DNA of 64,000 bases, taken from NCBI GenBank assembly GCA_036258195.1, contig DATAED010000076.1, positions 9,981 through 73,980 of the forward strand, read 5' to 3'. Both the position numbers and the translations under genes were made by a program. The DNA comes from Ktedonobacterales bacterium (lineage in GTDB: Bacteria > Chloroflexota > Ktedonobacteria > Ktedonobacterales > JADMIN01). The notes below the pieces were generated by a model, which saw nothing but the letters and a program-made list of their open reading frames with translations, was not told the origin of the DNA and did no database searches. Positions 1 to 64,000 of this stretch are shown piece after piece (position 1 is the stretch's first letter; each line of letters begins with the position of its first letter).

Positions 1-194
1 CCGCCGCTGGCAAGATTCACACCGACTTCGAGAAGGGCTTCATCCGCGCCGAGGTTATCTCGTACGATGATCTGATGGGCGCTGGCGGCTCGATGAAAGT
101 CGCGAAAGAACACGGCCAGGTGCGCCTGGAAGGCAAAGACTACACCGTGCGCGATGGCGACATCATCGAGTTCCGCTTCAACGTCACGAAGTAG
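1..194 (+). CDS. ychF: Ribosome-binding ATPase YchF, C-terminal fragment (5' end lies outside the window)
   Basis: Frame 3 reads [63 protein letters not shown], then TAG at 192-194. This is the conserved YchF/Ola1 C-terminal tail. It is absent from the ORF track because no start codon lies in the window. Confidence 0.85.
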
Positions 195-197
195 CCG

Positions 198-233
198 CGA
201 CCTCAGCCCCCGCTCCCGCAGGTGAGGGGGAGC
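198..233 (-). repeat. Family-A GC-rich hairpin repeat, degenerate copy in reverse orientation
   Basis: CGACCTCAGCCCCCGCTCCCGCAGGTGAGGGGGAGC is the reverse complement of the family-A pattern (hairpin + GCTGGGGGTGAGGTCG tail). The tail starts 3 nt after the ychF stop. Confidence 0.5.
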
Positions 234-277
234 CGGAATCGCGGTATGTCGAAAACGCCGCCACTCGCCACAATCTC

Positions 278-331
278 TGGCCTGGGTTCCCCCTCCCGCG
301 GAGGGGAGGGGGACAGGGAGAGAGGTTCCGC
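278..331 (+). repeat. Family-B GC-rich hairpin repeat, copy 1
   Basis: TGGCCTGGGTTCCCCCTCCCGCGGAGGGGAGGGGGACAGGGAGAGAGGTTCCGC is near-identical to 30017-30069 and to the reverse complements at 54316-54364 and 61467-61565. It lies between the convergent ychF and kinase 3' ends. Confidence 0.7.
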
Positions 332-392
332 TTGCCCCACGCCGCACCTCCCGGCCCGAATCCCTACCACGTGAAGGCCAGAGGGCCGAGGT

Positions 393-2198
393 CTACCCGC
401 CGACGTTGTAGAGCTGCACGTTGCTGAAGGAGCCAGCGCCATCGGTGCAGATCGCCACCCAGCCAGTGGTGAACGCCGTGTTCGTCACCGACGGATAAGC
501 GCGCCCGTTGACATACGGCGTCAGGCTCGACCCCTGGAACATGAGCCCGAAGGTAAACTGCTGCGGGGGGATTCCGACCAGACGCGCCTGCCGCAGGGTC
601 GTTGGCTGGCCAGCGGCGTCCACAGAGTAGATCACGTAGGCGCCATGGGCGCCATCTACCGCCAGGTAGTAGCCCTCGATATTGAACGACGTGCCGGTCG
701 TCGTGTTCCCGACCCCCTGACGCACCCCAATCTCGGCTTTGCCGCTCTGCGGGTCAACCGTCGTCTGCATGTAGCCATCGCCCTTCTGCACCGCATTTGC
801 GGAGAGGCAGGCCAGCGAGCCTGCCTTGGGCGAGGCGAGATCGACCTGCGTGGCGCCTACACACGTGACGGTGGCGCCATCGGAGGTCCACACCGGAGTG
901 GCCTGGCCATCGCAGGTGGGGGCCGGATTCGCGAAGACCTGGCTGCCCACGCCCGGTGGTGGGGTAGAGGGAGCGGTGGTGGGGGTGGGGCCGTTGGGCG
1001 TCACCGTGGCGCCCACTGTCGCCGTGGCGCCTGCCGTCGTGGATGGCGAGGTGGACGCCTGCGCTTGTTGCGTGAGCGTCGCGTTGGCCTGCGCCGTCTC
1101 GGTTGCCACCGCCGCCAGATGCTGCTGATTGCTGAAGTACGCGCCGCCGCCGACCACAGCGGTCAGCAGCACGATCACCGCCAGCACCGCCAACCACAGC
1201 CGTCCCATGCCGCCGCCGCCCGCGCCGCGCGGCTTGCCCTGCGCGCCAGCAGGCCCACCCGGCCACGGCGGCGCCGCCACGGACATAGGCGCGGCGCGCT
1301 CCGTTACAGGTGGCGGCGCAGCGACCGGCGCCATGCCCGCATCGGCCCCTGCCTCCACCGCGCGCGCGAAGGCCGTCACATTCGGAAAACGCTGTGCCGG
1401 GTCTTTGGCCAGCCCGCGCAGGATCGCCGCTTCCATCTGCGGCGGCACGGCGGGATTAAACTTGCGTAGCGACGGCGGCGCATCATACATGTGCGCGCGC
1501 GTCAGCGCGCCCAGCTCGCCCTCGAATGGCGGGCGTCCGGCCAGCAATTGATACGTCATGACGGACAGCGCATATTGATCGGTGGCGGGCGAGAACTTGC
1601 CGTCGAACTGCTCGGGGGCCATGTAGGTGAAGGTACCAGCAACCTGCGTGCGCGCTGTGTTCGAGTCCGGCCCGCGCGCCACGCCAAAGTCCGCCAGCAT
1701 CAGGCGCCAGTGGCCGCTCGGTTCGATCTGGATGAGGACGTTGCCGGGCTTCACATCGCGGTGCACCACACCGCGATCATGGATGTATTGGAGCGCCGAG
1801 GCCACCTGTGACACGATGTCGGACGTCATCGCGGCATCCAGCGGCAGACTCAGCGAGCGGCGCGAGCGCCCGCGAATGGCGTCGGAGAGCGAACCATCCT
1901 CGGCATACATCATGACGATGTAGAGATAATCCTGCTCCGAGCCACTATAATACACCGGCAGGATGTTGGGATTGTTGAAATTGGCGGCCAGGCTGACCTC
2001 ACGCTTGAAGCGCTCGCGAATGTCCTCGACATCCTCCGCCTGCACAGAGAGCGTGTCCGGGCGCACCACTTTGACGGCCACCGCCCGATTGCCCGCGTTG
2101 AGCTGCTCGGCGAGGTAGACCTCGCCCATGCCGCCCTCGCCCACGACGCGATTGAGCCGGCAGCCGCCCAGCTCGCGGCCCTGGAGATTCAACGCCAT
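393..2198 (-). CDS. Hanks-type Ser/Thr protein kinase, single-pass membrane protein with an extracellular C-terminal domain
   Basis: Kinase motifs are present: GEGGMGEVYLA...AVKV, HRDVKPGNVL, DFG, APE. A TM helix (LWLAVLAVIVLLTAVVGGGAYF) is followed by a Thr/Ala/Pro-rich linker and a ~190-aa C-terminal domain. I moved the start to the ATG at 2198 (MALNLQGRELGG), preceded by GGAGGGA. Confidence 0.85.
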   Translation of the reverse strand: MALNLQGRELGGCRLNRVVGEGGMGEVYLAEQLNAGNRAVAVKVVRPDTLSVQAEDVEDIRERFKREVSLAANFNNPNILPVYYSGSEQDYLYIVMMYAEDGSLSDAIRGRSRRSLSLPLDAAMTSDIVSQVASALQYIHDRGVVHRDVKPGNVLIQIEPSGHWRLMLADFGVARGPDSNTARTQVAGTFTYMAPEQFDGKFSPATDQYALSVMTYQLLAGRPPFEGELGALTRAHMYDAPPSLRKFNPAVPPQMEAAILRGLAKDPAQRFPNVTAFARAVEAGADAGMAPVAAPPPVTERAAPMSVAAPPWPGGPAGAQGKPRGAGGGGMGRLWLAVLAVIVLLTAVVGGGAYFSNQQHLAAVATETAQANATLTQQAQASTSPSTTAGATATVGATVTPNGPTPTTAPSTPPPGVGSQVFANPAPTCDGQATPVWTSDGATVTCVGATQVDLASPKAGSLACLSANAVQKGDGYMQTTVDPQSGKAEIGVRQGVGNTTTGTSFNIEGYYLAVDGAHGAYVIYSVDAAGQPTTLRQARLVGIPPQQFTFGLMFQGSSLTPYVNGRAYPSVTNTAFTTGWVAICTDGAGSFSNVQLYNVGG

Positions 2199-2597
2199 AC
2201 AGTCCCTCCGCCATTGCGATGGCCAGCCACTCACACCTAGAGCCATCGCGCCTTGAGTATAGCAGACTTGCGCGCTGGCGGCGGCGGCTCGCCAGGAACC
2301 CACCGGGCGCACTTGTGCAATGTCGCGTCGATACTCTATACTAGGGCCATCAACCGGCAGGGGGCAGGCGGCGAACTGGCAGGATGGCCGGGTAGAGCGC
2401 ACAGTGCGTAACATGACCGCTGGTGATTGGGGTACAATAGACTTGAGGGCACGTAGCTCTCGGCGCTGGCGAGTGGCCCAGCGTCAATGCGATCTCCCAA
2501 CGGCGATCATGTGCGCACGGCAAGCGGTGTCTGGGAATGACCCCAGGCGGGCATCTTCGAGCAAGCGCCCCACGCGGGCGGCTGGAGGAGCGGACAC

Positions 2598-2774
2598 ATG
2601 GAGCCAGTGATCGCGTCGTCGAACACACAGCGAACACTCAGCGTATCTGACCAGCCGGATACCGTCGAGCCGACGGCTGACTCCTCCGAGCCAGTGAGTG
2701 AGACCTTCGTCGCCACCATCGTCCGTCTCGATCAGTCAGCCGCTGAACGCCTGTTTCGCGTCGCTCGGCTGTAG
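2598..2774 (+). CDS. Candidate 58-aa small protein (below the ORF-track length cutoff)
   Basis: ATG at 2598 lies 7 nt after GGAGGAG (2584-2590). Translation is [58 protein letters not shown], with stop TAG at 2772-2774. Third-position G+C is about 74% by my count. I recognise no family. Confidence 0.3.
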
Positions 2775-2923
2775 GGCCGCCCACGCGAAGCGCCGACGCG
2801 CGACGGTCGCTGGGCGCCGTTGAGCTGTCACAAAAGAATCGCCAGGGCGGTCAGCCTGATGACGAGAGCCATGCATACGCGGCTTTCGTGGCTCGCTGGC
2901 AAGCGAAAGGTGATGCGCGCGTA

Positions 2924-3832
2924 ATGGACGTCATTAAAATCTCGCCTCGCGGCTACTGCTACGGTGTGGTGGACGCGATGAGTATCGCTCGGAATGCGGC
3001 GCACGATGCGTCACTTCCGCGGCCCATCTATATCATTGGCCTGATCGTCCACAACCGGTTTGCAGTCGAAGAGCTGACGTCGCTCGGCGTCACCACGCTC
3101 GACGGCCCCGACCGCGCCTCGATCCTCGAACAGGTCACCGAAGGCACCGTCATCTTCACCGCCCACGGTGTCAGCCCCCTGGTAAAAGAGCGCGCCCGCG
3201 AGCGCGGCCTATACGTCATCGACGCCACCTGCCCCGATGTCACCAAAACGCACGACCTCGTGCGCAACTTTGTCGCGCAGGGCTACGAGGTGATCTACAT
3301 CGGCAAGAAGGGGCATCCTGAGCCAGAGGGAGTCATTGGCGAGGCGCCCGAGCATGTCGCACTGGTCGAGACGGAAGCCGACATCGCCGACATCCCGCAG
3401 CATATCCGCGCCGCCGACCGCCTGCTCATCACCACGCAGACCACCCTCAGCCAGTGGGACACCGCTCGATTGACGGAAGAACTGGTGCGGCGCTTCCCCC
3501 AGGCCGAGGTCTACAACGAGATCTGCATGGCGACACAGCTTCGACAAGAGGCCGTCGCCTCACAGGCCAAAGGCGCTGAGTTGACCATTGTGGTCGGCGA
3601 CCCACGCAGCAATAACACGAATCGGCTCGCGCAGGTGGCGGAGGAACTGGCGGGCTGCCCGTCCATTCGCATCGAATCCGTTGACGACCTCACGCCCGAG
3701 ATGATCGCTGGCAAGCGTCGCATCGCCATCACGGCGGGCGCCTCGACTCCCAGCCAGATCACGCGCGCCGTGATTCGCTATGTGGAAGCCCTGGGCGGCA
3801 AGCCCAAGCTCGTGACAACGGTAGAGCGCTAA
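2924..3832 (+). CDS. ispH: 4-hydroxy-3-methylbut-2-enyl diphosphate reductase
   Basis: [19 protein letters not shown]..., [19 protein letters not shown] and ITAGASTP are LytB/IspH hallmarks including the three Fe-S cysteines. I moved the start to the ATG at 2924. Confidence 0.9.
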
Positions 3833-4061
3833 CATCAGCGCTGCGCGCGGGCGTTCACAGCGCCACCCACGCCAGAGCCTTCGCACACGGAGGAGATGCG
3901 ACACCCGATCTATCACCCAGACCACGGCGAGATGTCCACCTGAGAACCAGGCAGCCGCTTTGCGCTGAGTAGTCCTGTCATTCCTGGGAAGACGCGCCGC
4001 GTCGCAGACCTCACACCGCAGTGAGCGCGCTGCTCGACGCGCAGTTCGGAGGATGCCGACG

Positions 4062-6350
4062 ATGAAGAGCCTGTACGCGATCCTTGGGGAGCTTCCTTTC
4101 GCAGCGCTGCAGGAGCTTGCTCCCTGGTGGGGCGCGGAGCCACCGGAACACGATGATGTCGACGCGCGCCAACGCCTCGAACGGGCGATGCGCGACTCGG
4201 TGGCGTCCCGGTTCGTGTGGGAGCGCCTGAGTGACGATGAGCGTCGCGTGCTCTTCTGCATCGTTGGCCCCTCAGCGCGTAACTGGCAACTCGTCGATCA
4301 GGTCGCGAATCGCAGTCACATCGACACCGCGCTCGCGCTGGCTGCCGTCGAGCGATTGGCTGGGTGGGGGCTGATCCAACTGGAGCAGGCCAAGGTGCAA
4401 GGCGGCGAGCTGATGGGACAGCGCGCCACCTTCTATGGCTATTCGACACCTCGCAATCCTTCCGCGCCGGTCGAGGAGAAGCAGATTGCCTATGTGCCGA
4501 CCGAGCTGGCCACCGGACTCTACTCCACTGGCCGCGAGCTCTTCATTGTCGGGGGTGACCGCTCCGAGAAGACGCTCGATGAACTGCTGATGCCCTATCG
4601 CCAGGGCGATCTCGACCAGATCGGGCGACGCTTCGGACTGACCATGCAGTCCTACTACTCGCGCAACGAAGTGCGCGCTGCGATGGCCGAGAATCTGACG
4701 CAGGCGGAGGCGGTGCGCTATGCGCTAGCTCGCGTGCCAAGCCTCCTGCGCAACACCTATGAGTGGCTGCGCAGCCAGGGAGGCAAAGCGCCGACCAGTG
4801 AGGTGCGCCAGCGCTTCGAGCTGGATGACATCGCCCTGGCGAGCCTGCTGCATGCGCTCGAAGATTACGCGCTGGTGTTTGACACCTTCAGTGATGGCAA
4901 ACGCTCGCTGTTCATCCCCTTCGAGACGCTGCGCAATCTGCAGAAGGCCGAGGCGCGCCCGCAGGCTACCGTTGGGTTGACCGAGATTCCCACGCCGCGC
5001 GCCATCCGGCCCGCCGATCCGACCTTTCTGTGGGATCTGGCGGCGCTTACCGCCGTCGCGTCTCAGCAGGAGATCGAGCTGACTCGCGCTGGCTCGCTGC
5101 CCAAGCGCGCCGCGCAACGCCTGCTGCCCTCGCTCGCCAGCGACCGCACCCACGGGCCAGAGATTGACGCGCTGGCCTACGTGGATATGCTGAAGCAGGA
5201 AGCCAATGAGCTGGGGGTAATCGCCGCGCCGCCATCCACGTCGCGCCGACGTGAGACGCTGGCGGTCGGTGAGCGGCTGACCTCGTGGAGTCGGCATGAT
5301 CTCGTCATGCAGGCGCGCCGACTCTTCAAGCGCTGGCCCACCGATCGCTGGTGGATTGACCTGCCGGGCGCGAACTATCAGGAGTGGCACACCTTCTATC
5401 TGGAGGCGCCGCTGGCGCGTGAAGCGCTCACCGCGCAGTTGCGCCAGTGCAAGCCGGGAGTCTGGTACTCGCTCCAGTCGTTCCGCGCCACGATTCAGGG
5501 CAACGATCCGTATGTGCTGCGGCCATCGCAGCGCTGCGCAGGCGAGGCGGGATTCAAGCTGGCCGAAGAGCTGCGCGCGCACTGGGATGAAACCGATGGC
5601 GAGATCATCACCGGCATGTTTCGCTCGACCCTGTACGAATTGGGCTTCGTGGCGCTCGGCTACGACCGCGATGCGCCGCCCTCCTCGCATGATGGCGATG
5701 TCAATCCGGACGCCTTCATGCTGACGGATCTGGGCTACGAGGCGCTGCATGGTGAGCTTGGCGCGTCGCAGCAGCCATCGCCGCGCTCGCTGATCGTGCA
5801 GCCCAATTTCCAGGCCATCCTGATGGAGCCACATATGCCAGCGCTCTACTGGCTCGTGCGCTTCGCCAGCATGGAGCAGATCGGTCGCGTCAGCCGCTTT
5901 ACGCTCACCCGCGAGGCGCTGCACCATGGGCTGAGCCGCCAGGGACCAGACGCATCGGTTGATGACGTGATCGCGTTCCTGGAGGCGCACAACCAGAAAA
6001 CCCTGCCGCAAAACGTCATCTACACGCTGCGGGACTGGGCGCGCCAGTTCCGCGAGGCGCAGCGCCCGGAGAATGGCGCGCGCGTGTTGAAGTTCAAAGA
6101 TGAAGGCGTGGTGGATCGCATCCTGCGCTCACACCGGCTCAAGGCGTTTCGGCTGCGGCGGATCGATGCGCGCTCGGTCGTCGCGCCAGCAGAGATCAGC
6201 CTGCCCGATCTGCGAGGCGCGCTGGAGCATCTCGGCTACGCCCGCAAGCTGCTGAGCGGCCTCGAACTGGTGGCTCCGGCGGCGGTGGGCGCGGGCGTCG
6301 GCGCAGGCGCAGCGCGCCCACTCAGCCGACGCCGCATACCACGCCCGTAG
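4062..6350 (+). CDS. Helicase-associated-domain protein (XPB-partner / Rv0862c-like), function unknown
   Basis: This is a 762-aa soluble protein. Its C-terminal block ...FTLTREALHHGLSRQGPDASVDDVIAFLEAHNQKTLPQNVIYTLRDWARQF resembles, from memory, the Helicase_C_3-type domain of proteins normally encoded beside XPB/Ssl2 helicases. The start is the ATG at 4062, 9 nt after GGAGG. Confidence 0.45.
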   Translation: MKSLYAILGELPFAALQELAPWWGAEPPEHDDVDARQRLERAMRDSVASRFVWERLSDDERRVLFCIVGPSARNWQLVDQVANRSHIDTALALAAVERLAGWGLIQLEQAKVQGGELMGQRATFYGYSTPRNPSAPVEEKQIAYVPTELATGLYSTGRELFIVGGDRSEKTLDELLMPYRQGDLDQIGRRFGLTMQSYYSRNEVRAAMAENLTQAEAVRYALARVPSLLRNTYEWLRSQGGKAPTSEVRQRFELDDIALASLLHALEDYALVFDTFSDGKRSLFIPFETLRNLQKAEARPQATVGLTEIPTPRAIRPADPTFLWDLAALTAVASQQEIELTRAGSLPKRAAQRLLPSLASDRTHGPEIDALAYVDMLKQEANELGVIAAPPSTSRRRETLAVGERLTSWSRHDLVMQARRLFKRWPTDRWWIDLPGANYQEWHTFYLEAPLAREALTAQLRQCKPGVWYSLQSFRATIQGNDPYVLRPSQRCAGEAGFKLAEELRAHWDETDGEIITGMFRSTLYELGFVALGYDRDAPPSSHDGDVNPDAFMLTDLGYEALHGELGASQQPSPRSLIVQPNFQAILMEPHMPALYWLVRFASMEQIGRVSRFTLTREALHHGLSRQGPDASVDDVIAFLEAHNQKTLPQNVIYTLRDWARQFREAQRPENGARVLKFKDEGVVDRILRSHRLKAFRLRRIDARSVVAPAEISLPDLRGALEHLGYARKLLSGLELVAPAAVGAGVGAGAARPLSRRRIPRP

Positions 6351-6428
6351 GAAGCGTATCCCTGTAAGGAGGCATGAGTGGCACGCAGCGCCGTCCACAG
6401 CGGGCCCAGGCGGTAGAAGAGGTGGAGG

Positions 6429-6650
6429 ATGCGGCGGCAGGTGAGGCGCCGGGCGCGCTGGAGCGGACTCGTGGTAGTCGGCTTGCTGATGCTGTTTGAA
6501 AGTGGATGCATCCAGGCGCCGACGTTGCCGCCCATCGGCACGCCTGCGCCGCATGGGATCGGCATCATCCATGGCGCCCAGCAACGCGCCGCCAGCGAGC
6601 CGACGCTGGCGCGAGAAGACGATCACAACAAATCAGCGCCGCGCTCCTGA
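6429..6650 (+). CDS. Possible small exported protein or lipoprotein (weak call)
   Basis: The N-terminus MRRQVRRRARWSGLVVVGLLMLFESGC looks like a signal peptide ending at Cys. However, the lipobox -3 position is Glu and the SD (GGTGGAGG) abuts the ATG with no spacer. Confidence 0.25.
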   Translation: MRRQVRRRARWSGLVVVGLLMLFESGCIQAPTLPPIGTPAPHGIGIIHGAQQRAASEPTLAREDDHNKSAPRS

Positions 6651-6686
6651 TCACCGGGAGCGCCGCGCTCGCCGCTCTGTGATCGC

Positions 6687-7448
6687 CTATGGTCCAGTTG
6701 TGCTGGTCGCGGACGGCGTGGCCCCGGCGCCAGGCGTCGCGGAGTTGACGGGCGGCGCGCCACCCTCCGTCGGATAGATCGACGAGCCGATGTCGGTCAC
6801 GCTCCAGCTATTGTTGGACGACTCCAGGACGAGCTTGGTCGTGTAGCTCGTCGCCTTGCCAGCTTTGGTGCGCGTCACCTTATACGTCAGGGTCGCCGTC
6901 GTACTATCAGCCGATGTGTTCGTCAGCGTTGCGCTCGTCACGTTGCCGTAGTCCGAATCAGCCTGCGCCGCATCGTGCGTGAACTGAGCCTGCGGGATGG
7001 AGATGCGCAGATTGGAGCCGAGCAGGTTGAGATAGATATCCTGATAGTTCTGCGACTGCTCATCAGACCAGAAGAGTTGCGCCGTCGCGGTCGGCCCCGG
7101 ATTGAAGCTCAGCGCGTTGAACGCGAAATAGAAGCCGCCCGCGCAGAATGCGCAGGTCAGGAACGAGCCAATCGTCATCACCAGCGCCAGCATCATGCTA
7201 TTGGGCTGGGGAGGCTGGCGCACCGGAAAGCGCGACTCGAAGTCGTCGCGCATCTCGCGCAGCCGCAGCACCCGCTCGTAGCGCGCCTGGCGCTCTTCAC
7301 CCTGCTTTGTCTCGGGCTGAAGTTCAAGCTGCCGTAGCTCGGCGTCAATTTCCTTGACGCGCGCCTGAGCCTCGCGCAGCTCCTCCGGTGACGCTCGCCT
7401 GCTCTTCGCCACAGCGGATAACCGGGCGCGGGTTCTATCGCGCACCAC
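6687..7448 (-). CDS. Single-pass membrane protein with an N-terminal coiled-coil-like cytoplasmic segment
   Basis: The charged N-terminus (EELREAQARVKEIDAELRQLELQ...) is followed by a TM helix (MMLALVMTIGSFLTCAFCAGGFYFAF), a ~130-aa outer domain and a Ser/Thr/Pro/Ala tail. AGGGAGG precedes the tandem GTG start codons (7448 and 7445). Confidence 0.55.
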   Translation of the reverse strand: MVRDRTRARLSAVAKSRRASPEELREAQARVKEIDAELRQLELQPETKQGEERQARYERVLRLREMRDDFESRFPVRQPPQPNSMMLALVMTIGSFLTCAFCAGGFYFAFNALSFNPGPTATAQLFWSDEQSQNYQDIYLNLLGSNLRISIPQAQFTHDAAQADSDYGNVTSATLTNTSADSTTATLTYKVTRTKAGKATSYTTKLVLESSNNSWSVTDIGSSIYPTEGGAPPVNSATPGAGATPSATSTTGP

Positions 7449-7589
7449 AACCTCCCTGCGCTACTGCCGTACGCGCACGGCACGCGATACGGCGCGAGCG
7501 TACTGTAGCGGTTTGGCGGCGGCAGTGTCAAGCGAGGTGGGACGTTTTGCGCGCCCCTTGCCCCCAGCATTTCAGTGCCCGCGAGTGGT

Positions 7590-7619
7590 TTGCCGCAGGG
7601 CGCGTTCCTGTGCTACATT
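7590..7619 (+). promoter_or_regulatory. Candidate sigma-70-type promoter for the molybdoenzyme operon (extended -10)
   Basis: TTGCCG (7590-7595), an 18-nt spacer, then TGC-TACATT (7611-7619). The TGTGCTAYAYT block is shared with the metG upstream region at 23534-23544. Confidence 0.35.
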
Positions 7620-7695
7620 CAGATGGCGTTGCGCCGGAAAAGTCCGTTGGCGTCTGCGTCGGCAGGTATCCGGTCGCTTCATCAGGGGAGGTATC

Positions 7696-8214
7696 ATGCC
7701 CGATCAGACTGCGGGGCAATCCACCGGCACGCCCACCAACGAGCAGGCAGCGTCGCGGCGGGCGGCCCGCCTCACCATCAATGGCGCCGACTACGCTGTG
7801 GATGTCGAGACGCGCGCCACGCTGCTCGATACCCTGCGCGACGACCTCGGCCTGACAGGCGCCAAGCTCGGCTGCGATATGGGCCAGTGTGGCGCTTGCA
7901 CCGTGCTGGTGGACGGCGCGCCGATGTATAGCTGCCTGCTGCTTGCCATCGAGCAGCAGGGCCGCGTCATCACGACCATCGAGGGGTTGGCGGCTTCGGG
8001 CGAGCTCGATCCCATCCAGCGCGCCATGATCGAGCACGACGCGCTGCAGTGCGGCTTCTGCACCCCTGGCCAGGCGCTCGCCATGAAGGCGCTCTTCGAC
8101 CGCGAGCCACATCCATCCGATGAGGAGATCGACCGCGCGCTGGCGGGCAATCTCTGCCGCTGCGGCGCCTATGTCAAGCTGCGCGCGGCGGCGCGTTCCC
8201 TCGCTGGCCGCTAG
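7696..8214 (+). CDS. (2Fe-2S)-binding small subunit of a xanthine dehydrogenase / aldehyde oxidoreductase-family molybdoenzyme
   Basis: LTINGADYAVDVE..., GCDMGQCGACTV and QCGFCTPG...CRCG are the two [2Fe-2S] cysteine clusters of CoxS/XdhC-type subunits. I moved the start to the ATG at 7696, after GGGGAGG. Confidence 0.85.
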   Translation: MPDQTAGQSTGTPTNEQAASRRAARLTINGADYAVDVETRATLLDTLRDDLGLTGAKLGCDMGQCGACTVLVDGAPMYSCLLLAIEQQGRVITTIEGLAASGELDPIQRAMIEHDALQCGFCTPGQALAMKALFDREPHPSDEEIDRALAGNLCRCGAYVKLRAAARSLAGR

Positions 8215-8282
8215 CGCCACGCGCCCTGGCCTTCTTCCTGCTGCCCTGTCAGCGCCACACGACACCAGAGGATCAGGAAACC

Positions 8283-10604
8283 ATGCCGATTCGCATCGTC
8301 ACCACGCACGTCGAGTTCGAAGGGGTCGTCTACGAGCAGCGCGTCGTCATGGAAGGTGACGAGCCAGCCGTCTGGGGCGCCGACGCCGACCTGCGCGTGG
8401 TCGGCAAGCCCACCCCACGAGTCGATGGCCGTGAACGCGCCACCGGAGCCGCGCAGTACAGCTATGATGTGCTGCTGCCGGGGCTGCTGGTCGTGGCGGG
8501 TCTGCGTTCCCCGCACCCGCACGCGCGTGTCGCCAGCATCGACACCTCTCGCGCTGAGGCTGCCCCCGGCGTGCGCGCCATCTACACCCGCTTCAACACG
8601 CCCGACCTCATCATTCCCGCCTCCGGGCGAGCGATCTTCGCCGAGGAAATCGTCTATCAGGGGCAAGAGGTCGCCGTCGCGCTGGCCGAGACACGCCAGC
8701 AGGCTGTCGAGGCGCTGCGGCTGCTCGACGTCACCTATGAGCTGCTGCCCTTCGTCGTCGATGCGGAGGCCGCCATCGCCGCTGAGGCACCGCGCGTCTA
8801 CAGCGAGCGCGAGCGCAACCAGATTTCGGACGAGTTCCCCAAGACGTATGAGCGCGGCGACGTAGCCGCTGGCTTCGCCGAGGCCGATGTCATCACCGAG
8901 ACGCGCTTCAGCACGGCGGCCAATCTGCACAACAGCATGGAGACCCATGGCGGCGTCGCGCAGTGGGATGGCCACACGCTGACGCTGTGGAGCTCCACCC
9001 AGGACATCTTTGGCGCGCGGCAGCAGATCGCCACGGCGCTCAAGCTCCAGCAGAATCAGGTGCACGTCATCAAGCACTATATGGGCGGCGGCTTCGGCAG
9101 CAAGATCGGCGCAGGCGCCGCGGGCATATTCGCCGCCTGGGCCGCCAGGAAGCTCAACCGCCCGGTGAAGTATATGTTCAGCCGCGAGGAAGAGAATCTG
9201 GCGGCGGGCTACCGCGAGCCCACCACGCAGAGCTATCGGCTCGGCGCGAAACGCGACGGTACGCTGACCGCCCTCGAACTGCGCTCGGTCGGCAATCTCG
9301 GCGCGTGGGGCGGCTGGTACCCTCCGGTCAGCCTGCCCGCCAAGGAGATGTATCTCTGCCCAAATGTGCGCACGGTCGATACGGGCGCGCTGACCAATCT
9401 GGGCACATTCGCCTCGTTCCGCGCGCCGGGCGTGGTAGAGGGCATCAGCGGGCTGGAGGTCGCGCTCGATGACCTCGCTCGCGCGCTGGAGATGGATCCG
9501 CTGGCGCTGCGACGCAAGAACTACGCGCCAAACTTTCAGGTACTCAACCAGCCCTATGCGGTGAAGACCCTGCTCGACGCCTACGACCAGGCGGCGGAGC
9601 GCATCGGCTGGGCCAGCCGCGACGCCGAGGAGCGCCGCTACCCGCGTGGACGCGCATCCAGTCTGCGGCGCGGCATGGGCATGGCCAGTCAGCTCTGGGG
9701 CGGCGACGGCGGCCCGCCCGCGCAGGCCATCGCCAAGGTGCTGCCCGACGGCTCAGCCGTCATCATGACCGGCACGCAGGATATTGGCACCGGCACGCGC
9801 ACCGTGCTGGCGCAGATCGCCGCCGAGGAGCTGGGCATCCCGATGAGCGCCATTCGTGTGGAACTGGGCGAGACCGAGTTTGGCGTCTTCTCGCCCGCCA
9901 GCGGTGGCAGCATGACGCTGGCCTCGGTCGGCCCCGCCGTGCGCATGGCGGCGCTGGCCGCGCGGCGCGAGATGCTGGAGATCATCAGCCATCTCGCCGA
10001 GGCCCCCATGGATGCGCTCGACGTGCGCGATGGCGTCATCGTCAACCGCGAGACCGGCAAAGACATGGATACCATTGGCTCGTACCTGAGCCAACTGGAG
10101 GGCCACGAGGTGACGGCGCGCGGCATGCGTGGCCCCAACGCCGAGGCCGTCACTGTGCGCACCTTTGGCGCGCAGTTCGCCGAAGTCGAGGTGGACATCG
10201 CCACGGGTCAGGTGCGCGTGCTGCGCATCGTCGCCGCGCACGACTGCGGGCGCATCGTCAATCCGCTGACCTTCAGCAGTCAGATGGAGGGCGGTATCAT
10301 TCAGGGGCTGGGGATGGCGCTTTTCGAGCAGCGCATCGTGGATGAGCGGCTGGGCGTCTCGGTCAATCCGAACCTGGGCGACTACAAAGTCCCCACCATT
10401 CGTGACATCCCGCAGATCGAGATCATCTCGGTCGGCGTCGCCAACGAGGTCGCCAATACCATCGGCGCGCTGGGCGCTGGTGAGCCGCCGATCATTCCGA
10501 CAGCGGGCGCCATCGCCAATGCCGTCGCCCATGCCATCGGGCGCCCGGTAACCGGACTCCCACTGACGCCAGATCGCGTGCTGGCGCTCTTGAACGACGA
10601 CTAG
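8283..10604 (+). CDS. Molybdopterin-binding large subunit of the same molybdoenzyme
   Basis: The 773-aa product carries GGGFGSK, FRAPG and GAGEPP motifs typical of the aldehyde oxidase/xanthine dehydrogenase a/b-hammerhead and Moco-binding domains. It lacks the CODH-specific AYRCSFR loop. Confidence 0.85.
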   Translation: MPIRIVTTHVEFEGVVYEQRVVMEGDEPAVWGADADLRVVGKPTPRVDGRERATGAAQYSYDVLLPGLLVVAGLRSPHPHARVASIDTSRAEAAPGVRAIYTRFNTPDLIIPASGRAIFAEEIVYQGQEVAVALAETRQQAVEALRLLDVTYELLPFVVDAEAAIAAEAPRVYSERERNQISDEFPKTYERGDVAAGFAEADVITETRFSTAANLHNSMETHGGVAQWDGHTLTLWSSTQDIFGARQQIATALKLQQNQVHVIKHYMGGGFGSKIGAGAAGIFAAWAARKLNRPVKYMFSREEENLAAGYREPTTQSYRLGAKRDGTLTALELRSVGNLGAWGGWYPPVSLPAKEMYLCPNVRTVDTGALTNLGTFASFRAPGVVEGISGLEVALDDLARALEMDPLALRRKNYAPNFQVLNQPYAVKTLLDAYDQAAERIGWASRDAEERRYPRGRASSLRRGMGMASQLWGGDGGPPAQAIAKVLPDGSAVIMTGTQDIGTGTRTVLAQIAAEELGIPMSAIRVELGETEFGVFSPASGGSMTLASVGPAVRMAALAARREMLEIISHLAEAPMDALDVRDGVIVNRETGKDMDTIGSYLSQLEGHEVTARGMRGPNAEAVTVRTFGAQFAEVEVDIATGQVRVLRIVAAHDCGRIVNPLTFSSQMEGGIIQGLGMALFEQRIVDERLGVSVNPNLGDYKVPTIRDIPQIEIISVGVANEVANTIGALGAGEPPIIPTAGAIANAVAHAIGRPVTGLPLTPDRVLALLNDD

Positions 10605-10617
10605 AGGGGATGGCGCC

Positions 10618-11607
10618 ATGCGCGCATTTGAGCATCGCACCGTCAGCAGCGCCGAGGAGGCCGTCGCAGCGCTGCAAGCTGATTCTGAAGGCGCAGCGAG
10701 CCTCATCGCCGGGGGCGCTGACCTGCTTTCGCTGATGAAAGCCGATCTAGCCACGCCCTCGCGCATCATCGACTTGAAGCCCGCGCACGCGCTGCGCGGC
10801 GTCACGCTGGCGCCCGATGGCTCGACACGCATCGGCGCCCTGACCACTCTGGCCGAGATCGAGCGCCACGCTGCCCTGGCCGAGCGGCTGCCCATCTTGC
10901 CAGCCGCCGTGCGCGACGCTGCCACGCCCCAACTGCGCAACATGGCCACAGTGGGCGGCAATCTGATGCAGCGCAACCGCTGCTGGTATTTTCGCGGCCC
11001 CTACGACTGCTGGCTGAAGGGCGGGCAGCAGTGTTTCGCTCGCGACGGCCAGAACAAATACAGCGCGATCTTCGACGACGGCCCCTGTGTCGCCGTGCAT
11101 CCCTCTGATTTGGCGCCCGCGCTGCTTGCTCTGGAGGCGACGGTGGAGCTGGTCGGACCGACAGGCGCACGCACCCTGACGCTGCCCGAGCTTATCGCCG
11201 CGCCCACCGCCGCGCGCCGCCGCGAGACGACGCTGGCCGCTGATGAAGTGATCGTCGCCGTCCACATCCCAGCGCAGCCAGCCGAGTCGCGCGGCGTCTA
11301 TCTCAAGCTGATGGATCGGCAGGCGTGGGCCTACGCGCTGGTGAGCGCGGCGGCGCAGATGACGCTGACGGATGGGCGGGTCGAGCGCGCCCGCCTGGCG
11401 CTGGGCGGTGTCGCCAACACGCCGCGACGCGCGCCCGCAGCCGAGGCGCTGCTGGAGGGGCAGCCCCTCACGCCAGCGCTGGCCGCGCAGGCGGCTGAGC
11501 GAGTGGTGGAGGGCGCTAAGCCGCTCTCACACAACGGGTACAAAGTGCAGATGGCGCGCGAGCTGGCGCGACGCGCCATCCTGGAGGCAGCGGGCATGCC
11601 GTGGTAG
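10618..11607 (+). CDS. FAD-binding medium subunit of the same molybdoenzyme
   Basis: The 329-aa product has AGGADLLSLMK and ATVGGNL motifs (CoxM/XdhB-type FAD-binding domain). It starts 14 nt after the large-subunit stop, giving an S-L-M gene order. Confidence 0.8.
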   Translation: MRAFEHRTVSSAEEAVAALQADSEGAASLIAGGADLLSLMKADLATPSRIIDLKPAHALRGVTLAPDGSTRIGALTTLAEIERHAALAERLPILPAAVRDAATPQLRNMATVGGNLMQRNRCWYFRGPYDCWLKGGQQCFARDGQNKYSAIFDDGPCVAVHPSDLAPALLALEATVELVGPTGARTLTLPELIAAPTAARRRETTLAADEVIVAVHIPAQPAESRGVYLKLMDRQAWAYALVSAAAQMTLTDGRVERARLALGGVANTPRRAPAAEALLEGQPLTPALAAQAAERVVEGAKPLSHNGYKVQMARELARRAILEAAGMPW

Positions 11608-11717
11608 CGTCCCCGTCCGCCGGGCATGGCTTGCCCCGCGTAGGAGACGCTACAATATGGCCATGCGCGCGGTGTATCGCGGCGGCGTAGCTCTGTGTGA
11701 TGGAAGAAGGCTCGACG

Positions 11718-12848
11718 ATGAGCGATGAGGTGAAGCAGCGCAAGGCTGAGCATGTACAGATCTCGCTAGCCCATGATATCTCGGCGCCACAATCGGCCTC
11801 GTGGGCCGACATCCGTCTGATTCATCAGGCGGCGCCAGAGGTCAACCTGGACGAGATTGACACCTCAGTCGAGTACCTGGGGCGACGCCTGCGTTTCCCG
11901 ATCTTCATCTCATCGCTCACTGGTGGGCACCCGGATGTGGCCATCATCAACGAGCGACTCGGCGTCATTGCGCAGGAGTACGGATTGGCGATGGGCGTGG
12001 GCAGCCAGCGCGCCGCGCTGGTGACGCCACAGCTCGCCAGCACGTATAGTGTCACCCGCGCCAAAGCGCCCGACGCTTTCCTGATCGCCAACGTGGGAGC
12101 GCCACAGTTGATCGAGCAGCGCGCCAGGCCCGCCTTCACCGCCGCCGACGCTCGCGCCGCAGTGCAGATGATCGGCGCTGACGCGCTGGCGATCCATCTG
12201 AACTTCCTGCAGGAGGCGGCGCAACCCGAAGGCGACCGCAATGCGCGCGGCGTTCTGGAGAGCATACGCGAAATTGCGGATACGGTTGGCGTTCCAGTGA
12301 TTGCCAAAGAGACGGGCGCTGGTGTCAACTATAAGCAGGCGCGAAAATTCGCGCGCGCAGGCGTCTCGGCGATCGATGTGGGCGGAGCAGGCGGCAGCAG
12401 CATGGCTGCGATGGAGGCGCAGCGGGCGCAAGATCGTGGCGACCACCGCACAGGCGCCATTGGCGTGCTCTATCGCGACTGGGGCATCGCAACGCCCATC
12501 GCCGTCGTAGAAGCGCATGCTGGCGCGCCTGATCTTCCCATCACCTCCACTGGTGGGGTACGATCAGGGCTAGATGCGGCGCGCGCGTTGGCGCTAGGAG
12601 CCAGCCTGGTTGGTTTGGGGTTTCCTTTTCTGAAGGCCGCCGCAGAGAGCGAAGCGGCCGTGCGCGAGTTCCTCGACCAATTCCTGCGCGAGCTGTGCGT
12701 CGCGATGCAACTGACGGGCAGCGGCTCCATCGACGAGCTGCAGCGAGCGCCCGTCATCGTCACCGGCGCATCGCGCGATTGGCTGGAGCTACGCGGCTTT
12801 GGAGAGAAGCTGCGCCTGATAGCGCAGCGTGGGATGGATGAGCGCTAG
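11718..12848 (+). CDS. fni: Isopentenyl-diphosphate delta-isomerase, type 2 (FMN-dependent)
   Basis: KAEHV..., ISSLTGG, GVGSQRAAL and AKETGAG match type-2 IDI. I prefer the ATG at 11718 (GAAGAAGG 7 nt upstream), but GTG 11697 or ATG 11700 remain possible. Confidence 0.85.
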   Translation: MSDEVKQRKAEHVQISLAHDISAPQSASWADIRLIHQAAPEVNLDEIDTSVEYLGRRLRFPIFISSLTGGHPDVAIINERLGVIAQEYGLAMGVGSQRAALVTPQLASTYSVTRAKAPDAFLIANVGAPQLIEQRARPAFTAADARAAVQMIGADALAIHLNFLQEAAQPEGDRNARGVLESIREIADTVGVPVIAKETGAGVNYKQARKFARAGVSAIDVGGAGGSSMAAMEAQRAQDRGDHRTGAIGVLYRDWGIATPIAVVEAHAGAPDLPITSTGGVRSGLDAARALALGASLVGLGFPFLKAAAESEAAVREFLDQFLRELCVAMQLTGSGSIDELQRAPVIVTGASRDWLELRGFGEKLRLIAQRGMDER

Positions 12849-13221
12849 CGCGCCGTCCCGGTCACTGCGCAATTTGGCATGTTTTAAGCGCTTGTTCACC
12901 CTTGAGGGCGAGGATCCTCACTTCCGAACAAAACCAGCGGCGCTACAGTCGAGTTTGGCGCCGAGGATGCGGTCAGTCTTCCGGGAACCGCGTTTTGCAG
13001 GGAGGAATAACGTCAGTGACAGCGCACGGCGCAACCCGATCAAGCGGCCATGAAGCCGGTTGGCGCGTGGCTGCGACAGCATGGCATTTCGGCGATCAGA
13101 AGACGGGAGAATCCGCAAGCCACACGCTTGTCGCCGCGCAAGGATGGCGGCCATGAAAGCCGAATAACCGTGCCTATGCCAGGCCACGAGAGCGTCTGGC
13201 GCCAAGACAGGAGCACGAGTT
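12849..13221 (+). promoter_or_regulatory. Long (about 370 nt), less GC-rich untranslated leader or possible structured RNA upstream of the GG-tail ORF
   Basis: I found no convincing ORF here (candidates have low third-position GC). The region contains a direct repeat of GCGGCCATGAA(0-1 nt)GCCG at 13044 and 13147. I could not match it to any riboswitch consensus I know. Confidence 0.25.
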
Positions 13222-13467
13222 ATGGGGGTGCTGAGAGTCTTATCGCATCACGGTGACGACCGGTATGAGTGGAACCAGCCTGCCGTCCTGGTAGGCGACG
13301 AGGAAGCCGAGCAGGCCATCAAGGAGGCCGAGCGGATCTTCGCCGAGCAGCGCGCGCGCGGCTCGACCGCAGTGCGCGTCACGCCCGGCAAGCCGGCCGA
13401 GCGGATTGACGCCTTCGACCCCGCCGCTCACGAGATCGTGATGATCCCGCGAGTCGTCGGCGGCTGA
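13222..13467 (+). CDS. 81-aa MoaD/ThiS/ubiquitin-like (beta-grasp) candidate with C-terminal Gly-Gly
   Basis: AGGAG lies 7-8 nt upstream of the ATG. The protein ends ...AAHEIVMIPRVVGG-stop. Its length and C-terminal pattern resemble MoaD (81 aa, ...FFPPVTGG in E. coli, from memory). The N-terminus, VLRVLS, is beta-strand-like. Confidence 0.4.
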   Translation: MGVLRVLSHHGDDRYEWNQPAVLVGDEEAEQAIKEAERIFAEQRARGSTAVRVTPGKPAERIDAFDPAAHEIVMIPRVVGG

Positions 13468-13481
13468 GTCAGGAAACTACC

Positions 13482-13940
13482 ATGAAGAGCGCCAGTGTGC
13501 TCATCATGTTCGTCACCTTGATCGCGATGATGGTCGTGATGTTCAGAGTCTCGTCGCTGCTGACGTTGAGTCCCTACTTTCGCTCACGCATCTGGCCCTG
13601 GCTACGCACGCGCTCGTGGTGGCCAGTGCCAGCTGAGCGCACCGCCGAGGCGTTGCTGCGGCGGCTGCTCGATGAACGTGAATACGAGTTGCTGGGCTAC
13701 AATGGTTACCTCGAAGTACCCAGTCGCGAGTATCCTGGCCGCCTCTACCGCATTCCACGCGGCCCAGGCCAGGTGCAGGTAGTGGAGCACGGCAGAGTCA
13801 CCGAGCGCTTGTGCGTGCAACCTGCGGCGGTCGGTCTCCCCGAGGCCGATGTCGTGCTGATGCACAAACTGCTGCTCGAATCTGACGAGCGCCGCTACCT
13901 GCTGACCGCCAACCACTTCCCGCGCGCGATCTGGTACTGA
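13482..13940 (+). CDS. Membrane-anchored protein of unknown function, co-transcribed with the GG-tail ORF
   Basis: It starts 14 nt after the preceding stop. An N-terminal TM helix (VLIMFVTLIAMMVVMF) is followed by a soluble domain with YRIPRGPG...LCVQP...DVVLMHKLLLESDERRYLLTANHF. This resembles small conserved hypothetical proteins I recall from other bacteria, none with a known function. Confidence 0.5.
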   Translation: MKSASVLIMFVTLIAMMVVMFRVSSLLTLSPYFRSRIWPWLRTRSWWPVPAERTAEALLRRLLDEREYELLGYNGYLEVPSREYPGRLYRIPRGPGQVQVVEHGRVTERLCVQPAAVGLPEADVVLMHKLLLESDERRYLLTANHFPRAIWY

Positions 13941-14043
13941 CGGCCATCGACATGCGATCAACATGCGCGTGCCCTGCACGCGGCCACACAACCAAACGAG
14001 GCGTCCCGCTGTCGGGACGCCTCGTTTCTACGCCATCCTGCAG

Positions 14044-14085
14044 GCTCCCGCTCTCCTACAGGAGAAGGGGCTGGGGGTGAGGTCG
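14044..14085 (+). repeat. Family-A GC-rich hairpin repeat (imperfect stem)
   Basis: GCTCCCGCTCTCCTACAGGAGAAGGGGCTGGGGGTGAGGTCG. The tail ends directly at the rnj stop codon (TCA at 14086-14088 on the plus strand). Confidence 0.6.
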
Positions 14086-15864
14086 TCACACCTCGACCAC
14101 CACCGGCAAGATCATCGGGCGGCGCTTGTTCTGCTCGTAGATGAACTCGCTCAGCGTGTCGCGAATCTTGTTCTTGACATAGTTCCAGTCGGCGGAGCCG
14201 CCGCGCGTCTGCGTATGCTTCTGGAACGCCTGGATGACCCGCGCCCGCGCCGCCTCCAGCAGCGCTTCCGATTCGCGCTCATAGACGAAGCCACGCGAGA
14301 TGATGTCTGGCCGCGCCAGTGGCTCGCCCGTCTCGGCGTCCACCGTCAGCGTGACGACCAGCACACCATCCTTCGAGAGCGCCTTGCGGTCGCGTAGCAC
14401 CACCTGACCGACATCGCCCACGCCCGTGCCATCCACGTAGACGTTGCCACACGAGGTGTGATCGGTGATGGCGATGTCGCCGCCCGCATCCACCTCGATG
14501 ATGTCGCCATCCTGTGCCACCACCACGCGCCGCGAATCGACGCCCATGCTCACCCCCAGCTCGGCGTGCTGCGCCAGCATCCGATACTCGCCATGCACGG
14601 GAATCAGGCAGCGTGGACGCACCAGCGCCAGCATCAGCTTCAACTCCTCGCGGCTGGCGTGGCCAGAGACATGCACCTGCGCCTTGCCCTGGTAATAGAG
14701 GATGGCGCCCTGTCGCATCAGGTTGTCGATATTGCGCGCCACCGCCCGCTCGTTGCCGACAATCGGCGTGGAGCTCAGGATGACCGTGTCGCCCTTCTCG
14801 ATCTGCACCAGCCAATGGTCGCCGCTGGCGATCTTGGTCAGCGCCGAGGTAGGCTCACCCTGGCTACCAGTGCAGATGATGACCAGCTTGCGCGCCGGAA
14901 TCTTGCTGATCTCGTCCACGCTCGCCAGCACACCCGCCGGCACATGCAGATAGCCAAGCTCCAGCGCCATCTGCACATTGTTGACCATCGAGCGGCCCAC
15001 CAGCGCCACACGCCGGTTCTGCTTCACCGCAACATCCACCACCTGCTGCACCCGCGAGATCAGCGAGGCGAAGGTGGCGACAATGATGCGCCCCTCTGCC
15101 TTGCTGAAGATCTCCTCGAAAGTGTCAGAAATGACGCGCTCCGAGGGCGTGTACCCCGGATTCTCGACGCGCGTGGAGTCGCCGCAAAGGACGAGCACGC
15201 CCTCCTCGCCCAGACGCGCCAGCCCGCCGATGTCGGCGCGCAGTCCATCCACCGGCGTATGGTCGAACTTGTAGTCGCCCGTGTGCAGCACCGTCCCAAC
15301 GGGAGTGCGCACCACAACGGCCACCGCGTCAGGGATGCTGTGGTTGATGCGCAGCACGCTGACATCGAAGACACCCGCCTGCACGTGCTCGCCCGGGCCA
15401 ATCTCCAACAGCGTCGCGCGATCCAGGATGCGCCGCTCGCGCAGCTTCACCGTGATCAGACCGAGCGTCAACTTGGTGGCGTACACTGGCGGAAAATCCA
15501 GTTGTGGGAGCAGATAGGGCAGCCCGCCGATATGATCTTCGTGCCCGTGCGTGATGAAAATACCTTTGATGCGGTCCAGCTTGTCGGCGAGATAGCTCGT
15601 GTCGGGGATGACCAGATCGACGCCCAGCATCTCGTGGTCGGGGAACATCAATCCGCCATCGACGATAACGATGTCATCGCCATATTCGATTACCATCATG
15701 TTCTTGCCGATCTCGCCCAGCCCTCCCAGCGGGACGAACCGGAGTTGGCCGCCTGTGCGGCCACGTTGGCCATCTGGCCGTGTGCGATGCGTACTCAAGT
15801 GTGTTTGCTTTGCCTTTCCTGTCGTTGTTCTATCGTTCCAGCCGCCTGTCGTCGTCCACCTCAT
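14086..15864 (-). CDS. rnj: Ribonuclease J
   Basis: LRFVPLGGLGEIGKNMMVIEY, the ITHGHEDHIGG metallo-beta-lactamase motif, and beta-CASP and C-terminal domains are present. The start is uncertain: the ATG at 15864 has GAGGG 8 nt upstream, while the ORF track's 15942 adds an Arg-rich extension. Confidence 0.9.
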   Translation of the reverse strand: MRWTTTGGWNDRTTTGKAKQTHLSTHRTRPDGQRGRTGGQLRFVPLGGLGEIGKNMMVIEYGDDIVIVDGGLMFPDHEMLGVDLVIPDTSYLADKLDRIKGIFITHGHEDHIGGLPYLLPQLDFPPVYATKLTLGLITVKLRERRILDRATLLEIGPGEHVQAGVFDVSVLRINHSIPDAVAVVVRTPVGTVLHTGDYKFDHTPVDGLRADIGGLARLGEEGVLVLCGDSTRVENPGYTPSERVISDTFEEIFSKAEGRIIVATFASLISRVQQVVDVAVKQNRRVALVGRSMVNNVQMALELGYLHVPAGVLASVDEISKIPARKLVIICTGSQGEPTSALTKIASGDHWLVQIEKGDTVILSSTPIVGNERAVARNIDNLMRQGAILYYQGKAQVHVSGHASREELKLMLALVRPRCLIPVHGEYRMLAQHAELGVSMGVDSRRVVVAQDGDIIEVDAGGDIAITDHTSCGNVYVDGTGVGDVGQVVLRDRKALSKDGVLVVTLTVDAETGEPLARPDIISRGFVYERESEALLEAARARVIQAFQKHTQTRGGSADWNYVKNKIRDTLSEFIYEQNKRRPMILPVVVEV

Positions 15865-16020
15865 CGCTCGCGCCCTCACGCAGATCCATCGCCGCGCCCT
15901 TGCGGAGAACGGCCTGCGATCAGCGCGACGCCAGCGTGACATGCGGCGCCTGTTCAGTTTTGCTGCCAGTTGTCTGCGGTCTACTCTATCACGCGGCGGA
16001 CGCTCGTAGCCGCCAGCATG

Positions 16021-16266
16021 TCATGGTTGCGCCTGCTCTTGCTGCTCCAGAAAGAGCCGCCCGAGCGTGGTCATCGAGACGACGTATTCGTCGCCAATGA
16101 ACGCCAGATCGATGTAGCCCTCCTCGGCCATACCGCGCAGGTCGTCCGTGACGAGCATGAAGCCCTTCACCATCCGGCTGATGTCGCTCTCTGGCAGTGG
16201 CCCCCACTCGCGCAGCTTGCGCAGCACGGCGACCTGCATGGGCGTATCGTCGTCTATCGACCGCAT
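16021..16266 (-). CDS. Small (81 aa) possible winged-helix protein
   Basis: MRSIDDDTPMQVAVLRKLREWGPLPESDISRMV...YIDLAFIGDEYVVSMTTLGRLFLEQ has a helix-turn-helix plus wing-like pattern. It sits on the same strand between the lipoprotein gene and rnj. I recognise no family. Confidence 0.45.
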   Translation of the reverse strand: MRSIDDDTPMQVAVLRKLREWGPLPESDISRMVKGFMLVTDDLRGMAEEGYIDLAFIGDEYVVSMTTLGRLFLEQQEQAQP

Positions 16267-16305
16267 TGATGTGCTTCTCTTCTTGCGCTTCTCGCGCTCA
16301 TGCAG

Positions 16306-17652
16306 CTAGCTCAGCGCGGCGTCGCTGGCTCCGGCGATCAGCGTGGCAGGCGAGCCGCCCTGAGCGATGACCAGGTTGGCTGTCGTGCGCGTCACACCGG
16401 AGGCGTCGGTGGTGGTCGCCGTGACATCGGTCGCCAGCGCCGACGAATCAGTCAGCCAGATGGGCGCATAGGGCGAGGTCACAGCGATGCCGCTGGACTG
16501 GCCGCTCAGATACAGTTTGTCGCCCTGATACGCCACGGCGCTGTTCGGTCCCAGCGCGATCTGCGGATGCGCTGAGAGCGGCTGCGACGTGACCCCGCCG
16601 ATGTGCGTAGAATCGCAGCCCAGATTATAGATGGTGGTTAGGCAGAGCGTGCGCGCGGCGACGCTGGTCTGCGTGTCTACTTTGCCAATCTGCTCATAGG
16701 CCAGATTATTGCCGCTCACCGTCCACGCGCCCGTCTCGAACTGGCCATTGGGGTCGGCATAGACATTGCCAAGCGAGAGCAACTGTGACCCATATAACCC
16801 CTGATTGCCGTTGAGGACGCTGGCGATGTTCTCGTCGCGCGTGATGGGATCGAGACCGAAGGTGCTGGCGACGTTATCGAGGCTGAGCGAGTTCAGCGAC
16901 GCCGTGCCGACGGCTCCGGTGGCGCTCGACTTCGCGATGGTCATGCAGGTGTAGTAGAGTGTCGTCCCGACAACCTCCACATCTCCATACGAGCGAGTCG
17001 GCCCGCAGTTGTAATCGCGAGTATCGTTGGCAGTCATGCGGAGTTGCCAGGTGCGCCAGCCATTCGGATCGCTCACGTCGTAGGCCGAGATGCCCGAGCC
17101 ACCGCCCGCGATCAGCCAGTCGTCATTGAGCCAGTCGTAGGTGTGTCCATAGACGCTTCCGGTGACCTCAGTATTGTAGACCAGGCAGTTCTCCCCGGAT
17201 GATGACAGGCACGAGGAGACGTTGACGTAGTAGATCTGGCCCGCGTCCCTGATCAGTTGGTCAGTGGAGAGATTCTGCACCAGCGCGAAGGCCAGCGACT
17301 TGCCGCTCGGCGACCACACCAGCGGCCCCCATTCGATGGTCGCGCCTGCCGAGAGTGTCAGCCGCGTCACCTGCATCAGACCCAGCACCCCCTTGACATG
17401 CGCCCAGACCTGATTGTCATAGACGAAGGCATAGGTGTGGTCTGGCCCCGTGGAGGCAAGCCTGGGCGGCGGCGCGGGATTGTCCGCCGTCGAGCCTTGC
17501 AGCCCGAGTGTCACATTGATCCCGCTCCCGCTGCCAGAGGCGCTGCATCCCGCCAGCGCCAGCAGCGCCAGCAGCGCCAGCGCCATCGCCTGAACCAGGG
17601 CTGCGAGCGGCCCCCGCCCGAACGATCGTCGCCAGTGCTTCTGGCTCCTCAT
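16306..17652 (-). CDS. Lipoprotein with a TolB/PD40-like beta-propeller-type domain
   Basis: I moved the start to the ATG at 17652: MRSQKHWRRSFGRGPLAALVQAMALALLALLALAGC (lipobox LAGC). WSPSGKSLAF is a PD40-like repeat signature. Its ATG overlaps the upstream gene's TGA (ATGA at 17649-17652). Confidence 0.6.
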   Translation of the reverse strand: MRSQKHWRRSFGRGPLAALVQAMALALLALLALAGCSASGSGSGINVTLGLQGSTADNPAPPPRLASTGPDHTYAFVYDNQVWAHVKGVLGLMQVTRLTLSAGATIEWGPLVWSPSGKSLAFALVQNLSTDQLIRDAGQIYYVNVSSCLSSSGENCLVYNTEVTGSVYGHTYDWLNDDWLIAGGGSGISAYDVSDPNGWRTWQLRMTANDTRDYNCGPTRSYGDVEVVGTTLYYTCMTIAKSSATGAVGTASLNSLSLDNVASTFGLDPITRDENIASVLNGNQGLYGSQLLSLGNVYADPNGQFETGAWTVSGNNLAYEQIGKVDTQTSVAARTLCLTTIYNLGCDSTHIGGVTSQPLSAHPQIALGPNSAVAYQGDKLYLSGQSSGIAVTSPYAPIWLTDSSALATDVTATTTDASGVTRTTANLVIAQGGSPATLIAGASDAALS

Positions 17653-19376
17653 GCAACTCTCCTCAACATCGCAGACAGCGCGCGCCCGGCTGGCATTCGC
17701 ATCGCCGCAGCGCCCGCAGCGCCTGACGCGCCCTTCGTGGCGGGACGCATACACAGCGTCGCCATGCCCTGATCGTCCTCGGCCTGGCAGCGCCAGCCAG
17801 CCAGCGCGAGCGCCTGTTTCAGCGGCGCGTCCGATTGAAGCAGCGCCCACTGGACGTGATAGTGGGCGAGCAGCTTATCCCAGCCCGGCGCGACATCCGT
17901 GATTGTGATGTAATCGGCCAGGTACTGCCGACTATAGACATCTGATCGGCTGTCGATGAATACATGATACTCCGGCAGCGCCTCATCCAGATAGCCGCCC
18001 CACTCATACGGGTTGTAGCCGCGTCCGGCGGGTAGCCCATCCGCACGCAGCCGCTGCGCCGCCTCCACCGGAAAGGCGTGCGCGTCCCACTCGGCATGCA
18101 GGATGGGCTTAGCCTGCCCCGGCACGCGCCCGCCGTTCAGCACGAGCAGGGCCAGAAGCGCCAGCGCCAGCGCTGGCCACACGCCGCGTCCCACCAGCCG
18201 CTCCATCTGCGCCGCACGCTGCGAGGTGGCGCCGAGTCTGGCCCAGACGCGCCGAAGACGACGTACCGCTGCTATACGCCAGTCGGGCGCCAGTTGTGGC
18301 GTATCGGATTCGCCGCTCGCCTCAGCGATGGGCGCGGGCAAGGCATCTACCAGAAAGGGCAGGCAGACCAGCGGCCACAGCGGCACGAAGCGCACATAGA
18401 GAAAGCCCAGCGTCGTCCACAGCGCGCAGATCGCCAGCGCCAGCGGCTCGATGCGCTGCCCGCGCCGCGCCGCCAGCAGCCACAGCCCCACCAGCAGCCC
18501 TACCAGCGCCAGATAGGTCCACAGCGCCGCCAGATGGAAGTCTGGCGACTGGTACTCCTGCGTGTAGCGCGCGATCAGCGGATTGAACGTGAATGTGAGG
18601 ATGTGTCGCCAGTAGCCGAGTCCCCACGGCGTCAGCAGCGTCGCCAGCAATGAGCCTGCCAGCGTCACGCCCAGCCAGAGCGGGCTGGCCACGCGACGCG
18701 CAGGTGGCGTCAGCGTGGCCAGCGCCAACGCGACGCCCAGCAGCGCGATTCCCGCGAGCCAGCCCGCATGGAAGTTGGCCCACAGCGCCGCCGCCGCTGG
18801 AAAGAGCCACAGCCGCCAGCGCTGGCCCGTACGCCAGTAGCGGTACAGCCACTCGGCCCACCACAGCGTGAAGAGCAGCGAGAAGACCTGCGCCCGCGCT
18901 GTCCACGCCATCGCCACCAGCGGCGCGCCCAGCAGCGTCAGCGCCACCGCTGGCAGCGGCGAGGCGCCGTGCCGCCGCAGAGTCAGATAGAGGCCCAGCA
19001 GGGTCGCGGCCATCAGCAGCGAGGCGACCGAGACGACGCCATTCAGCCCTCCGATGGCATAGCCCAGCGCATAGACCACCTGCGAGAGCCATTCCCACTG
19101 CACCGCTGGCTGCCCCAGCATGCCGCTGAGAAACGGCTCTGTGCGCGGCAGCCCGTGCTGCAGGGTCAGCGAGCCAAGCGCGATATTCCAGCCGACATCG
19201 CCGTCCACCCCCAGGATGCGCCCCTGCAAGCCCAGCAGCCCGACGAAGAGCGCGCAAACGAACAGGACGTCACCTAGCGACGGCAGCGCCCATGCCACCA
19301 TCCGCTCGACGCGCGTCAACTGCGGCGCCTCGGCTGGCGTCGCAGGCGCTGGCGTCTCGACCGCCCGCTGGCTCAT
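17649..19376 (-). CDS. Polytopic membrane protein, GT-C-type glycosyltransferase-like
   Basis: The product is about 575 aa with 10 or more hydrophobic helices, an early loop motif VDGDVGWNIALG (acidic DxD-like, as in GT-C enzymes) and a ~170-aa C-terminal soluble domain. The start is the ATG at 19376, after GGAGATGGAG. Confidence 0.5.
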   Translation of the reverse strand: MSQRAVETPAPATPAEAPQLTRVERMVAWALPSLGDVLFVCALFVGLLGLQGRILGVDGDVGWNIALGSLTLQHGLPRTEPFLSGMLGQPAVQWEWLSQVVYALGYAIGGLNGVVSVASLLMAATLLGLYLTLRRHGASPLPAVALTLLGAPLVAMAWTARAQVFSLLFTLWWAEWLYRYWRTGQRWRLWLFPAAAALWANFHAGWLAGIALLGVALALATLTPPARRVASPLWLGVTLAGSLLATLLTPWGLGYWRHILTFTFNPLIARYTQEYQSPDFHLAALWTYLALVGLLVGLWLLAARRGQRIEPLALAICALWTTLGFLYVRFVPLWPLVCLPFLVDALPAPIAEASGESDTPQLAPDWRIAAVRRLRRVWARLGATSQRAAQMERLVGRGVWPALALALLALLVLNGGRVPGQAKPILHAEWDAHAFPVEAAQRLRADGLPAGRGYNPYEWGGYLDEALPEYHVFIDSRSDVYSRQYLADYITITDVAPGWDKLLAHYHVQWALLQSDAPLKQALALAGWRCQAEDDQGMATLCMRPATKGASGAAGAAAMRMPAGRALSAMLRRVA

Positions 19377-19641
19377 GCTCGCTCCATCTCCACGATAGGT
19401 ACCCCCGCTCACCCTCATCCAGCGCGCGTTTTGGCGTTTATCTGTAACAAAGAGGACGCCGCGCACTCTATAGTATGACGGTTGAACCTCCCAATTGTCG
19501 GGGTAGTGTGCGCAAATGTCGCCGGGCGCCGCAGAGTGGCATGCGCAGCGACCCGCGCGGCATAATGCAGACAAGGTGGAAGCGCGTGGCCTGGCGCGGG
19601 CATCCGGCAAGCCAGCATCCGTAAAGGAGAGCAATCATCCC

Positions 19642-20262
19642 ATGGGTATCTCACGACTGTTCGGGCGCACGCCCGATCCCGAAGCAAGCGAAACGCTCCC
19701 TAACGGCGCGCCGCGTCTGCCACCCGGTCAGACCCTGACGCACAAATGGCCGATTCTGACGCATGAGGCGACCCCCAAATTCGATCCGGCGGCCTATCGC
19801 TTCCGCATCTGGGGTGCGGTAGAGGAGCCGCTGGAGCTGAACTGGGACGAACTTCAGGCGCTGCCCCGTGTGCAGTTGACGGCGGATTTCCACTGCGTGA
19901 CGACGTGGAGCCGCTTCGACAACGCCTGGGAGGGCGTCGCGATCCGCGAGCTGCTGGCGCGCGTCAAGCCGAAGCCGACAGCGACGTTTGTGCTGGCGCA
20001 CTCCTGGACGGGCTACACGACCAACATGCCGCTGGCCGACCTCGACGACGACGATACGCTGGTCGCCTTCAAGCACGATGGCGAGGAGATCGAGCGCGAG
20101 CATGGCGGCCCCGTGCGGCTGATCGTGCCGAAGCTGTACGCCTACAAGAGCGCGAAGTGGCTCAGCGGCCTGGAGTTCCTGGAACAGGACAGCCCCGGCT
20201 TCTGGGAGCAGCTTGGCTACCACAATCACGCCGACCCCTGGACGGAGGAGCGTTTCTGGTAG
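19642..20262 (+). CDS. Sulfite-oxidase-like molybdopterin oxidoreductase domain protein (YuiH-like, ~206 aa)
   Basis: FHCVTTWSR (Moco-ligand Cys), HGGPVRLIVP and KSAKWL are motifs of the Oxidored_molyb domain. I moved the start to the ATG at 19642, after AAGGAGA. Confidence 0.8.
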   Translation: MGISRLFGRTPDPEASETLPNGAPRLPPGQTLTHKWPILTHEATPKFDPAAYRFRIWGAVEEPLELNWDELQALPRVQLTADFHCVTTWSRFDNAWEGVAIRELLARVKPKPTATFVLAHSWTGYTTNMPLADLDDDDTLVAFKHDGEEIEREHGGPVRLIVPKLYAYKSAKWLSGLEFLEQDSPGFWEQLGYHNHADPWTEERFW

Positions 20263-20355
20263 CGGATCATGCCGTCTACACAGCATGACAATTGGCCAGC
20301 GTATCGGAATGGATACGCTGGCCAACGTGTTTGTGGCGTTCTGTCTCGATCACAT

Positions 20356-21108
20356 CTAGCTGGCGCGCCGCATCCGCTGGTAGTCGGAGCTGAGCTGCGT
20401 GATGAGCTTGCGGGCCTGGTCATAGCTGACGATGCCCTCTGGCTCAGGCCGCTTCAGCGCCTCGCACAGCTTGCGGATGCTGACGAGCTGCTGCTCGGTG
20501 GCCGCTGGCTCATCGCCGCGCGTCTCACCGCGTGTCTCGCTAGCGGCGCGCTCTGGCGCCTCGGCCACTGGCTCTTGCAGCGGCGCCTCGCGGATGACGC
20601 TCTGGCGGCGCGGCGCCACCGAGGCAGCCGCAGCGGGAGCCGCTGGAGCAGCCACCCGACGAGCCGCCGCTGGTCGCCGCTCGACGGGCGCATCCACCAC
20701 GCGGGAGCCTTCATCCATCTCTGGGGCGAAGGCCGTGCCATAGCCCAGACCCAGCAGCGCGCGACCGAGCGACTTCGTACTGGCCTTCTCGATGTAGTCG
20801 GCGAAGTCGCGCGCCGACTCCGAGCCATACATGACACTCTGATTGCCCAGCACGTCTCGTGCGACGGTCTTGAAGTGCGCCCATCCCGCCTCGCGGTCGA
20901 GCTCCACCAGCTCGGTCTGCACCGCATAGGGGCCGGTCGCCAGTCCGGCGGCGATCAGCGCGCGCTGGTCGCGGATGAACCATAGCAGTCGCGACTGCAC
21001 ATTGAGGTAGTCGCGTCCCTTCAAGCTGATGAGCTGATCTTTAGGATCGAAATCCGGCGCGATCATCCAGTTGGTTGGAAACGGCGCCTTCTGGCTCGTC
21101 TGTTCCAC
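20356..21108 (-). CDS. Rad52/Sak-like single-strand annealing protein candidate with a low-complexity linker and a small C-terminal helical domain
   Basis: GTG start at 21108, 8 nt after GGAGGA. The N-terminal ~130 aa contains ISLKGRDYLNVQSRLLWFIRDQ and EKASTKSLGRALLGLGYG, which resemble (from memory) the beta-hairpin/helix core of bacterial and phage Rad52-family annealases (KAxTDALKRA..FG). This is not verified by search. Confidence 0.45.
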   Translation of the reverse strand: MEQTSQKAPFPTNWMIAPDFDPKDQLISLKGRDYLNVQSRLLWFIRDQRALIAAGLATGPYAVQTELVELDREAGWAHFKTVARDVLGNQSVMYGSESARDFADYIEKASTKSLGRALLGLGYGTAFAPEMDEGSRVVDAPVERRPAAARRVAAPAAPAAAASVAPRRQSVIREAPLQEPVAEAPERAASETRGETRGDEPAATEQQLVSIRKLCEALKRPEPEGIVSYDQARKLITQLSSDYQRMRRAS

Positions 21109-21240
21109 GATCTCATTCCTCCAGGGGGCCTGTCTCCAGGCGTCTTGGTGAGTGGATTGATGGCGACGTATGACGCCCCTTCACTCGCCATAACATTCTG
21201 TTTGCAGTTGTCGCCGCCGGTAATGCGCAGACAAATTGTG

Positions 21241-21260
21241 GAACATATGTTTCATGTCAA
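21241..21260 (-). promoter_or_regulatory. Perfect -35 hexamer overlapped by a LexA (Cheo-type) box candidate, upstream of the Rad52-like gene
   Basis: The minus strand reads TTGACA-TG-AAACATATGTTC-CACAATTTG. The 12-mer matches GAAC-N4-GTTC at 11 of 12 positions with an ATAT centre and fills the promoter spacer. The -10 is weak (CACAAT/CAATTT). The site is about 135 nt upstream of the GTG start. Confidence 0.45.
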
Positions 21261-21537
21261 GCGTAGCATACGCTAAGCACTTTGGCAAGCCTCGCGCGGG
21301 ATGCTCCGCTGCGCCAAAATTGCGCTAAAATAGAGATACCGCGCATCCGCCCGCGAGCGGAAATGCGGCGGCGCAATGGGAGAGTAGGCGCCTCGGTCGC
21401 CCGGTGACACGGCGCGGCGCTCGCTCGTCGTACATCTGGACGCATCTGCGCTCAACTGCGGCCCTACCGCCGCGACGCGGTCATCCCACACACGCAGACC
21501 TGGCGCAAAGTGGCGCCATTCGAGGAGGAACAGGCAC

Positions 21538-22860
21538 ATGGCGACCAAAATCACCATGCCCCAGCTTGGCGAATCAGTCGCCGAGGGCACCGTCGGGCGC
21601 TGGCTGAAGCAGGAAGGCGACACCGTCAAGCGCGATGAGTCGCTGGTCGAGATCATCACCGACAAAGTGACCGCTGAACTGCCGTCACCCGTCTCCGGTC
21701 GCCTCGTCAAGATTCTCGTCGCCGAGGATCAGACCGTCAAAGTCGGGGTAGACATCGCCGAGATCGAGGAGACGGGCGGCGCCAGCGCCACCAGCAGCCA
21801 GAGCGGCGCCCAGGCCGACGCCGCAACGCCCGCGAGCAGCGCCTCCAGCGCGACCAGCGCACCGCCGAGCTATCAGGCCAGCGCAACAAATGGCGCGACG
21901 CCCAGCGCTGCGGCGCGCCCCGCAGGCGCCGCCACGGCGACCGCCGAGCGTGTCTCGCCGCTGGCCCGCCGCATGGCGCAAGAGCACAACATCGACCTGA
22001 ATCAGGTGCAGGGAACCGGCGACGGCGGGCGCGTACGCAAAGAAGATATCGTCGCCTTCCTGGGCGGCCAGACCAATGGAGCCGCCGCAGTCGCCGCGCC
22101 TCCCATCACCTTCGCGCCTGCGCCCGCCGCGCCGACGCCGCCCGCGCCGCCCGTCATCTTCACTGGCGAGGATCAGGTCATCACGCCGACGCCCGCCCGC
22201 CGCGCCATTGCCGAGCACATGGTGCGCAGCAAGCGCACCTCGCCGCACGCCACGACGCTGGTCGAGGTGGATATGACGCATCTGGCGCGCTGGCTGGAGC
22301 ACCACAAAGACGACTTCAAGCGGCGCGAGGGCGTCGCCGTCGGCTTCCAGACCTTCGCCATCAAGGCCGTCGCCGAGGCGCTCAAAGAGCAGCCCTATCT
22401 CAACGCCTCGTGGACGGAGGACAACAAGATCGTGCTGCGCAAGGCGATCAACATCGGCGTCTCCATCGCGCTGGAGAACAACCTGGTCGTGCCGGTCATC
22501 CGCAACGCCGATACGCTCAATCTGGTGGGCATCGCGCGGGCGGTGGCTGATCTGGTCACGCGCGCGCGCGCCAATCGCCTGATGCCAGCCGACATGCAGG
22601 GCGCCACCTTCACGGTCAACAATCCCGGCGTCTTCGGTACGCTCATCTCAATGGCGATCATCAATCAGCCCAACGCGGGCATTCTGACGATGGATGCAGT
22701 GGTCAAGCGCCCCATGGTGATTGACGACGCCATCGCCATCCGCCAGATGATGTACATGTCGCTCTCGTTCGATCACCGCGTGATCGACGGGCTGACCGCC
22801 GCGCGTTTCCTGGTGGACCTCAAGCGCCGCCTGGAGACCTGGACTCCTGAAGGCGAGTAG
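21538..22860 (+). CDS. Dihydrolipoamide acyltransferase (E2) of a 2-oxoacid dehydrogenase complex
   Basis: The lipoyl domain carries the TDK lipoyl-lysine (EIITDKVTAEL). An Ala/Pro linker leads to the E3-binding domain (SPLARRMAQEHNIDL...GTGDGGRVRKEDI) and the catalytic SFDHRVIDG. GAGGAGGA precedes the ATG. No E1 or E3 gene is adjacent. Confidence 0.88.
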   Translation: MATKITMPQLGESVAEGTVGRWLKQEGDTVKRDESLVEIITDKVTAELPSPVSGRLVKILVAEDQTVKVGVDIAEIEETGGASATSSQSGAQADAATPASSASSATSAPPSYQASATNGATPSAAARPAGAATATAERVSPLARRMAQEHNIDLNQVQGTGDGGRVRKEDIVAFLGGQTNGAAAVAAPPITFAPAPAAPTPPAPPVIFTGEDQVITPTPARRAIAEHMVRSKRTSPHATTLVEVDMTHLARWLEHHKDDFKRREGVAVGFQTFAIKAVAEALKEQPYLNASWTEDNKIVLRKAINIGVSIALENNLVVPVIRNADTLNLVGIARAVADLVTRARANRLMPADMQGATFTVNNPGVFGTLISMAIINQPNAGILTMDAVVKRPMVIDDAIAIRQMMYMSLSFDHRVIDGLTAARFLVDLKRRLETWTPEGE

Positions 22861-22913
22861 CTCCAGGTTGCCTCGAACGGTTGACCAGCGCTGCACCGTT
22901 TGAATGAGGACAA

Positions 22914-22950
22914 CTCCCCTCTCCCAGAGGGAGAGGGGAGGGGTGAGGGC
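22914..22950 (+). terminator. Family-A repeat acting as a likely terminator hairpin after E2
   Basis: A perfect 12-bp stem, CTCCCCTCTCCC (22914-22925) / GGGAGAGGGGAG (22929-22940), with loop AGA and tail GGGTGAGGGCG. It lies 54 nt after the E2 stop and has no U-tract. Confidence 0.55.
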
Positions 22951-22966
22951 GCTCCAGAGACGCAAC

Positions 22967-22996
22967 AAGCCCGCTGGTCAACGCGCCAGCGGGCTT
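22967..22996. terminator. Second perfect hairpin (11-bp stem) between E2 and the 71-aa minus-strand ORF
   Basis: AAGCCCGCTGG (22967-22977), loop TCAACGCG, then CCAGCGGGCTT (22986-22996). The flanks are only weakly U-rich on either strand. Confidence 0.3.
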
Positions 22997-23112
22997 CATC
23001 GTGCGTGGATGAGAAAGATAGCTGATAATGGATGCGGATGAGACGACGGGTGAGGGGTACGCCGTTGTACGCCTTCGCCTGCGCTGACCTGAACAGTCGC
23101 CCAGCGATTCGC

Positions 23113-23328
23113 TTAGCTGGCGATCGCCGATGCTCGCTCTTCCTGGCCGGCACCTACGACCGCCCGCAGAAGCTCGAAATCGCGAGTGGCCATGTCTTGC
23201 TGATGCCACTCATAGGTCTTGCGGAAAGGGAGCGGAAAGTCTGGGTGGCGCGCTTCCACATAGAAGCCCGCGCCTGCGCGGCCCAGATGCACTTCCGCTC
23301 CGGTCTTGGTGTTCGCGAAATGAAGCAT
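23113..23328 (-). CDS. Candidate 71-aa protein of unknown function
   Basis: MLHFANTKTGAEVHLGRAGAGFYVEARHPDFPLPFRKTYEWHQQDMATRDFELLRAV... has a non-repetitive composition. GAGGGAAG lies about 10 nt upstream of the ATG. I recognise no family. Confidence 0.35.
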   Translation of the reverse strand: MLHFANTKTGAEVHLGRAGAGFYVEARHPDFPLPFRKTYEWHQQDMATRDFELLRAVVGAGQEERASAIAS

Positions 23329-23535
23329 TACAACTCACTTCCCTCGACGATTCGTACTTCGTTTGAGGGGGCGATACTAACAGCATATTGCCCACCGCCA
23401 TTACGTATTATATCGCATCTGTGAAGCCCCCTGCAGAGGTTATTCGCTCGCTTGCCAGCCAATGAGCAACCGTTTTTTCTCAGGCGTTATGCGGCCTCGC
23501 AGCGCCTGAGATGCACAAGCTGGCGGCGTCTTTTG

Positions 23536-23544
23536 TGCTATACT
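23536..23544 (+). promoter_or_regulatory. Candidate extended -10 promoter element for metG
   Basis: TGC-TATACT sits about 40 nt upstream of the metG ATG. It shares the TGTGCTAYAYT block with 7609-7619. No good -35 is present. Confidence 0.35.
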
Positions 23545-23581
23545 GTGCTGCGCAACATGAGTGAAAGAGGTACTAGCCCAT

Positions 23582-25294
23582 ATGACCATCCAGCCACAAA
23601 CGCCCGCCCCAGACAACCAGCGTGTTCTGGTGTGCGTCGCCTGGCCCTATGCCAAGACCAGCACGCACGTCGGCCAGATCGTTGGCTCGTTCCTGCCCGG
23701 CGACATCTTCGCCCGCTACCATCGTCTCGCGGGGCATGACGTGCTGATGGTCTCTGGCAGCGACGCGCACGGCACCCCCATCACGGTCGACGCCGACAAG
23801 GAGGGTATCCCTCCCGGCGAGCTGGCCGCGCGCTACCACGCGCAGATCGTCGATGTACTCGATCAGCTCGGCGTCACCTTTGACTGCTACACCATCACCA
23901 CCACCGAGAACCACTACAAGGTCACACAGGATGTCTTCCTCCGCCTGCTGGAGCATGGCTACATCTTTAAGGATACGATGGAGTCGCCCTACTGCCCGAC
24001 GGATCGCCGCTACCTGCCCGACCGCTACATCCTGGGGACGTGTCCCTACTGCGGATTTACCGATGCGCGCGGCGACCAGTGCGATAACTGCGGCCGCACG
24101 CTCGACCCGATTCAGCTCATCGACCCGCGCTGCCGCATCTGTGGCAGCCTGACCAGCAAGATCGAGATTCGGCAGACGGAGCACTTCTTCCTCGACCTGC
24201 CGAAGTTCTCGGAGCCGCTGCGTGTCTGGCTGGAGTCGCATCGTAACCACTGGCGCGCCAACGTCACCAACTTCGCCCTGAACTGGATCAAAGAGGGGCT
24301 GCGCGCGCGCGCCATCACGCGCGATCTGGACTGGGGCGTGCCAATTCCGCTGCCCGGCTACGAAGGCAAGCGCATCTATGTCTGGTTCGACGCCGTCATT
24401 GGCTATCTCTCTGCCAGCATCGAATGGGCGGAGCGCACGGGCCAGCCTGACGCCTGGAAGCGCTGGTGGGAGGTCGGCGACGATGGGCTGGAGCCTTCGC
24501 GTGGCTACTATTTCATCGGCAAGGACAACATCCCCTTCCACACCATCATCTGGCCTGCCATGCTGATGGGCTACGAGGGTCTGGCGCTGCCCTACGATGT
24601 GCCAGCCAACGAGTTCATGCAGATGGGCGGACAGAAGGCGTCGAGCAGTCGCGGCAACGTCATCTGGACACACGACGTGCTGGCCCAGTACGGCGCCGAT
24701 CCGTTACGCTACTATCTGGCCGCCTCGCTGCCCGAAGCGCGCGACACCGAGTTTACCTACGACGAGCTGGTGCGCCGCAACAACGATGAGCTGGTCGCCA
24801 CCTATGGCAACGCCGCGCATCGCACGTTGACGTTCGTGCAGCGCCAGTTCGAGGGCAAGGTTCCAGAGCCGGGCCAGTTGACGCCTGCTGACGAGGCAAT
24901 GCTGGCCACAGTGGAGCAGGGATTTAGCGCCGTGGCGGCGGCCATCGAGGCGGTGCGCCTGCGCGACGGGCTGAACGAAGCCATGAACGTAGCCCGCGCC
25001 ACCAACCGCTACCTGGACGAGCAAGCCCCCTGGCGCACGATCAAGACTGACCGTGCGGCAGCCGCGCGCGCCGTCTGGACGACGCTCCAGGCGCTCAATG
25101 GCCTGAAGATGCTCTTCTCGCCGTACACGCCCTTCTCATCGCAGAAGCTGCACACGCTCCTGGGCTTCGAGGGCGATGTGACGGCCTGCGGCTGGTCGGC
25201 CCAGCGCGCGCCCGCCGGGCAAGCGTTGCCCGCGCCCACACCGCTCTTCGTCAAGTTCGATGCGCCGAAGAGCGAAGAGGCGGCTGTCAGATAG
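23582..25294 (+). CDS. metG: Methionine--tRNA ligase (zinc-knuckle type, no C-terminal Trbp111 domain)
   Basis: WPYAKTSTHVGQ (HIGH-like region), zinc knuckles CPTDRRY...CPYCG...CDNCG...CRICG, WGVPIP and the anticodon-binding domain are present. The KMSKS position reads KASSS (24635-24649). The ATG at 23582 is preferred over 23561. Confidence 0.9.
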   Translation: MTIQPQTPAPDNQRVLVCVAWPYAKTSTHVGQIVGSFLPGDIFARYHRLAGHDVLMVSGSDAHGTPITVDADKEGIPPGELAARYHAQIVDVLDQLGVTFDCYTITTTENHYKVTQDVFLRLLEHGYIFKDTMESPYCPTDRRYLPDRYILGTCPYCGFTDARGDQCDNCGRTLDPIQLIDPRCRICGSLTSKIEIRQTEHFFLDLPKFSEPLRVWLESHRNHWRANVTNFALNWIKEGLRARAITRDLDWGVPIPLPGYEGKRIYVWFDAVIGYLSASIEWAERTGQPDAWKRWWEVGDDGLEPSRGYYFIGKDNIPFHTIIWPAMLMGYEGLALPYDVPANEFMQMGGQKASSSRGNVIWTHDVLAQYGADPLRYYLAASLPEARDTEFTYDELVRRNNDELVATYGNAAHRTLTFVQRQFEGKVPEPGQLTPADEAMLATVEQGFSAVAAAIEAVRLRDGLNEAMNVARATNRYLDEQAPWRTIKTDRAAAARAVWTTLQALNGLKMLFSPYTPFSSQKLHTLLGFEGDVTACGWSAQRAPAGQALPAPTPLFVKFDAPKSEEAAVR

Positions 25295-25325
25295 CGTCAG
25301 CGCTCAGAGCGAGCCGCCTTCACCT

Positions 25326-25358
25326 ATCCCCCTCCATCGCGCATGGAGGGGGATTTTT
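25326..25358 (+). terminator. Canonical Rho-independent terminator of metG
   Basis: ATCCCCCTCCAT (25326-25337), loop CGCGC, ATGGAGGGGGAT (25343-25354), followed by TTTTT. It lies 32 nt after the metG stop. Confidence 0.75.
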
Positions 25359-25403
25359 GCCTGCCGATTGCATCGCTCGCCCACACGCATCGCCTGACTT
25401 CCG

Positions 25404-25447
25404 GCTCCCACTCTCCCTGTGGGAGAGGGGGCTGGGAAGTGAGGTCG
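25404..25447 (+). repeat. Family-A GC-rich hairpin repeat
   Basis: GCTCCCACTCTCCCTGTGGGAGAGGGGGCTGGGAAGTGAGGTCG, with stem CTCTCCC/GGGAGAG plus outer CCC/GGG pairs. Confidence 0.6.
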
Positions 25448-25953
25448 CACGGCTGATTTTCGGCCCTACGCACATATGACTAGTCAGTCAGTTTCGAGAC
25501 TGAATTCATGGTCACTCGCGAGTTTGCCGAAAGGTCGTTACGTTTCGCCGCTCGCCACGTTTTATCATCAACATGCCGCAATGGTCTTCGCAGCCGAAAC
25601 GCCTGTGAGCAGCCATGCGCATGGACGCACATATGTGGGCCTCGCAGCCACGGGGCGTTGCTGAAAGGAGCTTGCGCCGACCCCTGAGGCGCTTGCGCTC
25701 AGCCCGGCTGGAGCAGCGGCGGCAATTGCCGCGCCACAATCGTACCGACGCCGGTGTTCGCGTGATGTCCGCCTCGACCCGCGTACCTCGCTTTTCTTGG
25801 TTTCCGTCATATCGTCCATCTGGCCAGGATTGACCACCAAATTGTGGCGCATCAACCGCCACGGTGGGGCGCCGGACGGCGATGGTGTTGCGCGTGGCGG
25901 CAATGCGAGCCGCCATACTCACGATCACAGTTGATCAAGGGAGAAGCATCGCG

Positions 25954-26949
25954 GTGAAACGTTCACGTTCTATTCTCTTCGGCTCGCTGGCCACTGCCGG
26001 CGCAGCGATTGCGGTAGCGGCGCTCGTCATGACGACTGGCGTCGGCCAAGCCAACGCCAGCCCGATTGGCCACGGCACTGAAGTCCTGCACGGCATCCAT
26101 TCCATGGGTATCCGAGGCGCCAAGGCTGCCTGCCATCATAACTGCGGCGGCGGCAGCAACAACCTCACCTACCACGGTGGAACGGGCGGCGTCGGCGTCG
26201 AGACAGGCGCCGATCAGGTCTACCTCGTCTACTGGGGTTCCCAGTGGAACAGCAACGACCCCTCCGGCGAGGCCGCCATCCAGCAAAACTTCTTCAATCA
26301 CGTTGGCGGCAGCTCGTGGAACAACTCGGTGACGCAGTACTGCGAGGGTGTCGCCAGCGGTACAATCACCTGCGGCTCTTCTGGCACGCATGCGGTCAAT
26401 CCAACAGGCGTGCTGGCGGGCGTCTGGTACGACAACAGCGCGGCGGCTCCGTCGCGCCCGTCGCAGTCGCAACTGGCATCTGAGGCCACTAATGCGGCGG
26501 CGCACTTTGGCAATACCACTGCGTCCTCCAACACGACTGTGCAGTATGTCATCAACACAGCGACTGGCAACAATGCCAGCGGCTTTGGCACGCAGTACTG
26601 CGCGTGGCACAGCTCGGTCAGCACGAGCTATGGCAACGTCGCCTACACCAACATGCCGTACATCACGGACGCGGGCGCGAGCTGCGGCGCTGGCTTCAAT
26701 GGCCTCGGCGCCAATGCCGGCATCACCATCGTCGGTGGCCACGAGTTCGCCGAGACCGAGTCGGACATCTTCCCCAATGGTGGATGGCTCGACGGCAGCG
26801 GCGCTGAGAATGGCGACAAGTGCGCCTGGATCAGCTCCGGCCAGGGCGCCTCGGCGAGCGTCAGCATGAACGGCGCATCGTTCCCGGTGCAGTCGCTCTG
26901 GAGCAACGCCTTCAACAGCGGCGCTGGTGGCTGCGTCCTCTCGTACTAG
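25954..26949 (+). CDS. Secreted protein of unknown function (motif order reminiscent of PHI-1/EXORDIUM)
   Basis: GTG at 25954, after AGGGAGAAG. The signal peptide is VKRSRSILFGSLATAGAAIAVAALVMTTGVGQANA-SP. The mature part has LTYHGG, VYLVYWGSQW, SSWNNSVTQY, QYCAWHS and GGHEFAETESD. Confidence 0.6.
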   Translation: MKRSRSILFGSLATAGAAIAVAALVMTTGVGQANASPIGHGTEVLHGIHSMGIRGAKAACHHNCGGGSNNLTYHGGTGGVGVETGADQVYLVYWGSQWNSNDPSGEAAIQQNFFNHVGGSSWNNSVTQYCEGVASGTITCGSSGTHAVNPTGVLAGVWYDNSAAAPSRPSQSQLASEATNAAAHFGNTTASSNTTVQYVINTATGNNASGFGTQYCAWHSSVSTSYGNVAYTNMPYITDAGASCGAGFNGLGANAGITIVGGHEFAETESDIFPNGGWLDGSGAENGDKCAWISSGQGASASVSMNGASFPVQSLWSNAFNSGAGGCVLSY

Positions 26950-27174
26950 CCAGCGGCATCGCATCGAACCAATCTCTGATCCAATCTCAAGCGGGGGTGG
27001 GGCGCGCAAGCGTTCCACCCTTCTTCGTGTCCTTATGCAAACGTAGCGTTTTGCCTCCCCAGAGGCGTATCATGCTAGCACACGCGGCGCGGCTGCGCTG
27101 CCGCGCTCGTCTGGTTCTCTGATCGTGCGCGCCATCTCTCTGTGCGGCGCGCTTCTCCTGCGAAAGGGCGTGCC

Positions 27175-28230
27175 ATGCGACGTATCGCGATCCTGGCTGA
27201 CGGCAGCTTTGGACCGTTCTCTGCGAAGACCGCCGTCGGCGTCTTGCGCTACAGCCCCGACACCGTCGTCGCCGTCGTGGATGGCGCCCACGCCGGACAG
27301 ACCGCCGATCAGGTCATCGGCAGCGGCATCGGCGAGGGTGTGCCGGTCGTCGCGGATGTCGCCTCCGCGCTCGCTTACCAGCCCGATACGCTGCTCATCG
27401 GCATCGCGCCCATCGGCGGCAAGCTGCCCGACGCCTGGCGTCCGGGCATTCTGGACGCCATCGAGCATGGACTGACCGTCGTCAGCGGGCTGCATTTCTT
27501 CCTCGGCGATGACCCCGAGCTGGCGCAGGCCGCCAAAGCGCACGGCGCGACCATCTGGGATGTGCGCCGCCCGCCCGACGCGCTGGCCCAGCGCATCCGC
27601 GAGGGAACACCACACCGCCCGGGCAGCCACACGGTCTACTTCTGCGGCACCGATTGCAATGTGGGCAAGATGACCGCATCCTTTGAGCTGTGGCGCGAGG
27701 CCCAGCGGCGCAACCTCTCAGCGGGATTCGCCGCCAGCGGGCAGACGGGCATCATGATCTCTGGCGCGGGCATTCCCGCCGACCGCTTCATTAGCGACTT
27801 TCTCTCCGGCGCGGTCGAGGCCATGACGCTCGACTTTGCCGAGCGCTACGACTGGGTCTTTGTCGAGGGCCAGGGCTCGCTCACGCATCCCGCATACTCC
27901 GCCGTGACGCTGGGCCTGGTGCACGGAAGCGCCCCCGACCTGCTGATTCTCTGCCATCAGGCGGGGCGCACAGTCGTACACGAATACGAAGACACGCCGC
28001 TGCCCTCGCTGGCCAAGGCGCGTGAGATCTACGAGACCGCCGCTGGCTGGCTCAAGCCCGCCCCTGTCGTCGCTGTCGCGCTCAACACCTATATGATGCC
28101 CGACGACGAGGCGCAGGCGGCCATCGCGGCAGCCGAGCGCGAGACCGGCCTGCCCACCTCTGATCCCGTGCGCTATGGCGCGGGAGCCCTGCTCGACGCT
28201 CTGCTCGCGCGCAGCGACCTGCACGCCTGA
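27175..28230 (+). CDS. DUF1611-family protein (DgcN-like, putative N-acetyltransferase / ATP-grasp-like)
   Basis: MRRIAILADG..., the GTDCNVGKMT P-loop-like motif and GQGSLTHPAYS resemble DUF1611 proteins, which are typically paired with an enolase-superfamily epimerase. I moved the start to the ATG at 27175. Confidence 0.65.
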   Translation: MRRIAILADGSFGPFSAKTAVGVLRYSPDTVVAVVDGAHAGQTADQVIGSGIGEGVPVVADVASALAYQPDTLLIGIAPIGGKLPDAWRPGILDAIEHGLTVVSGLHFFLGDDPELAQAAKAHGATIWDVRRPPDALAQRIREGTPHRPGSHTVYFCGTDCNVGKMTASFELWREAQRRNLSAGFAASGQTGIMISGAGIPADRFISDFLSGAVEAMTLDFAERYDWVFVEGQGSLTHPAYSAVTLGLVHGSAPDLLILCHQAGRTVVHEYEDTPLPSLAKAREIYETAAGWLKPAPVVAVALNTYMMPDDEAQAAIAAAERETGLPTSDPVRYGAGALLDALLARSDLHA

Positions 28231-28278
28231 CAGCTCATTTCGCCGCCACCATCTGGAGCATTCTGGAGCATTGACCAC

Positions 28279-29388
28279 ATGAACCTCACCGCTCACACGC
28301 TCGACCTGACGCTCACCACGCCGTTCCGCATCTCGCGCAGCGTGCAGACGCTCGCGCACAACGTGCTCACTCGCATCGATGGCGACGGCATCGAAGGCAT
28401 CGGCGAGGCGGCGCCATCTGGCTACTACGGCGAGCGCCGCGAGAGCGTCTTCATGGCGCTCAGCGACTTTGGCGACCGCATCGACCTCGATCTCGACCTG
28501 ATCGAAGACATCGTCAACGCGATGGATCGTCGCCTGCACGCCAACGCCGCCGCCAAAGCGTCCGTTGATATGGCGCTCTACGATCTGCTCGGCAAGCGCC
28601 TCGGCGCGCCCGTCTATCAACTGCTGGGGCTCAACCCTGACCGCACGCCGCTGACCTCCTTCACGATTGGCATTGACGAGCCAGCCGCGATGGCGCGCAA
28701 GGCCAAAGAAGCCGCCAAAACCTACCGCATCCTGAAGATCAAGCTGGGAACCGATCACGATCTGGAGATCGTGCGCGCCATCCGCGAGGCGACCGATGTG
28801 ACGCTGCGTGTTGACGCCAACGCCGCCTGGACGCCCAAACAGGCGATTCGCGTCATCCGCGACCTGGAGCCGTACAACATCGAGTTTATCGAGCAGCCGC
28901 TGCACCCTGCCGACCTGGAGGGCATCCGCTTCGTGCGCGAGCGCGTCTCGCTGCCGATCATTGTGGATGAGAGCTGCGTGACGGAGTCCGACATTCCGGG
29001 CCTGGTCGGGGCGGTGGATGGCATCAATATCAAGCTGATGAAGTGCGGCGGCATCCACCACGCGCTGCGCATGATCCACACGGCGCGCGCGCACCACCTG
29101 AAAGTGATGCTGGGCTGCATGATCGAGAGCTCGCTCGCCATCACAGCGGCGGCGCATCTCAGCCCGCTGGTGGACTATGCCGATCTCGACGGGCATCTGC
29201 TCATCAGCGACGATCCCTGGGAGGGCGTGGGCGTGGAAGAGGGCAAGCTGGTCTTGCCAGAGCGCGCCGGACTGGGCGTGCGCCCGCGCGACCACGACGC
29301 CAAACGCCAGGCGATGGTAGCCGCCGCGTCGTCGAGTCGGCATCCGCGCCGCGCTGCGCCATCCACCGACGAGGAGGAGGAAGAGTAG
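28279..29388 (+). CDS. Enolase-superfamily dipeptide epimerase (L-Ala-D/L-Glu epimerase-like / DgcA-like)
   Basis: The catalytic and metal motifs are LKIKLG, VDANAAWT, IEQPL, IIVDESC and KLMKCGG. The tail is unusually acidic (STDEEEEE). Confidence 0.8.
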   Translation: MNLTAHTLDLTLTTPFRISRSVQTLAHNVLTRIDGDGIEGIGEAAPSGYYGERRESVFMALSDFGDRIDLDLDLIEDIVNAMDRRLHANAAAKASVDMALYDLLGKRLGAPVYQLLGLNPDRTPLTSFTIGIDEPAAMARKAKEAAKTYRILKIKLGTDHDLEIVRAIREATDVTLRVDANAAWTPKQAIRVIRDLEPYNIEFIEQPLHPADLEGIRFVRERVSLPIIVDESCVTESDIPGLVGAVDGINIKLMKCGGIHHALRMIHTARAHHLKVMLGCMIESSLAITAAAHLSPLVDYADLDGHLLISDDPWEGVGVEEGKLVLPERAGLGVRPRDHDAKRQAMVAAASSSRHPRRAAPSTDEEEEE

Positions 29389-29392
29389 CGCT

Positions 29393-29965
29393 ATGGAGCT
29401 CAATTTCGACGAGGCGCTGGCCCTGCTGCGCGAGCATAACGCCAATGATAGCCTGGTGCGCCACGGCATCGCAGTCAGCGACGCCGTGGCCGCCTACGCG
29501 CGCAAATACGGCGAGGATGAAAATAAGTGGCGCATCGCAGGGCTGCTGCACGATGTGGACTACGAGCAGCATCCCACCATCGAGGAGCACGGCAAGGTCG
29601 GGGCGCAGTGGCTGGCCGAGCGTGGCTATCCAGAGGATGTCGTCCACGCCGTCATCGCGCATAACGACTACCACGGCGTCCCCAGAGACTCGCTGATGGC
29701 GCGTACCGTCTTCGCCTGCGATGAGCTGACCGGACTGATCACCGCCGCCGCGCTGGTGCGGCCCGACAAGAGCATTCACGGCTTAGAAGTATCGTCGGTG
29801 CGCAAGAAGATGAAAGACAAAGCCTTCGCGCGCGGCGTCAACCGCGATGACATCATCAAAGGCGCCGAAGAGCTGGGCGTCGATCTGAACGACCATATCG
29901 GCTTCGTCATCGCCGCGATGGACGCCGACGCCGAGCGCCTGCATCTGGCGGGCGTGGCGTCATAA
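29393..29965 (+). CDS. HD-domain metal-dependent phosphohydrolase
   Basis: RHGIAV...AGLLHDVDY...HNDYHG form the HD motifs. It starts 5 nt after the epimerase stop, and the SD lies within the acidic-tail codons (GGAGGAAGAG). Confidence 0.7.
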   Translation: MELNFDEALALLREHNANDSLVRHGIAVSDAVAAYARKYGEDENKWRIAGLLHDVDYEQHPTIEEHGKVGAQWLAERGYPEDVVHAVIAHNDYHGVPRDSLMARTVFACDELTGLITAAALVRPDKSIHGLEVSSVRKKMKDKAFARGVNRDDIIKGAEELGVDLNDHIGFVIAAMDADAERLHLAGVAS

Positions 29966-30016
29966 AGCGTACCCACACGCCACGCTCATCTAAGGGATCG
30001 CCAGCGCCGCATCGCC

Positions 30017-30069
30017 TGGCCTGGGTTCCCCTCCCTCGGAGGGGAGGGGGTCAGGGGGAGAGGTTCCGC
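30017..30069 (+). repeat. Family-B GC-rich hairpin repeat, copy 2
   Basis: TGGCCTGGGTTCCCCTCCCTCGGAGGGGAGGGGGTCAGGGGGAGAGGTTCCGC lies between the HD gene stop and the methyltransferase start. Confidence 0.7.
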
Positions 30070-30124
30070 CCGATCATCACAGTGTCTGACTGAGTGTTCT
30101 GGAGACTGAGGAGAACGAGACGAC

Positions 30125-30955
30125 ATGCCGCACGATGCGACAGCCAAACCCGACAAGCGCTATCTCGCCACCCAGCAGTACCGCGACGCGAGCAACCTCA
30201 ATGCCCGCGGTTTGCTGCATGCCCGCTTTGGGACGAACACGTATCCCTGGTTTCGCTGGGTCTTCGACCAGGCGTTGAGCGTCGCGCCCGCTATAGCCGA
30301 CGTCCTGGAGGTCGGCGCGGGGCCGGCGGGCCTCTGGCGCGAGAATCTGGATCGCCTGTCCGCTGGCTGGCGTGTCACGCTGACAGATCTCTCCGAGGGC
30401 ATGGTGGCCGAGCAGCGCGCCGCCCTGGCCGATCATCCCGCCTTCCAGTGCGCTGTCGCCGATGTGGAGGCGCTGCCCTTCGCCGACGCCAGCTTCGATC
30501 TCGTCATCGCCAACCACATGCTGTATCACGTACCCGACCGGCCCAAAGCAGTCGCCGAGCTGCGGCGTGTGCTGCGTCCCGGCGGCGCGCTGGTGGCGGC
30601 GACCAATGGCGCGCACAACATGCGCGAGCTGGACGACCTGATCGCCTCCGTCGCGCCCGACGCCGCCTCCGCCGAGTGGCGCGCCAGCTTCCGCCATCCC
30701 TTCACGCTGGAGAACGGCGCCGAGCAGCTCGCGCCCGCGTTCGAGGGCATCGAGGTTCGCCACTACGACGACGGGCTGGACGTGACCGAGGGCGAGCCGC
30801 TGGTCGCCTACATCCTGTCGATCGACACGCCCGTCTTCCGCCTGCCTGAGACGAGGGCGGCGTTCGAGACCCGTGTGGGCGAGCTGCTCACCAGCCACGG
30901 CGGCGTCTTCCACATCACCAAGGTGGTCGGCCTGTTTGTCGCGCGGCGTCCCTGA
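30125..30955 (+). CDS. Class I SAM-dependent methyltransferase
   Basis: The SAM-binding motif I is VLEVGAGPAGLW, followed by the acidic loop TLTDLSEGM and FDLVIANHMLYHV. GAGGAGAA lies upstream of the ATG. Confidence 0.75.
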   Translation: MPHDATAKPDKRYLATQQYRDASNLNARGLLHARFGTNTYPWFRWVFDQALSVAPAIADVLEVGAGPAGLWRENLDRLSAGWRVTLTDLSEGMVAEQRAALADHPAFQCAVADVEALPFADASFDLVIANHMLYHVPDRPKAVAELRRVLRPGGALVAATNGAHNMRELDDLIASVAPDAASAEWRASFRHPFTLENGAEQLAPAFEGIEVRHYDDGLDVTEGEPLVAYILSIDTPVFRLPETRAAFETRVGELLTSHGGVFHITKVVGLFVARRP

Positions 30956-31131
30956 GCAGCCGCGCTGAGCGGCACGCGCCGTGCTCTTCTCTCGCGTCAA
31001 TGCTGTACCGAGCGCAACCCAAAGCTCATCTCATTCTCAGGCTCATCTTACAAATGGCCGCTATGCTGCCGAAAACGTGGCGTCGCAGGACGCTCACACG
31101 ACCGGCAAAATGAGACAGAGGGAGTTCGCCG

Positions 31132-32391
31132 ATGAGTCAACACGACGCGCTTGCCCTGCTCGCGCTCACCCTGGGCGCGTTCCTCATGCCGCTCCTGGCT
31201 GAGCGGATTGGCTGGTTCAGCGCGCCCTGCGAGATGATCTACGGCATCGTCGTCGCCAATCTGCTCCCCCAACTGCGCTTCGACGGCCAGTTCATCGGCA
31301 CACTCAGCGAGTTTGGATTTCTGCTGCTCCTCTTCCTGGCCGGGCTGGAGATCGATTTCGACATGCTGCGCCATCAAGGCGCGCGTGTGCTCCTCACCAG
31401 CGGGCTTGCCGCGCTCGGCATCCAGGCGGGCGCCCTCTGGCTCACGCTCCTCCTGCATCTACCGGTAATCTACGCCCTGCTGGTAGGCGCCATCTCCGTC
31501 ACGGTGCTGATGGCCATTCTGCATGAGGCGGGCATGCTCCATCATCCGCTAGGGCAGCGACTGCTCATCATCGGCGCGCTGGGCGAGTTCTTCTCGATCA
31601 TCGGCGTCACCACCTACGATTTGGCCTATAGCTACGGCCTCAACTGGCAGTTGGCCATCGCGGCGGGCAAGCTGGTGGCGCTGCTGATCTTTGGCTACGT
31701 TGGCCTGCGCGCGCTGATGGCCATCTCTACCGTCCGTTCGCACACCATGCGCCGCCTCTTCTCGCTGCGCGATAGCTCAGAGCTGGGCGTGCGCGCGGCG
31801 CTGGCGCTGATGCTCTGTTTCGCCGCCTTCGCGCTGATTCTGCGAGTCGAGGCGATCCTGGCGACGTTCATCGCGGGCGCGATTTGCAGTTTCGCGTTCC
31901 GTGGGCGCAATCTGGTGACGGAGAAGCTGACGACGATGGGGCAGGGATTCTTCCTGCCGATCTTCTTCATCACCGTCGGCGCGCAGGTGCGCTTCATGGA
32001 TCTGCTCTCGCCTGCCGCCCTGACACTCCTCGTGGCCGTGACAGCGGGCCTGTTTGGCGTGCGGCTGGCGTCCATCCCACTGCTACGGCTGGCGGGCGTC
32101 AGCTTGCGACAGGCGGTTCCCGCCGCGCTGATGCTCTCCGCGCCACTCTCGCTGATGGTCGCCATCGCGCAGGTCGGCGTACGGCTGGGCGCGCTCACCA
32201 CCGCTACGGCGTCGGCGGTGCTGGGCGCCTGCATCGTCTCGGCGACGCTCTTCCCGCTGCTGGCGCGGCCATTCCTGCTGCATGAGGCGCGTGGCGGCAA
32301 ACGTGAGACCAGCGGCTCGACCCAGCCGCTCCCGATGCCCATCGAGCTTCCAACGATAGATCACCTCGCACACGACGAAGCCACCGCGTAG
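31132..32391 (+). CDS. Cation:proton antiporter (CPA1/CPA2, Na+/H+ exchanger family)
   Basis: The 419-aa product has about 11-12 TM helices. The N-terminal pattern ...LLAERIGWFSAPCEMIYGIVVANL... and FLLLLFLAGLEIDF is typical of Kef/NapA-type exchangers. Confidence 0.75.
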   Translation: MSQHDALALLALTLGAFLMPLLAERIGWFSAPCEMIYGIVVANLLPQLRFDGQFIGTLSEFGFLLLLFLAGLEIDFDMLRHQGARVLLTSGLAALGIQAGALWLTLLLHLPVIYALLVGAISVTVLMAILHEAGMLHHPLGQRLLIIGALGEFFSIIGVTTYDLAYSYGLNWQLAIAAGKLVALLIFGYVGLRALMAISTVRSHTMRRLFSLRDSSELGVRAALALMLCFAAFALILRVEAILATFIAGAICSFAFRGRNLVTEKLTTMGQGFFLPIFFITVGAQVRFMDLLSPAALTLLVAVTAGLFGVRLASIPLLRLAGVSLRQAVPAALMLSAPLSLMVAIAQVGVRLGALTTATASAVLGACIVSATLFPLLARPFLLHEARGGKRETSGSTQPLPMPIELPTIDHLAHDEATA

Positions 32392-32466
32392 CGCCGCATC
32401 CGCTGACCGTGTAAAATATGCTGCTGGGAAGCGGCGAGGAACGGTCACATCAAGCGGGAGCAACGT

Positions 32467-33222
32467 ATGAGCGGCGCAGGCGAGCGAGCGACACCCAGGC
32501 CCAACTTTAGCACAGATTCACTCGACCCTTCGATGGAATGGCGCAGGTTGCTTACCGAGGCGCTGGGCGCGTTCTTTCTGACGCTGGCCGCCGCTGCCCC
32601 TGCCGTCATCAGCGTGGCGACCGGGCAGAAGATCGGCCAGCCAGCCGCCGTAGTCGCGCCTGGGCTGGTAGTTATGGCGCTCATCTATACCGTCGGCGAT
32701 GTCTCGGGCGCACACTTCAATCCGACCGTGACGCTGGCCTTCGCCATTCGGGATGACTTTCCCTGGCGGCGCGTCCCTGGCTACATGCTCGCGCAGTTCG
32801 TCGGCGGCATCGTGGCGGCGGGGCTGCTGCGAGCGCTCTTTGGCAATGTGGGACACCTCGGCGCCACGCTGCCCAATCCAGCCACAGGCGATCTCGCTTC
32901 GCTCGTCATGGAGTGCGTGCTGACGTTCCTGCTGGTGACGGTGATCCTGGGTACCGCGCATGATACGAAGCTGGCGGGCCACAACGCTGCGCTGGCGGTC
33001 GGCGCGACGATCGCGCTCGACGGCCTCTTCGCCAGTCCGGTCAGCGGCGCCTCGATGAACCCCGCGCGCTCGTTTGGCCCAGCGCTGGTCAGCGGCGACC
33101 TGGGCAGCGTATGGATCTATTTCGTTGGGCCGCTGGCAGGCGCGCTACTTGCCACGCTGATCGCATGGGCGCTGCACGGCGAGACGACCGATACAGCCCG
33201 TCGCACCGCAGGTGGACGCTGA
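32467..33222 (+). CDS. MIP-family channel, NIP/AqpN-like aquaporin
   Basis: There are six TM segments. The first half-helix motif is SGAHFNPTVT (NPT at 32719-32727) and the second is GASMNPARSFG (NPA at 33058-33066). Confidence 0.85.
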   Translation: MSGAGERATPRPNFSTDSLDPSMEWRRLLTEALGAFFLTLAAAAPAVISVATGQKIGQPAAVVAPGLVVMALIYTVGDVSGAHFNPTVTLAFAIRDDFPWRRVPGYMLAQFVGGIVAAGLLRALFGNVGHLGATLPNPATGDLASLVMECVLTFLLVTVILGTAHDTKLAGHNAALAVGATIALDGLFASPVSGASMNPARSFGPALVSGDLGSVWIYFVGPLAGALLATLIAWALHGETTDTARRTAGGR

Positions 33223-33226
33223 AGGA

Positions 33227-34474
33227 CTAGCGCTGCGCCCTGCCAGCCGCCGCGTAGCTGCGCCCGCGCCAGGGAACCGTCGCGCCGCGCAGCCGATACC
33301 ACCAGGCGCGCGCCAGAATCGCGGTGAAGATGGCCCCGCCCAGCGGATGCGTCCATCCATAGCGCAGCGGAACGCCCAGCATGCGGTCGAGGTAGGCGCG
33401 ATAGGCCAGCGTCGCGGCCACTGGAGCAGCGCCCGCCAACGTCAGCCGCCTGGAGCGCCGCAGCAGCCCACCGGCCAGCGCCGCGAATGGCGCGACGGTG
33501 ATCAGCGGCAGCCCTGGAGCCAGCAGCGCGAAGCTCAACGCGCCACCCGGAGCGCCCGCGACCGCATTCTTGCTCCAGCCGTTCCAGTGTCCGGCGAGCG
33601 ACCGGTACATCGTCGTCGTCACCAGCGCGCGCCCATCCACCAGCAATAGTCGCCCGCCGCAACGCTTCACCCGCCGCGCCAGCGCCAGATCATCCACCAC
33701 CGTTCCGCGCAGTTCATCGGTATCGTAGCCGCCAATGCGCTCGTACAGCGCGCGCTCGATCAGCAGAAACTGGCCGTTGGCGATGGCGACGGGAACGCGC
33801 GGATTATTCACCAACGTCGGCGGATACATGAATGAGATGCACATAACGGCAACCGGCATCAGCGTTCGATTCCAGAAGCCGGGCAGGTCTTGCGCCGCGC
33901 TGATGCTGAGGAGATCAACGTGGTCGCGCTCGGCGCGCGTCACAGCGGAGCGTAGCGCGGCGGGCGCATGCTGGGTGTCGGCGTCGGTGAAGAGCAGCCA
34001 CTTCCCACGCGCCAGTTGCGCGCCGACGTGCAGTGCGTGCGGCTTGCCCGACCAGCCATCGGGCAGCGCATCCACCCGCGTCACGCGCAGGCGCTCTCGA
34101 CCACCGTCCGTCCGCTGGAGCTGCGCCAGGATGTTGGGCGTGGCGTCGGTCGAGCCATCGTCGACCACGATCACCTCAAACGAGGGATGATCCTGCGCTA
34201 GCAGCGACTCCACACAGCGGCGGATGTTGCGCTCCTCGTCACGCGCGGGTACGATGACGCTCACCGCAGGCGGCTGCGCTGACGATGGCTGCGGTGGCTC
34301 GCCAGGCGAAGCGCTGAGCGGCGCGGCGCTATGCAGATCGGCGACGGTACGCGCCAGATTGAAAAGGTAGAATCCCGTCACACCCGCTGAGAGCCAGGCA
34401 AGCCCCCTGGCGGCGAGCCGGGCGGAGCCATCCACTCCACCCGCTCGGTTCGCTGCGCTGGATTCGCTCGACAT
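33227..34474 (-). CDS. Family-2 glycosyltransferase with flanking TM segments
   Basis: VSVIVPARDEERNI...VIVVDDGSTD, the FTDADT (DxD) motif and QFLLI are present, with TM helices at both ends. I moved the start to the ATG at 34474, after GAGGAG. Confidence 0.8.
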   Translation of the reverse strand: MSSESSAANRAGGVDGSARLAARGLAWLSAGVTGFYLFNLARTVADLHSAAPLSASPGEPPQPSSAQPPAVSVIVPARDEERNIRRCVESLLAQDHPSFEVIVVDDGSTDATPNILAQLQRTDGGRERLRVTRVDALPDGWSGKPHALHVGAQLARGKWLLFTDADTQHAPAALRSAVTRAERDHVDLLSISAAQDLPGFWNRTLMPVAVMCISFMYPPTLVNNPRVPVAIANGQFLLIERALYERIGGYDTDELRGTVVDDLALARRVKRCGGRLLLVDGRALVTTTMYRSLAGHWNGWSKNAVAGAPGGALSFALLAPGLPLITVAPFAALAGGLLRRSRRLTLAGAAPVAATLAYRAYLDRMLGVPLRYGWTHPLGGAIFTAILARAWWYRLRGATVPWRGRSYAAAGRAQR

Positions 34475-34574
34475 GCTACACTCCTCACGACTGACACGCC
34501 ACTCTTTCTGGATGATAGCGAAAGCCGGCCGCCAGCGCCAACCGCCGTGCCGACGAGCTGTGGGGGAGGAAACC

Positions 34575-35414
34575 ATGCCCGCGCGCATCGATCACGTCAT
34601 CATTGCCGGGCCTTCGCTGGAAGCCCTCGAAGACGCTTTCACGCGCCTGGGCTTTTCAGTCGTCGGCGGAGGGACACACCCCCACCTTGGCACGCGCAAC
34701 CGCATCATCGTTCTGGGCGAGGGCTACATCGAGTTGCTGGCCATCGCCGATCCCGAGCGTGCCTCGCCCATGCTGCGTCAGCGCGTCGCCGGCGGCGTCG
34801 CCTGGGTAGGCTACGCGCTGCAATCCGACGACATCGAAGCTGAAGCGCAGGCCATGCGAGCGCGCGGCGTGGATGTGCGCGGCCCGACCGCTGGCCGCCT
34901 CGTCGCGCCGGAAGGCTCGGCGCGCAGTTGGCGCGTCGTCACGCTGGGAGGCGATGACCTCTGGGCGGCGGCGCTGCCCCTGCCTTTCCTCATCCAGCAT
35001 GACAGCGTTGGCGACACGCATCGCCGCGAGCTGGCGGGCGCTGACCCCATCGGGCCGCATCCGAATGGCGCACGGCGCCTGCTCGGCGTCATCCTGCGCA
35101 CAGCCGACCCCGCCACGCTGCGCAAGCGATACGAGCGCGTATTCGGGCTGATGCTCGCCACGACGCCGACATCCGCGCGCTTCTCGCTGGCAGGCGGCCA
35201 GGAGTGGATCGCCCTGGAGCGCGCAGAGAGCGCCCCAGGCGAGGCGCCAGCCGCGATGGATGACGCCGCCGCCGAGATGAGCATCCATGTGAAGGCGCCC
35301 GACCTTGCCGCTGTGGAGGCGATGGCCCGCGCCGCTGGATTCGCCTGCGTCGCGAGCACTGATGCGCTGAGGGTCTCACTGCCCGGCGGCGGCCAGATCG
35401 AGTTCAGCGCATAA
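34575..35414 (+). CDS. VOC/glyoxalase-like domain protein
   Basis: IDHVIIAGPSLEALEDAFTRLGFSVVGGGTHPHLGTRNRIIVLGEGYIELLAI matches the Glyoxalase_3-type N-terminal domain. I moved the start to the ATG at 34575, after GGGGGAGGA. Confidence 0.6.
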   Translation: MPARIDHVIIAGPSLEALEDAFTRLGFSVVGGGTHPHLGTRNRIIVLGEGYIELLAIADPERASPMLRQRVAGGVAWVGYALQSDDIEAEAQAMRARGVDVRGPTAGRLVAPEGSARSWRVVTLGGDDLWAAALPLPFLIQHDSVGDTHRRELAGADPIGPHPNGARRLLGVILRTADPATLRKRYERVFGLMLATTPTSARFSLAGGQEWIALERAESAPGEAPAAMDDAAAEMSIHVKAPDLAAVEAMARAAGFACVASTDALRVSLPGGGQIEFSA

Positions 35415-35428
35415 CCCGTGGCCGCGCC

Positions 35429-36505
35429 TCAACTCTTGCGAGCGAAGAGGTACAGCGCGCCGGGGCCACGGAAGAGCGCCAGATGTTCCTCTGGCACGCC
35501 TGCCTCGCGGGCATACTGCTCCAGATCACGCCGCTCGACACTGAAGTCGGTGAAGCCAGCGGCGAAAGCCAGCGCGCCGAACTGCTCTGCGTCGTAGAAG
35601 CTGATGCGGGAAGCGGCTGGTTCTGGCGCCGCTGGTGTGCCGCGCAACTCTGGGTCGCTGCCCAGTGCGATAAATCGCCCGCCCACCGCCAGCGTGCGGC
35701 GAACCTCGCGCAGCGCGGCGACCGGATCAGGTAGATGCCCCAGCACGCCAGTCATCATCGCATGCGTGAAGGTCGCGTCGGCGAACGGCAGCTGCTCGGC
35801 GCTGGCCTGCTGCACACTCAGGCGACCCTCCGCGATGGCGTCGTGGTTCTGCTCGCTGGCCAGCCTCACCATATCCAGGCTATGATCGATCGCTGCGGCG
35901 CGGCAACCGCTCTTCAGCTCCTCGCGCAGTAGCGCGCCGCCCCCACAGCCCACCTCCAGCAGATATGACTCCGGCGTAAGGTCGAGTTCCGCCATGAAGA
36001 CGCGGAAATTGGGCCAGTGATACAGCGGATCGCTGTAGATGGCGCGCGCCAGCGGGCCAGTCGGGCGGCGGGCTGTGCGGTCGATCAGCCAGTCTCCGAA
36101 GGCCACAGGAGCGGTGGCCCGCAGCAGCGGCGCAGCGATCTCGCCCGCGAACCAGCCGACCAACTCACCTGGATCACCGATCAGAGCGCCCCATCCGCGC
36201 TGCTCCAGCGTGACCCGTGCGCCCGCGCCATCTGGCTCGACACGCAGCGCCACCTCGGTCTCCAGTTCCGGCTGCCAGGTCGCCGGCCGCCAGCGCAGCC
36301 GCGCCTGCTTGCCTGGCGTCCACTCCACTACCCGGCCCACCTCGAACTCCCCCTGCGTCAAGCGCCCATTTGCCCCCACCTCGAAGCGCATCCCTACGCG
36401 GTCGAGGGCGAGCGCCAACTCCTCCATCAGCGCCTGAAAGGCCGCCTCTGGAGCGAGCGCGCTCTGCATGCTGACCGAAACCGTCGTCGTGGTAGCGTCT
36501 GGCAT
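35429..36505 (-). CDS. Two-domain protein: N-terminal SRPBCC/AHSA1-like domain plus C-terminal class I SAM methyltransferase
   Basis: The C-terminal half has YLLEVGCGGGAL, AIDHS and FTHAMMTGVLGHL (Methyltransf_11-like). The N-terminal ~130 aa has an alternating beta pattern; its SRPBCC assignment is tentative. Confidence 0.65.
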   Translation of the reverse strand: MPDATTTTVSVSMQSALAPEAAFQALMEELALALDRVGMRFEVGANGRLTQGEFEVGRVVEWTPGKQARLRWRPATWQPELETEVALRVEPDGAGARVTLEQRGWGALIGDPGELVGWFAGEIAAPLLRATAPVAFGDWLIDRTARRPTGPLARAIYSDPLYHWPNFRVFMAELDLTPESYLLEVGCGGGALLREELKSGCRAAAIDHSLDMVRLASEQNHDAIAEGRLSVQQASAEQLPFADATFTHAMMTGVLGHLPDPVAALREVRRTLAVGGRFIALGSDPELRGTPAAPEPAASRISFYDAEQFGALAFAAGFTDFSVERRDLEQYAREAGVPEEHLALFRGPGALYLFARKS

Positions 36506-36692
36506 CCTGAATCACTCACTTTCAGCCAATATCCGCGGGTCGCCATCTCGTCAATGAGCGGCGCACAGGCTCATTCTACCTGTGCAGATGGCGAACGGTA
36601 GACCCGGGACGAACGTTTCGCAGGGCATACGACATGATGAGTCAACAGGCGCAGACTTCTGCCGACAATAGTCGCCGACTATAGGAAAATGC

Positions 36693-36744
36693 AGACAAAA
36701 GGCGACGCCTGCCCTGGCCTCCAATGGGGCAGGAGCAGGCGTCG
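36693..36744 (-). terminator. Rho-independent terminator of clpC
   Basis: On the minus strand, CGACGCCTGC...GCAGGCGTCG forms a 10-bp outer stem (36735-36744 / 36703-36712) with inner pairing. It is followed by CCTTTTGTCTGCATTTTCC and lies 16 nt after the clpC stop. Confidence 0.6.
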
Positions 36745-36759
36745 TAGCGCGCGGATCAG

Positions 36760-39261
36760 CTAGTGCAGCAGCGCAGGGCCGCTCTCATCGCCACCTGTGA
36801 GTCGCTCTGGGTGAGCGGTGGCACTCACTCGCACCATCAGGCTGTCTGGCTCGGCGCCCAGATCGATGACCACCTCGTCGCCCGCGCGCACCTCTTCCTT
36901 CAGCAGCGCCTCAGCCAGCGCATCCTCGATGCGTCCTTGCGCCTCGCGCCGTAGCGAGCGTGCGCCATACTCGGCGTTGAAGCCACGACTGATCATGAGA
37001 TCCTGCGCGCTCTCCGTCACCTGCATGGTGATCCGCTGGGCCGCCAGACGCTCGCGTATCTGGTCGAGCAGCAGCCCCAGGATGCGATGCGCCTCGCGCC
37101 GGGTCAGCGCGTGAAACAGGATGATGTCATCGAGCCGATTCAGGAACTCCGGGCGGAAGGCCCGCTCGATCTCAGGCATCACGATCTTACGCATCGCATC
37201 CTCCTCGGCGCCATCATCGTCCGGGCGCGTCTGGAAGCCGATGCCTGACCGATGCGTCAGCGCCGCTGAGCCGAGATTGGTCGTCAGGATGATGATCGTA
37301 TGCTTGAAATCGACCTTGCGCCCTTTAGCGTCAGAGAGGGAGCCATCCTCCAGAATCTGCAAAAGCATGTCATAGACCTGCGGGTGCGCCTTCTCGATCT
37401 CGTCGAACAGGACGATGCTGTACGGCCGACGTCGCACGGCCTCGGTGAGCTGTCCCGCCTGGTCGTAGCCCACATAGCCTGGAGGCGCCCCCACCAGCCG
37501 CGCCGCCGTATGCCGCTCCATGAACTCCGACATGTCCAGCTTGATCATCGCGTCATCCGAGCCAAAGAGCGCCTCGGCCAGCGCGCGCGCCAACTCTGTC
37601 TTCCCCACGCCCGTCGGCCCGGCGAAGACGAAGGAGCCGATCGGCCTGCGACGGTCGCGCATATCGACACGCCCGCGCCGCACCGCGCGCGCCACCGCAT
37701 GCACGGCCTCATCCTGCCCGAGCACACGCCGCTGCAGCGTCTCATCCAGATTCAGCAGCCGGTCGGAGTCATCGAAGCCCGAGAGCGTCGTCGGGATACC
37801 CGTCCAGCGCGAGACGACCTCGGCGATGTCTTGCGGCGTCAGTGTGGGCTCCTGATTCTCGCGCAACTCTCGCCATTCTGCGTCGATCTGATCCAGGCGC
37901 TCGCGCACCTCGGCCTCGCGGTCGCGCAGATCCGCCGCATCCGAATACTGCCGCGCACGGATGGCGCGCACCTTGGCGTCGTGCAGTCGCTCCAGCTCGT
38001 CGCGTAGTGCATTGGACTCTTTCGGAGCCACCGCACGCGCCACCCGCAGCCGCGCCGCCGCCTCATCCATCAGATCGACCGCCTTGTCGGGCAGCGAGCG
38101 ATCCTGAATGTAGCGCTCAGAGAGCTTCGCCGACGCCGCAATCGCCTCGTCCGAGACGCGCACATGATGGAAATGCTCGTAGCGCGACCGCAGCCCGGAC
38201 AGAATCTCGATCGTCTCAGGGATGGTAGACTCTGGCACCGTGATGGGCTGGAAGCGCCTCTCAAGCGCGGGATCGCGATCCATGATGCGCTTGAAGTCGT
38301 CCTGCGTGGCGGCGCCGATGACCTGAATCTCGCCGCGCGCCAGAATCGGCTTGAAGAGATTCGCACCGTCGATAGAGCCTTCCGCGCCGCCCACACCCAG
38401 CAGTCCCTGCAGCTCGTCGATGAACAGGATGACGTTCTGCGCCTTCAGCAGCTCGTCCACGACCGCTTTCAGCCGCTCCTCGAAGTCGCCGCGATACTTG
38501 GTGCCAATCGTTAGCAGGCCCACATCCAGCAGCACGATGCGCTTGTCGCGCAGCTTTTCTGGCGCCTCGCCCGCCGCGACGCGCTGCGCCAGCCCTTCGG
38601 CGATGGCGGTCTTGCCGACGCCAGCCGCGCCCACCAGCACCGGATTATTCTTGCGGCGGCGCGTCAGCGTCTGCATCACCTGAGTCAGCTCATTTTCGCG
38701 CCCGATCATCGGGTCGAGTTCGCCAGCGATTGCGGCTGACGTCAGGTCGCGGCTGACGATGTTGAGGGTGGGGGTCAAGCGGTAGCGCGCCGCATGCGCC
38801 AGCGCGAAGCCGCTGTCTGCCAGGCTCGACCGCAGCAGTTTGACCTGCGAGCGAACGCCATCGTAAGTGACGCCAAAGCTCTCCAGCACACCAGCAGCGA
38901 TGCCATCGGTGTTGCGCAGCAGACCCAGCAGCAGGTGAATTGACGTCACTTCCGGGGCATTCTCGCCACTGGCCTCCGCCTCCGCATCAGCGAGCGCCTG
39001 CTTTGCCTCCGGACGCAGTGTCGGCTCCGGAACAGCGCCCGAGACGCCATGCCCCATGATGAAATCAAGCGCCTGCCGCAATCGCTGGACGTTGGCGCCC
39101 AGATGATGCATCACCTCCAGCGTCAGCGTGTCGTTGCAATCCACAATGCCGCACAGGATATGCTCGCCCCCGATTGCGCGGTGCTGCAGACGAATCGCGA
39201 CGGCGCGCGCCAATGCCAATGAACGACGAGCGTCCACACTGTATTGATCGAATCGGCTCAC
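36760..39261 (-). CDS. clpC: ATP-dependent Clp protease ATP-binding subunit ClpC (class I AAA+)
   Basis: Clp_N repeats are followed by the D1 Walker A VLVGAAGVGKTAIAEG, a UVR-like linker, the D2 Walker A FAGPTGVGKTELARAL and a C-terminal D2-small domain. The GTG start at 39261 lies 5 nt after AGGAGG. Confidence 0.9.
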   Translation of the reverse strand: MSRFDQYSVDARRSLALARAVAIRLQHRAIGGEHILCGIVDCNDTLTLEVMHHLGANVQRLRQALDFIMGHGVSGAVPEPTLRPEAKQALADAEAEASGENAPEVTSIHLLLGLLRNTDGIAAGVLESFGVTYDGVRSQVKLLRSSLADSGFALAHAARYRLTPTLNIVSRDLTSAAIAGELDPMIGRENELTQVMQTLTRRRKNNPVLVGAAGVGKTAIAEGLAQRVAAGEAPEKLRDKRIVLLDVGLLTIGTKYRGDFEERLKAVVDELLKAQNVILFIDELQGLLGVGGAEGSIDGANLFKPILARGEIQVIGAATQDDFKRIMDRDPALERRFQPITVPESTIPETIEILSGLRSRYEHFHHVRVSDEAIAASAKLSERYIQDRSLPDKAVDLMDEAAARLRVARAVAPKESNALRDELERLHDAKVRAIRARQYSDAADLRDREAEVRERLDQIDAEWRELRENQEPTLTPQDIAEVVSRWTGIPTTLSGFDDSDRLLNLDETLQRRVLGQDEAVHAVARAVRRGRVDMRDRRRPIGSFVFAGPTGVGKTELARALAEALFGSDDAMIKLDMSEFMERHTAARLVGAPPGYVGYDQAGQLTEAVRRRPYSIVLFDEIEKAHPQVYDMLLQILEDGSLSDAKGRKVDFKHTIIILTTNLGSAALTHRSGIGFQTRPDDDGAEEDAMRKIVMPEIERAFRPEFLNRLDDIILFHALTRREAHRILGLLLDQIRERLAAQRITMQVTESAQDLMISRGFNAEYGARSLRREAQGRIEDALAEALLKEEVRAGDEVVIDLGAEPDSLMVRVSATAHPERLTGGDESGPALLH

Positions 39262-39384
39262 GACGTCCTCCTGTCTGCCTGCCGCACGAAGTGAACGCAG
39301 GCGTCAACCTTTCGGCCTCGACAAAAGGGCATAATGCAAGGCATGTGCCAAAGCGCCCCGCCAGAGACGCGCAGGACACGTAGC

Positions 39385-40896
39385 TCAGAGCGCCGCAATG
39401 GCCTCGCTCAAGGCATCGCGCACGCGCTGTGATCGCAGCGTATCCCACACCTCGTCCACGCCCGCGATGAGATCATCCCGCTCGGCCTGCATATCCAGCC
39501 CCAGCGCCGCGAGGCCATCGTTGGCAGGTTGCGCCTGGCTCATCTCAGTCACGAGCCGCAGGGCCACCGTCAGATCCTGCACATCGCCCAGATGCGACTG
39601 CGCCGCCGTCAGCGCCTTGCGCACGGGCTTGGCGCCGTCGCCCAGCGCTACCGCAAAAATCTCCAGCGCGTAGCGCAATCGCTTGCAGGTGATGCGTAAC
39701 TGATGCAGGGTTGGCGGCTCAGCGTCGGCGATGATCGTCTCGTAGCGCAACACACGCTCGTAGCGCGGCCACAGCGCGCTGCCGACATAATGGCGGGTCA
39801 GCACGCAGCCGCCATCCTTCGAAGGCTGCGCAGGCGCTGCGACAAAGCGCTCCAGTTCGGCAAGCAACTTCGCATGCTTGCGCTTGTTCAGCCGCGCCAC
39901 CAGCCGCTCGTAGCCCGCCAGCCGCTGCGAGGCCAGCAGATCGCGCAGCTCTGCCACATCACGCTCCCGCTGCGCGTCGGCGCCGACCCAATCCCGCACG
40001 CGCTCCAGAAAGATATCCAGATCGCGGATGACGCCCAGCACATCGGCCACAGCGCCGAGCCGCTTGCGCAGCGCATACAGCGTCTTGTCGTCATAGAGGC
40101 CCGCGCCCTCGACCGCCTGGAGCGTGGAGCGTATGCGTCGCGTGGCTACCCGCATGTCGTGGATGGCGTCCGGATCGCCGCTCTCCAGCGCGAACTGCTG
40201 GGCGCGTCGCAGATCGCGCAGCCGCCGCCGGATGGTGTGCCGCGCCAGCGCATCGAGTGGCGTGTAGCCGTCCAGCGTCCAGCGGGCGTGACGCAGCAGA
40301 GCCAGGCCACGCGACAGCTTGGTGCGGGACTCCGGCGCGAGGGGCAGCGCCTCCATCAGCGCCAGGCGTAGCAGGTCGAGATCGGCGCGGGCGCCAGCGC
40401 CCTTCAATTCCAGCTCCAGCTCATACAGCGGCTCGTGCCGCGCGGCGGCGATGACCTCGCCCATGTCCACCGCCAGCTCACCCACCACACGCCCACTGCG
40501 TCGCACTGCCCACAGGCGCCGCTCCACCTCCACCCGCAGCAGCGGCTCCAGTGGCTCGCCCTGCGCCAGCGCCGCCACTGGCTCGCCGATCTCGCGTGGC
40601 CAGTCGCGCGGATCGAGGCTCAGCGGCCCCTCCATCTCGACCTCAATCTCTTCGCGCTCATGCACGTCGCCAGCGCCTGAATCCGGCCCCTTGAGCGTCA
40701 GGATGCGCCGCTCGCCGATGGCGCGGAGGCGCACAGAGTGGCGCGCCCCGGTGATGGCGCGCGAGGGGGTATCGAGCAGTGTATCGCTGTGCCGCTCGAC
40801 GCCCGCTTCGCGCAGGGAATAGGGAGCGAGCGCCAACTTCATCAGGCGGGCCGGGTTCATCGCGCCCGTGATGGCAAACTTCGCCTCGACCTCCAC
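39385..40896 (-). CDS. CYTH (triphosphate tunnel metalloenzyme) + CHAD domain protein
   Basis: The N-terminus MEVEAKFAI carries the ExExK CYTH signature. The C-terminal helical region has HDMRVATRRIRS and LHQLRITCKRLRYALE, typical of CHAD. The GTG start lies after AAGGAGGG. Confidence 0.75.
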   Translation of the reverse strand: MEVEAKFAITGAMNPARLMKLALAPYSLREAGVERHSDTLLDTPSRAITGARHSVRLRAIGERRILTLKGPDSGAGDVHEREEIEVEMEGPLSLDPRDWPREIGEPVAALAQGEPLEPLLRVEVERRLWAVRRSGRVVGELAVDMGEVIAAARHEPLYELELELKGAGARADLDLLRLALMEALPLAPESRTKLSRGLALLRHARWTLDGYTPLDALARHTIRRRLRDLRRAQQFALESGDPDAIHDMRVATRRIRSTLQAVEGAGLYDDKTLYALRKRLGAVADVLGVIRDLDIFLERVRDWVGADAQRERDVAELRDLLASQRLAGYERLVARLNKRKHAKLLAELERFVAAPAQPSKDGGCVLTRHYVGSALWPRYERVLRYETIIADAEPPTLHQLRITCKRLRYALEIFAVALGDGAKPVRKALTAAQSHLGDVQDLTVALRLVTEMSQAQPANDGLAALGLDMQAERDDLIAGVDEVWDTLRSQRVRDALSEAIAAL

Positions 40897-40932
40897 GCCG
40901 ACCCTCCTTTGCGGCGCGCATGACGCTGCAAG

Positions 40933-42027
40933 CTAGCCGCCGATCATCGACATCGAGCGGGAGGTGCGGCGGAAGCGCTTGTCGCCGATGTAGTGCTTGA
41001 GTTCCTTGTGCCAGACCGCCTGGCGCAGAGCCAGCTCGATCTCCTCGTCGCTGGCGTCCGAGCGCAGCAGTCCACGGAAATCGGTCTCCACCTGCGCGAA
41101 GAGGCAGGTGCGCAGTTGACCCTCCGCCGTCAGCCGGATGCGGTCGCACTGCCCGCAGAAGGGCTCGCTGACCGGATTGATGAAGCCGACCTCGCCCACG
41201 CCATCGGCGAAGGTGTAGCGTCGCGCCGTCTCCGATTTGTCGGCGCTCTGCACGGGAACCAGCGGGCCAAACTCCGACTCGATGATGGCGCGAATCTCGC
41301 CGCCGGTCAGGATGTCCTCTTTGCGCCAGATCTGGTCAGCGTCCAGCGGCATGAACTCGATCCAGCGCACCACATAGCCCGTGCGGCGGGCGAAGTGGGC
41401 GAAGTCGAGCACCTCCGCCTCGGTGAATCCGCGCATCGCCACGGCGTTGATCTTGATCGGGCGAATCGTCGGGCAGTCTTCCAGCGCGCGCAGACCAGCC
41501 AGCACCTGCTCCAGCGCGTCGCGGCGCGTCAACTGCGCGAATCGCTCGCGCTCCAGCGAATCGAGGCTGACATTGATGCGCGTCAGCCCGGCCTCGGCCA
41601 GCGGCCGCGCCAGCTTGGGCAGCGCGACGCCGTTGGTCGTGAGGCTGAGGCTGGTCAGGCCAGGGATCGCACTGAGCATGCGCACCAGCGTAGGCACATC
41701 GCGCCGCACCAGCGGCTCACCGCCCGTCAGCCGCACCTGCTCGATGCCGATGGACGCGGCGATGCGCGTCAGCCGCGCCATCTCCTCGAAGGTCAGGATG
41801 TCGGCGCGCGGCAGCCAGGCCAGCCCCTCGGCGGGCATGCAATAGACGCAGCGGAAATTGCACTTATCCGTCACCGAGATGCGCATATTGCGGATGCGCC
41901 GCCCGTAGCTATCGACGAGCGGCCCCTCCAGCGCCTCCGGTGGTGGCGTCTCGTGATGGTCGCGCCCGGCGGAAAGATCGCGCAGCGCGCGGCGGATCAC
42001 CTTGCGATTGCCGTCTGTGTCTGTCAT
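40933..42027 (-). CDS. moaA: GTP 3',8-cyclase (molybdenum cofactor biosynthesis protein A)
   Basis: The radical-SAM cluster is TDKCNFRCVYCMP, the GG motif is LTGGEPL, and the C-terminal cluster is CGQCDRIRLTAEGQLRTCLF. Confidence 0.9.
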   Translation of the reverse strand: MTDTDGNRKVIRRALRDLSAGRDHHETPPPEALEGPLVDSYGRRIRNMRISVTDKCNFRCVYCMPAEGLAWLPRADILTFEEMARLTRIAASIGIEQVRLTGGEPLVRRDVPTLVRMLSAIPGLTSLSLTTNGVALPKLARPLAEAGLTRINVSLDSLERERFAQLTRRDALEQVLAGLRALEDCPTIRPIKINAVAMRGFTEAEVLDFAHFARRTGYVVRWIEFMPLDADQIWRKEDILTGGEIRAIIESEFGPLVPVQSADKSETARRYTFADGVGEVGFINPVSEPFCGQCDRIRLTAEGQLRTCLFAQVETDFRGLLRSDASDEEIELALRQAVWHKELKHYIGDKRFRRTSRSMSMIGG

Positions 42028-42129
42028 GCCAACATCGCCTCACTGCGTCTCGCTGCCACACGCCCACGGGCATGAATGCCCCAACCGCGCCGTGCGCCGG
42101 CTATTCATGGCCGCGACACCTCACGCACA

Positions 42130-42849
42130 TTATCCGATGGTCTGCCCCGGCTTGATGTCCACCACCTCAACGGCGCTCAGCCCAAACTCGTCCAGCGCCT
42201 TCTTCAGCGCATCTGGCGAGCCAGTCAGCGCCGGGAAGGTCGCGTAGTGAACCGGCATGATGGCCGGAACCTTCAGCAACTTCATCGCGTAGGCCGCCTC
42301 GCGTGGCCCCATGGTGAAGAAATCGCCGATAGGCAGGATGGCAAGATCGGGCTGGTACAAATCGCCGATGATCGCCATGTCGCTGAAGACATTGGTATCG
42401 CCAGCGGCGTAGATCTTAAAGCCATTCTCACAGGTGATGACGTAACCGACGGCCTCGCCGCCATAGACGGTTGTGTCGCCGTCGGAGATGCCGCAGGTAT
42501 GGTCAGCATGCGTCATCGTCACCTTGACGCCGCCCAGATCGAACGTGCCGCCTTTATTGAATCCCACGAGGTTGCCCACGCCTTTGCTCTCCAGCCAGCC
42601 AGCCGTTTCGGGGACGGCGAGCACATGCTGGGGCTGCGCGCTGGCGGCGGTGCTGACGGCGTCGCCGATGTGATCGAAGTGGCCATGCGTGATGAGGATA
42701 TCGTCGAGCTTGCCGACTGTCTTCAAGTTCTCTGGGCAGGCGGGGTTCCCCTGAATCCACGGATCGAGCATGATGCGCCTGCCGCCCGGCGTGCGCACCA
42801 CATACGTCGCATGCCCGAACCACGTAATCTGCGCGCCCTTCAGATCCAT
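42130..42849 (-). CDS. Metallo-beta-lactamase-fold hydrolase (UPF0173/YtkL-like)
   Basis: ITWFGHATYVV, LITHGHFDHIGD and MTHADH are present. I moved the start to the ATG at 42849, after AAGGAGA. Confidence 0.75.
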   Translation of the reverse strand: MDLKGAQITWFGHATYVVRTPGGRRIMLDPWIQGNPACPENLKTVGKLDDILITHGHFDHIGDAVSTAASAQPQHVLAVPETAGWLESKGVGNLVGFNKGGTFDLGGVKVTMTHADHTCGISDGDTTVYGGEAVGYVITCENGFKIYAAGDTNVFSDMAIIGDLYQPDLAILPIGDFFTMGPREAAYAMKLLKVPAIMPVHYATFPALTGSPDALKKALDEFGLSAVEVVDIKPGQTIG

Positions 42850-42980
42850 CGTGAGCGTCTCCTTTGACCTGTGCTGGCGACATCGAGCGCCGAGCGCCAG
42901 CGACCTGCGCACACGGATTGCCATAGCTACAAAAACTGTACCACGCGCCACCGCCAGGCGCCCAGAGCAACGAGGCGGCT

Positions 42981-43022
42981 GGCCCCCATCCCCAGCCCCT
43001 CCCCCGCTTTGCGGGAGAGGGG
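42981..43022 (-). terminator. Family-A repeat (reverse orientation) as a likely metH terminator hairpin
   Basis: The minus strand reads CCCCTCTCCCGC-AAA-GCGGGGGAGGGG-CTGGGGATGGGGGCC, a 12-bp stem with one mismatch. It starts 18 nt after the metH stop. Confidence 0.55.
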
Positions 43023-43039
43023 ATCCAGACGGGCGCCGC

Positions 43040-46000
43040 CTACTCGCGGACAGCGAAGTAGACGGCAGCGGGGTTGGGGACGATGATGGCCGCGGTCGAC
43101 TGCTCGGGATTCAGTTGATACGACTCTGTAAGCGTCACGCCGATGGCCTCTGGCGCCCCCAACAGGCGGAAGACGCGCTCGTGGTCGGCCAGCTCCGGGA
43201 TGGCGGCGTAGCCCCAGCTATAGCGCCGCGCTGCGCCCTCTGGCAGAGCCAGCTCGCTGCGGATGCGCTCGTTGGCGTAGTCGGCCATCGCCTCGGCCAT
43301 CTGCACGCTCAGCCCATGCAGGAAATAGGCCTCGGTATAGTCGCCTGCCGCCTGCATGCGCGCGGTCTCCACCGTGGCGTGTCCGCCCATCGTCACCACC
43401 TGCAGTGGCACGACCGCCGCGCGCTCGCCATCTGTCGCGTAATAGTCGGTCAGGCACAGCCGCTCGCCCTCGCCCTGGCGCGGGAACGTGAAGCGCTCGA
43501 TCACCTCTGACCGCTGCTCCTGATCGAGAATCAGCAGGTCGTCGCCCTCCACACGCGCCGGGAAGTAGCCATACACCGCGCGCGGGCGCAGCCAGCCGCG
43601 CTGCCGCGCCTGCCGCAGCATGCGCTCCAGCCGTGGCTCGAACTCCTCGCGCACCAGCCGCTCATACTCCGCGCCATGCGCCACGCCGCCCCAACGGCCA
43701 CGGAAGAGCGCGTTGCGGTCGAGGTAGGCCGCCACATCCTCCACCGCCACGCGATCCAGCACGCGGGCGCCCCAGAAGGGCGGCTGCACGTCGGGCGCAG
43801 CGGGAATCTGCGGGCGCTCGGCGATGCGTGGTCCACGCTCCTGCGCCTTGCGCTCGCGCTCGGCCTGCCGCTCGCGCGCCGCCAGCGCCTCCGCATTGAC
43901 CTTCTCCACCAGCGTGTCGCGCTTCTGGTCGTCGGTGAGCTGATCCATCAGATCCAGCCCCTCGAAGGCGTCGCGGGCATAGAAGACGCCCGGCGCGTAG
44001 CTCTCGGTGGCCGTCTCGTCGCCGCCGAACAGCACGCGATAGCCATACGCGCGGTTGATAGCCGCCCCGCCGATGATGACGGGAATCTTCAGCCCGCGCC
44101 GCTCCAGCTCCTGCACACAGAGCGGCATCTGCTTGGAGGTGCTCACCAGCAGCGCTGAGAGGCCAATCGCATCGGCTTTGACCTCGATGGCCTTCTCGAT
44201 GATCGTATTTATCGGCGTCTGCTTGCCGAGGTCATAGACCGTATAGCCGTTGTTGGAGAGGATGGTATTGACGAGATTCTTGCCGATGTCATGCACATCG
44301 CCAAAGACAGTCGCCAGCACCACGCGCCCCTTGGTGTAGCCCTCGGCGCGCTCCAGATAGCGCTCCAGATGCGCCACCGCGCGCTTCATCACCTCCGCCG
44401 ACTGCAAGACGAACGGCAGAATCAGCTCGCCTGCGCCGAAGCGGTCGCCGACATCCTTCATCGCGGGCAGCAGGGTGTTGTTCAGCGTGTCCACCGCCGC
44501 GTGCGAGAAGGCACTGTTCGTCTCCCAGCCCTCTGCGGATTCACCCGGAGCGGGCGCGCCCTCTGGCCGCGCCGTGGGCGAGGCGTCCTCCGCCGATTGG
44601 CCCGCCACGCGATAGGCGACGGCGGCGTCGATCAGCGCCTCGACGCCCTCTTTCTTGCGGTGCAGAATCTGATAGTGCAGTCGCTGATCGACTGTCATTC
44701 CCTCGGTCGGGTCGGCGACCTCTTCCTTCTCGGTGGGGGTGCCGTGCTGCTCGTAATAGGCGATGAAGCGCGGCAGCGCGTCCTCCGAGCGGTTCAGCAG
44801 CAGGTCATCACAGATGGCCCGCTCTTCCTCCGGAATCTCGGCATAGGGCGTGATATCCGCCGGGTTGACGATGGCGGCGTCCAGCCCGGCCCGCACCGCG
44901 TGGTGGAGGAAGACGCTGTTGAGCGCGGCGCGCGCGTGCGGCGCCACGCCGAACGAGACGTTGCTGACCCCCAGAATCGTCAGCACGCCTGGCAACTCCG
45001 CCTTGACCCGCCGGATGGCCTCCAGCGTCTGCACAGCGCTGTCGCGCAGGTCTTCCTGCCCCGTCGTGACGGGGAAGGTCAGCGTGTCGAAGAGCAGCGC
45101 CTGTGGTGGCAGCTCGAACTCGCCCGTCGCGATATCGTGGATGCGGCGCGCGACGGCGACCTTGCGATCCGCCGTCTTGGCCATGCCCTCCTCGTCGATG
45201 GTCAGCGCCACCACCGCTGCGCCGTGCTCGCGCGCCAGCGGCAGCACGGCGTCCACACGCTGCCGACCGTTCTCCAGGTTGACGCTGTTGATGACTGCGC
45301 GCCCCGGATACGTCTCCAGCGCGGCCTTGATGACGTTGGCCTCGGTGGAGTCCAGAATCAGCGGCGCCTCGACGCCCATCTCCAGCTTCTTGACCGCCTG
45401 GCGCATCTGCTGCAGCTCGTCTCCGCGCTCGGTCAGCGCCACACAGACATCCAGCGTGTGCGCGCCACCATCCATCTGCGCGCGCGCCACCTGCGTCAGT
45501 GTGTCGTAGTCGTCAGCTAGCAGCGCTCGCTTGATCTTGCGGCTGCCCTGCGAGTTGACGCGCTCGCCGATCAGCATTGGCGCGGGATCCTGCTGCAGCG
45601 AGACCGCGCGCACAGCCGAGGCCACCAGCAGCGCCGTGCGGTTGCGCGTCTCATCGGTGAACTGCGCCAGCCGCTCGGGCGCCGTGCGCTGCCTGGCCTC
45701 AGGTAGAGCGGCGATGCGCGCGGCGAGCTGGCGAATATGCTCTGGCGTCGTGCCGCAGCAACCGCCGACGATGTTCACGCCCAGCTCCCCGACGAAGGTG
45801 GCGAGCTGCTCGGCCATCGGCTCCGGCTCCATCGGATAGATGGCACGGCCATTCTGGTTGAGCGGCAGGCCCGCGTTCGGGATGGCGCTGATCGGCACAT
45901 CCAGATTCTCGGTCAGCCAGCGCATCGGCTCGCGCATGTGCTCTGGCCCAGTCGAGCAGTTCAGGCCGATCACATCGACGTTCAGCCGCCGCACGATGGT

Positions 46001-46747
46001 CGCCGCCGCCGCCACATCGGTGCCGAGCAGCATGCGACCGCTCGTGTCGAGCGTCACCTGCGCCTGAATTGGGAGGGTCTTGCCCGTCTCCGCGAAGGCC
46101 AGCCGCGCGCCGTGAATCGCTGCGCGCACCTCCAGGATGTCCTGGCTGGTCTCGATCAGCAGCAGGTCGGCGCCGCCATCGATCAGCGCCGCAGCCTGCT
46201 CGCGGTACAACTCCGCCAGCTCGGCGTAGGTGATGTTGCTCAGCGAGGGGTCATCGGAGGAGGGCAGCATGCCCGTCGGCCCCATCGAGCCGGCGACGAA
46301 GCGCGGGCGCTCGGCGGTGGCGAACTCATCGGCGGCGGCGCGGGCAACGCGAGCGGCGGCGCTATTGATCTCGTGGGTGCGCTCGCCCAGGCCGTAATCG
46401 TCCAGCTTGAGGCGCGTGCCGGTGAAGGTATCCGTCTCGATGACATCGGCGCCAGCGGCCAGGTAGGCGCGGTGAATCTCGCCGATCAGATCGGGACGCG
46501 AGACGGCCAGAATCTCGGGGCAGCCATCATAGCGCTCGCCCCCGTAATCGGCTGCGCTGAGGTTGAGATTCAGGATCTGCGTCCCCATCGCGCCGTCAAA
46601 GATCAGCACGCGCCGCCGCGCCTCGGCCAGATAGACGCTCTCAGGCGCCGTCTGGGGCTTTTGGTTCGTATCGCCAGTCGTCGTGTCCGCCACAGAAGTC
46701 AAGGCCATGCCCTCCCGCCACAAGGGCGCCGCGTCGCGCCGGGTCAT
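43040..46747 (-). CDS. metH: Cobalamin-dependent methionine synthase
   Basis: The product is ~1235 aa with an Hcy-binding domain (VLIFDGAMGTQ), a pterin-binding domain, the B12-binding DVHDIGKN (DxHxxG) motif and an AdoMet-activation domain (RYSWGYAAIPE). The start is ambiguous between 46747 and 46708. Confidence 0.92.
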   Translation of the reverse strand: MTRRDAAPLWREGMALTSVADTTTGDTNQKPQTAPESVYLAEARRRVLIFDGAMGTQILNLNLSAADYGGERYDGCPEILAVSRPDLIGEIHRAYLAAGADVIETDTFTGTRLKLDDYGLGERTHEINSAAARVARAAADEFATAERPRFVAGSMGPTGMLPSSDDPSLSNITYAELAELYREQAAALIDGGADLLLIETSQDILEVRAAIHGARLAFAETGKTLPIQAQVTLDTSGRMLLGTDVAAAATIVRRLNVDVIGLNCSTGPEHMREPMRWLTENLDVPISAIPNAGLPLNQNGRAIYPMEPEPMAEQLATFVGELGVNIVGGCCGTTPEHIRQLAARIAALPEARQRTAPERLAQFTDETRNRTALLVASAVRAVSLQQDPAPMLIGERVNSQGSRKIKRALLADDYDTLTQVARAQMDGGAHTLDVCVALTERGDELQQMRQAVKKLEMGVEAPLILDSTEANVIKAALETYPGRAVINSVNLENGRQRVDAVLPLAREHGAAVVALTIDEEGMAKTADRKVAVARRIHDIATGEFELPPQALLFDTLTFPVTTGQEDLRDSAVQTLEAIRRVKAELPGVLTILGVSNVSFGVAPHARAALNSVFLHHAVRAGLDAAIVNPADITPYAEIPEEERAICDDLLLNRSEDALPRFIAYYEQHGTPTEKEEVADPTEGMTVDQRLHYQILHRKKEGVEALIDAAVAYRVAGQSAEDASPTARPEGAPAPGESAEGWETNSAFSHAAVDTLNNTLLPAMKDVGDRFGAGELILPFVLQSAEVMKRAVAHLERYLERAEGYTKGRVVLATVFGDVHDIGKNLVNTILSNNGYTVYDLGKQTPINTIIEKAIEVKADAIGLSALLVSTSKQMPLCVQELERRGLKIPVIIGGAAINRAYGYRVLFGGDETATESYAPGVFYARDAFEGLDLMDQLTDDQKRDTLVEKVNAEALAARERQAERERKAQERGPRIAERPQIPAAPDVQPPFWGARVLDRVAVEDVAAYLDRNALFRGRWGGVAHGAEYERLVREEFEPRLERMLRQARQRGWLRPRAVYGYFPARVEGDDLLILDQEQRSEVIERFTFPRQGEGERLCLTDYYATDGERAAVVPLQVVTMGGHATVETARMQAAGDYTEAYFLHGLSVQMAEAMADYANERIRSELALPEGAARRYSWGYAAIPELADHERVFRLLGAPEAIGVTLTESYQLNPEQSTAAIIVPNPAAVYFAVRE

Positions 46748-46940
46748 TCACGCCAAAAGCGCGCTTCATTGTATACCCGACCGGGCGCTCGCCGCGAGTG
46801 ACAAAAGTCGCACCGGCGGCCCATAGGGCGCATTTGAGCGGTCGGCGCAAGTATGGAGAGCCAGAGACGCACCGACGATTCCCAGCCCGCGCAGGCAGGC
46901 TTTGCGGCGGAACGCCCTTAGCTGCGGGTTTACCCGCCTG

Positions 46941-47471
46941 TCAACCGGCGGACTCTACCAGCGCGGCGACCAGCTCGCGCAGGAAATCCGGGATGTCCTC
47001 CACGACGCGCCCCCAGACCATGTTGCCCGAGCGCAGGGCTGGCTCATCGACCCACGTCGCGCCCGCGTGTACCATATCGTCGCGGATGCCGCGCGAGCCT
47101 GTCACGCGCATGCCGCGCACAATGTCGGCGGACGCGGGAACCCAGCCACCATGGCAGATCACCCCGATCACCTTGCCCGCCTGATTCACTTCGCGCGTGA
47201 TGCGCAGCACATCCTCGCTGCGCCGCAGCTTGTCTGGCGCCCAGCCACCTGGGATGACCAGCGCATCGAGCGTGGCGGCATCTACCTCGCTGGCTGCCAC
47301 CTCCGGCCTGGCGGTGAGGCAGTGCTTGGCCGTCACGGCGTCATGCGACAGGCCGATGATCAGCGTGCGCGCGCCCTCCTCGCGCAGACGCATCACCGGA
47401 ACCCAGAACTCCAGATCCTCGAATCCTTCTGCGACGAAGACACCTACCGTCTTGCCATCCAGCCGTCCCAT
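46941..47471 (-). CDS. DJ-1/PfpI-family protein (type 1 glutamine amidotransferase-like)
   Basis: VGVFVAEGFEDLEF..., LVIPGG and the nucleophile elbow VIGVICHGG are present. AAGGAGA precedes the ATG. Confidence 0.8.
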   Translation of the reverse strand: MGRLDGKTVGVFVAEGFEDLEFWVPVMRLREEGARTLIIGLSHDAVTAKHCLTARPEVAASEVDAATLDALVIPGGWAPDKLRRSEDVLRITREVNQAGKVIGVICHGGWVPASADIVRGMRVTGSRGIRDDMVHAGATWVDEPALRSGNMVWGRVVEDIPDFLRELVAALVESAG

Positions 47472-47500
47472 CGCTCATCTCCTTTGCGCGCTGCGAGGCG

Positions 47501-47995
47501 CTACCCGTTGATCGTGAATGCCGCGAGTATCGCATACTGAGGGCACGCCTCGTTGGGCTGACACAGCGCGCCCCCTACGAACGTTACCACGGCCTTGCTC
47601 GCCTGTGCGACGCGGAAATCCCACACGCAGTCACCGTCCTCCAGCGCGCCCTGGGCGCCAGCAGGCGTCAGCGCGCTCCCAGGGTCGATGGAATTGTGCC
47701 CCCATTTGTTGTGCTCATCCAGCCGAATCTCGACAATCTGGCCCACTGGCACGGCTGCCTCCTTCGGCCCGCTGGTATTGCGCAGGATCACGGCTGGCGT
47801 CCCTTCGCTGGCAGCAGGCGCGCCCGTGCAGGGCAGCGGAGCGCCCGTCGTCGCCGTGGCTGCCGGAGCGCCGGGAACGCCACGATCCCCCGTGCCGCCT
47901 CCCGCGCCAACCAGACCGCCACACCCCGCCACCAGCAGCGCCAACATCAACGCAGACGCCAGCAGCGCGCCGCGCCGCACGATCAACAGCCGCAT
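47501..47995 (-). CDS. Lipoprotein of unknown function
   Basis: The signal/lipobox is MRLLIVRRGALLASALMLALLVAGCGG, followed by a Gly/Ala/Pro linker and a ~100-aa Cys-containing domain. GGGAGAA precedes the ATG. Confidence 0.6.
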   Translation of the reverse strand: MRLLIVRRGALLASALMLALLVAGCGGLVGAGGGTGDRGVPGAPAATATTGAPLPCTGAPAASEGTPAVILRNTSGPKEAAVPVGQIVEIRLDEHNKWGHNSIDPGSALTPAGAQGALEDGDCVWDFRVAQASKAVVTFVGGALCQPNEACPQYAILAAFTING

Positions 47996-48121
47996 CGTGG
48001 ATTCTCCCTGCTCATCGCCTGCGCCCAGCTAGCGCGCATGCTTCTGCTGGCGAGACGCCGCGCGTGATAGAATAGTTCCCGCATCAACCGGGCCGCAGTG
48101 CAGATCATATGAGGATTCCTG

Positions 48122-48721
48122 ATGATCATTCCAACGCCTTTTCCCAGCCAGATTCCCCTGTTCGACGAGCTACAGGGCGAGCGCGTTGTCGTGCGCCCGC
48201 ACACCCCTGCTGACTTCGACGAACTGTGGGCGATCATTCAAGCCTCGCGCGACGAGCTTCGCCCCTGGCTGCCCTTCGCCGATCAGTCGCAAGATATCCT
48301 GCGCAACTGGCTGGCGAAAACCTCCGCCCAGTGGATCACGCGCGAGTTTATGGGCATGGCCATCGTCGAGCGCGTCTCGCATCGGCTGGTCGGCAATATC
48401 GGGCTGATGGTGAAGGAGGGATGGGATATCCGCTCGTTTGAGATCGGCTACTGGCTGGCCACCAGCGCCGTGGGGCATGGCTACATGGCCGAGGCCGTGC
48501 GGCTGGTGACGGATTTCGCGTTCGACCACCTCGACGCCCAGCGTGTCATGATTCGCTGCGACGCCGAGAATACCCGCAGCGCCGCCGTTCCCACCCGCCT
48601 GGGCTTCACGCTGGAGGGCCGCATGCGCCGCGACTTCGCTTCACCTGATGGCCACATCCGCGATACACTGGTCTTCTCGATGATCCGCGACGACAAGCGC
48701 TGGCCTCAGCCTACCGCCTGA
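48122..48721 (+). CDS. GNAT-family N-acetyltransferase (RimJ/RimL-like)
   Basis: The Acetyltransf_3-like pattern includes ...VVVRPHTPADFDELW... and the acetyl-CoA pocket region VGHGYMAEAVRLVTDFAF. Confidence 0.75.
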   Translation: MIIPTPFPSQIPLFDELQGERVVVRPHTPADFDELWAIIQASRDELRPWLPFADQSQDILRNWLAKTSAQWITREFMGMAIVERVSHRLVGNIGLMVKEGWDIRSFEIGYWLATSAVGHGYMAEAVRLVTDFAFDHLDAQRVMIRCDAENTRSAAVPTRLGFTLEGRMRRDFASPDGHIRDTLVFSMIRDDKRWPQPTA

Positions 48722-48746
48722 GGCGCCTACCGCCAGGAGACGTGCG

Positions 48747-50120
48747 ATGACCGCATCACACCCACCATCCTATCACGACTATTGGGCCGCGGCGCTCAAG
48801 TCCAGCGCCCCCTATCACGGACTGACCGGCGGCGACGCTCGCTGGGAGACGCCTGTGATCATCCGTGGCGCGCGCATCATCACGGGAGAGGACTCCGAGC
48901 CTATCGAGCGCGGCGCGCTGGTCTTTGAGGGCGAGCGCATCGTCGCGGTGGGGCGCGAGAGCGAGGTAGAGGCGCCGCGCGGCGCGCACAGCATCGACGC
49001 CGACGGCATGACGCTGATGCCCGGCCTGATCGACTGCCACGTCCACCTGAATGGACGCTGGGGATACAACCTGCTCGATGCGCTCCAGACCTCGCCATCG
49101 CTGGGACTGCTCTACAGCGTTCCCAACGCTCGCGCTACGCTGGAGGCCGGCGTCACGACGGTGCGCGACGCGGGTGGCACGCCCGCAGGTGTGCGCCAGG
49201 CCATCGAGCGCGGCTTGTTCCCCGGCCCGCGCATGCTCGCTGCCGTCACCCTCCTCTCGCAGACGGGTGGGCACGGCGATAATTTCATGCCGTGCTGCGT
49301 CGATCTCAGCGGCATGGTCGCTGGCGTACCGCTGATGCGCGACGTGCCGCATAGCGTCGTGGACGGCGTGGACGGCATGCGCCACAAAGTGCGCGAGGTG
49401 CTGCGCGCAGGCGCCGACTGGATCAAGCTCTGCACCAGCGGCGGCGTGCTCTCGGCCAGCGATGCGCCTGAATCCGCGCAGTTCACCGTCGAGGAGATCA
49501 GAGTCGCGGTGGAGGAGGCGGCGGCGCAGGGCAAGCGCTGCATGGCGCACGCGCAGAGCAATCGGGGCATCAAGAACGCCATCGTCGCTGGCGTCGCCAG
49601 CATCGAGCACGGCATCTATCTGGACGATGAAGCCATCGCCATGATGCTGGAGCGCGGTGTGTATCTGGTTCCAACGCTGGTCGCGCCGCAAGATGTGGTG
49701 GACGCCGCCGAGGCCAACCCCGGCACGCTGCCCGCCTACGCCATCGAGAAGGCCACGCACGTCATCGAGGATCACCGGCGCAGCTTCCGCATGGCGGTCG
49801 AGGCTGGCGTGAAGATCGCGATGGGCACCGACACCGGCGTCGGCCCGCATGGCGGCAACGCGCGCGAGCTCGACCTGATGTCGCGCTACGGCGGCATGAG
49901 CAGCATGCAGGCGATCACCGCCAGCACGCGCGTGGCCGCCGAGCTGCTGCATCTGGATGGGCAGACTGGCACGCTGGCCGCTGGCAAGCTGGCCGATCTG
50001 CTGGTGGTGCAGGGCGATCCACTGGCCGACCTGGGCATACTCGCGCAGCCCGACCGGCTCGCACTGGTCGTGAAATCCGGCGCCGCCGCCCGCGACCGCC
50101 TCTCTTCTCCGCGCGGTTGA
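48747..50120 (+). CDS. Amidohydrolase-superfamily metallo-hydrolase (imidazolonepropionase / Xaa-Pro dipeptidase-like)
   Basis: PGLIDCHVHL (HxH metal site), AHAQS, IEHG and GTDTG (metal-binding Asp) are present. AGGAGA lies 7 nt before the ATG. Confidence 0.8.
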   Translation: MTASHPPSYHDYWAAALKSSAPYHGLTGGDARWETPVIIRGARIITGEDSEPIERGALVFEGERIVAVGRESEVEAPRGAHSIDADGMTLMPGLIDCHVHLNGRWGYNLLDALQTSPSLGLLYSVPNARATLEAGVTTVRDAGGTPAGVRQAIERGLFPGPRMLAAVTLLSQTGGHGDNFMPCCVDLSGMVAGVPLMRDVPHSVVDGVDGMRHKVREVLRAGADWIKLCTSGGVLSASDAPESAQFTVEEIRVAVEEAAAQGKRCMAHAQSNRGIKNAIVAGVASIEHGIYLDDEAIAMMLERGVYLVPTLVAPQDVVDAAEANPGTLPAYAIEKATHVIEDHRRSFRMAVEAGVKIAMGTDTGVGPHGGNARELDLMSRYGGMSSMQAITASTRVAAELLHLDGQTGTLAAGKLADLLVVQGDPLADLGILAQPDRLALVVKSGAAARDRLSSPRG

Positions 50121-50162
50121 ATCTGGCTCGCCCTACGAGAAGGCCAGCCGTCAGATCATATC

Positions 50163-50214
50163 CCCCCAGCTCCCCCTCTCTCCTGCGGGAGAGGGGGAGC
50201 TGGGGGTGAGGTCG
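50163..50214 (+). repeat. Family-A GC-rich hairpin repeat, best-preserved copy (likely bidirectional terminator)
   Basis: A perfect 18-bp stem, CCCCCAGCTCCCCCTCTC (50163-50180) / GAGAGGGGGAGCTGGGGG (50189-50206), with loop TCCTGCGG and tail TGAGGTCG. It lies between convergent genes. Confidence 0.8.
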
Positions 50215-50218
50215 CGCC

Positions 50219-50446
50219 TCAAATCCGATTGATCGTCTTGCCCATGAACTTGCCGAACAGCTTATAGGCGAACTTGCGCAGGAAGTAGCGCTCGATGCGC
50301 TTCGGATTGCCGCTGGCCAGCACTTCGCCCATGTAGACCGTGCTATCGACCTTGCGAGCGCCCCGCGCGACCTTGTGCTCCTCCGCCGCCATGTGGTTCA
50401 GTCCGTTCGAGCTTCCATGATGCTGATTTGAATGGCCCTGGCTCAT
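50219..50446 (-). CDS. 75-aa protein of unknown function (His/Asn/Gly-rich N-terminus, basic amphipathic C-terminus)
   Basis: GAGGAGG lies 9 nt upstream of the ATG. Translation is MSQGHSNQHHGSSNGLNHMAAEEHK...RYFLRKFAYKLFGKFMGKTINRI. I recognise no family. Confidence 0.45.
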   Translation of the reverse strand: MSQGHSNQHHGSSNGLNHMAAEEHKVARGARKVDSTVYMGEVLASGNPKRIERYFLRKFAYKLFGKFMGKTINRI

Positions 50447-50628
50447 CGGCGTTCGCCTCCTCGTTCACACACATGTCGTTCCCATCGACGGGGCCGAAGC
50501 CATCGGACCTCGCGGCTGATGACCACACATGGCATGCTAGGCAAGCGCTCTGCCACTGTCAAACGTGGGGACGATTGGGGCGCCCCGATTGGCGACGACG
50601 GCATACGGCCCACAGGAGAACGACAGCG

Positions 50629-51132
50629 ATGGAAACGCCAGCCTACCGTGGCTGCCCCGGCTGCGGGCTGCGCCTGCCCATCATCGACGCCATCGACGAC
50701 CCGCGCTTCTTTGCGTCCCCTGAGTGCCAACGCATCCATGCCGAGTTGACCTACTACACCGTCATGCGCAGCGATCCTGACTTCATCCACCAGCATCTCG
50801 TGGACGCCTACGCCGCCCAGCACGCGAACGACGCGCAGCCGCCCATCCGCGTCGCCTTCGCGCTGGTTGGACTGTATCTGGCCTTCGAGCAGGGCGCCAC
50901 GGGCAAGCAGGCGCAGCGCATGCACATGCTGCTGGCCCAGCGCTCGAAGCAGTGGCCGCGCTTCCCACGCCCCACGTACACAGGCGCGCTGACCGTGCAG
51001 GATGTCATCAGCGCGACGCCCGGCCCACAGCGCGACGCGGCGCTGATGCGCTGGGCGCGCTGCGTCTGGGACGCCTGGGCGCACGAGCGCGAGGCCGTCA
51101 AACGCCTGATCGACACTGTCATGGGCAAGTAG
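50629..51132 (+). CDS. DUF5946-like protein (N-terminal CxxC pair), function unknown
   Basis: I moved the start to the ATG at 50629, after AGGAGA: METPAYRGCPGCGLRLP...SPECQRIHAELTYYT...HQHLVDAYAAQH. The family call is from memory. Confidence 0.5.
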   Translation: METPAYRGCPGCGLRLPIIDAIDDPRFFASPECQRIHAELTYYTVMRSDPDFIHQHLVDAYAAQHANDAQPPIRVAFALVGLYLAFEQGATGKQAQRMHMLLAQRSKQWPRFPRPTYTGALTVQDVISATPGPQRDAALMRWARCVWDAWAHEREAVKRLIDTVMGK

Positions 51133-51240
51133 GCCGAGCGCCCACGGTTGTCTGACCGATTGCGAAACGTGTATGAGTATTAAGAGATTAGCGAAGCCCA
51201 CACAGCGCGTTTCCCCCATCCGCGAGAGGATCGATCAGCG

Positions 51241-52866
51241 ATGGCCCGTGACGATGCGCCTCCCGCCTCCGCCACCTGGCGCGATGGCGAGCATCCCGAT
51301 GACGACCTGATCGTCACCCGCGAATCGCTCGACGACGCGACGCCTCCACCTGCGCCGTGGGAGGGCCACGGCTGGCTGCTGCATGGCGACGGCCGCGACG
51401 ACGACGATAGCCAGCGCGACGTCAGCACGACCGCGCCGCTGGCCACCAGCGCGCTCATCCGCATCGTCTGGAGTCGCAGCCTGACGTTCCGCCAGAAGGC
51501 GCTGCGCGCAGGCGGCATGCTCCTGCTCGTGCTGCTGGCCGTCTATCTGGTGATCGGCGGGCCTGCCGCGACCCCCGGCTTCTTCGCTCGCGTAGGCGAC
51601 GCCGTCAACGCTCGCCTGCATCCGCCCAAGCCACAGCCCACGCTGGCCGAGCGTGGCTATACCTTCATCAAATCGCCGCCCGGCTCATACAACCTGCCGG
51701 AGATCAGCATCGCGCCAGTCGTCGATCACGCCAATGCCGCCTGGGCCTGCTGGTCTTCGCCCTTCTCAGCGGGCGCGCCGCGTGGCGTCTGGAGCGCCGA
51801 GGCGTTCTACACGGATAGCGGTGGCAGCCACTGGAGCCGCCTGCCACTGCCGCAGTCCACCGGACTCGACTGCTCGACGCTCGCCGATGGCCAGAACAGC
51901 GCCAACGCGCTGATCGCGCTGGGGCAGGGTCTGGCGCCTGATGGTAGCTGCATCGCGCCATTCCTCTACCTGACCACCGACACGGGCGCATCATGGATAA
52001 AGATTCCCTGGCCGCTTGGCCCATCCGAGGCGGCGTGCCAGTTCAGCGCCGCGCTCGAAGGGGGCGTCATCTACCTCTGGGCGCCAACGCCTCTGGTGCG
52101 AGGAACCAGCCCGTACGCGTCCCCATCCGGTCGCCTGGTCGTCTCACGCGACCATGGTCAGACCTGGGCGCTGGCCGATAACGGACTGGACGACATCACT
52201 CAGCTCAACATCGTCGGCTTTCGGCCCGGCGGCTCCATCCTCGCCGAGATTGCCGATGTCCAGGGCAACGGCTCCTCGTCGCTGCTGATGGCGAGTGACG
52301 ACTACGGCGCCTCGTGGCGCAGCCTCGGCGATCTGCCCGGCGCCTTCCCGCAGGTCTTTGTCTCGTCCGACCACCGCGCCGCTGATCCCGCAGGTTGGGG
52401 CCGCCTCTACGTCCTCTCGCGTACCGTCGTCAACAACTCCCCCAGCGTCCCGCCAGCCTACGCGCTCTCGACTGGCTTTCTCGGCGGCAAATGGTCGGAT
52501 GTCCCGCTGCCCCCGCTGGCGGCGGGTCAGGCGTCCACGGCGACCGCCAATCAGCCGCTGGTCATCGGGGTCGGCCCGGTAGGCTCGCTGGAGGTCGAGC
52601 GCGGCATCGTGGAGTCGCACAACGCGCAGCTCAGCCCCGCGCGCCTGCTGTGGGTCTGGGATCCTCTCCACAGCGAGTGGCTGCAGGATCCGCAGGGCAT
52701 CCCTGGCAATCTGGCGCTGGAGGGATCGAGCTGGCGCGCAGGCGATCAGATCATCTGGGTGACGACCCTCCAGCTCGGCGTGCCACCCGTCTTGCAGATC
52801 TACACCAAGACGTATCCTGCCGACTTACTCGCGCACATTCAGTCGGGCCAGCAAGCCAACACATAA
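51241..52866 (+). CDS. Membrane-anchored BNR/Asp-box repeat beta-propeller protein (Ycf48/sialidase-like fold)
   Basis: An acidic N-terminus and a TM helix (GGMLLLVLLAVYLVIGG) are followed by four Asp-box-like repeats: TDSGGSHW, TDTGASW, SRDHGQTW and SDDYGASW. Confidence 0.65.
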   Translation: MARDDAPPASATWRDGEHPDDDLIVTRESLDDATPPPAPWEGHGWLLHGDGRDDDDSQRDVSTTAPLATSALIRIVWSRSLTFRQKALRAGGMLLLVLLAVYLVIGGPAATPGFFARVGDAVNARLHPPKPQPTLAERGYTFIKSPPGSYNLPEISIAPVVDHANAAWACWSSPFSAGAPRGVWSAEAFYTDSGGSHWSRLPLPQSTGLDCSTLADGQNSANALIALGQGLAPDGSCIAPFLYLTTDTGASWIKIPWPLGPSEAACQFSAALEGGVIYLWAPTPLVRGTSPYASPSGRLVVSRDHGQTWALADNGLDDITQLNIVGFRPGGSILAEIADVQGNGSSSLLMASDDYGASWRSLGDLPGAFPQVFVSSDHRAADPAGWGRLYVLSRTVVNNSPSVPPAYALSTGFLGGKWSDVPLPPLAAGQASTATANQPLVIGVGPVGSLEVERGIVESHNAQLSPARLLWVWDPLHSEWLQDPQGIPGNLALEGSSWRAGDQIIWVTTLQLGVPPVLQIYTKTYPADLLAHIQSGQQANT

Positions 52867-52981
52867 CGCGCCATAGCCAGGAAGACAGGGCGCGGCGGGC
52901 GGACGGGAGCGCATATGATATAGTGCCGTGGATTCACAGGAGTGATCGGATACGTCGATTCCCAGCGAGCGAGGCGAGAGC

Positions 52982-54262
52982 ATGACAGCGGCGACAGACA
53001 GCGCACGGCAGTACGATGTCCTGATTGTGGGCGGCGGCCCAGCGGGCCTGAGCGCGGCTGAGGCGGCCGCCAAAGCAGGCGCGCGCGTGGCCGTGCTGGA
53101 GCGCCGCAAAGAGATCGGCTATCCCGTCCACACGAGCGGTGGGAGCTGGATCAGCGACATGCGCGCCATCGGCGTTCCTGCCGACCTCTACTACCCCATC
53201 CGCGCCGTCACGTTCCTCTCGCCCAAGCGCTCGGTGCAGTTCGACTACGACAATCCCGTCTGCTGCGTGCTGGATGTGCGCGGTGTCTACCAGTTCCTGG
53301 CCAGTCGCGCCATCGCGGCAGGCGCCGAAATTCATCCCAACTCGCCCGTCGAAGGCCCCATCGTCGAGGATGGTCGTGTCGTCGGCGTCACCGCCAAAGA
53401 TCACCGCAACCGCGTCGGCCAGTGGCGCGCCGATGTCGTCATCGACGCTAGCGGCTTCTCCAGCACGCTGGTGACGCGGGCCGGAGTGCGGCGCGGCTTC
53501 CAGCGCTACGGCTACGGCGCCGAATATGATCTCGTCGCGCCCAACTACGACCAGAACATGCTCTACCTCATCATGGGCAGCCAGGTCGCGCCATCGGGCT
53601 ATGCGTGGGCCTTCCCGCGTGGCAAGCAGCGCGTGCGTCTCGGCGTCGGCGTCATTCGCCCCGATGTCGTGGCCGATGCGCGCGAGTACCTCGACTCATT
53701 CACTGAGCGCCTGCCGCAGCTTGCCGACGCCTTCAAGGGCGCCAGCCCCATCGAGTATCACACTGGCCTCTTCCCCTCCGAGGGCGTGGCGGAGAAGTTC
53801 GTCGCCGATGGGCTGATCGCCACGGGCGACTCGGCGGGCCATGGATCCACGCTGGTCGGCGAGGGCATCCGCTTCGCCATTTACAGCGGCCAGATGGCCG
53901 GCTCTGTCGCGGCTGAGGCCGCAAAGGCTGCCAACACTTCCGCTGAGTTCCTGGGACGCTACGACCGCCAGTGGCGCGCGCGCTTTGGCCGCGAGATGGA
54001 CATCTCGTACATTGTCAACCAGCGCATCGCCCAGTGGAGCGACGAGCAGTGGGATGAGGGCGTCGATCTGCTGACGCGCGTCACGCCTGCGCAGGCGGCA
54101 GAGCTGCTGCGCGGCGACTACAGCGTCGCCCTCTTCCTGAGCGTGCTGCGGCGCAATCCCGGCTTGCTGCGCACGGGCGCGCGCAAGTTCTTCGACATCG
54201 CCATGCAGCGCCTGGGCCGCGCTACCCCCGTCACCGACGCCGAGGTCTCCGCCAGCGCATAG
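52982..54262 (+). CDS. Geranylgeranyl reductase-family FAD-dependent oxidoreductase
   Basis: YDVLIVGGGPAGLSAAEAAAKAG (GxGxxG), GDSAG and the overall ~426-aa length are typical of (di)geranylgeranyl reductases. Confidence 0.8.
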   Translation: MTAATDSARQYDVLIVGGGPAGLSAAEAAAKAGARVAVLERRKEIGYPVHTSGGSWISDMRAIGVPADLYYPIRAVTFLSPKRSVQFDYDNPVCCVLDVRGVYQFLASRAIAAGAEIHPNSPVEGPIVEDGRVVGVTAKDHRNRVGQWRADVVIDASGFSSTLVTRAGVRRGFQRYGYGAEYDLVAPNYDQNMLYLIMGSQVAPSGYAWAFPRGKQRVRLGVGVIRPDVVADAREYLDSFTERLPQLADAFKGASPIEYHTGLFPSEGVAEKFVADGLIATGDSAGHGSTLVGEGIRFAIYSGQMAGSVAAEAAKAANTSAEFLGRYDRQWRARFGREMDISYIVNQRIAQWSDEQWDEGVDLLTRVTPAQAAELLRGDYSVALFLSVLRRNPGLLRTGARKFFDIAMQRLGRATPVTDAEVSASA

Positions 54263-54315
54263 GCGCTGAGCTGGCGGAGGGCGCCTACCACTCCGGGCAG
54301 ATGCGCGCGAGGCAG

Positions 54316-54364
54316 GCGGAACCTCTCCCCCTGTCCCCCTCCCCTCCGAGGGAGGGGGAACCCC
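54316..54364 (-). repeat. Family-B GC-rich hairpin repeat, copy 3 (reverse orientation)
   Basis: GCGGAACCTCTCCCCCTGTCCCCCTCCCCTCCGAGGGAGGGGGAACCCC is the reverse complement of copies 1 and 2. It lies between convergent 3' ends. Confidence 0.7.
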
Positions 54365-54429
54365 GTCGAGGCGATATCTGGTCTGGCCAGCGTAATTTCC
54401 CAGGCGCGGTTTCAACCGCCAGCCTGCCG

Positions 54430-54705
54430 CTACTTCATTAGGTCCTTCCAGCTCGATTCCTGCATATCGACATGGAAGTGGCGCGCCGCCTTCTCGATAT
54501 TCGCGAAGGCTTGCGCGCGGTCGGCGTCCGAGACGCCCTCGACCTGATTGAATCGCGCCAGCGCGTTGCGCACGTGTTTGGCGTCAGTCAGCGGCTCTTT
54601 GCGCTGCTTCGGGAAGGCATAGGCCGAGGTGGGCAAGTCGTCGCGCTTCTCCGTGGTCAGGTCGGCATGCGTCTCGATCGGTTTCCAGGTAGCATTCGTA
54701 CTCAT
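54430..54705 (-). CDS. DUF6582-like small protein
   Basis: I moved the start to the ATG at 54705, 8 nt after AAAGGAG: MSTNATWKPIETHADLTTEKRDDLPTSAYAFPKQRKEPLTDAKHVRNALARFNQVEGVSDADR. The family call is from memory. Confidence 0.55.
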   Translation of the reverse strand: MSTNATWKPIETHADLTTEKRDDLPTSAYAFPKQRKEPLTDAKHVRNALARFNQVEGVSDADRAQAFANIEKAARHFHVDMQESSWKDLMK

Positions 54706-54758
54706 CGGTGTGACTCCTTTCACCTGCGATGAGCCTCCGCGACTTCCATGCCACTCCG

Positions 54759-54802
54759 CTTCCCCCTCGCCCTGTGGGAGAGGGGGCTAGGAGGTGAGGT
54801 CG
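54759..54802 (+). repeat. Family-A GC-rich hairpin repeat overlapping the 3' end of mtnP
   Basis: In CTTCCCCCTCGCCCTGTGGGAGAGGGGGCTAGGAGGTGAGGTCG, the mtnP stop (CTA at 54787-54789 on the plus strand) and its last five codons (DDLTS) lie inside the repeat tail. Confidence 0.65.
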
Positions 54803-55668
54803 TCTAGCAGCAGTGCGTAGCGTGCGCGCAGCTCCGGCGTGATCCGCTCGTGCGCCGTCATTACCGCGTTGGCCAGCGCCGTTGCGCAGCCGCACGTGGC
54901 GCCGCTGCGGTCAGCGGGCAGCGTCCGCGCCAGCTCGCGGATGATGCGCTGGGCGTTGGCGATGTTGCGCGTGAGGTTGGCCACTACCATCTCGACCGTA
55001 ACCGGCTGCTCGCTCTTATGCCAGACATCGTAATCCGTCACGCAGGCGATGGTCGCGTAGCACAGCCCGGCCTCGCGCGCCAGCTTCGCCTCTGGCAGCG
55101 CCGTCATGCCGATGATGTCGCAGTCCCACTGGCGATACAGCCGCGACTCCGCCCGGGTCGAGAACTGCGGCCCTTCGATGCAGACGTACGTCCCGCCATG
55201 GTGAAATGCGATGTCGCCCTGCGCCGCCATGCTCGCCGCCAGATGGGCGCTCAGATCGGGGCAGAAGGGATCGGCGAACCCGATGTGCGCCACCACGCCA
55301 TCGGCGAAGAAGCTGGCCGGGCGCGCCTTGGTGCGGTCGATGAGCTGGTCGGGAATGACGAGGTCGAGCGGCGCGTAGTCCTCGCGCAGGCTGCCCACCG
55401 CGCTCACCGAGATGACACGCTCCACGCCGAGGCTCTTGAGCGCGTAGACGTTGGCGCGCGAGGGTACCTCCGATGGACTGAGCCGATGACCGCGCCCATG
55501 CCGCGGCAGAAACGCCACCGTCGCGCCCTCCAGCTCGCCGATGGTCAGCGCATCGCTGGGCGCCCCAAATGGCGTGCTGATCTCCACCTGCTCGACATCC
55601 GCCAGACCAGGCATGTCGTACAGTCCACTGCCGCCGATGATCCCCAGCCGCGCGTGTCGCGCCATCAT
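54787..55668 (-). CDS. mtnP: S-methyl-5'-thioadenosine phosphorylase
   Basis: LGIIGGSGLYDM, FLPRHGRGH, SAVGSL and GMTALPEAKLAREA are MTAP/PNP-family motifs. GAAGGAGC precedes the ATGATG start. Confidence 0.88.
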   Translation of the reverse strand: MMARHARLGIIGGSGLYDMPGLADVEQVEISTPFGAPSDALTIGELEGATVAFLPRHGRGHRLSPSEVPSRANVYALKSLGVERVISVSAVGSLREDYAPLDLVIPDQLIDRTKARPASFFADGVVAHIGFADPFCPDLSAHLAASMAAQGDIAFHHGGTYVCIEGPQFSTRAESRLYRQWDCDIIGMTALPEAKLAREAGLCYATIACVTDYDVWHKSEQPVTVEMVVANLTRNIANAQRIIRELARTLPADRSGATCGCATALANAVMTAHERITPELRARYALLLDDLTS

Positions 55669-55714
55669 GCCGCCTGCTCCTTCGCTGGCGTGACCCTGGC
55701 CGCTGTACGCCGCG

Positions 55715-57169
55715 TCACTGGCCCGACACGCGGCTCTCGCTCATCGCCTGGCTGCCTGGCCGCACGACGAATCGCACCTGCACGATCTGGTCGCCGCCAT
55801 TGGTGCGCACCGCGATATGGCAGACATAGGGGCCAAGCGCCAGGCCCGTCGCGTCGATGCGCACGGTCAGAGGTGATGAGCCTTCGGTGAATTTCTGTGG
55901 CTCGACGGTCATCGCTGGAATGTTTGTCTCTATGCGCCCACTCAGCACGCCACCACCGCGATTGGCGATTTCGAGCTGCTGGGTCGCCGTCTGGTTGACG
56001 AGAATATAGCCAGCATCCATGCGCAGTGGCCACACATACAGGCGTGGCGGCAGAGCAGGCATGCCCGTGCGCCGCTGGCCTACCGGCGGTGGCGTCGGCT
56101 GGGTATGGTAGGGCGAGCGAATGCTGTGCGCGCTGCTGGAGGCGCTGGCAGGCGCTCCCGTCGGATGCATGCCACTGCCTGAGGGCCCGCCCGTGTGCGC
56201 GCCGCGCGCCATAGCGCCCACGCGCGACTGCGACTGTTTGCGCGCCCACTCCAGCGCCTCGCGCATCTCCTGCGCGTTGCGGAAGCGATCCTGCGGTTGC
56301 AGGTTGAGCGCCTTCAGGATAACCCGCTCGACGACCTCAGGTGTGCGCGGATTCACCTCGCGGATCGACTTCAGATTGTGGCCCGCCATGCGCAGCGGCG
56401 CCGCCTCCGGCACGCGACCCGTCAGCAGGTGATAGAGTGAGGCGCCAAGCGCATAGATGTCGGAGCGTGGCTCCGAGCGCGAGCTATATTGCTCCAGCGG
56501 CGCGTAGCCGTCTGTGCCGAGTTGCATGGTATCGGTCATGCGCGCGGGAATCAGCCAGCGGGCGATACCAAAGTCAATCAGCTTGATGTTCCCATCGGGC
56601 ATCAGCATCACGTTCGCGGGCTTCAGGTCGCGATAGATGATCGGTGGGGTGCGCGAGTGCAGGTAGGTGAGGGTGTCAGCCAGCGCCATGCCCCAGGTGG
56701 TCACCTCTTCCCAGTCCAGCGCCTCGCGACGATACTGCACCAGCTCATCTTCGAGGTTGTGGCCCGGCACATACTCCATGACGAGATAGTATTTGTTCCC
56801 TTCCATCAGCAGGTCATAGACGCGCGCGAGGGCGGGGTGATCGAGCGATTGGAGCATGCGCGACTCGCGGAAAAAGTCGTTGATGGCCTGCTGCAGCTTC
56901 TCAGGCTCGATCTGCGACTCGCTCATCTCCTTGATGGCGCGCTCGGCGTCGTTCTGGAAGCTGTCGTGCGCCAGATAGACGGCGCTCTGGCCACCCTGCG
57001 CGATCTTGCGGATGATGGCGTAGCGCTTGGCCAGCATGTGCAGCGACGGGAGCAGGCCGGTCGACATGCGGGGGCGCGCTGAGGCGAGCGACGAGCCGCA
57101 TGCGGGGCAGAAGCGCGCCCCTCCGGGAGCCTCTGCCCCGCATTTGGCGCAGTGAACCCTGGCCTCCAT
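55715..57169 (-). CDS. Hanks-type Ser/Thr protein kinase with an N-terminal zinc ribbon and a C-terminal Ig-like domain; no TM segment
   Basis: The N-terminal zinc ribbon is CAKCGAEAPGGARFCPACG. Kinase motifs are GGQSAVYLA...AIKE, YRDLKPANVM, DFGIA and APLE. A Pro/Ser-rich linker leads to a ~130-aa beta-rich C-terminal domain. Confidence 0.85.
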   Translation of the reverse strand: MEARVHCAKCGAEAPGGARFCPACGSSLASARPRMSTGLLPSLHMLAKRYAIIRKIAQGGQSAVYLAHDSFQNDAERAIKEMSESQIEPEKLQQAINDFFRESRMLQSLDHPALARVYDLLMEGNKYYLVMEYVPGHNLEDELVQYRREALDWEEVTTWGMALADTLTYLHSRTPPIIYRDLKPANVMLMPDGNIKLIDFGIARWLIPARMTDTMQLGTDGYAPLEQYSSRSEPRSDIYALGASLYHLLTGRVPEAAPLRMAGHNLKSIREVNPRTPEVVERVILKALNLQPQDRFRNAQEMREALEWARKQSQSRVGAMARGAHTGGPSGSGMHPTGAPASASSSAHSIRSPYHTQPTPPPVGQRRTGMPALPPRLYVWPLRMDAGYILVNQTATQQLEIANRGGGVLSGRIETNIPAMTVEPQKFTEGSSPLTVRIDATGLALGPYVCHIAVRTNGGDQIVQVRFVVRPGSQAMSESRVSGQ

Positions 57170-57303
57170 GTACCCACTCCCACCTGTTGCGAGGACAACT
57201 CCGTACGGCTGGTTTCAGCCCACGTCGTGCCGCCATTGTAACATAGGTAGATCGCCGCCACACATCACACTAGGAGATGTGTCAACCATCCCGGCAGTTG
57301 GCG

Positions 57304-58461
57304 TTACTGCTGAGCTTCGGATGCTGATTTCAAGCGGGTCTCGCGGGTGCGGAGCTGCCCGCAGGCGGCGGCGATGTCATCGCCCCGCTCCGCGCGGACA
57401 CTGCTCGTCACACCTCCAGCGCGCAGCGTCTCGCGGAATGCGCGGATGCGCTCCCCGCTGGGCGGCTGATAGCCCGCCGCCGTCTGGTTGACGGGAATGA
57501 GATTGACATGCCCGAGCTGCTTGAGCGGCGCGAGCAACTGCGCTAGCTCGCGCGCATGCTCGTCGGCGTCGTTCACACCGGAGAGCAGCACGTATTCAAA
57601 TGTCACCTGCCGCCCCGTTCGATCAGCGTAGGCGCGCACCGCCTCCAGCACCTGCTCGATCGGATATTTGCGCGTGACGGGCATTGTGCGCAGCCGCATG
57701 GCGTTGTTCGGCGCGTGCAGCGAGATGGCCAGGTTGACCTGCAGCGGCTCCTCGGCCAGCCGCAAAATGCCCGGTACCAGTCCCACCGTGGAGACCGTCA
57801 TGTGACGCGCTCCAATGCGCAACCCCTCTGGCATATTCAGGATGCGCAGCGCTTTGAGCGTATTGTCGTAGTTGTGTAGCGGCTCGCCCATCCCCATGAA
57901 GACCAGATTGGTGACGTGATCGATCAGTTGGCCGTCGGGCGCGAACCAGGGACGCTCGCGTAGCTCGCGGGCGAAATACAGTACCTGCGCCACGATCTCG
58001 CCAGCGGTCAGATGCCGCTCGAAGCCCATCTGTCCGGTGGCGCAGAACGTGCACCCGTAGGCGCAGCCAGCCTGCGTCGAGACGCACACCGTCGCCCGCG
58101 CGCGCCCTTCCGGGCTGGCGGGATATAGCATCAGCACCGTCTCGATCAGCCGCCCATCGCGCAGCGCCAGCAGCAGCTTGCGTGTGCGGCCATCCTTCGA
58201 GGCCACCAGCGCGCGAGTCTGCGGGCTGGCGATGGTCGCGGTCTCCGCCAACTGCTCGCGCAGCGCAGCAGGTAGCGCGCTCATCTGCTCAAAGCTGGGC
58301 GTCAACTGGTGGTATATGGCGTCGGCAAGCTGACGGCTTCGATAGGCTGGCTCACCGGCGTCCATGAGCCACGCGCGCAGCTCATCGAACGTGAAGCCAA
58401 GCAGGTCGACGCGCGCTTCAGTCGCCGCGACAGTGCTGAGGAGGGCATCGGTGGTGGTCAT
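57304..58461 (-). CDS. rlmN: 23S rRNA/tRNA adenine-C2 methyltransferase RlmN (radical SAM)
   Basis: YRSRQL, CVSTQAGCAYGCTFCATG (CxxxCxxC), GMGEPL and the C-terminal AACGQL are present. Confidence 0.9.
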   Translation of the reverse strand: MTTTDALLSTVAATEARVDLLGFTFDELRAWLMDAGEPAYRSRQLADAIYHQLTPSFEQMSALPAALREQLAETATIASPQTRALVASKDGRTRKLLLALRDGRLIETVLMLYPASPEGRARATVCVSTQAGCAYGCTFCATGQMGFERHLTAGEIVAQVLYFARELRERPWFAPDGQLIDHVTNLVFMGMGEPLHNYDNTLKALRILNMPEGLRIGARHMTVSTVGLVPGILRLAEEPLQVNLAISLHAPNNAMRLRTMPVTRKYPIEQVLEAVRAYADRTGRQVTFEYVLLSGVNDADEHARELAQLLAPLKQLGHVNLIPVNQTAAGYQPPSGERIRAFRETLRAGGVTSSVRAERGDDIAAACGQLRTRETRLKSASEAQQ

Positions 58462-58504
58462 AGTCGCTTTCGAATGGCTCGATTCAGTTCACCGCGTATA
58501 GATG

Positions 58505-59515
58505 TTACTCGCCCAGCGTCGCATGAGCCAGCGCTGGATACCCGCGCAGCGCGTCGGCGCTGGGTACGGGGCGTTTGCCCTCCAATTGTATCACCTTCAG
58601 CGCCAGCGCCCCCTCGCCGCAGGCACATGCCAGCGCGCCGCGCGTGTCGCCCGCCGCCAGAGGATAGCACGTCCCCGCCGCCAGCTCCTGCTCGCGCGCG
58701 ATGGGTTCAGCCGCGTGGATCTTCAGCAGCTTGCCCTGCCAGGTGGTGAAAGCGCCCGGCCACGGCGTCATGGAGCGTATCTGGCGCGCCAACTCCACCG
58801 CCGGTCGCTGAAAATCGAGGCGTCCATCTTCTTTGCGCAGGGGGCGCGTCATCGTCGCCTCCGCCTCGTCCTGCGGGGTGGGCGTGATGCCGCCGCCCAG
58901 CCAGTTGGGCAGCGTCTCCAGCAGCAGCTCAGCGGCCAGGCGCGCCAGCCGAGCGGTCAATCCGCCCGTGGTTTCGCCGTCGCCGATCAGGGTAGCGCGC
59001 GCGGAGACAATGGCGCCGGTGTCCAGCCCCTCCTCCATGCGCATGATGGTGATACCCGTCTCGGCGTCGCCCGCGCGGATGGCGGCGGCAATGGGCGCGG
59101 CGCCTCGCCAGCGCGGCAGCAGCGACGCATGCGCGTTCAGGCAGCCGTGCGCAGGCATCTCCAGCACCTCGCGCGGCAGGATCTGTCCAAAGGCGGCGAC
59201 GATGATCAGGTCAGGCTCCAACTCGCGCAGCGTCCCTTGCGTGTCTGGCCAGCGCAGCGAGCGCATCTGCAAGACGGGCAGGCCCACCTGCATCGCATAC
59301 TGCTTGACGGGGCTGTAGACCGTCTGGAGTCCGCGACCCACGGGCTTATCGGGTCGTGTCACCACGCCCACCAGCTCCAGGCCAGCGGGCCAGACATCGC
59401 GTACCTGGGCGTTCTCCACCAGCGCCTGCAATGTCGGAACTGCGAAATCCGGCGTGCCCATGAACACGATCCGCACAGGCTGATCGACTGGATGCGACTG
59501 CTCAACCATGGCCAT
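58505..59515 (-). CDS. fmt: Methionyl-tRNA formyltransferase
   Basis: RIVFMGTPDFAVP, NAHASLLPRWRGAAPI and the C-terminal tRNA-binding domain are present. rlmN starts 43 nt after its stop. Confidence 0.9.
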   Translation of the reverse strand: MAMVEQSHPVDQPVRIVFMGTPDFAVPTLQALVENAQVRDVWPAGLELVGVVTRPDKPVGRGLQTVYSPVKQYAMQVGLPVLQMRSLRWPDTQGTLRELEPDLIIVAAFGQILPREVLEMPAHGCLNAHASLLPRWRGAAPIAAAIRAGDAETGITIMRMEEGLDTGAIVSARATLIGDGETTGGLTARLARLAAELLLETLPNWLGGGITPTPQDEAEATMTRPLRKEDGRLDFQRPAVELARQIRSMTPWPGAFTTWQGKLLKIHAAEPIAREQELAAGTCYPLAAGDTRGALACACGEGALALKVIQLEGKRPVPSADALRGYPALAHATLGE

Positions 59516-59604
59516 CTCCCTGAGCGCGATATGAGCGCGCCCTGCTCCATTGTATACTTTCAGCGCTCTCTCGAGGACGTCGCGCCAACGCAGGAGAAAG
59601 CCGT

Positions 59605-60099
59605 ATGGACGCCTCTACAGCTTTGGATAGCCACGGCGGGCGCCTGCTCGCGCTGGCGCGTCAGGCCGCCGAACAGGCGTACGCGCCCTATTCGCGCTTC
59701 CGGGTGGGCGCGGCTGTGGCGGTCGTGACGTCGTCTGGCCTGCGAGTCGTGACGGGAGCCAATGTCGAGAACGCCTCCTATGGCCTCGCGCTGTGCGCGG
59801 AGCGCGCCGCCCTGGCCGCCGCCTGCGCCCTGCCCGACGCCACCCGACCGACCGAAGCGGCGCCGCGCGTCGGCAGCCATCCGGACATCACACACGTCGC
59901 GCTGGCGTGCATTGACGCGCCCGCCGACGCCCCGCCCGCCAGCCGCATGCCCTGTGGCGCCTGCCGTCAGTGGTTCGCAGAACTGGCGCCGCACGCCACG
60001 TTCTACATCGACGGCATGGCAGGCCCGTTCACGCTGGCCGATCTCCTGCCGCAGCCGTTCCAATTGGGCTCGTCTGGGCCAGCCGAGAGCGAACAGTAG
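59605..60099 (+). CDS. cdd: Cytidine deaminase (with an internal insertion)
   Basis: The zinc/catalytic motifs are APYSRFRVGAA, CAERAAL and PCGACRQWF. A ~25-aa Ala/Pro-rich insertion separates the motifs. Confidence 0.8.
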   Translation: MDASTALDSHGGRLLALARQAAEQAYAPYSRFRVGAAVAVVTSSGLRVVTGANVENASYGLALCAERAALAAACALPDATRPTEAAPRVGSHPDITHVALACIDAPADAPPASRMPCGACRQWFAELAPHATFYIDGMAGPFTLADLLPQPFQLGSSGPAESEQ

Positions 60100-60309
60100 C
60101 CCATCTGGGGGGCAGGTGATACCGTGCGGGCAGCCCAGTTTTACCCGGTGGAATCGTGGGAATCATCTGGATTGGGCCAGCAAACGGCTGCGCCGTGAGA
60201 GACGCGCGCATTTCGATCTGGCGCGCTGTCTGTCATACTTGGTGGCGTAGAGAACTCCTCAGCGCGTGAGAGCGCGCTCCAGTCTCGGTAGCGCCACGGA
60301 GGGAGCAGC

Positions 60310-61464
60310 ATGCTGGCGGAAGAACGCAAGACCCCACCGCAAAGGAAGCGTGCACGGAGGCCTTCGCTCGAAGAGCCGCGCCCAACGCGCGTGATCGAAG
60401 CCATGCCTGCCCCCACTGACGAGAGCGACCAGAGCAACCAGCACACCGCGCTTGTTCCCGCCCGGAGGCGCTCGAAAGCCACCACCGCTCGGCCCCTCAA
60501 CCAGCAAGAACGCCACATGATCGAGACGGCGGAGTGGATGGTGAACGCCATGCCCATCCTCGACCGCGAGCCGACCGATCTGGCCGTCGTCGAAGAGTCG
60601 CTACCGCTGACGCCCGTGGATGAGGCCCCCGCTCGCCCGCTGATCGTCGGAGGTGATTCGACCAGCAAGATGGTCGCCATGCGGGTCGGGCCACCGCCAC
60701 GCAAGAAGCGCCACTGGGTGAGCGGCGCCATCATCCTGACGCTGATCGCGGCGGTCGCGCTAACCGCCATCGCCACTGTCACCCCGCTGGCCAGCGGAAA
60801 AACGGAAGGGCTGGCGGTGCATGCCGCTGGCCCGCTGGGCCTGCCTGTCGCGCTCGATGCGGCCAATAAGCCGCCCAGCGGTCAGTGGGTCGCCATGGTT
60901 GGCGCGCAGCCCAATCAGGATGTCGGCGGCGGCGCTGGCCCCGGCGTGCAGGCGCCCGGCAGCGCCGGTCTACCGGTCGCCAGCGTGCATAACGTCGTCA
61001 ACACTGGCGCGCCCTCGCCACAGGCGGCAGGCGCCGTCTCAGCTCCACCACTCTCGCCCTGGCCGCCCACCAACGCCTATGCTGCGGTTCCAGGCTACGG
61101 CGCCTTTGCCATGAGTGATGTCGGCGGCTACTATTATTGGGCGTTTGGTCAGTGCACCTGGTGGGCGCAGTACGAGCGCAAAGACGAGAACCTGATGCAT
61201 ATGGGCAACGCGCAATACTGGGCCGGCGTGGCGGCTTCACGTGGCTACCACGTCAGTGGGACGCCACGGGTGGGCGCGACGGTCGTCTTCCAGCCAGGCG
61301 TGCAGGGCGCAGGCGGCGCCGGACACGTCGCGCACGTCGTCAAGGTCTACCCCGACGGCTGGTTCCTGGTCTCCGAGATGAACTTCTATTGGAACGGCGG
61401 CGGCTGGGGTCGCGTGGATTACCGCTTCGCCCATTCCGGCGGTGGCGTCCAGTTCATCTATTAG
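60310..61464 (+). CDS. Membrane-anchored CHAP-domain protein (putative peptidoglycan amidase/endopeptidase)
   Basis: A basic cytoplasmic N-terminus and a TM helix (AIILTLIAAVALTAIATV) precede the C-terminal CHAP domain: GQCTWWAQ (Cys), GHVAHV (His), VSEMN. GGAGGGAG precedes the ATG. Confidence 0.75.
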   Translation: MLAEERKTPPQRKRARRPSLEEPRPTRVIEAMPAPTDESDQSNQHTALVPARRRSKATTARPLNQQERHMIETAEWMVNAMPILDREPTDLAVVEESLPLTPVDEAPARPLIVGGDSTSKMVAMRVGPPPRKKRHWVSGAIILTLIAAVALTAIATVTPLASGKTEGLAVHAAGPLGLPVALDAANKPPSGQWVAMVGAQPNQDVGGGAGPGVQAPGSAGLPVASVHNVVNTGAPSPQAAGAVSAPPLSPWPPTNAYAAVPGYGAFAMSDVGGYYYWAFGQCTWWAQYERKDENLMHMGNAQYWAGVAASRGYHVSGTPRVGATVVFQPGVQGAGGAGHVAHVVKVYPDGWFLVSEMNFYWNGGGWGRVDYRFAHSGGGVQFIY

Positions 61465-61466
61465 CC

Positions 61467-61565
61467 GCGAACCTCTCCCCCTGTCCCCCTCCCTGGTTCG
61501 GGAACCCTGAACCCGAACCAGGGCTTCGCTGCCACTCGCCCTTCAGGGAGGGGGAACCCAGGCCA
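61467..61565 (-). repeat. Family-B repeat, copy 4 (reverse orientation), with a 52-nt insertion in the hairpin loop
   Basis: GCGAACCTCTCCCCCTGTCCCCCTCCC[52 nt]GGGAGGGGGAACCCAGGCCA. The insert (61494-61545) contributes to a perfect 12-bp hairpin, CCCTGGTTCGGG (61491-61502) / CCCGAACCAGGG (61512-61523). Confidence 0.7.
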
Positions 61566-61577
61566 GAATTCGTGCCG

Positions 61578-62600
61578 CTACTCTGGTTTGCTGACCTGAA
61601 TGGCCAGCTTGCCGTGCGTGCGCCGCGCCTCCATATCCTGCTGGGCGTGCGCCGCCTCCTCCAGCGGATAGACGCCGCCCTGGACGATGCGCAGTTTGCC
61701 GTCAGCCAGCCAGCCGCCCAGCGCCTGCATCGCCTCGGCGATCATCGCGCCAGGCAGTGTGGCCAGCCAGAACCCCTCTACAGCGGCGTTGCGGCGCATC
61801 AGCCGCAGCGTATCGACGACGACTGGCTCGCCACTGGCCCGCCCAAAGACGACCAGCCGACCGAATGCCGCCAGCGCCTTCTCGCTCTGGCTATAGATGT
61901 CGCCGCCCACGGGCTCCAGAATGATGTTGGCGCCCTTGCTATCGGTCAGCGCCATCACGCGCTCCGTCAGGTTTTCGGTGCGATAGTTGATGACCTCGTC
62001 CGCGCCGAGCGAGCGCGCCAGCTCCAGCTTATCTGCCGCGCCCGCCGCTGCGATCACCTTGCCCGCGCCCAGCAGCTTCGCCACTTGAATCGCCAGCACG
62101 CCCACGCCACCGCCAGCCGCATTGACCAGCACGCTCTCGCCTGCCGCCAGACGCGCGGAGGTCTTCAGCAGGTGATAGGCCGTCACGCCTTGCACCGGCA
62201 GCGCCACCAGCTCGGCGTCGGTCGGCCCGGCGGGCGCCGGGGCCAGCAGTCGCGCCGACACCGCCAGATACTCCGCATAGGCGCCGCCCGGGCAGACACC
62301 CAGCACGCGCGCGCCCACACGCAGCCAGCCACTCTCTGGTGTGTCCGGGCCAAGCTGGACGACCGTTCCCGCCACCTCCAGGCCAGGAATGTAGGGGAAC
62401 GTCGTGGCTTCCAGATAGCGGTTGTGGCGGCGCGCGATGTCGGCGAAATTGACACCCGCCGCGCCGACCTTCACCAGCGCCTCACCTTTGCCCGGCTCTG
62501 GAACCGGCAGATACTCCAGCTTGATGACCTCTGGCCCGCCAGCCTCCTGATAGCGAATCGCCCGCATCGTCGTCGGAATCGAGGGAATCGTCGAGGACAT
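61578..62600 (-). CDS. NADPH:quinone oxidoreductase (MDR/zeta-crystallin family)
   Basis: MRAIRYQEAGGPEVIKL, GVNFADI and NAAGGGVGVLAIQVAK (Rossmann) are present. I moved the start to the ATG at 62600, after GGAAGGAG. Confidence 0.8.
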   Translation of the reverse strand: MSSTIPSIPTTMRAIRYQEAGGPEVIKLEYLPVPEPGKGEALVKVGAAGVNFADIARRHNRYLEATTFPYIPGLEVAGTVVQLGPDTPESGWLRVGARVLGVCPGGAYAEYLAVSARLLAPAPAGPTDAELVALPVQGVTAYHLLKTSARLAAGESVLVNAAGGGVGVLAIQVAKLLGAGKVIAAAGAADKLELARSLGADEVINYRTENLTERVMALTDSKGANIILEPVGGDIYSQSEKALAAFGRLVVFGRASGEPVVVDTLRLMRRNAAVEGFWLATLPGAMIAEAMQALGGWLADGKLRIVQGGVYPLEEAAHAQQDMEARRTHGKLAIQVSKPE

Positions 62601-62723
62601 CGCCTGCTCCTTCCACCTGTGCGCGCTGCTCACAGCGCACGGCGAACGACCAAGGCGCCCGCCTGCCACTCACAGCATACCGCAGCGCGCGACCCAGAGG
62701 GAGGAGATGCGGGGATCGCAGCG

Positions 62724-63302
62724 TCAGCGCGGGAGGCTGAGCGCGCCTGACGCCAGCAGTCGCTCGACCTTCTCGATCGCTACGAGCAGCGCAGGCGTCA
62801 TCGGCATCGTGTCGCGTGCGGCGCGCAACTCGTCCCATGGCATCAGCTCGCCGCCAGCCGTCTCCACCGGATCGAACGTGAATGGCCCATCGCTGTGCGC
62901 CAGATACAGCGCCGTCCACTCGGTCTCTTGCGGGGAGCGCACCAGCGCCGTCCCTAGCGGCGCCAGCTCAGCCGAGATGCCCAGCTCCTCGCCCAACTCG
63001 CGGTGCGCTGTGCGCAGGTAATCATCGCCTGAAATGACGTGGCCAGACGCTGAGGCGCAGTAGTAGCCGGGGAAGAGGTCTTTCGCCATCGAGCGACGCT
63101 GCAGGACGAAGCGCCCTGCGCTCGTGACCACCAGGATCTGCACGCTGCGGTGCAGCAGCGACGGATCGCGATGGGCGTCGCCGCGCCGCACCGTCCCGAT
63201 GACCTCGTCGCGCGCATTCACCAGATCGAAGAGCTCGTCGGGGTTGTCGGTCGTGTGATGAGCGCCATCGCTGGCGGCAGGCGCATGTCCCTGGTCGCTC
63301 AT
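62724..63302 (-). CDS. NUDIX hydrolase
   Basis: The Nudix box is GHVISGDDYLRTAHRELGEELGI. Its ATG overlaps the upstream HAD stop (ATGA at 63299-63302). Confidence 0.8.
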   Translation of the reverse strand: MSDQGHAPAASDGAHHTTDNPDELFDLVNARDEVIGTVRRGDAHRDPSLLHRSVQILVVTSAGRFVLQRRSMAKDLFPGYYCASASGHVISGDDYLRTAHRELGEELGISAELAPLGTALVRSPQETEWTALYLAHSDGPFTFDPVETAGGELMPWDELRAARDTMPMTPALLVAIEKVERLLASGALSLPR

Positions 63303-64000
63303 GCGGAGCGCTCCGTCGCGTCTTCATCGGGTCGTGGCGCGTCCTCATCCAGGGCATAGCGCTCGATGGCCAGCGCGGCGCCGTCCTCGGCGTTGTCGGC
63401 GGTCACCACATCGGCGGCCAGTCGCACTTCGGGCGCGGCGGCGCCCATCGCCACCCCAAGGCCAGCCGTCTGCAACATCGAAATGTCGTTGATGCCATCG
63501 CCAATCGCCATCGTCTGCGTCAGCGGGATGTCGAACTGCTGCGCCAGCCAGCGCACACCCTCACCCTTCGACGCATCTGGAGCGAACAGCGTCAACTCAG
63601 CCTCATTGTAACTGCCCATCGGCATGATCTGTCGCCCCAGCGGGGACGCATCCAGCGCATCGAGGGCCAGCCGCAGCGCATCGAACGGCCCAAACGCGCA
63701 CAGCCGGAGCATCTGCGGCGCGAGTGCAGCAAGATTGTCCGGCGCGAAGAGGGTGGTCTGCTGCTCAAACCGTTCCAGATACGAGCGCGTCCACTCCGGA
63801 TGTGGCGGATCGGCGCTCACCAGCAGCCGCTCGTCCTGCTCGTTGCGATATTGCGCGATCACCTGTAATTTATGCTCACCCACTGTCTGCGCCGCCGCCC
63901 GCGCCTGCTCCGGATCGAGCGTCCGCCGCAGACGCGCCGCGCCAGAGCGCGCGTCGCAGATCAGCGCGCCATCGTAGAGAATCAGCGGGCCGATCAGGCC
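63299..64000 (-). CDS. Cof-type HAD-IIB phosphatase, 5' end outside the window
   Basis: The reading frame stays open upstream of the ORF-track GTG to the window edge (GLIGPLILYDGALICDARSG...). The C-terminal motif III is AIGDGINDISML. Confidence 0.75.
   Translation of the reverse strand, partial: GLIGPLILYDGALICDARSGAARLRRTLDPEQARAAAQTVGEHKLQVIAQYRNEQDERLLVSADPPHPEWTRSYLERFEQQTTLFAPDNLAALAPQMLRLCAFGPFDALRLALDALDASPLGRQIMPMGSYNEAELTLFAPDASKGEGVRWLAQQFDIPLTQTMAIGDGINDISMLQTAGLGVAMGAAAPEVRLAADVVTADNAEDGAALAIERYALDEDAPRPDEDATERSA

Follow-up and report, generated by a model that had tools for sequence, protein, structure and literature searches.

Recombineering is built on single-strand annealing proteins (SSAPs), the proteins that drive recombination in phages, and compatibility with SSB limits their transfer between hosts. 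Deinococcus DdrA is a host-encoded, damage-induced member of the Rad52/22 family that belongs to the radiation/desiccation regulon of Deinococcus and is not known to be under LexA control. The Red-beta protein of phage lambda has a C-terminal domain (CTD) with two binding partners, lambda Exo and the acidic tail at the C terminus of host SSB, and this CTD shares a three-helix core fold with lambda Orf/NinB, which binds SSB. A helix alpha2, a three-stranded antiparallel beta-sheet, and a helix alpha3 are the elements common to all SSAPs (PMC9870868), of which seven families are recognised in current classifications (PMC8093625).

Here we describe a gene in a window of 64,000 nucleotides (the whole stretch of DNA analysed) from the chromosome of a member of the Ktedonobacterales (Chloroflexota). 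We consider it likely, given the predicted structures, that the product is an SSAP of the Rad52 structural superfamily belonging to a large, unclassified, and mostly phage-borne family, with an architecture parallel to that of lambda Red-beta and a LexA-type operator at its promoter. This reading is favoured because two independent fold matches, one for the N-terminal domain and one for the C-terminal module, are joined by the recombination context of the phage relatives. The structural evidence throughout consists of predicted models.

Results

The gene is a complete coding sequence of 250 aa on the minus strand (positions 20356-21108), which runs from a GTG start codon at 21108 to a TAG stop codon at 20356-20358. 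A Shine-Dalgarno sequence, GGAGGA, can be read directly from the same strand at 21117-21122, 8 nt upstream of the GTG. Because at least 526 homologs were found for the 250-aa protein and its N-domain profile matches 3044 clusters at 50% identity, we regard this as a genuine gene and not a chance ORF. The plus-strand ORF that overlaps it (20269-20985) was rejected as an antisense artefact of high-GC sequence. Between the convergent stop codons of this gene and a molybdopterin oxidoreductase gene lies a hairpin with a 14-bp stem (20292-20325), which is probably a bidirectional terminator.

The neighbours are housekeeping genes, namely those for RNase J, two unknown proteins, the molybdopterin oxidoreductase, a 2-oxoacid dehydrogenase E2 component, and MetRS, and no exonuclease, SSB, integrase, or phage gene is found among the flanking genes. 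Base composition (GC) is even over the whole locus, and the order MetRS, E2, SSAP-candidate gene, molybdopterin oxidoreductase is widely kept over 37 Ktedonobacterales loci. The gene is a stable host gene in this order. That it stands alone and belongs to the host had been proposed in a sequence-only reading of the window, which set aside a prophage recombination module and noted that no phage-type genes lie alongside. The peptides quoted in that reading are all present in the translation.

Comparison of 33 orthologs revealed a three-part protein in which residues ~10-146 are almost invariant, residues ~147-199 differ from one ortholog to another in both composition and length, and conservation returns at residues ~200-250. 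The AlphaFold2 (AF2) model of the full protein agrees with this layout, with order at residues 32-120 and 205-249 and pLDDT values below 50 at 127-197. The middle part (residues 147-199; 20512-20670, minus strand) is a variable, low-complexity linker of Ala, Pro, Arg, and Glu that is predicted to be disordered. Thus, the division into an N-domain, an Ala/Pro/Arg/Glu linker, and a C-module that had been drawn from the letters of this one gene is borne out by both conservation and predicted order.

Within the N-domain, residues 32-120 (20749-21015, minus strand) are modelled as a helix (32-53), three strands (62-71, 76-84, and 90-98), and a second helix (105-120), with pLDDT values of about 81-94. 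This helix, three-strand, helix arrangement (pLDDT about 90) corresponds, as a predicted structure, to the fold-level definition of the Rad52 SSAP superfamily, and in the model residues 32-120 are a minimal Rad52-SSAP-type core composed of alpha2, beta3-5, and alpha3. A Foldseek search of the PDB with the N-domain places human RAD52 at ranks 1-5 and also returns Mgm101 (probability 0.96), with E-values of about 1e-2 that are marginal. The superpositions on these SSAP matches are loose, with rmsd values of 5.6-9.6 A over 85-128 columns. Another match is the putative recombinase Gp77, which forms rings, and the matches from BFVD include proteins named ERF, Rad52/59/22, and RecT, as well as one homolog that carries a PDDEXK exonuclease domain according to its BFVD description. 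The cyclic-nucleotide sponge Acb4 was matched as well, and was rejected for its lower rank and lack of contextual support.

No beta-hairpin is predicted in the AF2 model of the N-domain, and alpha1 appears only as a short helix at residues 22-28. Membership in the SSAP superfamily is nonetheless possible, because the beta-hairpin is likewise absent or altered in Rad59 and Sak (PMC9870868).

The core is followed by a segment (residues 121-146; 20671-20748, minus strand) that contains the motif LGYGTAFAPEMDEGSRVVDAPVERR and is composed of invariant columns. Despite pLDDT values of 36-63, which predict disorder in the monomer, its conservation is the highest found anywhere in the whole superfamily. 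The segment resembles FGFAGIYDKDEAERIVE of Red-beta, and hhalign pairs it with Red-beta residues 163-182 in an alignment that is not significant. We speculate that residues 121-146 are a candidate subunit-interface or DNA-clamp segment.

Searches of Pfam, NCBIfam, and PDB sequences with the single protein and two profiles yielded no match to an SSAP family; what remained was a sub-threshold match to DUF6215 in Pfam and a noise-level PDB match. The sequence-only reading had likened the N-terminal region to Sak, DdrA, and Rad52, using a helix motif as its main anchor. However, the Rad52/22 model (PF04098) gives no match at E<=10 for the 250-aa protein and none at E<=0.01 in 51 diverse relatives, whereas the positive controls ul36 Sak and the human RAD52 N-terminus score 4.3e-27 and 3.9e-49 in the same test. 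Profile alignments by hhalign covered three modes (local, permissive, and global), each with 60 column-shuffle controls, and none was significant (empirical p about 0.07). Against Sak plus human RAD52, the N-domain family reaches a probability of 0.3-1.3%, and the real score of 18.0 is equalled by 4/60 column-shuffled profiles. Against the Red-beta family, the values are P=0.048 and a probability of about 1%, with 5/60 shuffles equalling the real score. The alignment registers in both comparisons look sensible and carry no statistical weight, and the helix motif is a resemblance seen by eye that likewise lacks statistical support.

The other known families gave similar results. There is no Pfam match to the RecT/Red-beta model (PF03837), and the Erf (PF04404), Sak3/DUF1071 (PF06378), Sak4, Gp2.5, and RecA models give no match of any kind on the N-domain of the 250-aa protein and 51 diverse members. 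An OB-fold SSB is not indicated either, given that PF00436 is not matched and the model shows an alpha-beta3-alpha fold in place of a barrel of five strands. As judged by sequence, the protein fits none of the seven SSAP families. Of the original proposal, therefore, the Rad52 structural superfamily stands as the best reading on the strength of the N-domain and C-module fold matches, but kinship to Sak, DdrA, and Rad52 at the sequence level does not. That proposal was to be abandoned if two findings came together, the absence of any SSAP profile match and an unrelated fold; the first is what the searches returned, but the predicted fold is not unrelated.

The C-terminal module (residues 200-250; 20359-20511, minus strand) is modelled as two helices (205-218 and 229-249), with a pLDDT of 82.5 when modelled alone. 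The top six Foldseek matches in the PDB are all chains of the lambda Red-beta CTD (6m9k, 8tg7, and 8tfu), with TM scores of 0.57-0.71, rmsd values of 2.1-2.8 A, probabilities of 0.75-0.99, and E-values of 0.4-2 for this tiny module. Matches that follow have probabilities of at most 0.13, and lambda Orf is not among the matches. The model has two long helices compared with three in Red-beta. Based on these matches, residues 200-250 are predicted to have the lambda Red-beta CTD fold. By analogy with that domain, the module may be where the SSB tail or some other partner docks.

Alignment of the C-module with the Red-beta CTD by hhalign is not significant and its register changed from run to run, and for this reason we make no residue-level claim on equivalents of F249 or K253. 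GemA and DUF3072 were rejected as identities for the module, since each is matched by only 2/51 members at E-values of 1e-3 to 5e-3, below the Pfam cut-offs. The module recurs in 40/150 family representatives and 9/78 viral copies. Given this spread over the family, phage copies included, and its apparent Red-beta CTD fold, the whole protein would have a standard two-domain SSAP architecture. A helical module does exist at the C terminus, as had been noted, but it is not the unexplained extra that it was taken to be.

The phage copies of the family sit in recombination or replication modules, including those of Thermus phages P23-45 and P74-26. In the Thermus phages, the homolog lies directly upstream of a DnaB-like helicase gene, with genes for a Holliday-junction resolvase and a primase further downstream, and three records of P23-45 variants label it "ssDNA binding protein". 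Across 74 viral contigs, the genes found next to the phage copies include those for replication initiators (8), Mu Gam-like proteins (7), NinB/Orf mediators (6), and SSB (2), as well as Gp157, HNH nucleases, and endonuclease VII; exonucleases are rarely found beside them. An inspection of six long viral sequences and of three long representatives for exonuclease fusions turned up none, and only a Top1-type zinc ribbon, which is joined to one viral member. A search of the published literature found no description of the N-domain family or of the Thermus-phage homolog. The family is large, mostly phage-borne, and uncatalogued in protein-family databases.

Upstream of the gene, a LexA/Cheo-type box, GAACATATGTTT, lies at 21241-21252, 133-144 nt from the GTG. 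It corresponds, with one mismatch, to GAAC-N4-GTTC, the published LexA motif of Gram-positive-type bacteria. A box with at most one mismatch is present upstream of the ortholog in 35/37 loci, compared to about 0.09 expected per 420 nt, and it is retained in loci without the divergent E2 gene. In the ortholog upstream regions, the box adjoins a -10-like element. Here this is an extended -10-like element, TGcTACGCT (21260-21268, minus strand), which lies 7 nt upstream of the box and follows a TGcTAnnnT pattern found in the closest orthologs; we regard it as the candidate promoter of the gene. A TTGACA sequence at 21255-21260 overlaps this element and is unconserved (2/36).

A sigma-70 consensus scan and an inverted-repeat scan of the upstream region returned nothing, and the LexA-type box came to light only when its pattern was searched for directly and the upstream regions of different species were compared. 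Other sites resembling GAAC-N4-GTTC in the window occur at a frequency no higher than chance, and one at 2745, before IspH in a GC-rich context, was set aside. A tblastn search with an approximate E. coli LexA query gave no match in the window or the ortholog loci, which were the only DNA searched. The conservation of the box agrees with the SOS control suggested earlier and makes the gene a candidate for LexA control. Its product is most likely DNA-damage-inducible, to judge from these upstream sequences.

Discussion

The models point to a protein that probably represents a new SSAP family, domesticated and SOS-linked, for which ssDNA binding, annealing, assembly into rings or filaments, and SSB-tail binding are the predicted activities. 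Residues ~18-146 would form the ssDNA-binding, oligomerising annealing domain, built from the core of alpha2, a three-strand sheet, and alpha3 and then the invariant tail GYGTxFAPExDEGxRvVDxPv. The disordered linker of ~50 residues would tether the ~50-residue module of the Red-beta-CTD fold. We propose that the Ktedonobacterales copy became a vertically inherited, single-gene chromosomal locus whose promoter carries a LexA-type operator, such that DNA damage would lead to LexA cleavage and de-repression of the gene. The C-module could then recruit the protein to ssDNA covered by SSB, at stalled forks or at breaks that have been resected, where it might anneal complementary strands independently of RecA, or perhaps also assist RecA loading as Rad52 and RecO do.

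An improbable alternative is that the protein is not an annealase, and instead acts as a recombination mediator or a non-OB ssDNA-binding protein, which would coat ssDNA or bind SSB through its module resembling Orf and the Red-beta CTD and mainly help to load RecA or a helicase in the manner of lambda Orf/NinB. The name given to the P23-45 homologs, its place directly upstream of the replicative helicase gene in Thermus phages, the fold that the Red-beta CTD has in common with Orf, an SSB-binding mediator, and the lack of a partner exonuclease at the Ktedonobacterales locus would all suit such a role. However, the best structural matches of the N-domain are annealases (RAD52, Mgm101, and ERF- or Rad52-named proteins), not Orf or OB-fold SSBs, and NinB/Orf and SSB are encoded by genes of their own next to several phage copies, an arrangement that speaks against redundancy with either. 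It is common for one protein both to mediate and to anneal, Rad52 and RecO being examples, and thus this possibility overlaps the SSAP explanation more than it excludes it.

It is very unlikely that the alpha-beta-beta-beta-alpha N-domain acts on RNA as a dsRBD-like protein. Loquacious, TRBP, and PACT, which have the same topology, are among its Foldseek matches (E-values of 0.08-0.19), and RNase III proteins are among those from BFVD. SCOP places the Rad52 core inside the dsRBD-like fold, and such cross-matches would therefore be expected for a Rad52-type domain. Moreover, every dsRBD ranked below RAD52, no dsrm Pfam match occurs in the 250-aa protein or 51 diverse members, the C-module matches an SSAP-specific domain, and all informative contexts concern DNA replication, recombination, or SOS.

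Scarcely credible is a divergent but true member of Rad52/22 (PF04098), orthologous to Deinococcus DdrA or phage Sak: RAD52 heads the PDB fold matches and helix alpha3, EKASTKSLGRALLGLGYG, resembles EAVTDGLKRALRSFGNALG of RAD52 and GSMKRAAVQWGVGRYLY of Sak by eye, but PF04098 is absent under conditions that readily detect its known members, hhalign does no better than with shuffled controls, the register of the GR motif differs between hhalign and the by-eye alignment, and the C-module and conserved tail motif are more Red-beta-like.

Returning to the SSAP explanation, we lean slightly toward its broadest form, in which an eighth, unrecognised SSAP family joins a Red-beta-type CTD to a minimal Rad52-type core, is abundant in phages (~3000 clusters at 50% identity, among them P23-45, P74-26, and G20c), and has one lineage domesticated as a LexA-controlled chromosomal repair gene across the Ktedonobacterales. 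If true, then the Red-beta-type CTD would be an ancient and portable SSAP module and not a peculiarity of lambda, and some bacteria would have an SOS-inducible annealing pathway that uses a phage-derived annealase. A new and very large SSAP family would also explain unannotated genes in many phage genomes, including those of well-studied Thermus phages, and would supply thermostable and Chloroflexota-compatible candidates for recombineering. In addition, the Red-beta-like C-module would offer a testable handle on SSB compatibility.

Among known systems, bacterial RecO has the cellular role proposed here. It is host-encoded, anneals SSB-coated ssDNA, mediates RecA loading through the SSB C-tail, and acts with RecR and RecF. 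In contrast, its fold, in which an OB domain is combined with helical and zinc domains, is unrelated, and no sequence or fold similarity was seen. The C-module places the protein in the same structural neighbourhood as lambda Orf/NinB, via Red-beta; however, Orf is without a Rad52-like domain, and NinB/Orf genes are separate neighbours of the phage copies.

The parallel with lambda Red-beta (PF03837) is architectural, in that the layout predicted here, with the annealing domain first, then a flexible stretch, and a small helical domain at the C terminus, is also that of Red-beta. The end of the domain in this family, ...LGYG...DEGxRVVD, resembles ...FGFAG..DEAERIVE of Red-beta, and phage relatives of both occur in recombination modules. 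The differences are that the N-core spans about 90 residues compared to about 177 in Red-beta, that the lambda gene belongs to an exo-bet-gam layout whereas no exonuclease or Gam gene is adjacent here, and that the present gene is chromosomal, conserved in synteny, and preceded by a LexA-type box.

With the Rad52/22 family (human RAD52, yeast Mgm101, phage ul36 Sak, and Deinococcus DdrA), the protein appears to share a beta-beta-beta-alpha core after alpha2, and with Sak and Rad59 the missing beta-hairpin, whereas Rad52-family proteins are without the Red-beta-type CTD that it is predicted to have. A LexA-controlled host SSAP would stand in bacteria as the counterpart of Rad52 in eukaryotes and DdrA in Deinococcus, but with a different origin, in a phage annealase that was domesticated and brought into the SOS regulon.

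Domain architecture and gene setting

The candidate single-strand annealing protein (SSAP) gene occupies positions 20356–21108 of the minus strand (GTG start at 21108, TAG stop at 20356–20358). A Shine-Dalgarno sequence, GGAGGA, lies 8 nt upstream of the GTG on the same strand, and the 250-aa translation from the window contains every peptide quoted in the sequence-only reading. The three parts proposed there (core, low-complexity linker and C-terminal module) are seen both in an alignment of the protein with 32 orthologs (62–90% identity) and in an AlphaFold2 model, which agrees with the layout from ortholog conservation. In the alignment, residues ~10–146 (N-domain) are near-invariant, residues ~147–199 form a linker differing in length and composition, and residues ~200–250 (C-module) are conserved as ATEQQxxSIRKLCxAL...LTYxQARxLITQLSxEYQRxRRAS. 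The model predicts an N-domain of helix 32–53, strands 62–71, 76–84 and 90–98, and helix 105–120 (pLDDT ~81–94), followed by low-confidence residues 127–197 (pLDDT <50) and C-module helices 205–218 and 229–249 (pLDDT 88–96). A plus-strand ORF antisense to most of the gene (20269–20985, 238 aa) was rejected as a high-GC artefact because homology support is exclusively on the minus strand.

The flanking genes encode RNase J, two unknown proteins, a molybdopterin oxidoreductase, a 2-oxoacid dehydrogenase E2 and MetRS. This annotation bears out the earlier statement that phage, exonuclease, SSB and integrase genes are absent from the flanks, and GC content is even over the whole locus. Between the convergent stops of the oxidoreductase gene and the SSAP candidate lies a hairpin (TTGGCCAGCGTATC...GATACGCTGGCCAA, 20292–20325) whose stem has 14 bp; it is likely a bidirectional terminator. 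Two large conserved minus-strand ORFs of 514 and 661 aa (16306–19634) lack a Pfam match; the longer resembles a multi-pass membrane protein, and both keep synteny with the locus in a number of genomes of Ktedonobacterales.

Sequence relationships and predicted fold

The resemblance to Rad52-family annealases noted earlier gains no support from sequence searches, which are negative for every known SSAP family. A Pfam search at E≤10 returned nothing except a sub-threshold DUF6215 match, leaving PF04098 unmatched, while Sak of phage ul36 and the N-terminus of human RAD52, run as positive controls, matched PF04098 at 4e-27 and 4e-49 in the same test. An NCBIfam search gave zero matches, and PDB sequence searches with the single protein and two family profiles gave no relevant one. 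When the N-domain family was compared by hhalign with two alignments (Sak plus RAD52; Red-beta family) and with the lambda Red-beta sequence alone, probabilities were 0.3–1.9%, and column-shuffled profiles reached the real family-profile score in 4/60 (Sak) and 5/60 (Red-beta) cases. Because shuffles score this well, the helix motif used as anchor (EKASTKSLGRALLGLGYG versus RAD52 EAVTDGLKRALRSFGNALG) is a resemblance and not a demonstrated homology; the hhalign register of its GR dipeptide against Sak also differs from the original motif alignment. The sole database family matching the protein is phrog_27776 (1.6e-14), and diverse relatives additionally match phrog_11717 and phrog_23738, all of unknown function. 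Judged by these searches, the protein is outside PF04098, PF03837, Erf, Sak3, Sak4, Gp2.5 and RecA.

The family is large. A word-indexed search yielded at least 526 homologs, all named “hypothetical protein” by their sources, none with a Pfam domain, and the named ones mostly from Ktedonobacterales or Chloroflexota. An exhaustive profile search produced 3044 clusters at 50% identity (E≤1e-3), 2098 of them at E≤1e-10. No paper on this family turned up in literature searches.

Al-Fatlawi et al. (PMC9870868) describe as common to all SSAPs an antiparallel sheet of three strands, with helix alpha3 packed across it and helix alpha2 on alpha3; the beta-hairpin and alpha1 vary, and Rad59 and Sak lack them or have them in altered form. 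The predicted N-domain has exactly this minimal element order. In Foldseek searches of the PDB, human RAD52 chains head the list, with E between 1.3e-2 and 7e-2 and a highest probability of 0.91, which is in line with the Rad52-like core suggested earlier, at the level of the predicted model. Yeast Mgm101 follows (probability 0.96), and Gp77, a ring-forming “putative recombinase,” is also among the matches. Against BFVD, the best matches are uncharacterised phage homologs (E 1e-6), then entries named ERF, Rad52/59/22 and RecT. One of these phage homologs, A0A6J5S1P5 (405 aa), is described as having a PDDEXK exonuclease VIII domain.

The best conserved segment of the whole superfamily is LGYGTAFAPEMDEGSRVVDAPVERR (residues 121–146; 20671–20748, minus strand), in which G122, T125, D139 and P141 are invariant among 51 diverse members. 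It looks similar to the last part of Red-beta's annealing domain, FGFAGIYDKDEAERIVE, and is predicted to be disordered in the monomer (pLDDT 36–63). The segment may order only in an oligomer or on DNA.

The C-module model resembles Red-beta's C-terminal domain

The C-module modelled alone (pLDDT 82.5) has the C-terminal domain (CTD) of lambda Red-beta as all six of its best PDB matches by Foldseek (TM 0.57–0.71, rmsd 2.1–2.8 Å, 61–64 columns, probability 0.75–0.99). The matched entries are 6m9k, in complex with lambda exonuclease, plus 8tg7 and 8tfu, both containing the SSB C-terminal peptide; the seventh match drops to probability 0.10 and TM ~0.3. The E-values are 0.4–2 because the domain is tiny, and the argument is one of specificity: the predicted N-domain best matches RAD52, and the predicted C-module best matches the CTD of another annealase. 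Caldwell et al. (PMC6393309) showed binding of the Red-beta CTD to lambda Exo and to host SSB through its C-terminal tail, along with structural homology between this CTD and lambda Orf/NinB.

The module occurs in 40/150 diverse representatives and 9/78 viral copies, always C-terminal to the N-domain. Thus, the module noted earlier is real and conserved but is not “extra”: its predicted fold is that of the Red-beta CTD and, given its recurrence, it is the regular second domain in an SSAP built of two.

Phage relatives

Among cultured phages, homologs occur only in Thermus phages P23-45, P74-26, G20c and TSP4 (~35% identity), for example at L038:5995–6633 (P23-45_stolb3 gene 23) and L039:5986–6621 (TSP4). 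They lie directly upstream of a DnaB-type helicase, with a Holliday-junction resolvase and primase farther downstream. Annotations read “hypothetical” or, in three P23-45 variant records, “ssDNA binding protein,” and the TSP4 record remarks “No HHBLITS hits.” The Thermus protein is a candidate thermostable annealase.

Among 145 nearest-neighbour ORFs on 74 viral contigs, recurrent neighbours are NinB/Orf recombination mediators (6), Mu Gam-like end-protection proteins (7) and replication initiators (8), accompanied by SSB (2), Gp157 (4), HNH nucleases (3), endonuclease VII (1) and DNA methyltransferases; adjoining exonucleases are rare. This is the usual SSAP setting, comparable to the recombination modules Sak-SSB-loader-RusA of phage ul36 and exo-bet-gam of lambda. 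One viral member (L109:3863–4927) carries a Top1-type C4 zinc ribbon after the N-domain (1e-13).

A chromosomal gene with a conserved LexA-type box

Across 37 loci from Ktedonobacterales and Chloroflexia MAGs, the order MetRS, E2, the divergent SSAP candidate and the oxidoreductase gene is widely kept, to ~55–60% protein identity. This synteny confirms a host gene rather than a prophage module, vertically inherited on the chromosome.

A LexA-type box (GAAC-N4-GTTC, ≤1 mismatch) lies upstream at 21241–21252, and such a box is found 57–295 nt before the start in the window and in 35/37 loci, against ~0.09 by chance in 420 nt (scaled from an expected 13.15 matches in 64 kb). Its consensus over loci is TAGAACAaATGTTCtA, surrounding sequence is not alignable, and it abuts, or lies 7–8 nt downstream of, a -10-like element (TATAAT, TACACT or TGcTAnnnT). 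It is still present where the divergent E2 gene is missing, and therefore belongs to the SSAP candidate. In Bacillus, Mycobacterium and bacteria of the Gram-positive type, LexA has GAAC-N4-GTTC as its motif (PMC3323433), and the conservation of this motif here argues for the likely SOS control proposed from the sequence.

The two box-less loci are L014 and L035. The latter (L035:5944–6777) is an additional copy in MAG019, whose syntenic copy is L010, and looks like a prophage or mobile paralog because it sits within a tight same-strand array of small unknown/DUF6011 ORFs.

Some further sites were noted. Many orthologous loci carry a short element, ..at.aCCG..tt.., then AAGA, ~20–30 nt downstream of the box (window ~21190–21230), possibly 5′-UTR or second-operator features. 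A second GAAC-N4-GTTC-like site (GAACGCCTGTTT, 2745–2756), 143 nt upstream of an IspH/LytB gene, is probably due to chance because its spacer is GC-rich and the window shows no excess of sites of this kind. At one non-syntenic locus (L031:7111–8910), the next gene is convergent and encodes a HerA-type helicase (DUF87, 1e-39), an enzyme that processes DNA ends; the contig carries the label of a Proteobacteria MAG, which a binning error may explain.

Proposed function and placement

We consider it likely that this is an SOS-linked two-domain annealing protein. Upon DNA damage, LexA cleavage would de-repress the gene, and the N-domain would oligomerise and bind ssDNA in a Rad52-type groove, with the invariant, monomer-disordered GYGTAFAPEMDEGSRVVDAPVERR probably ordering upon assembly or DNA binding. 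The tethered C-module would dock on the SSB C-tail and so recruit the annealase to ssDNA coated by SSB, where complementary strands would be annealed for single-strand annealing or gap/fork repair, possibly plus RecA loading. Supporting observations are the two-domain architecture, both predicted folds pointing to annealases, the phage recombination-module context, stable chromosomal inheritance and an operator-like promoter box that is conserved.

A mediator or ssDNA-binding protein devoid of annealing activity would overlap this model and is rather improbable. A dsRBD-like RNA binder is very unlikely, and a true PF04098/DdrA/Sak ortholog even slightly more so, the defining sequence match being absent.

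The protein is best described as a new family in the Rad52 SSAP structural superfamily that combines a Red-beta-type CTD with domestication under an SOS-type operator. Its nearest known protein in function and architecture is lambda Red-beta, and its nearest N-domain fold is that of Rad52/Mgm101/Sak. In biological terms, the nearest precedent is DdrA of Deinococcus, a Rad52-family protein that is encoded by the host and induced by damage.
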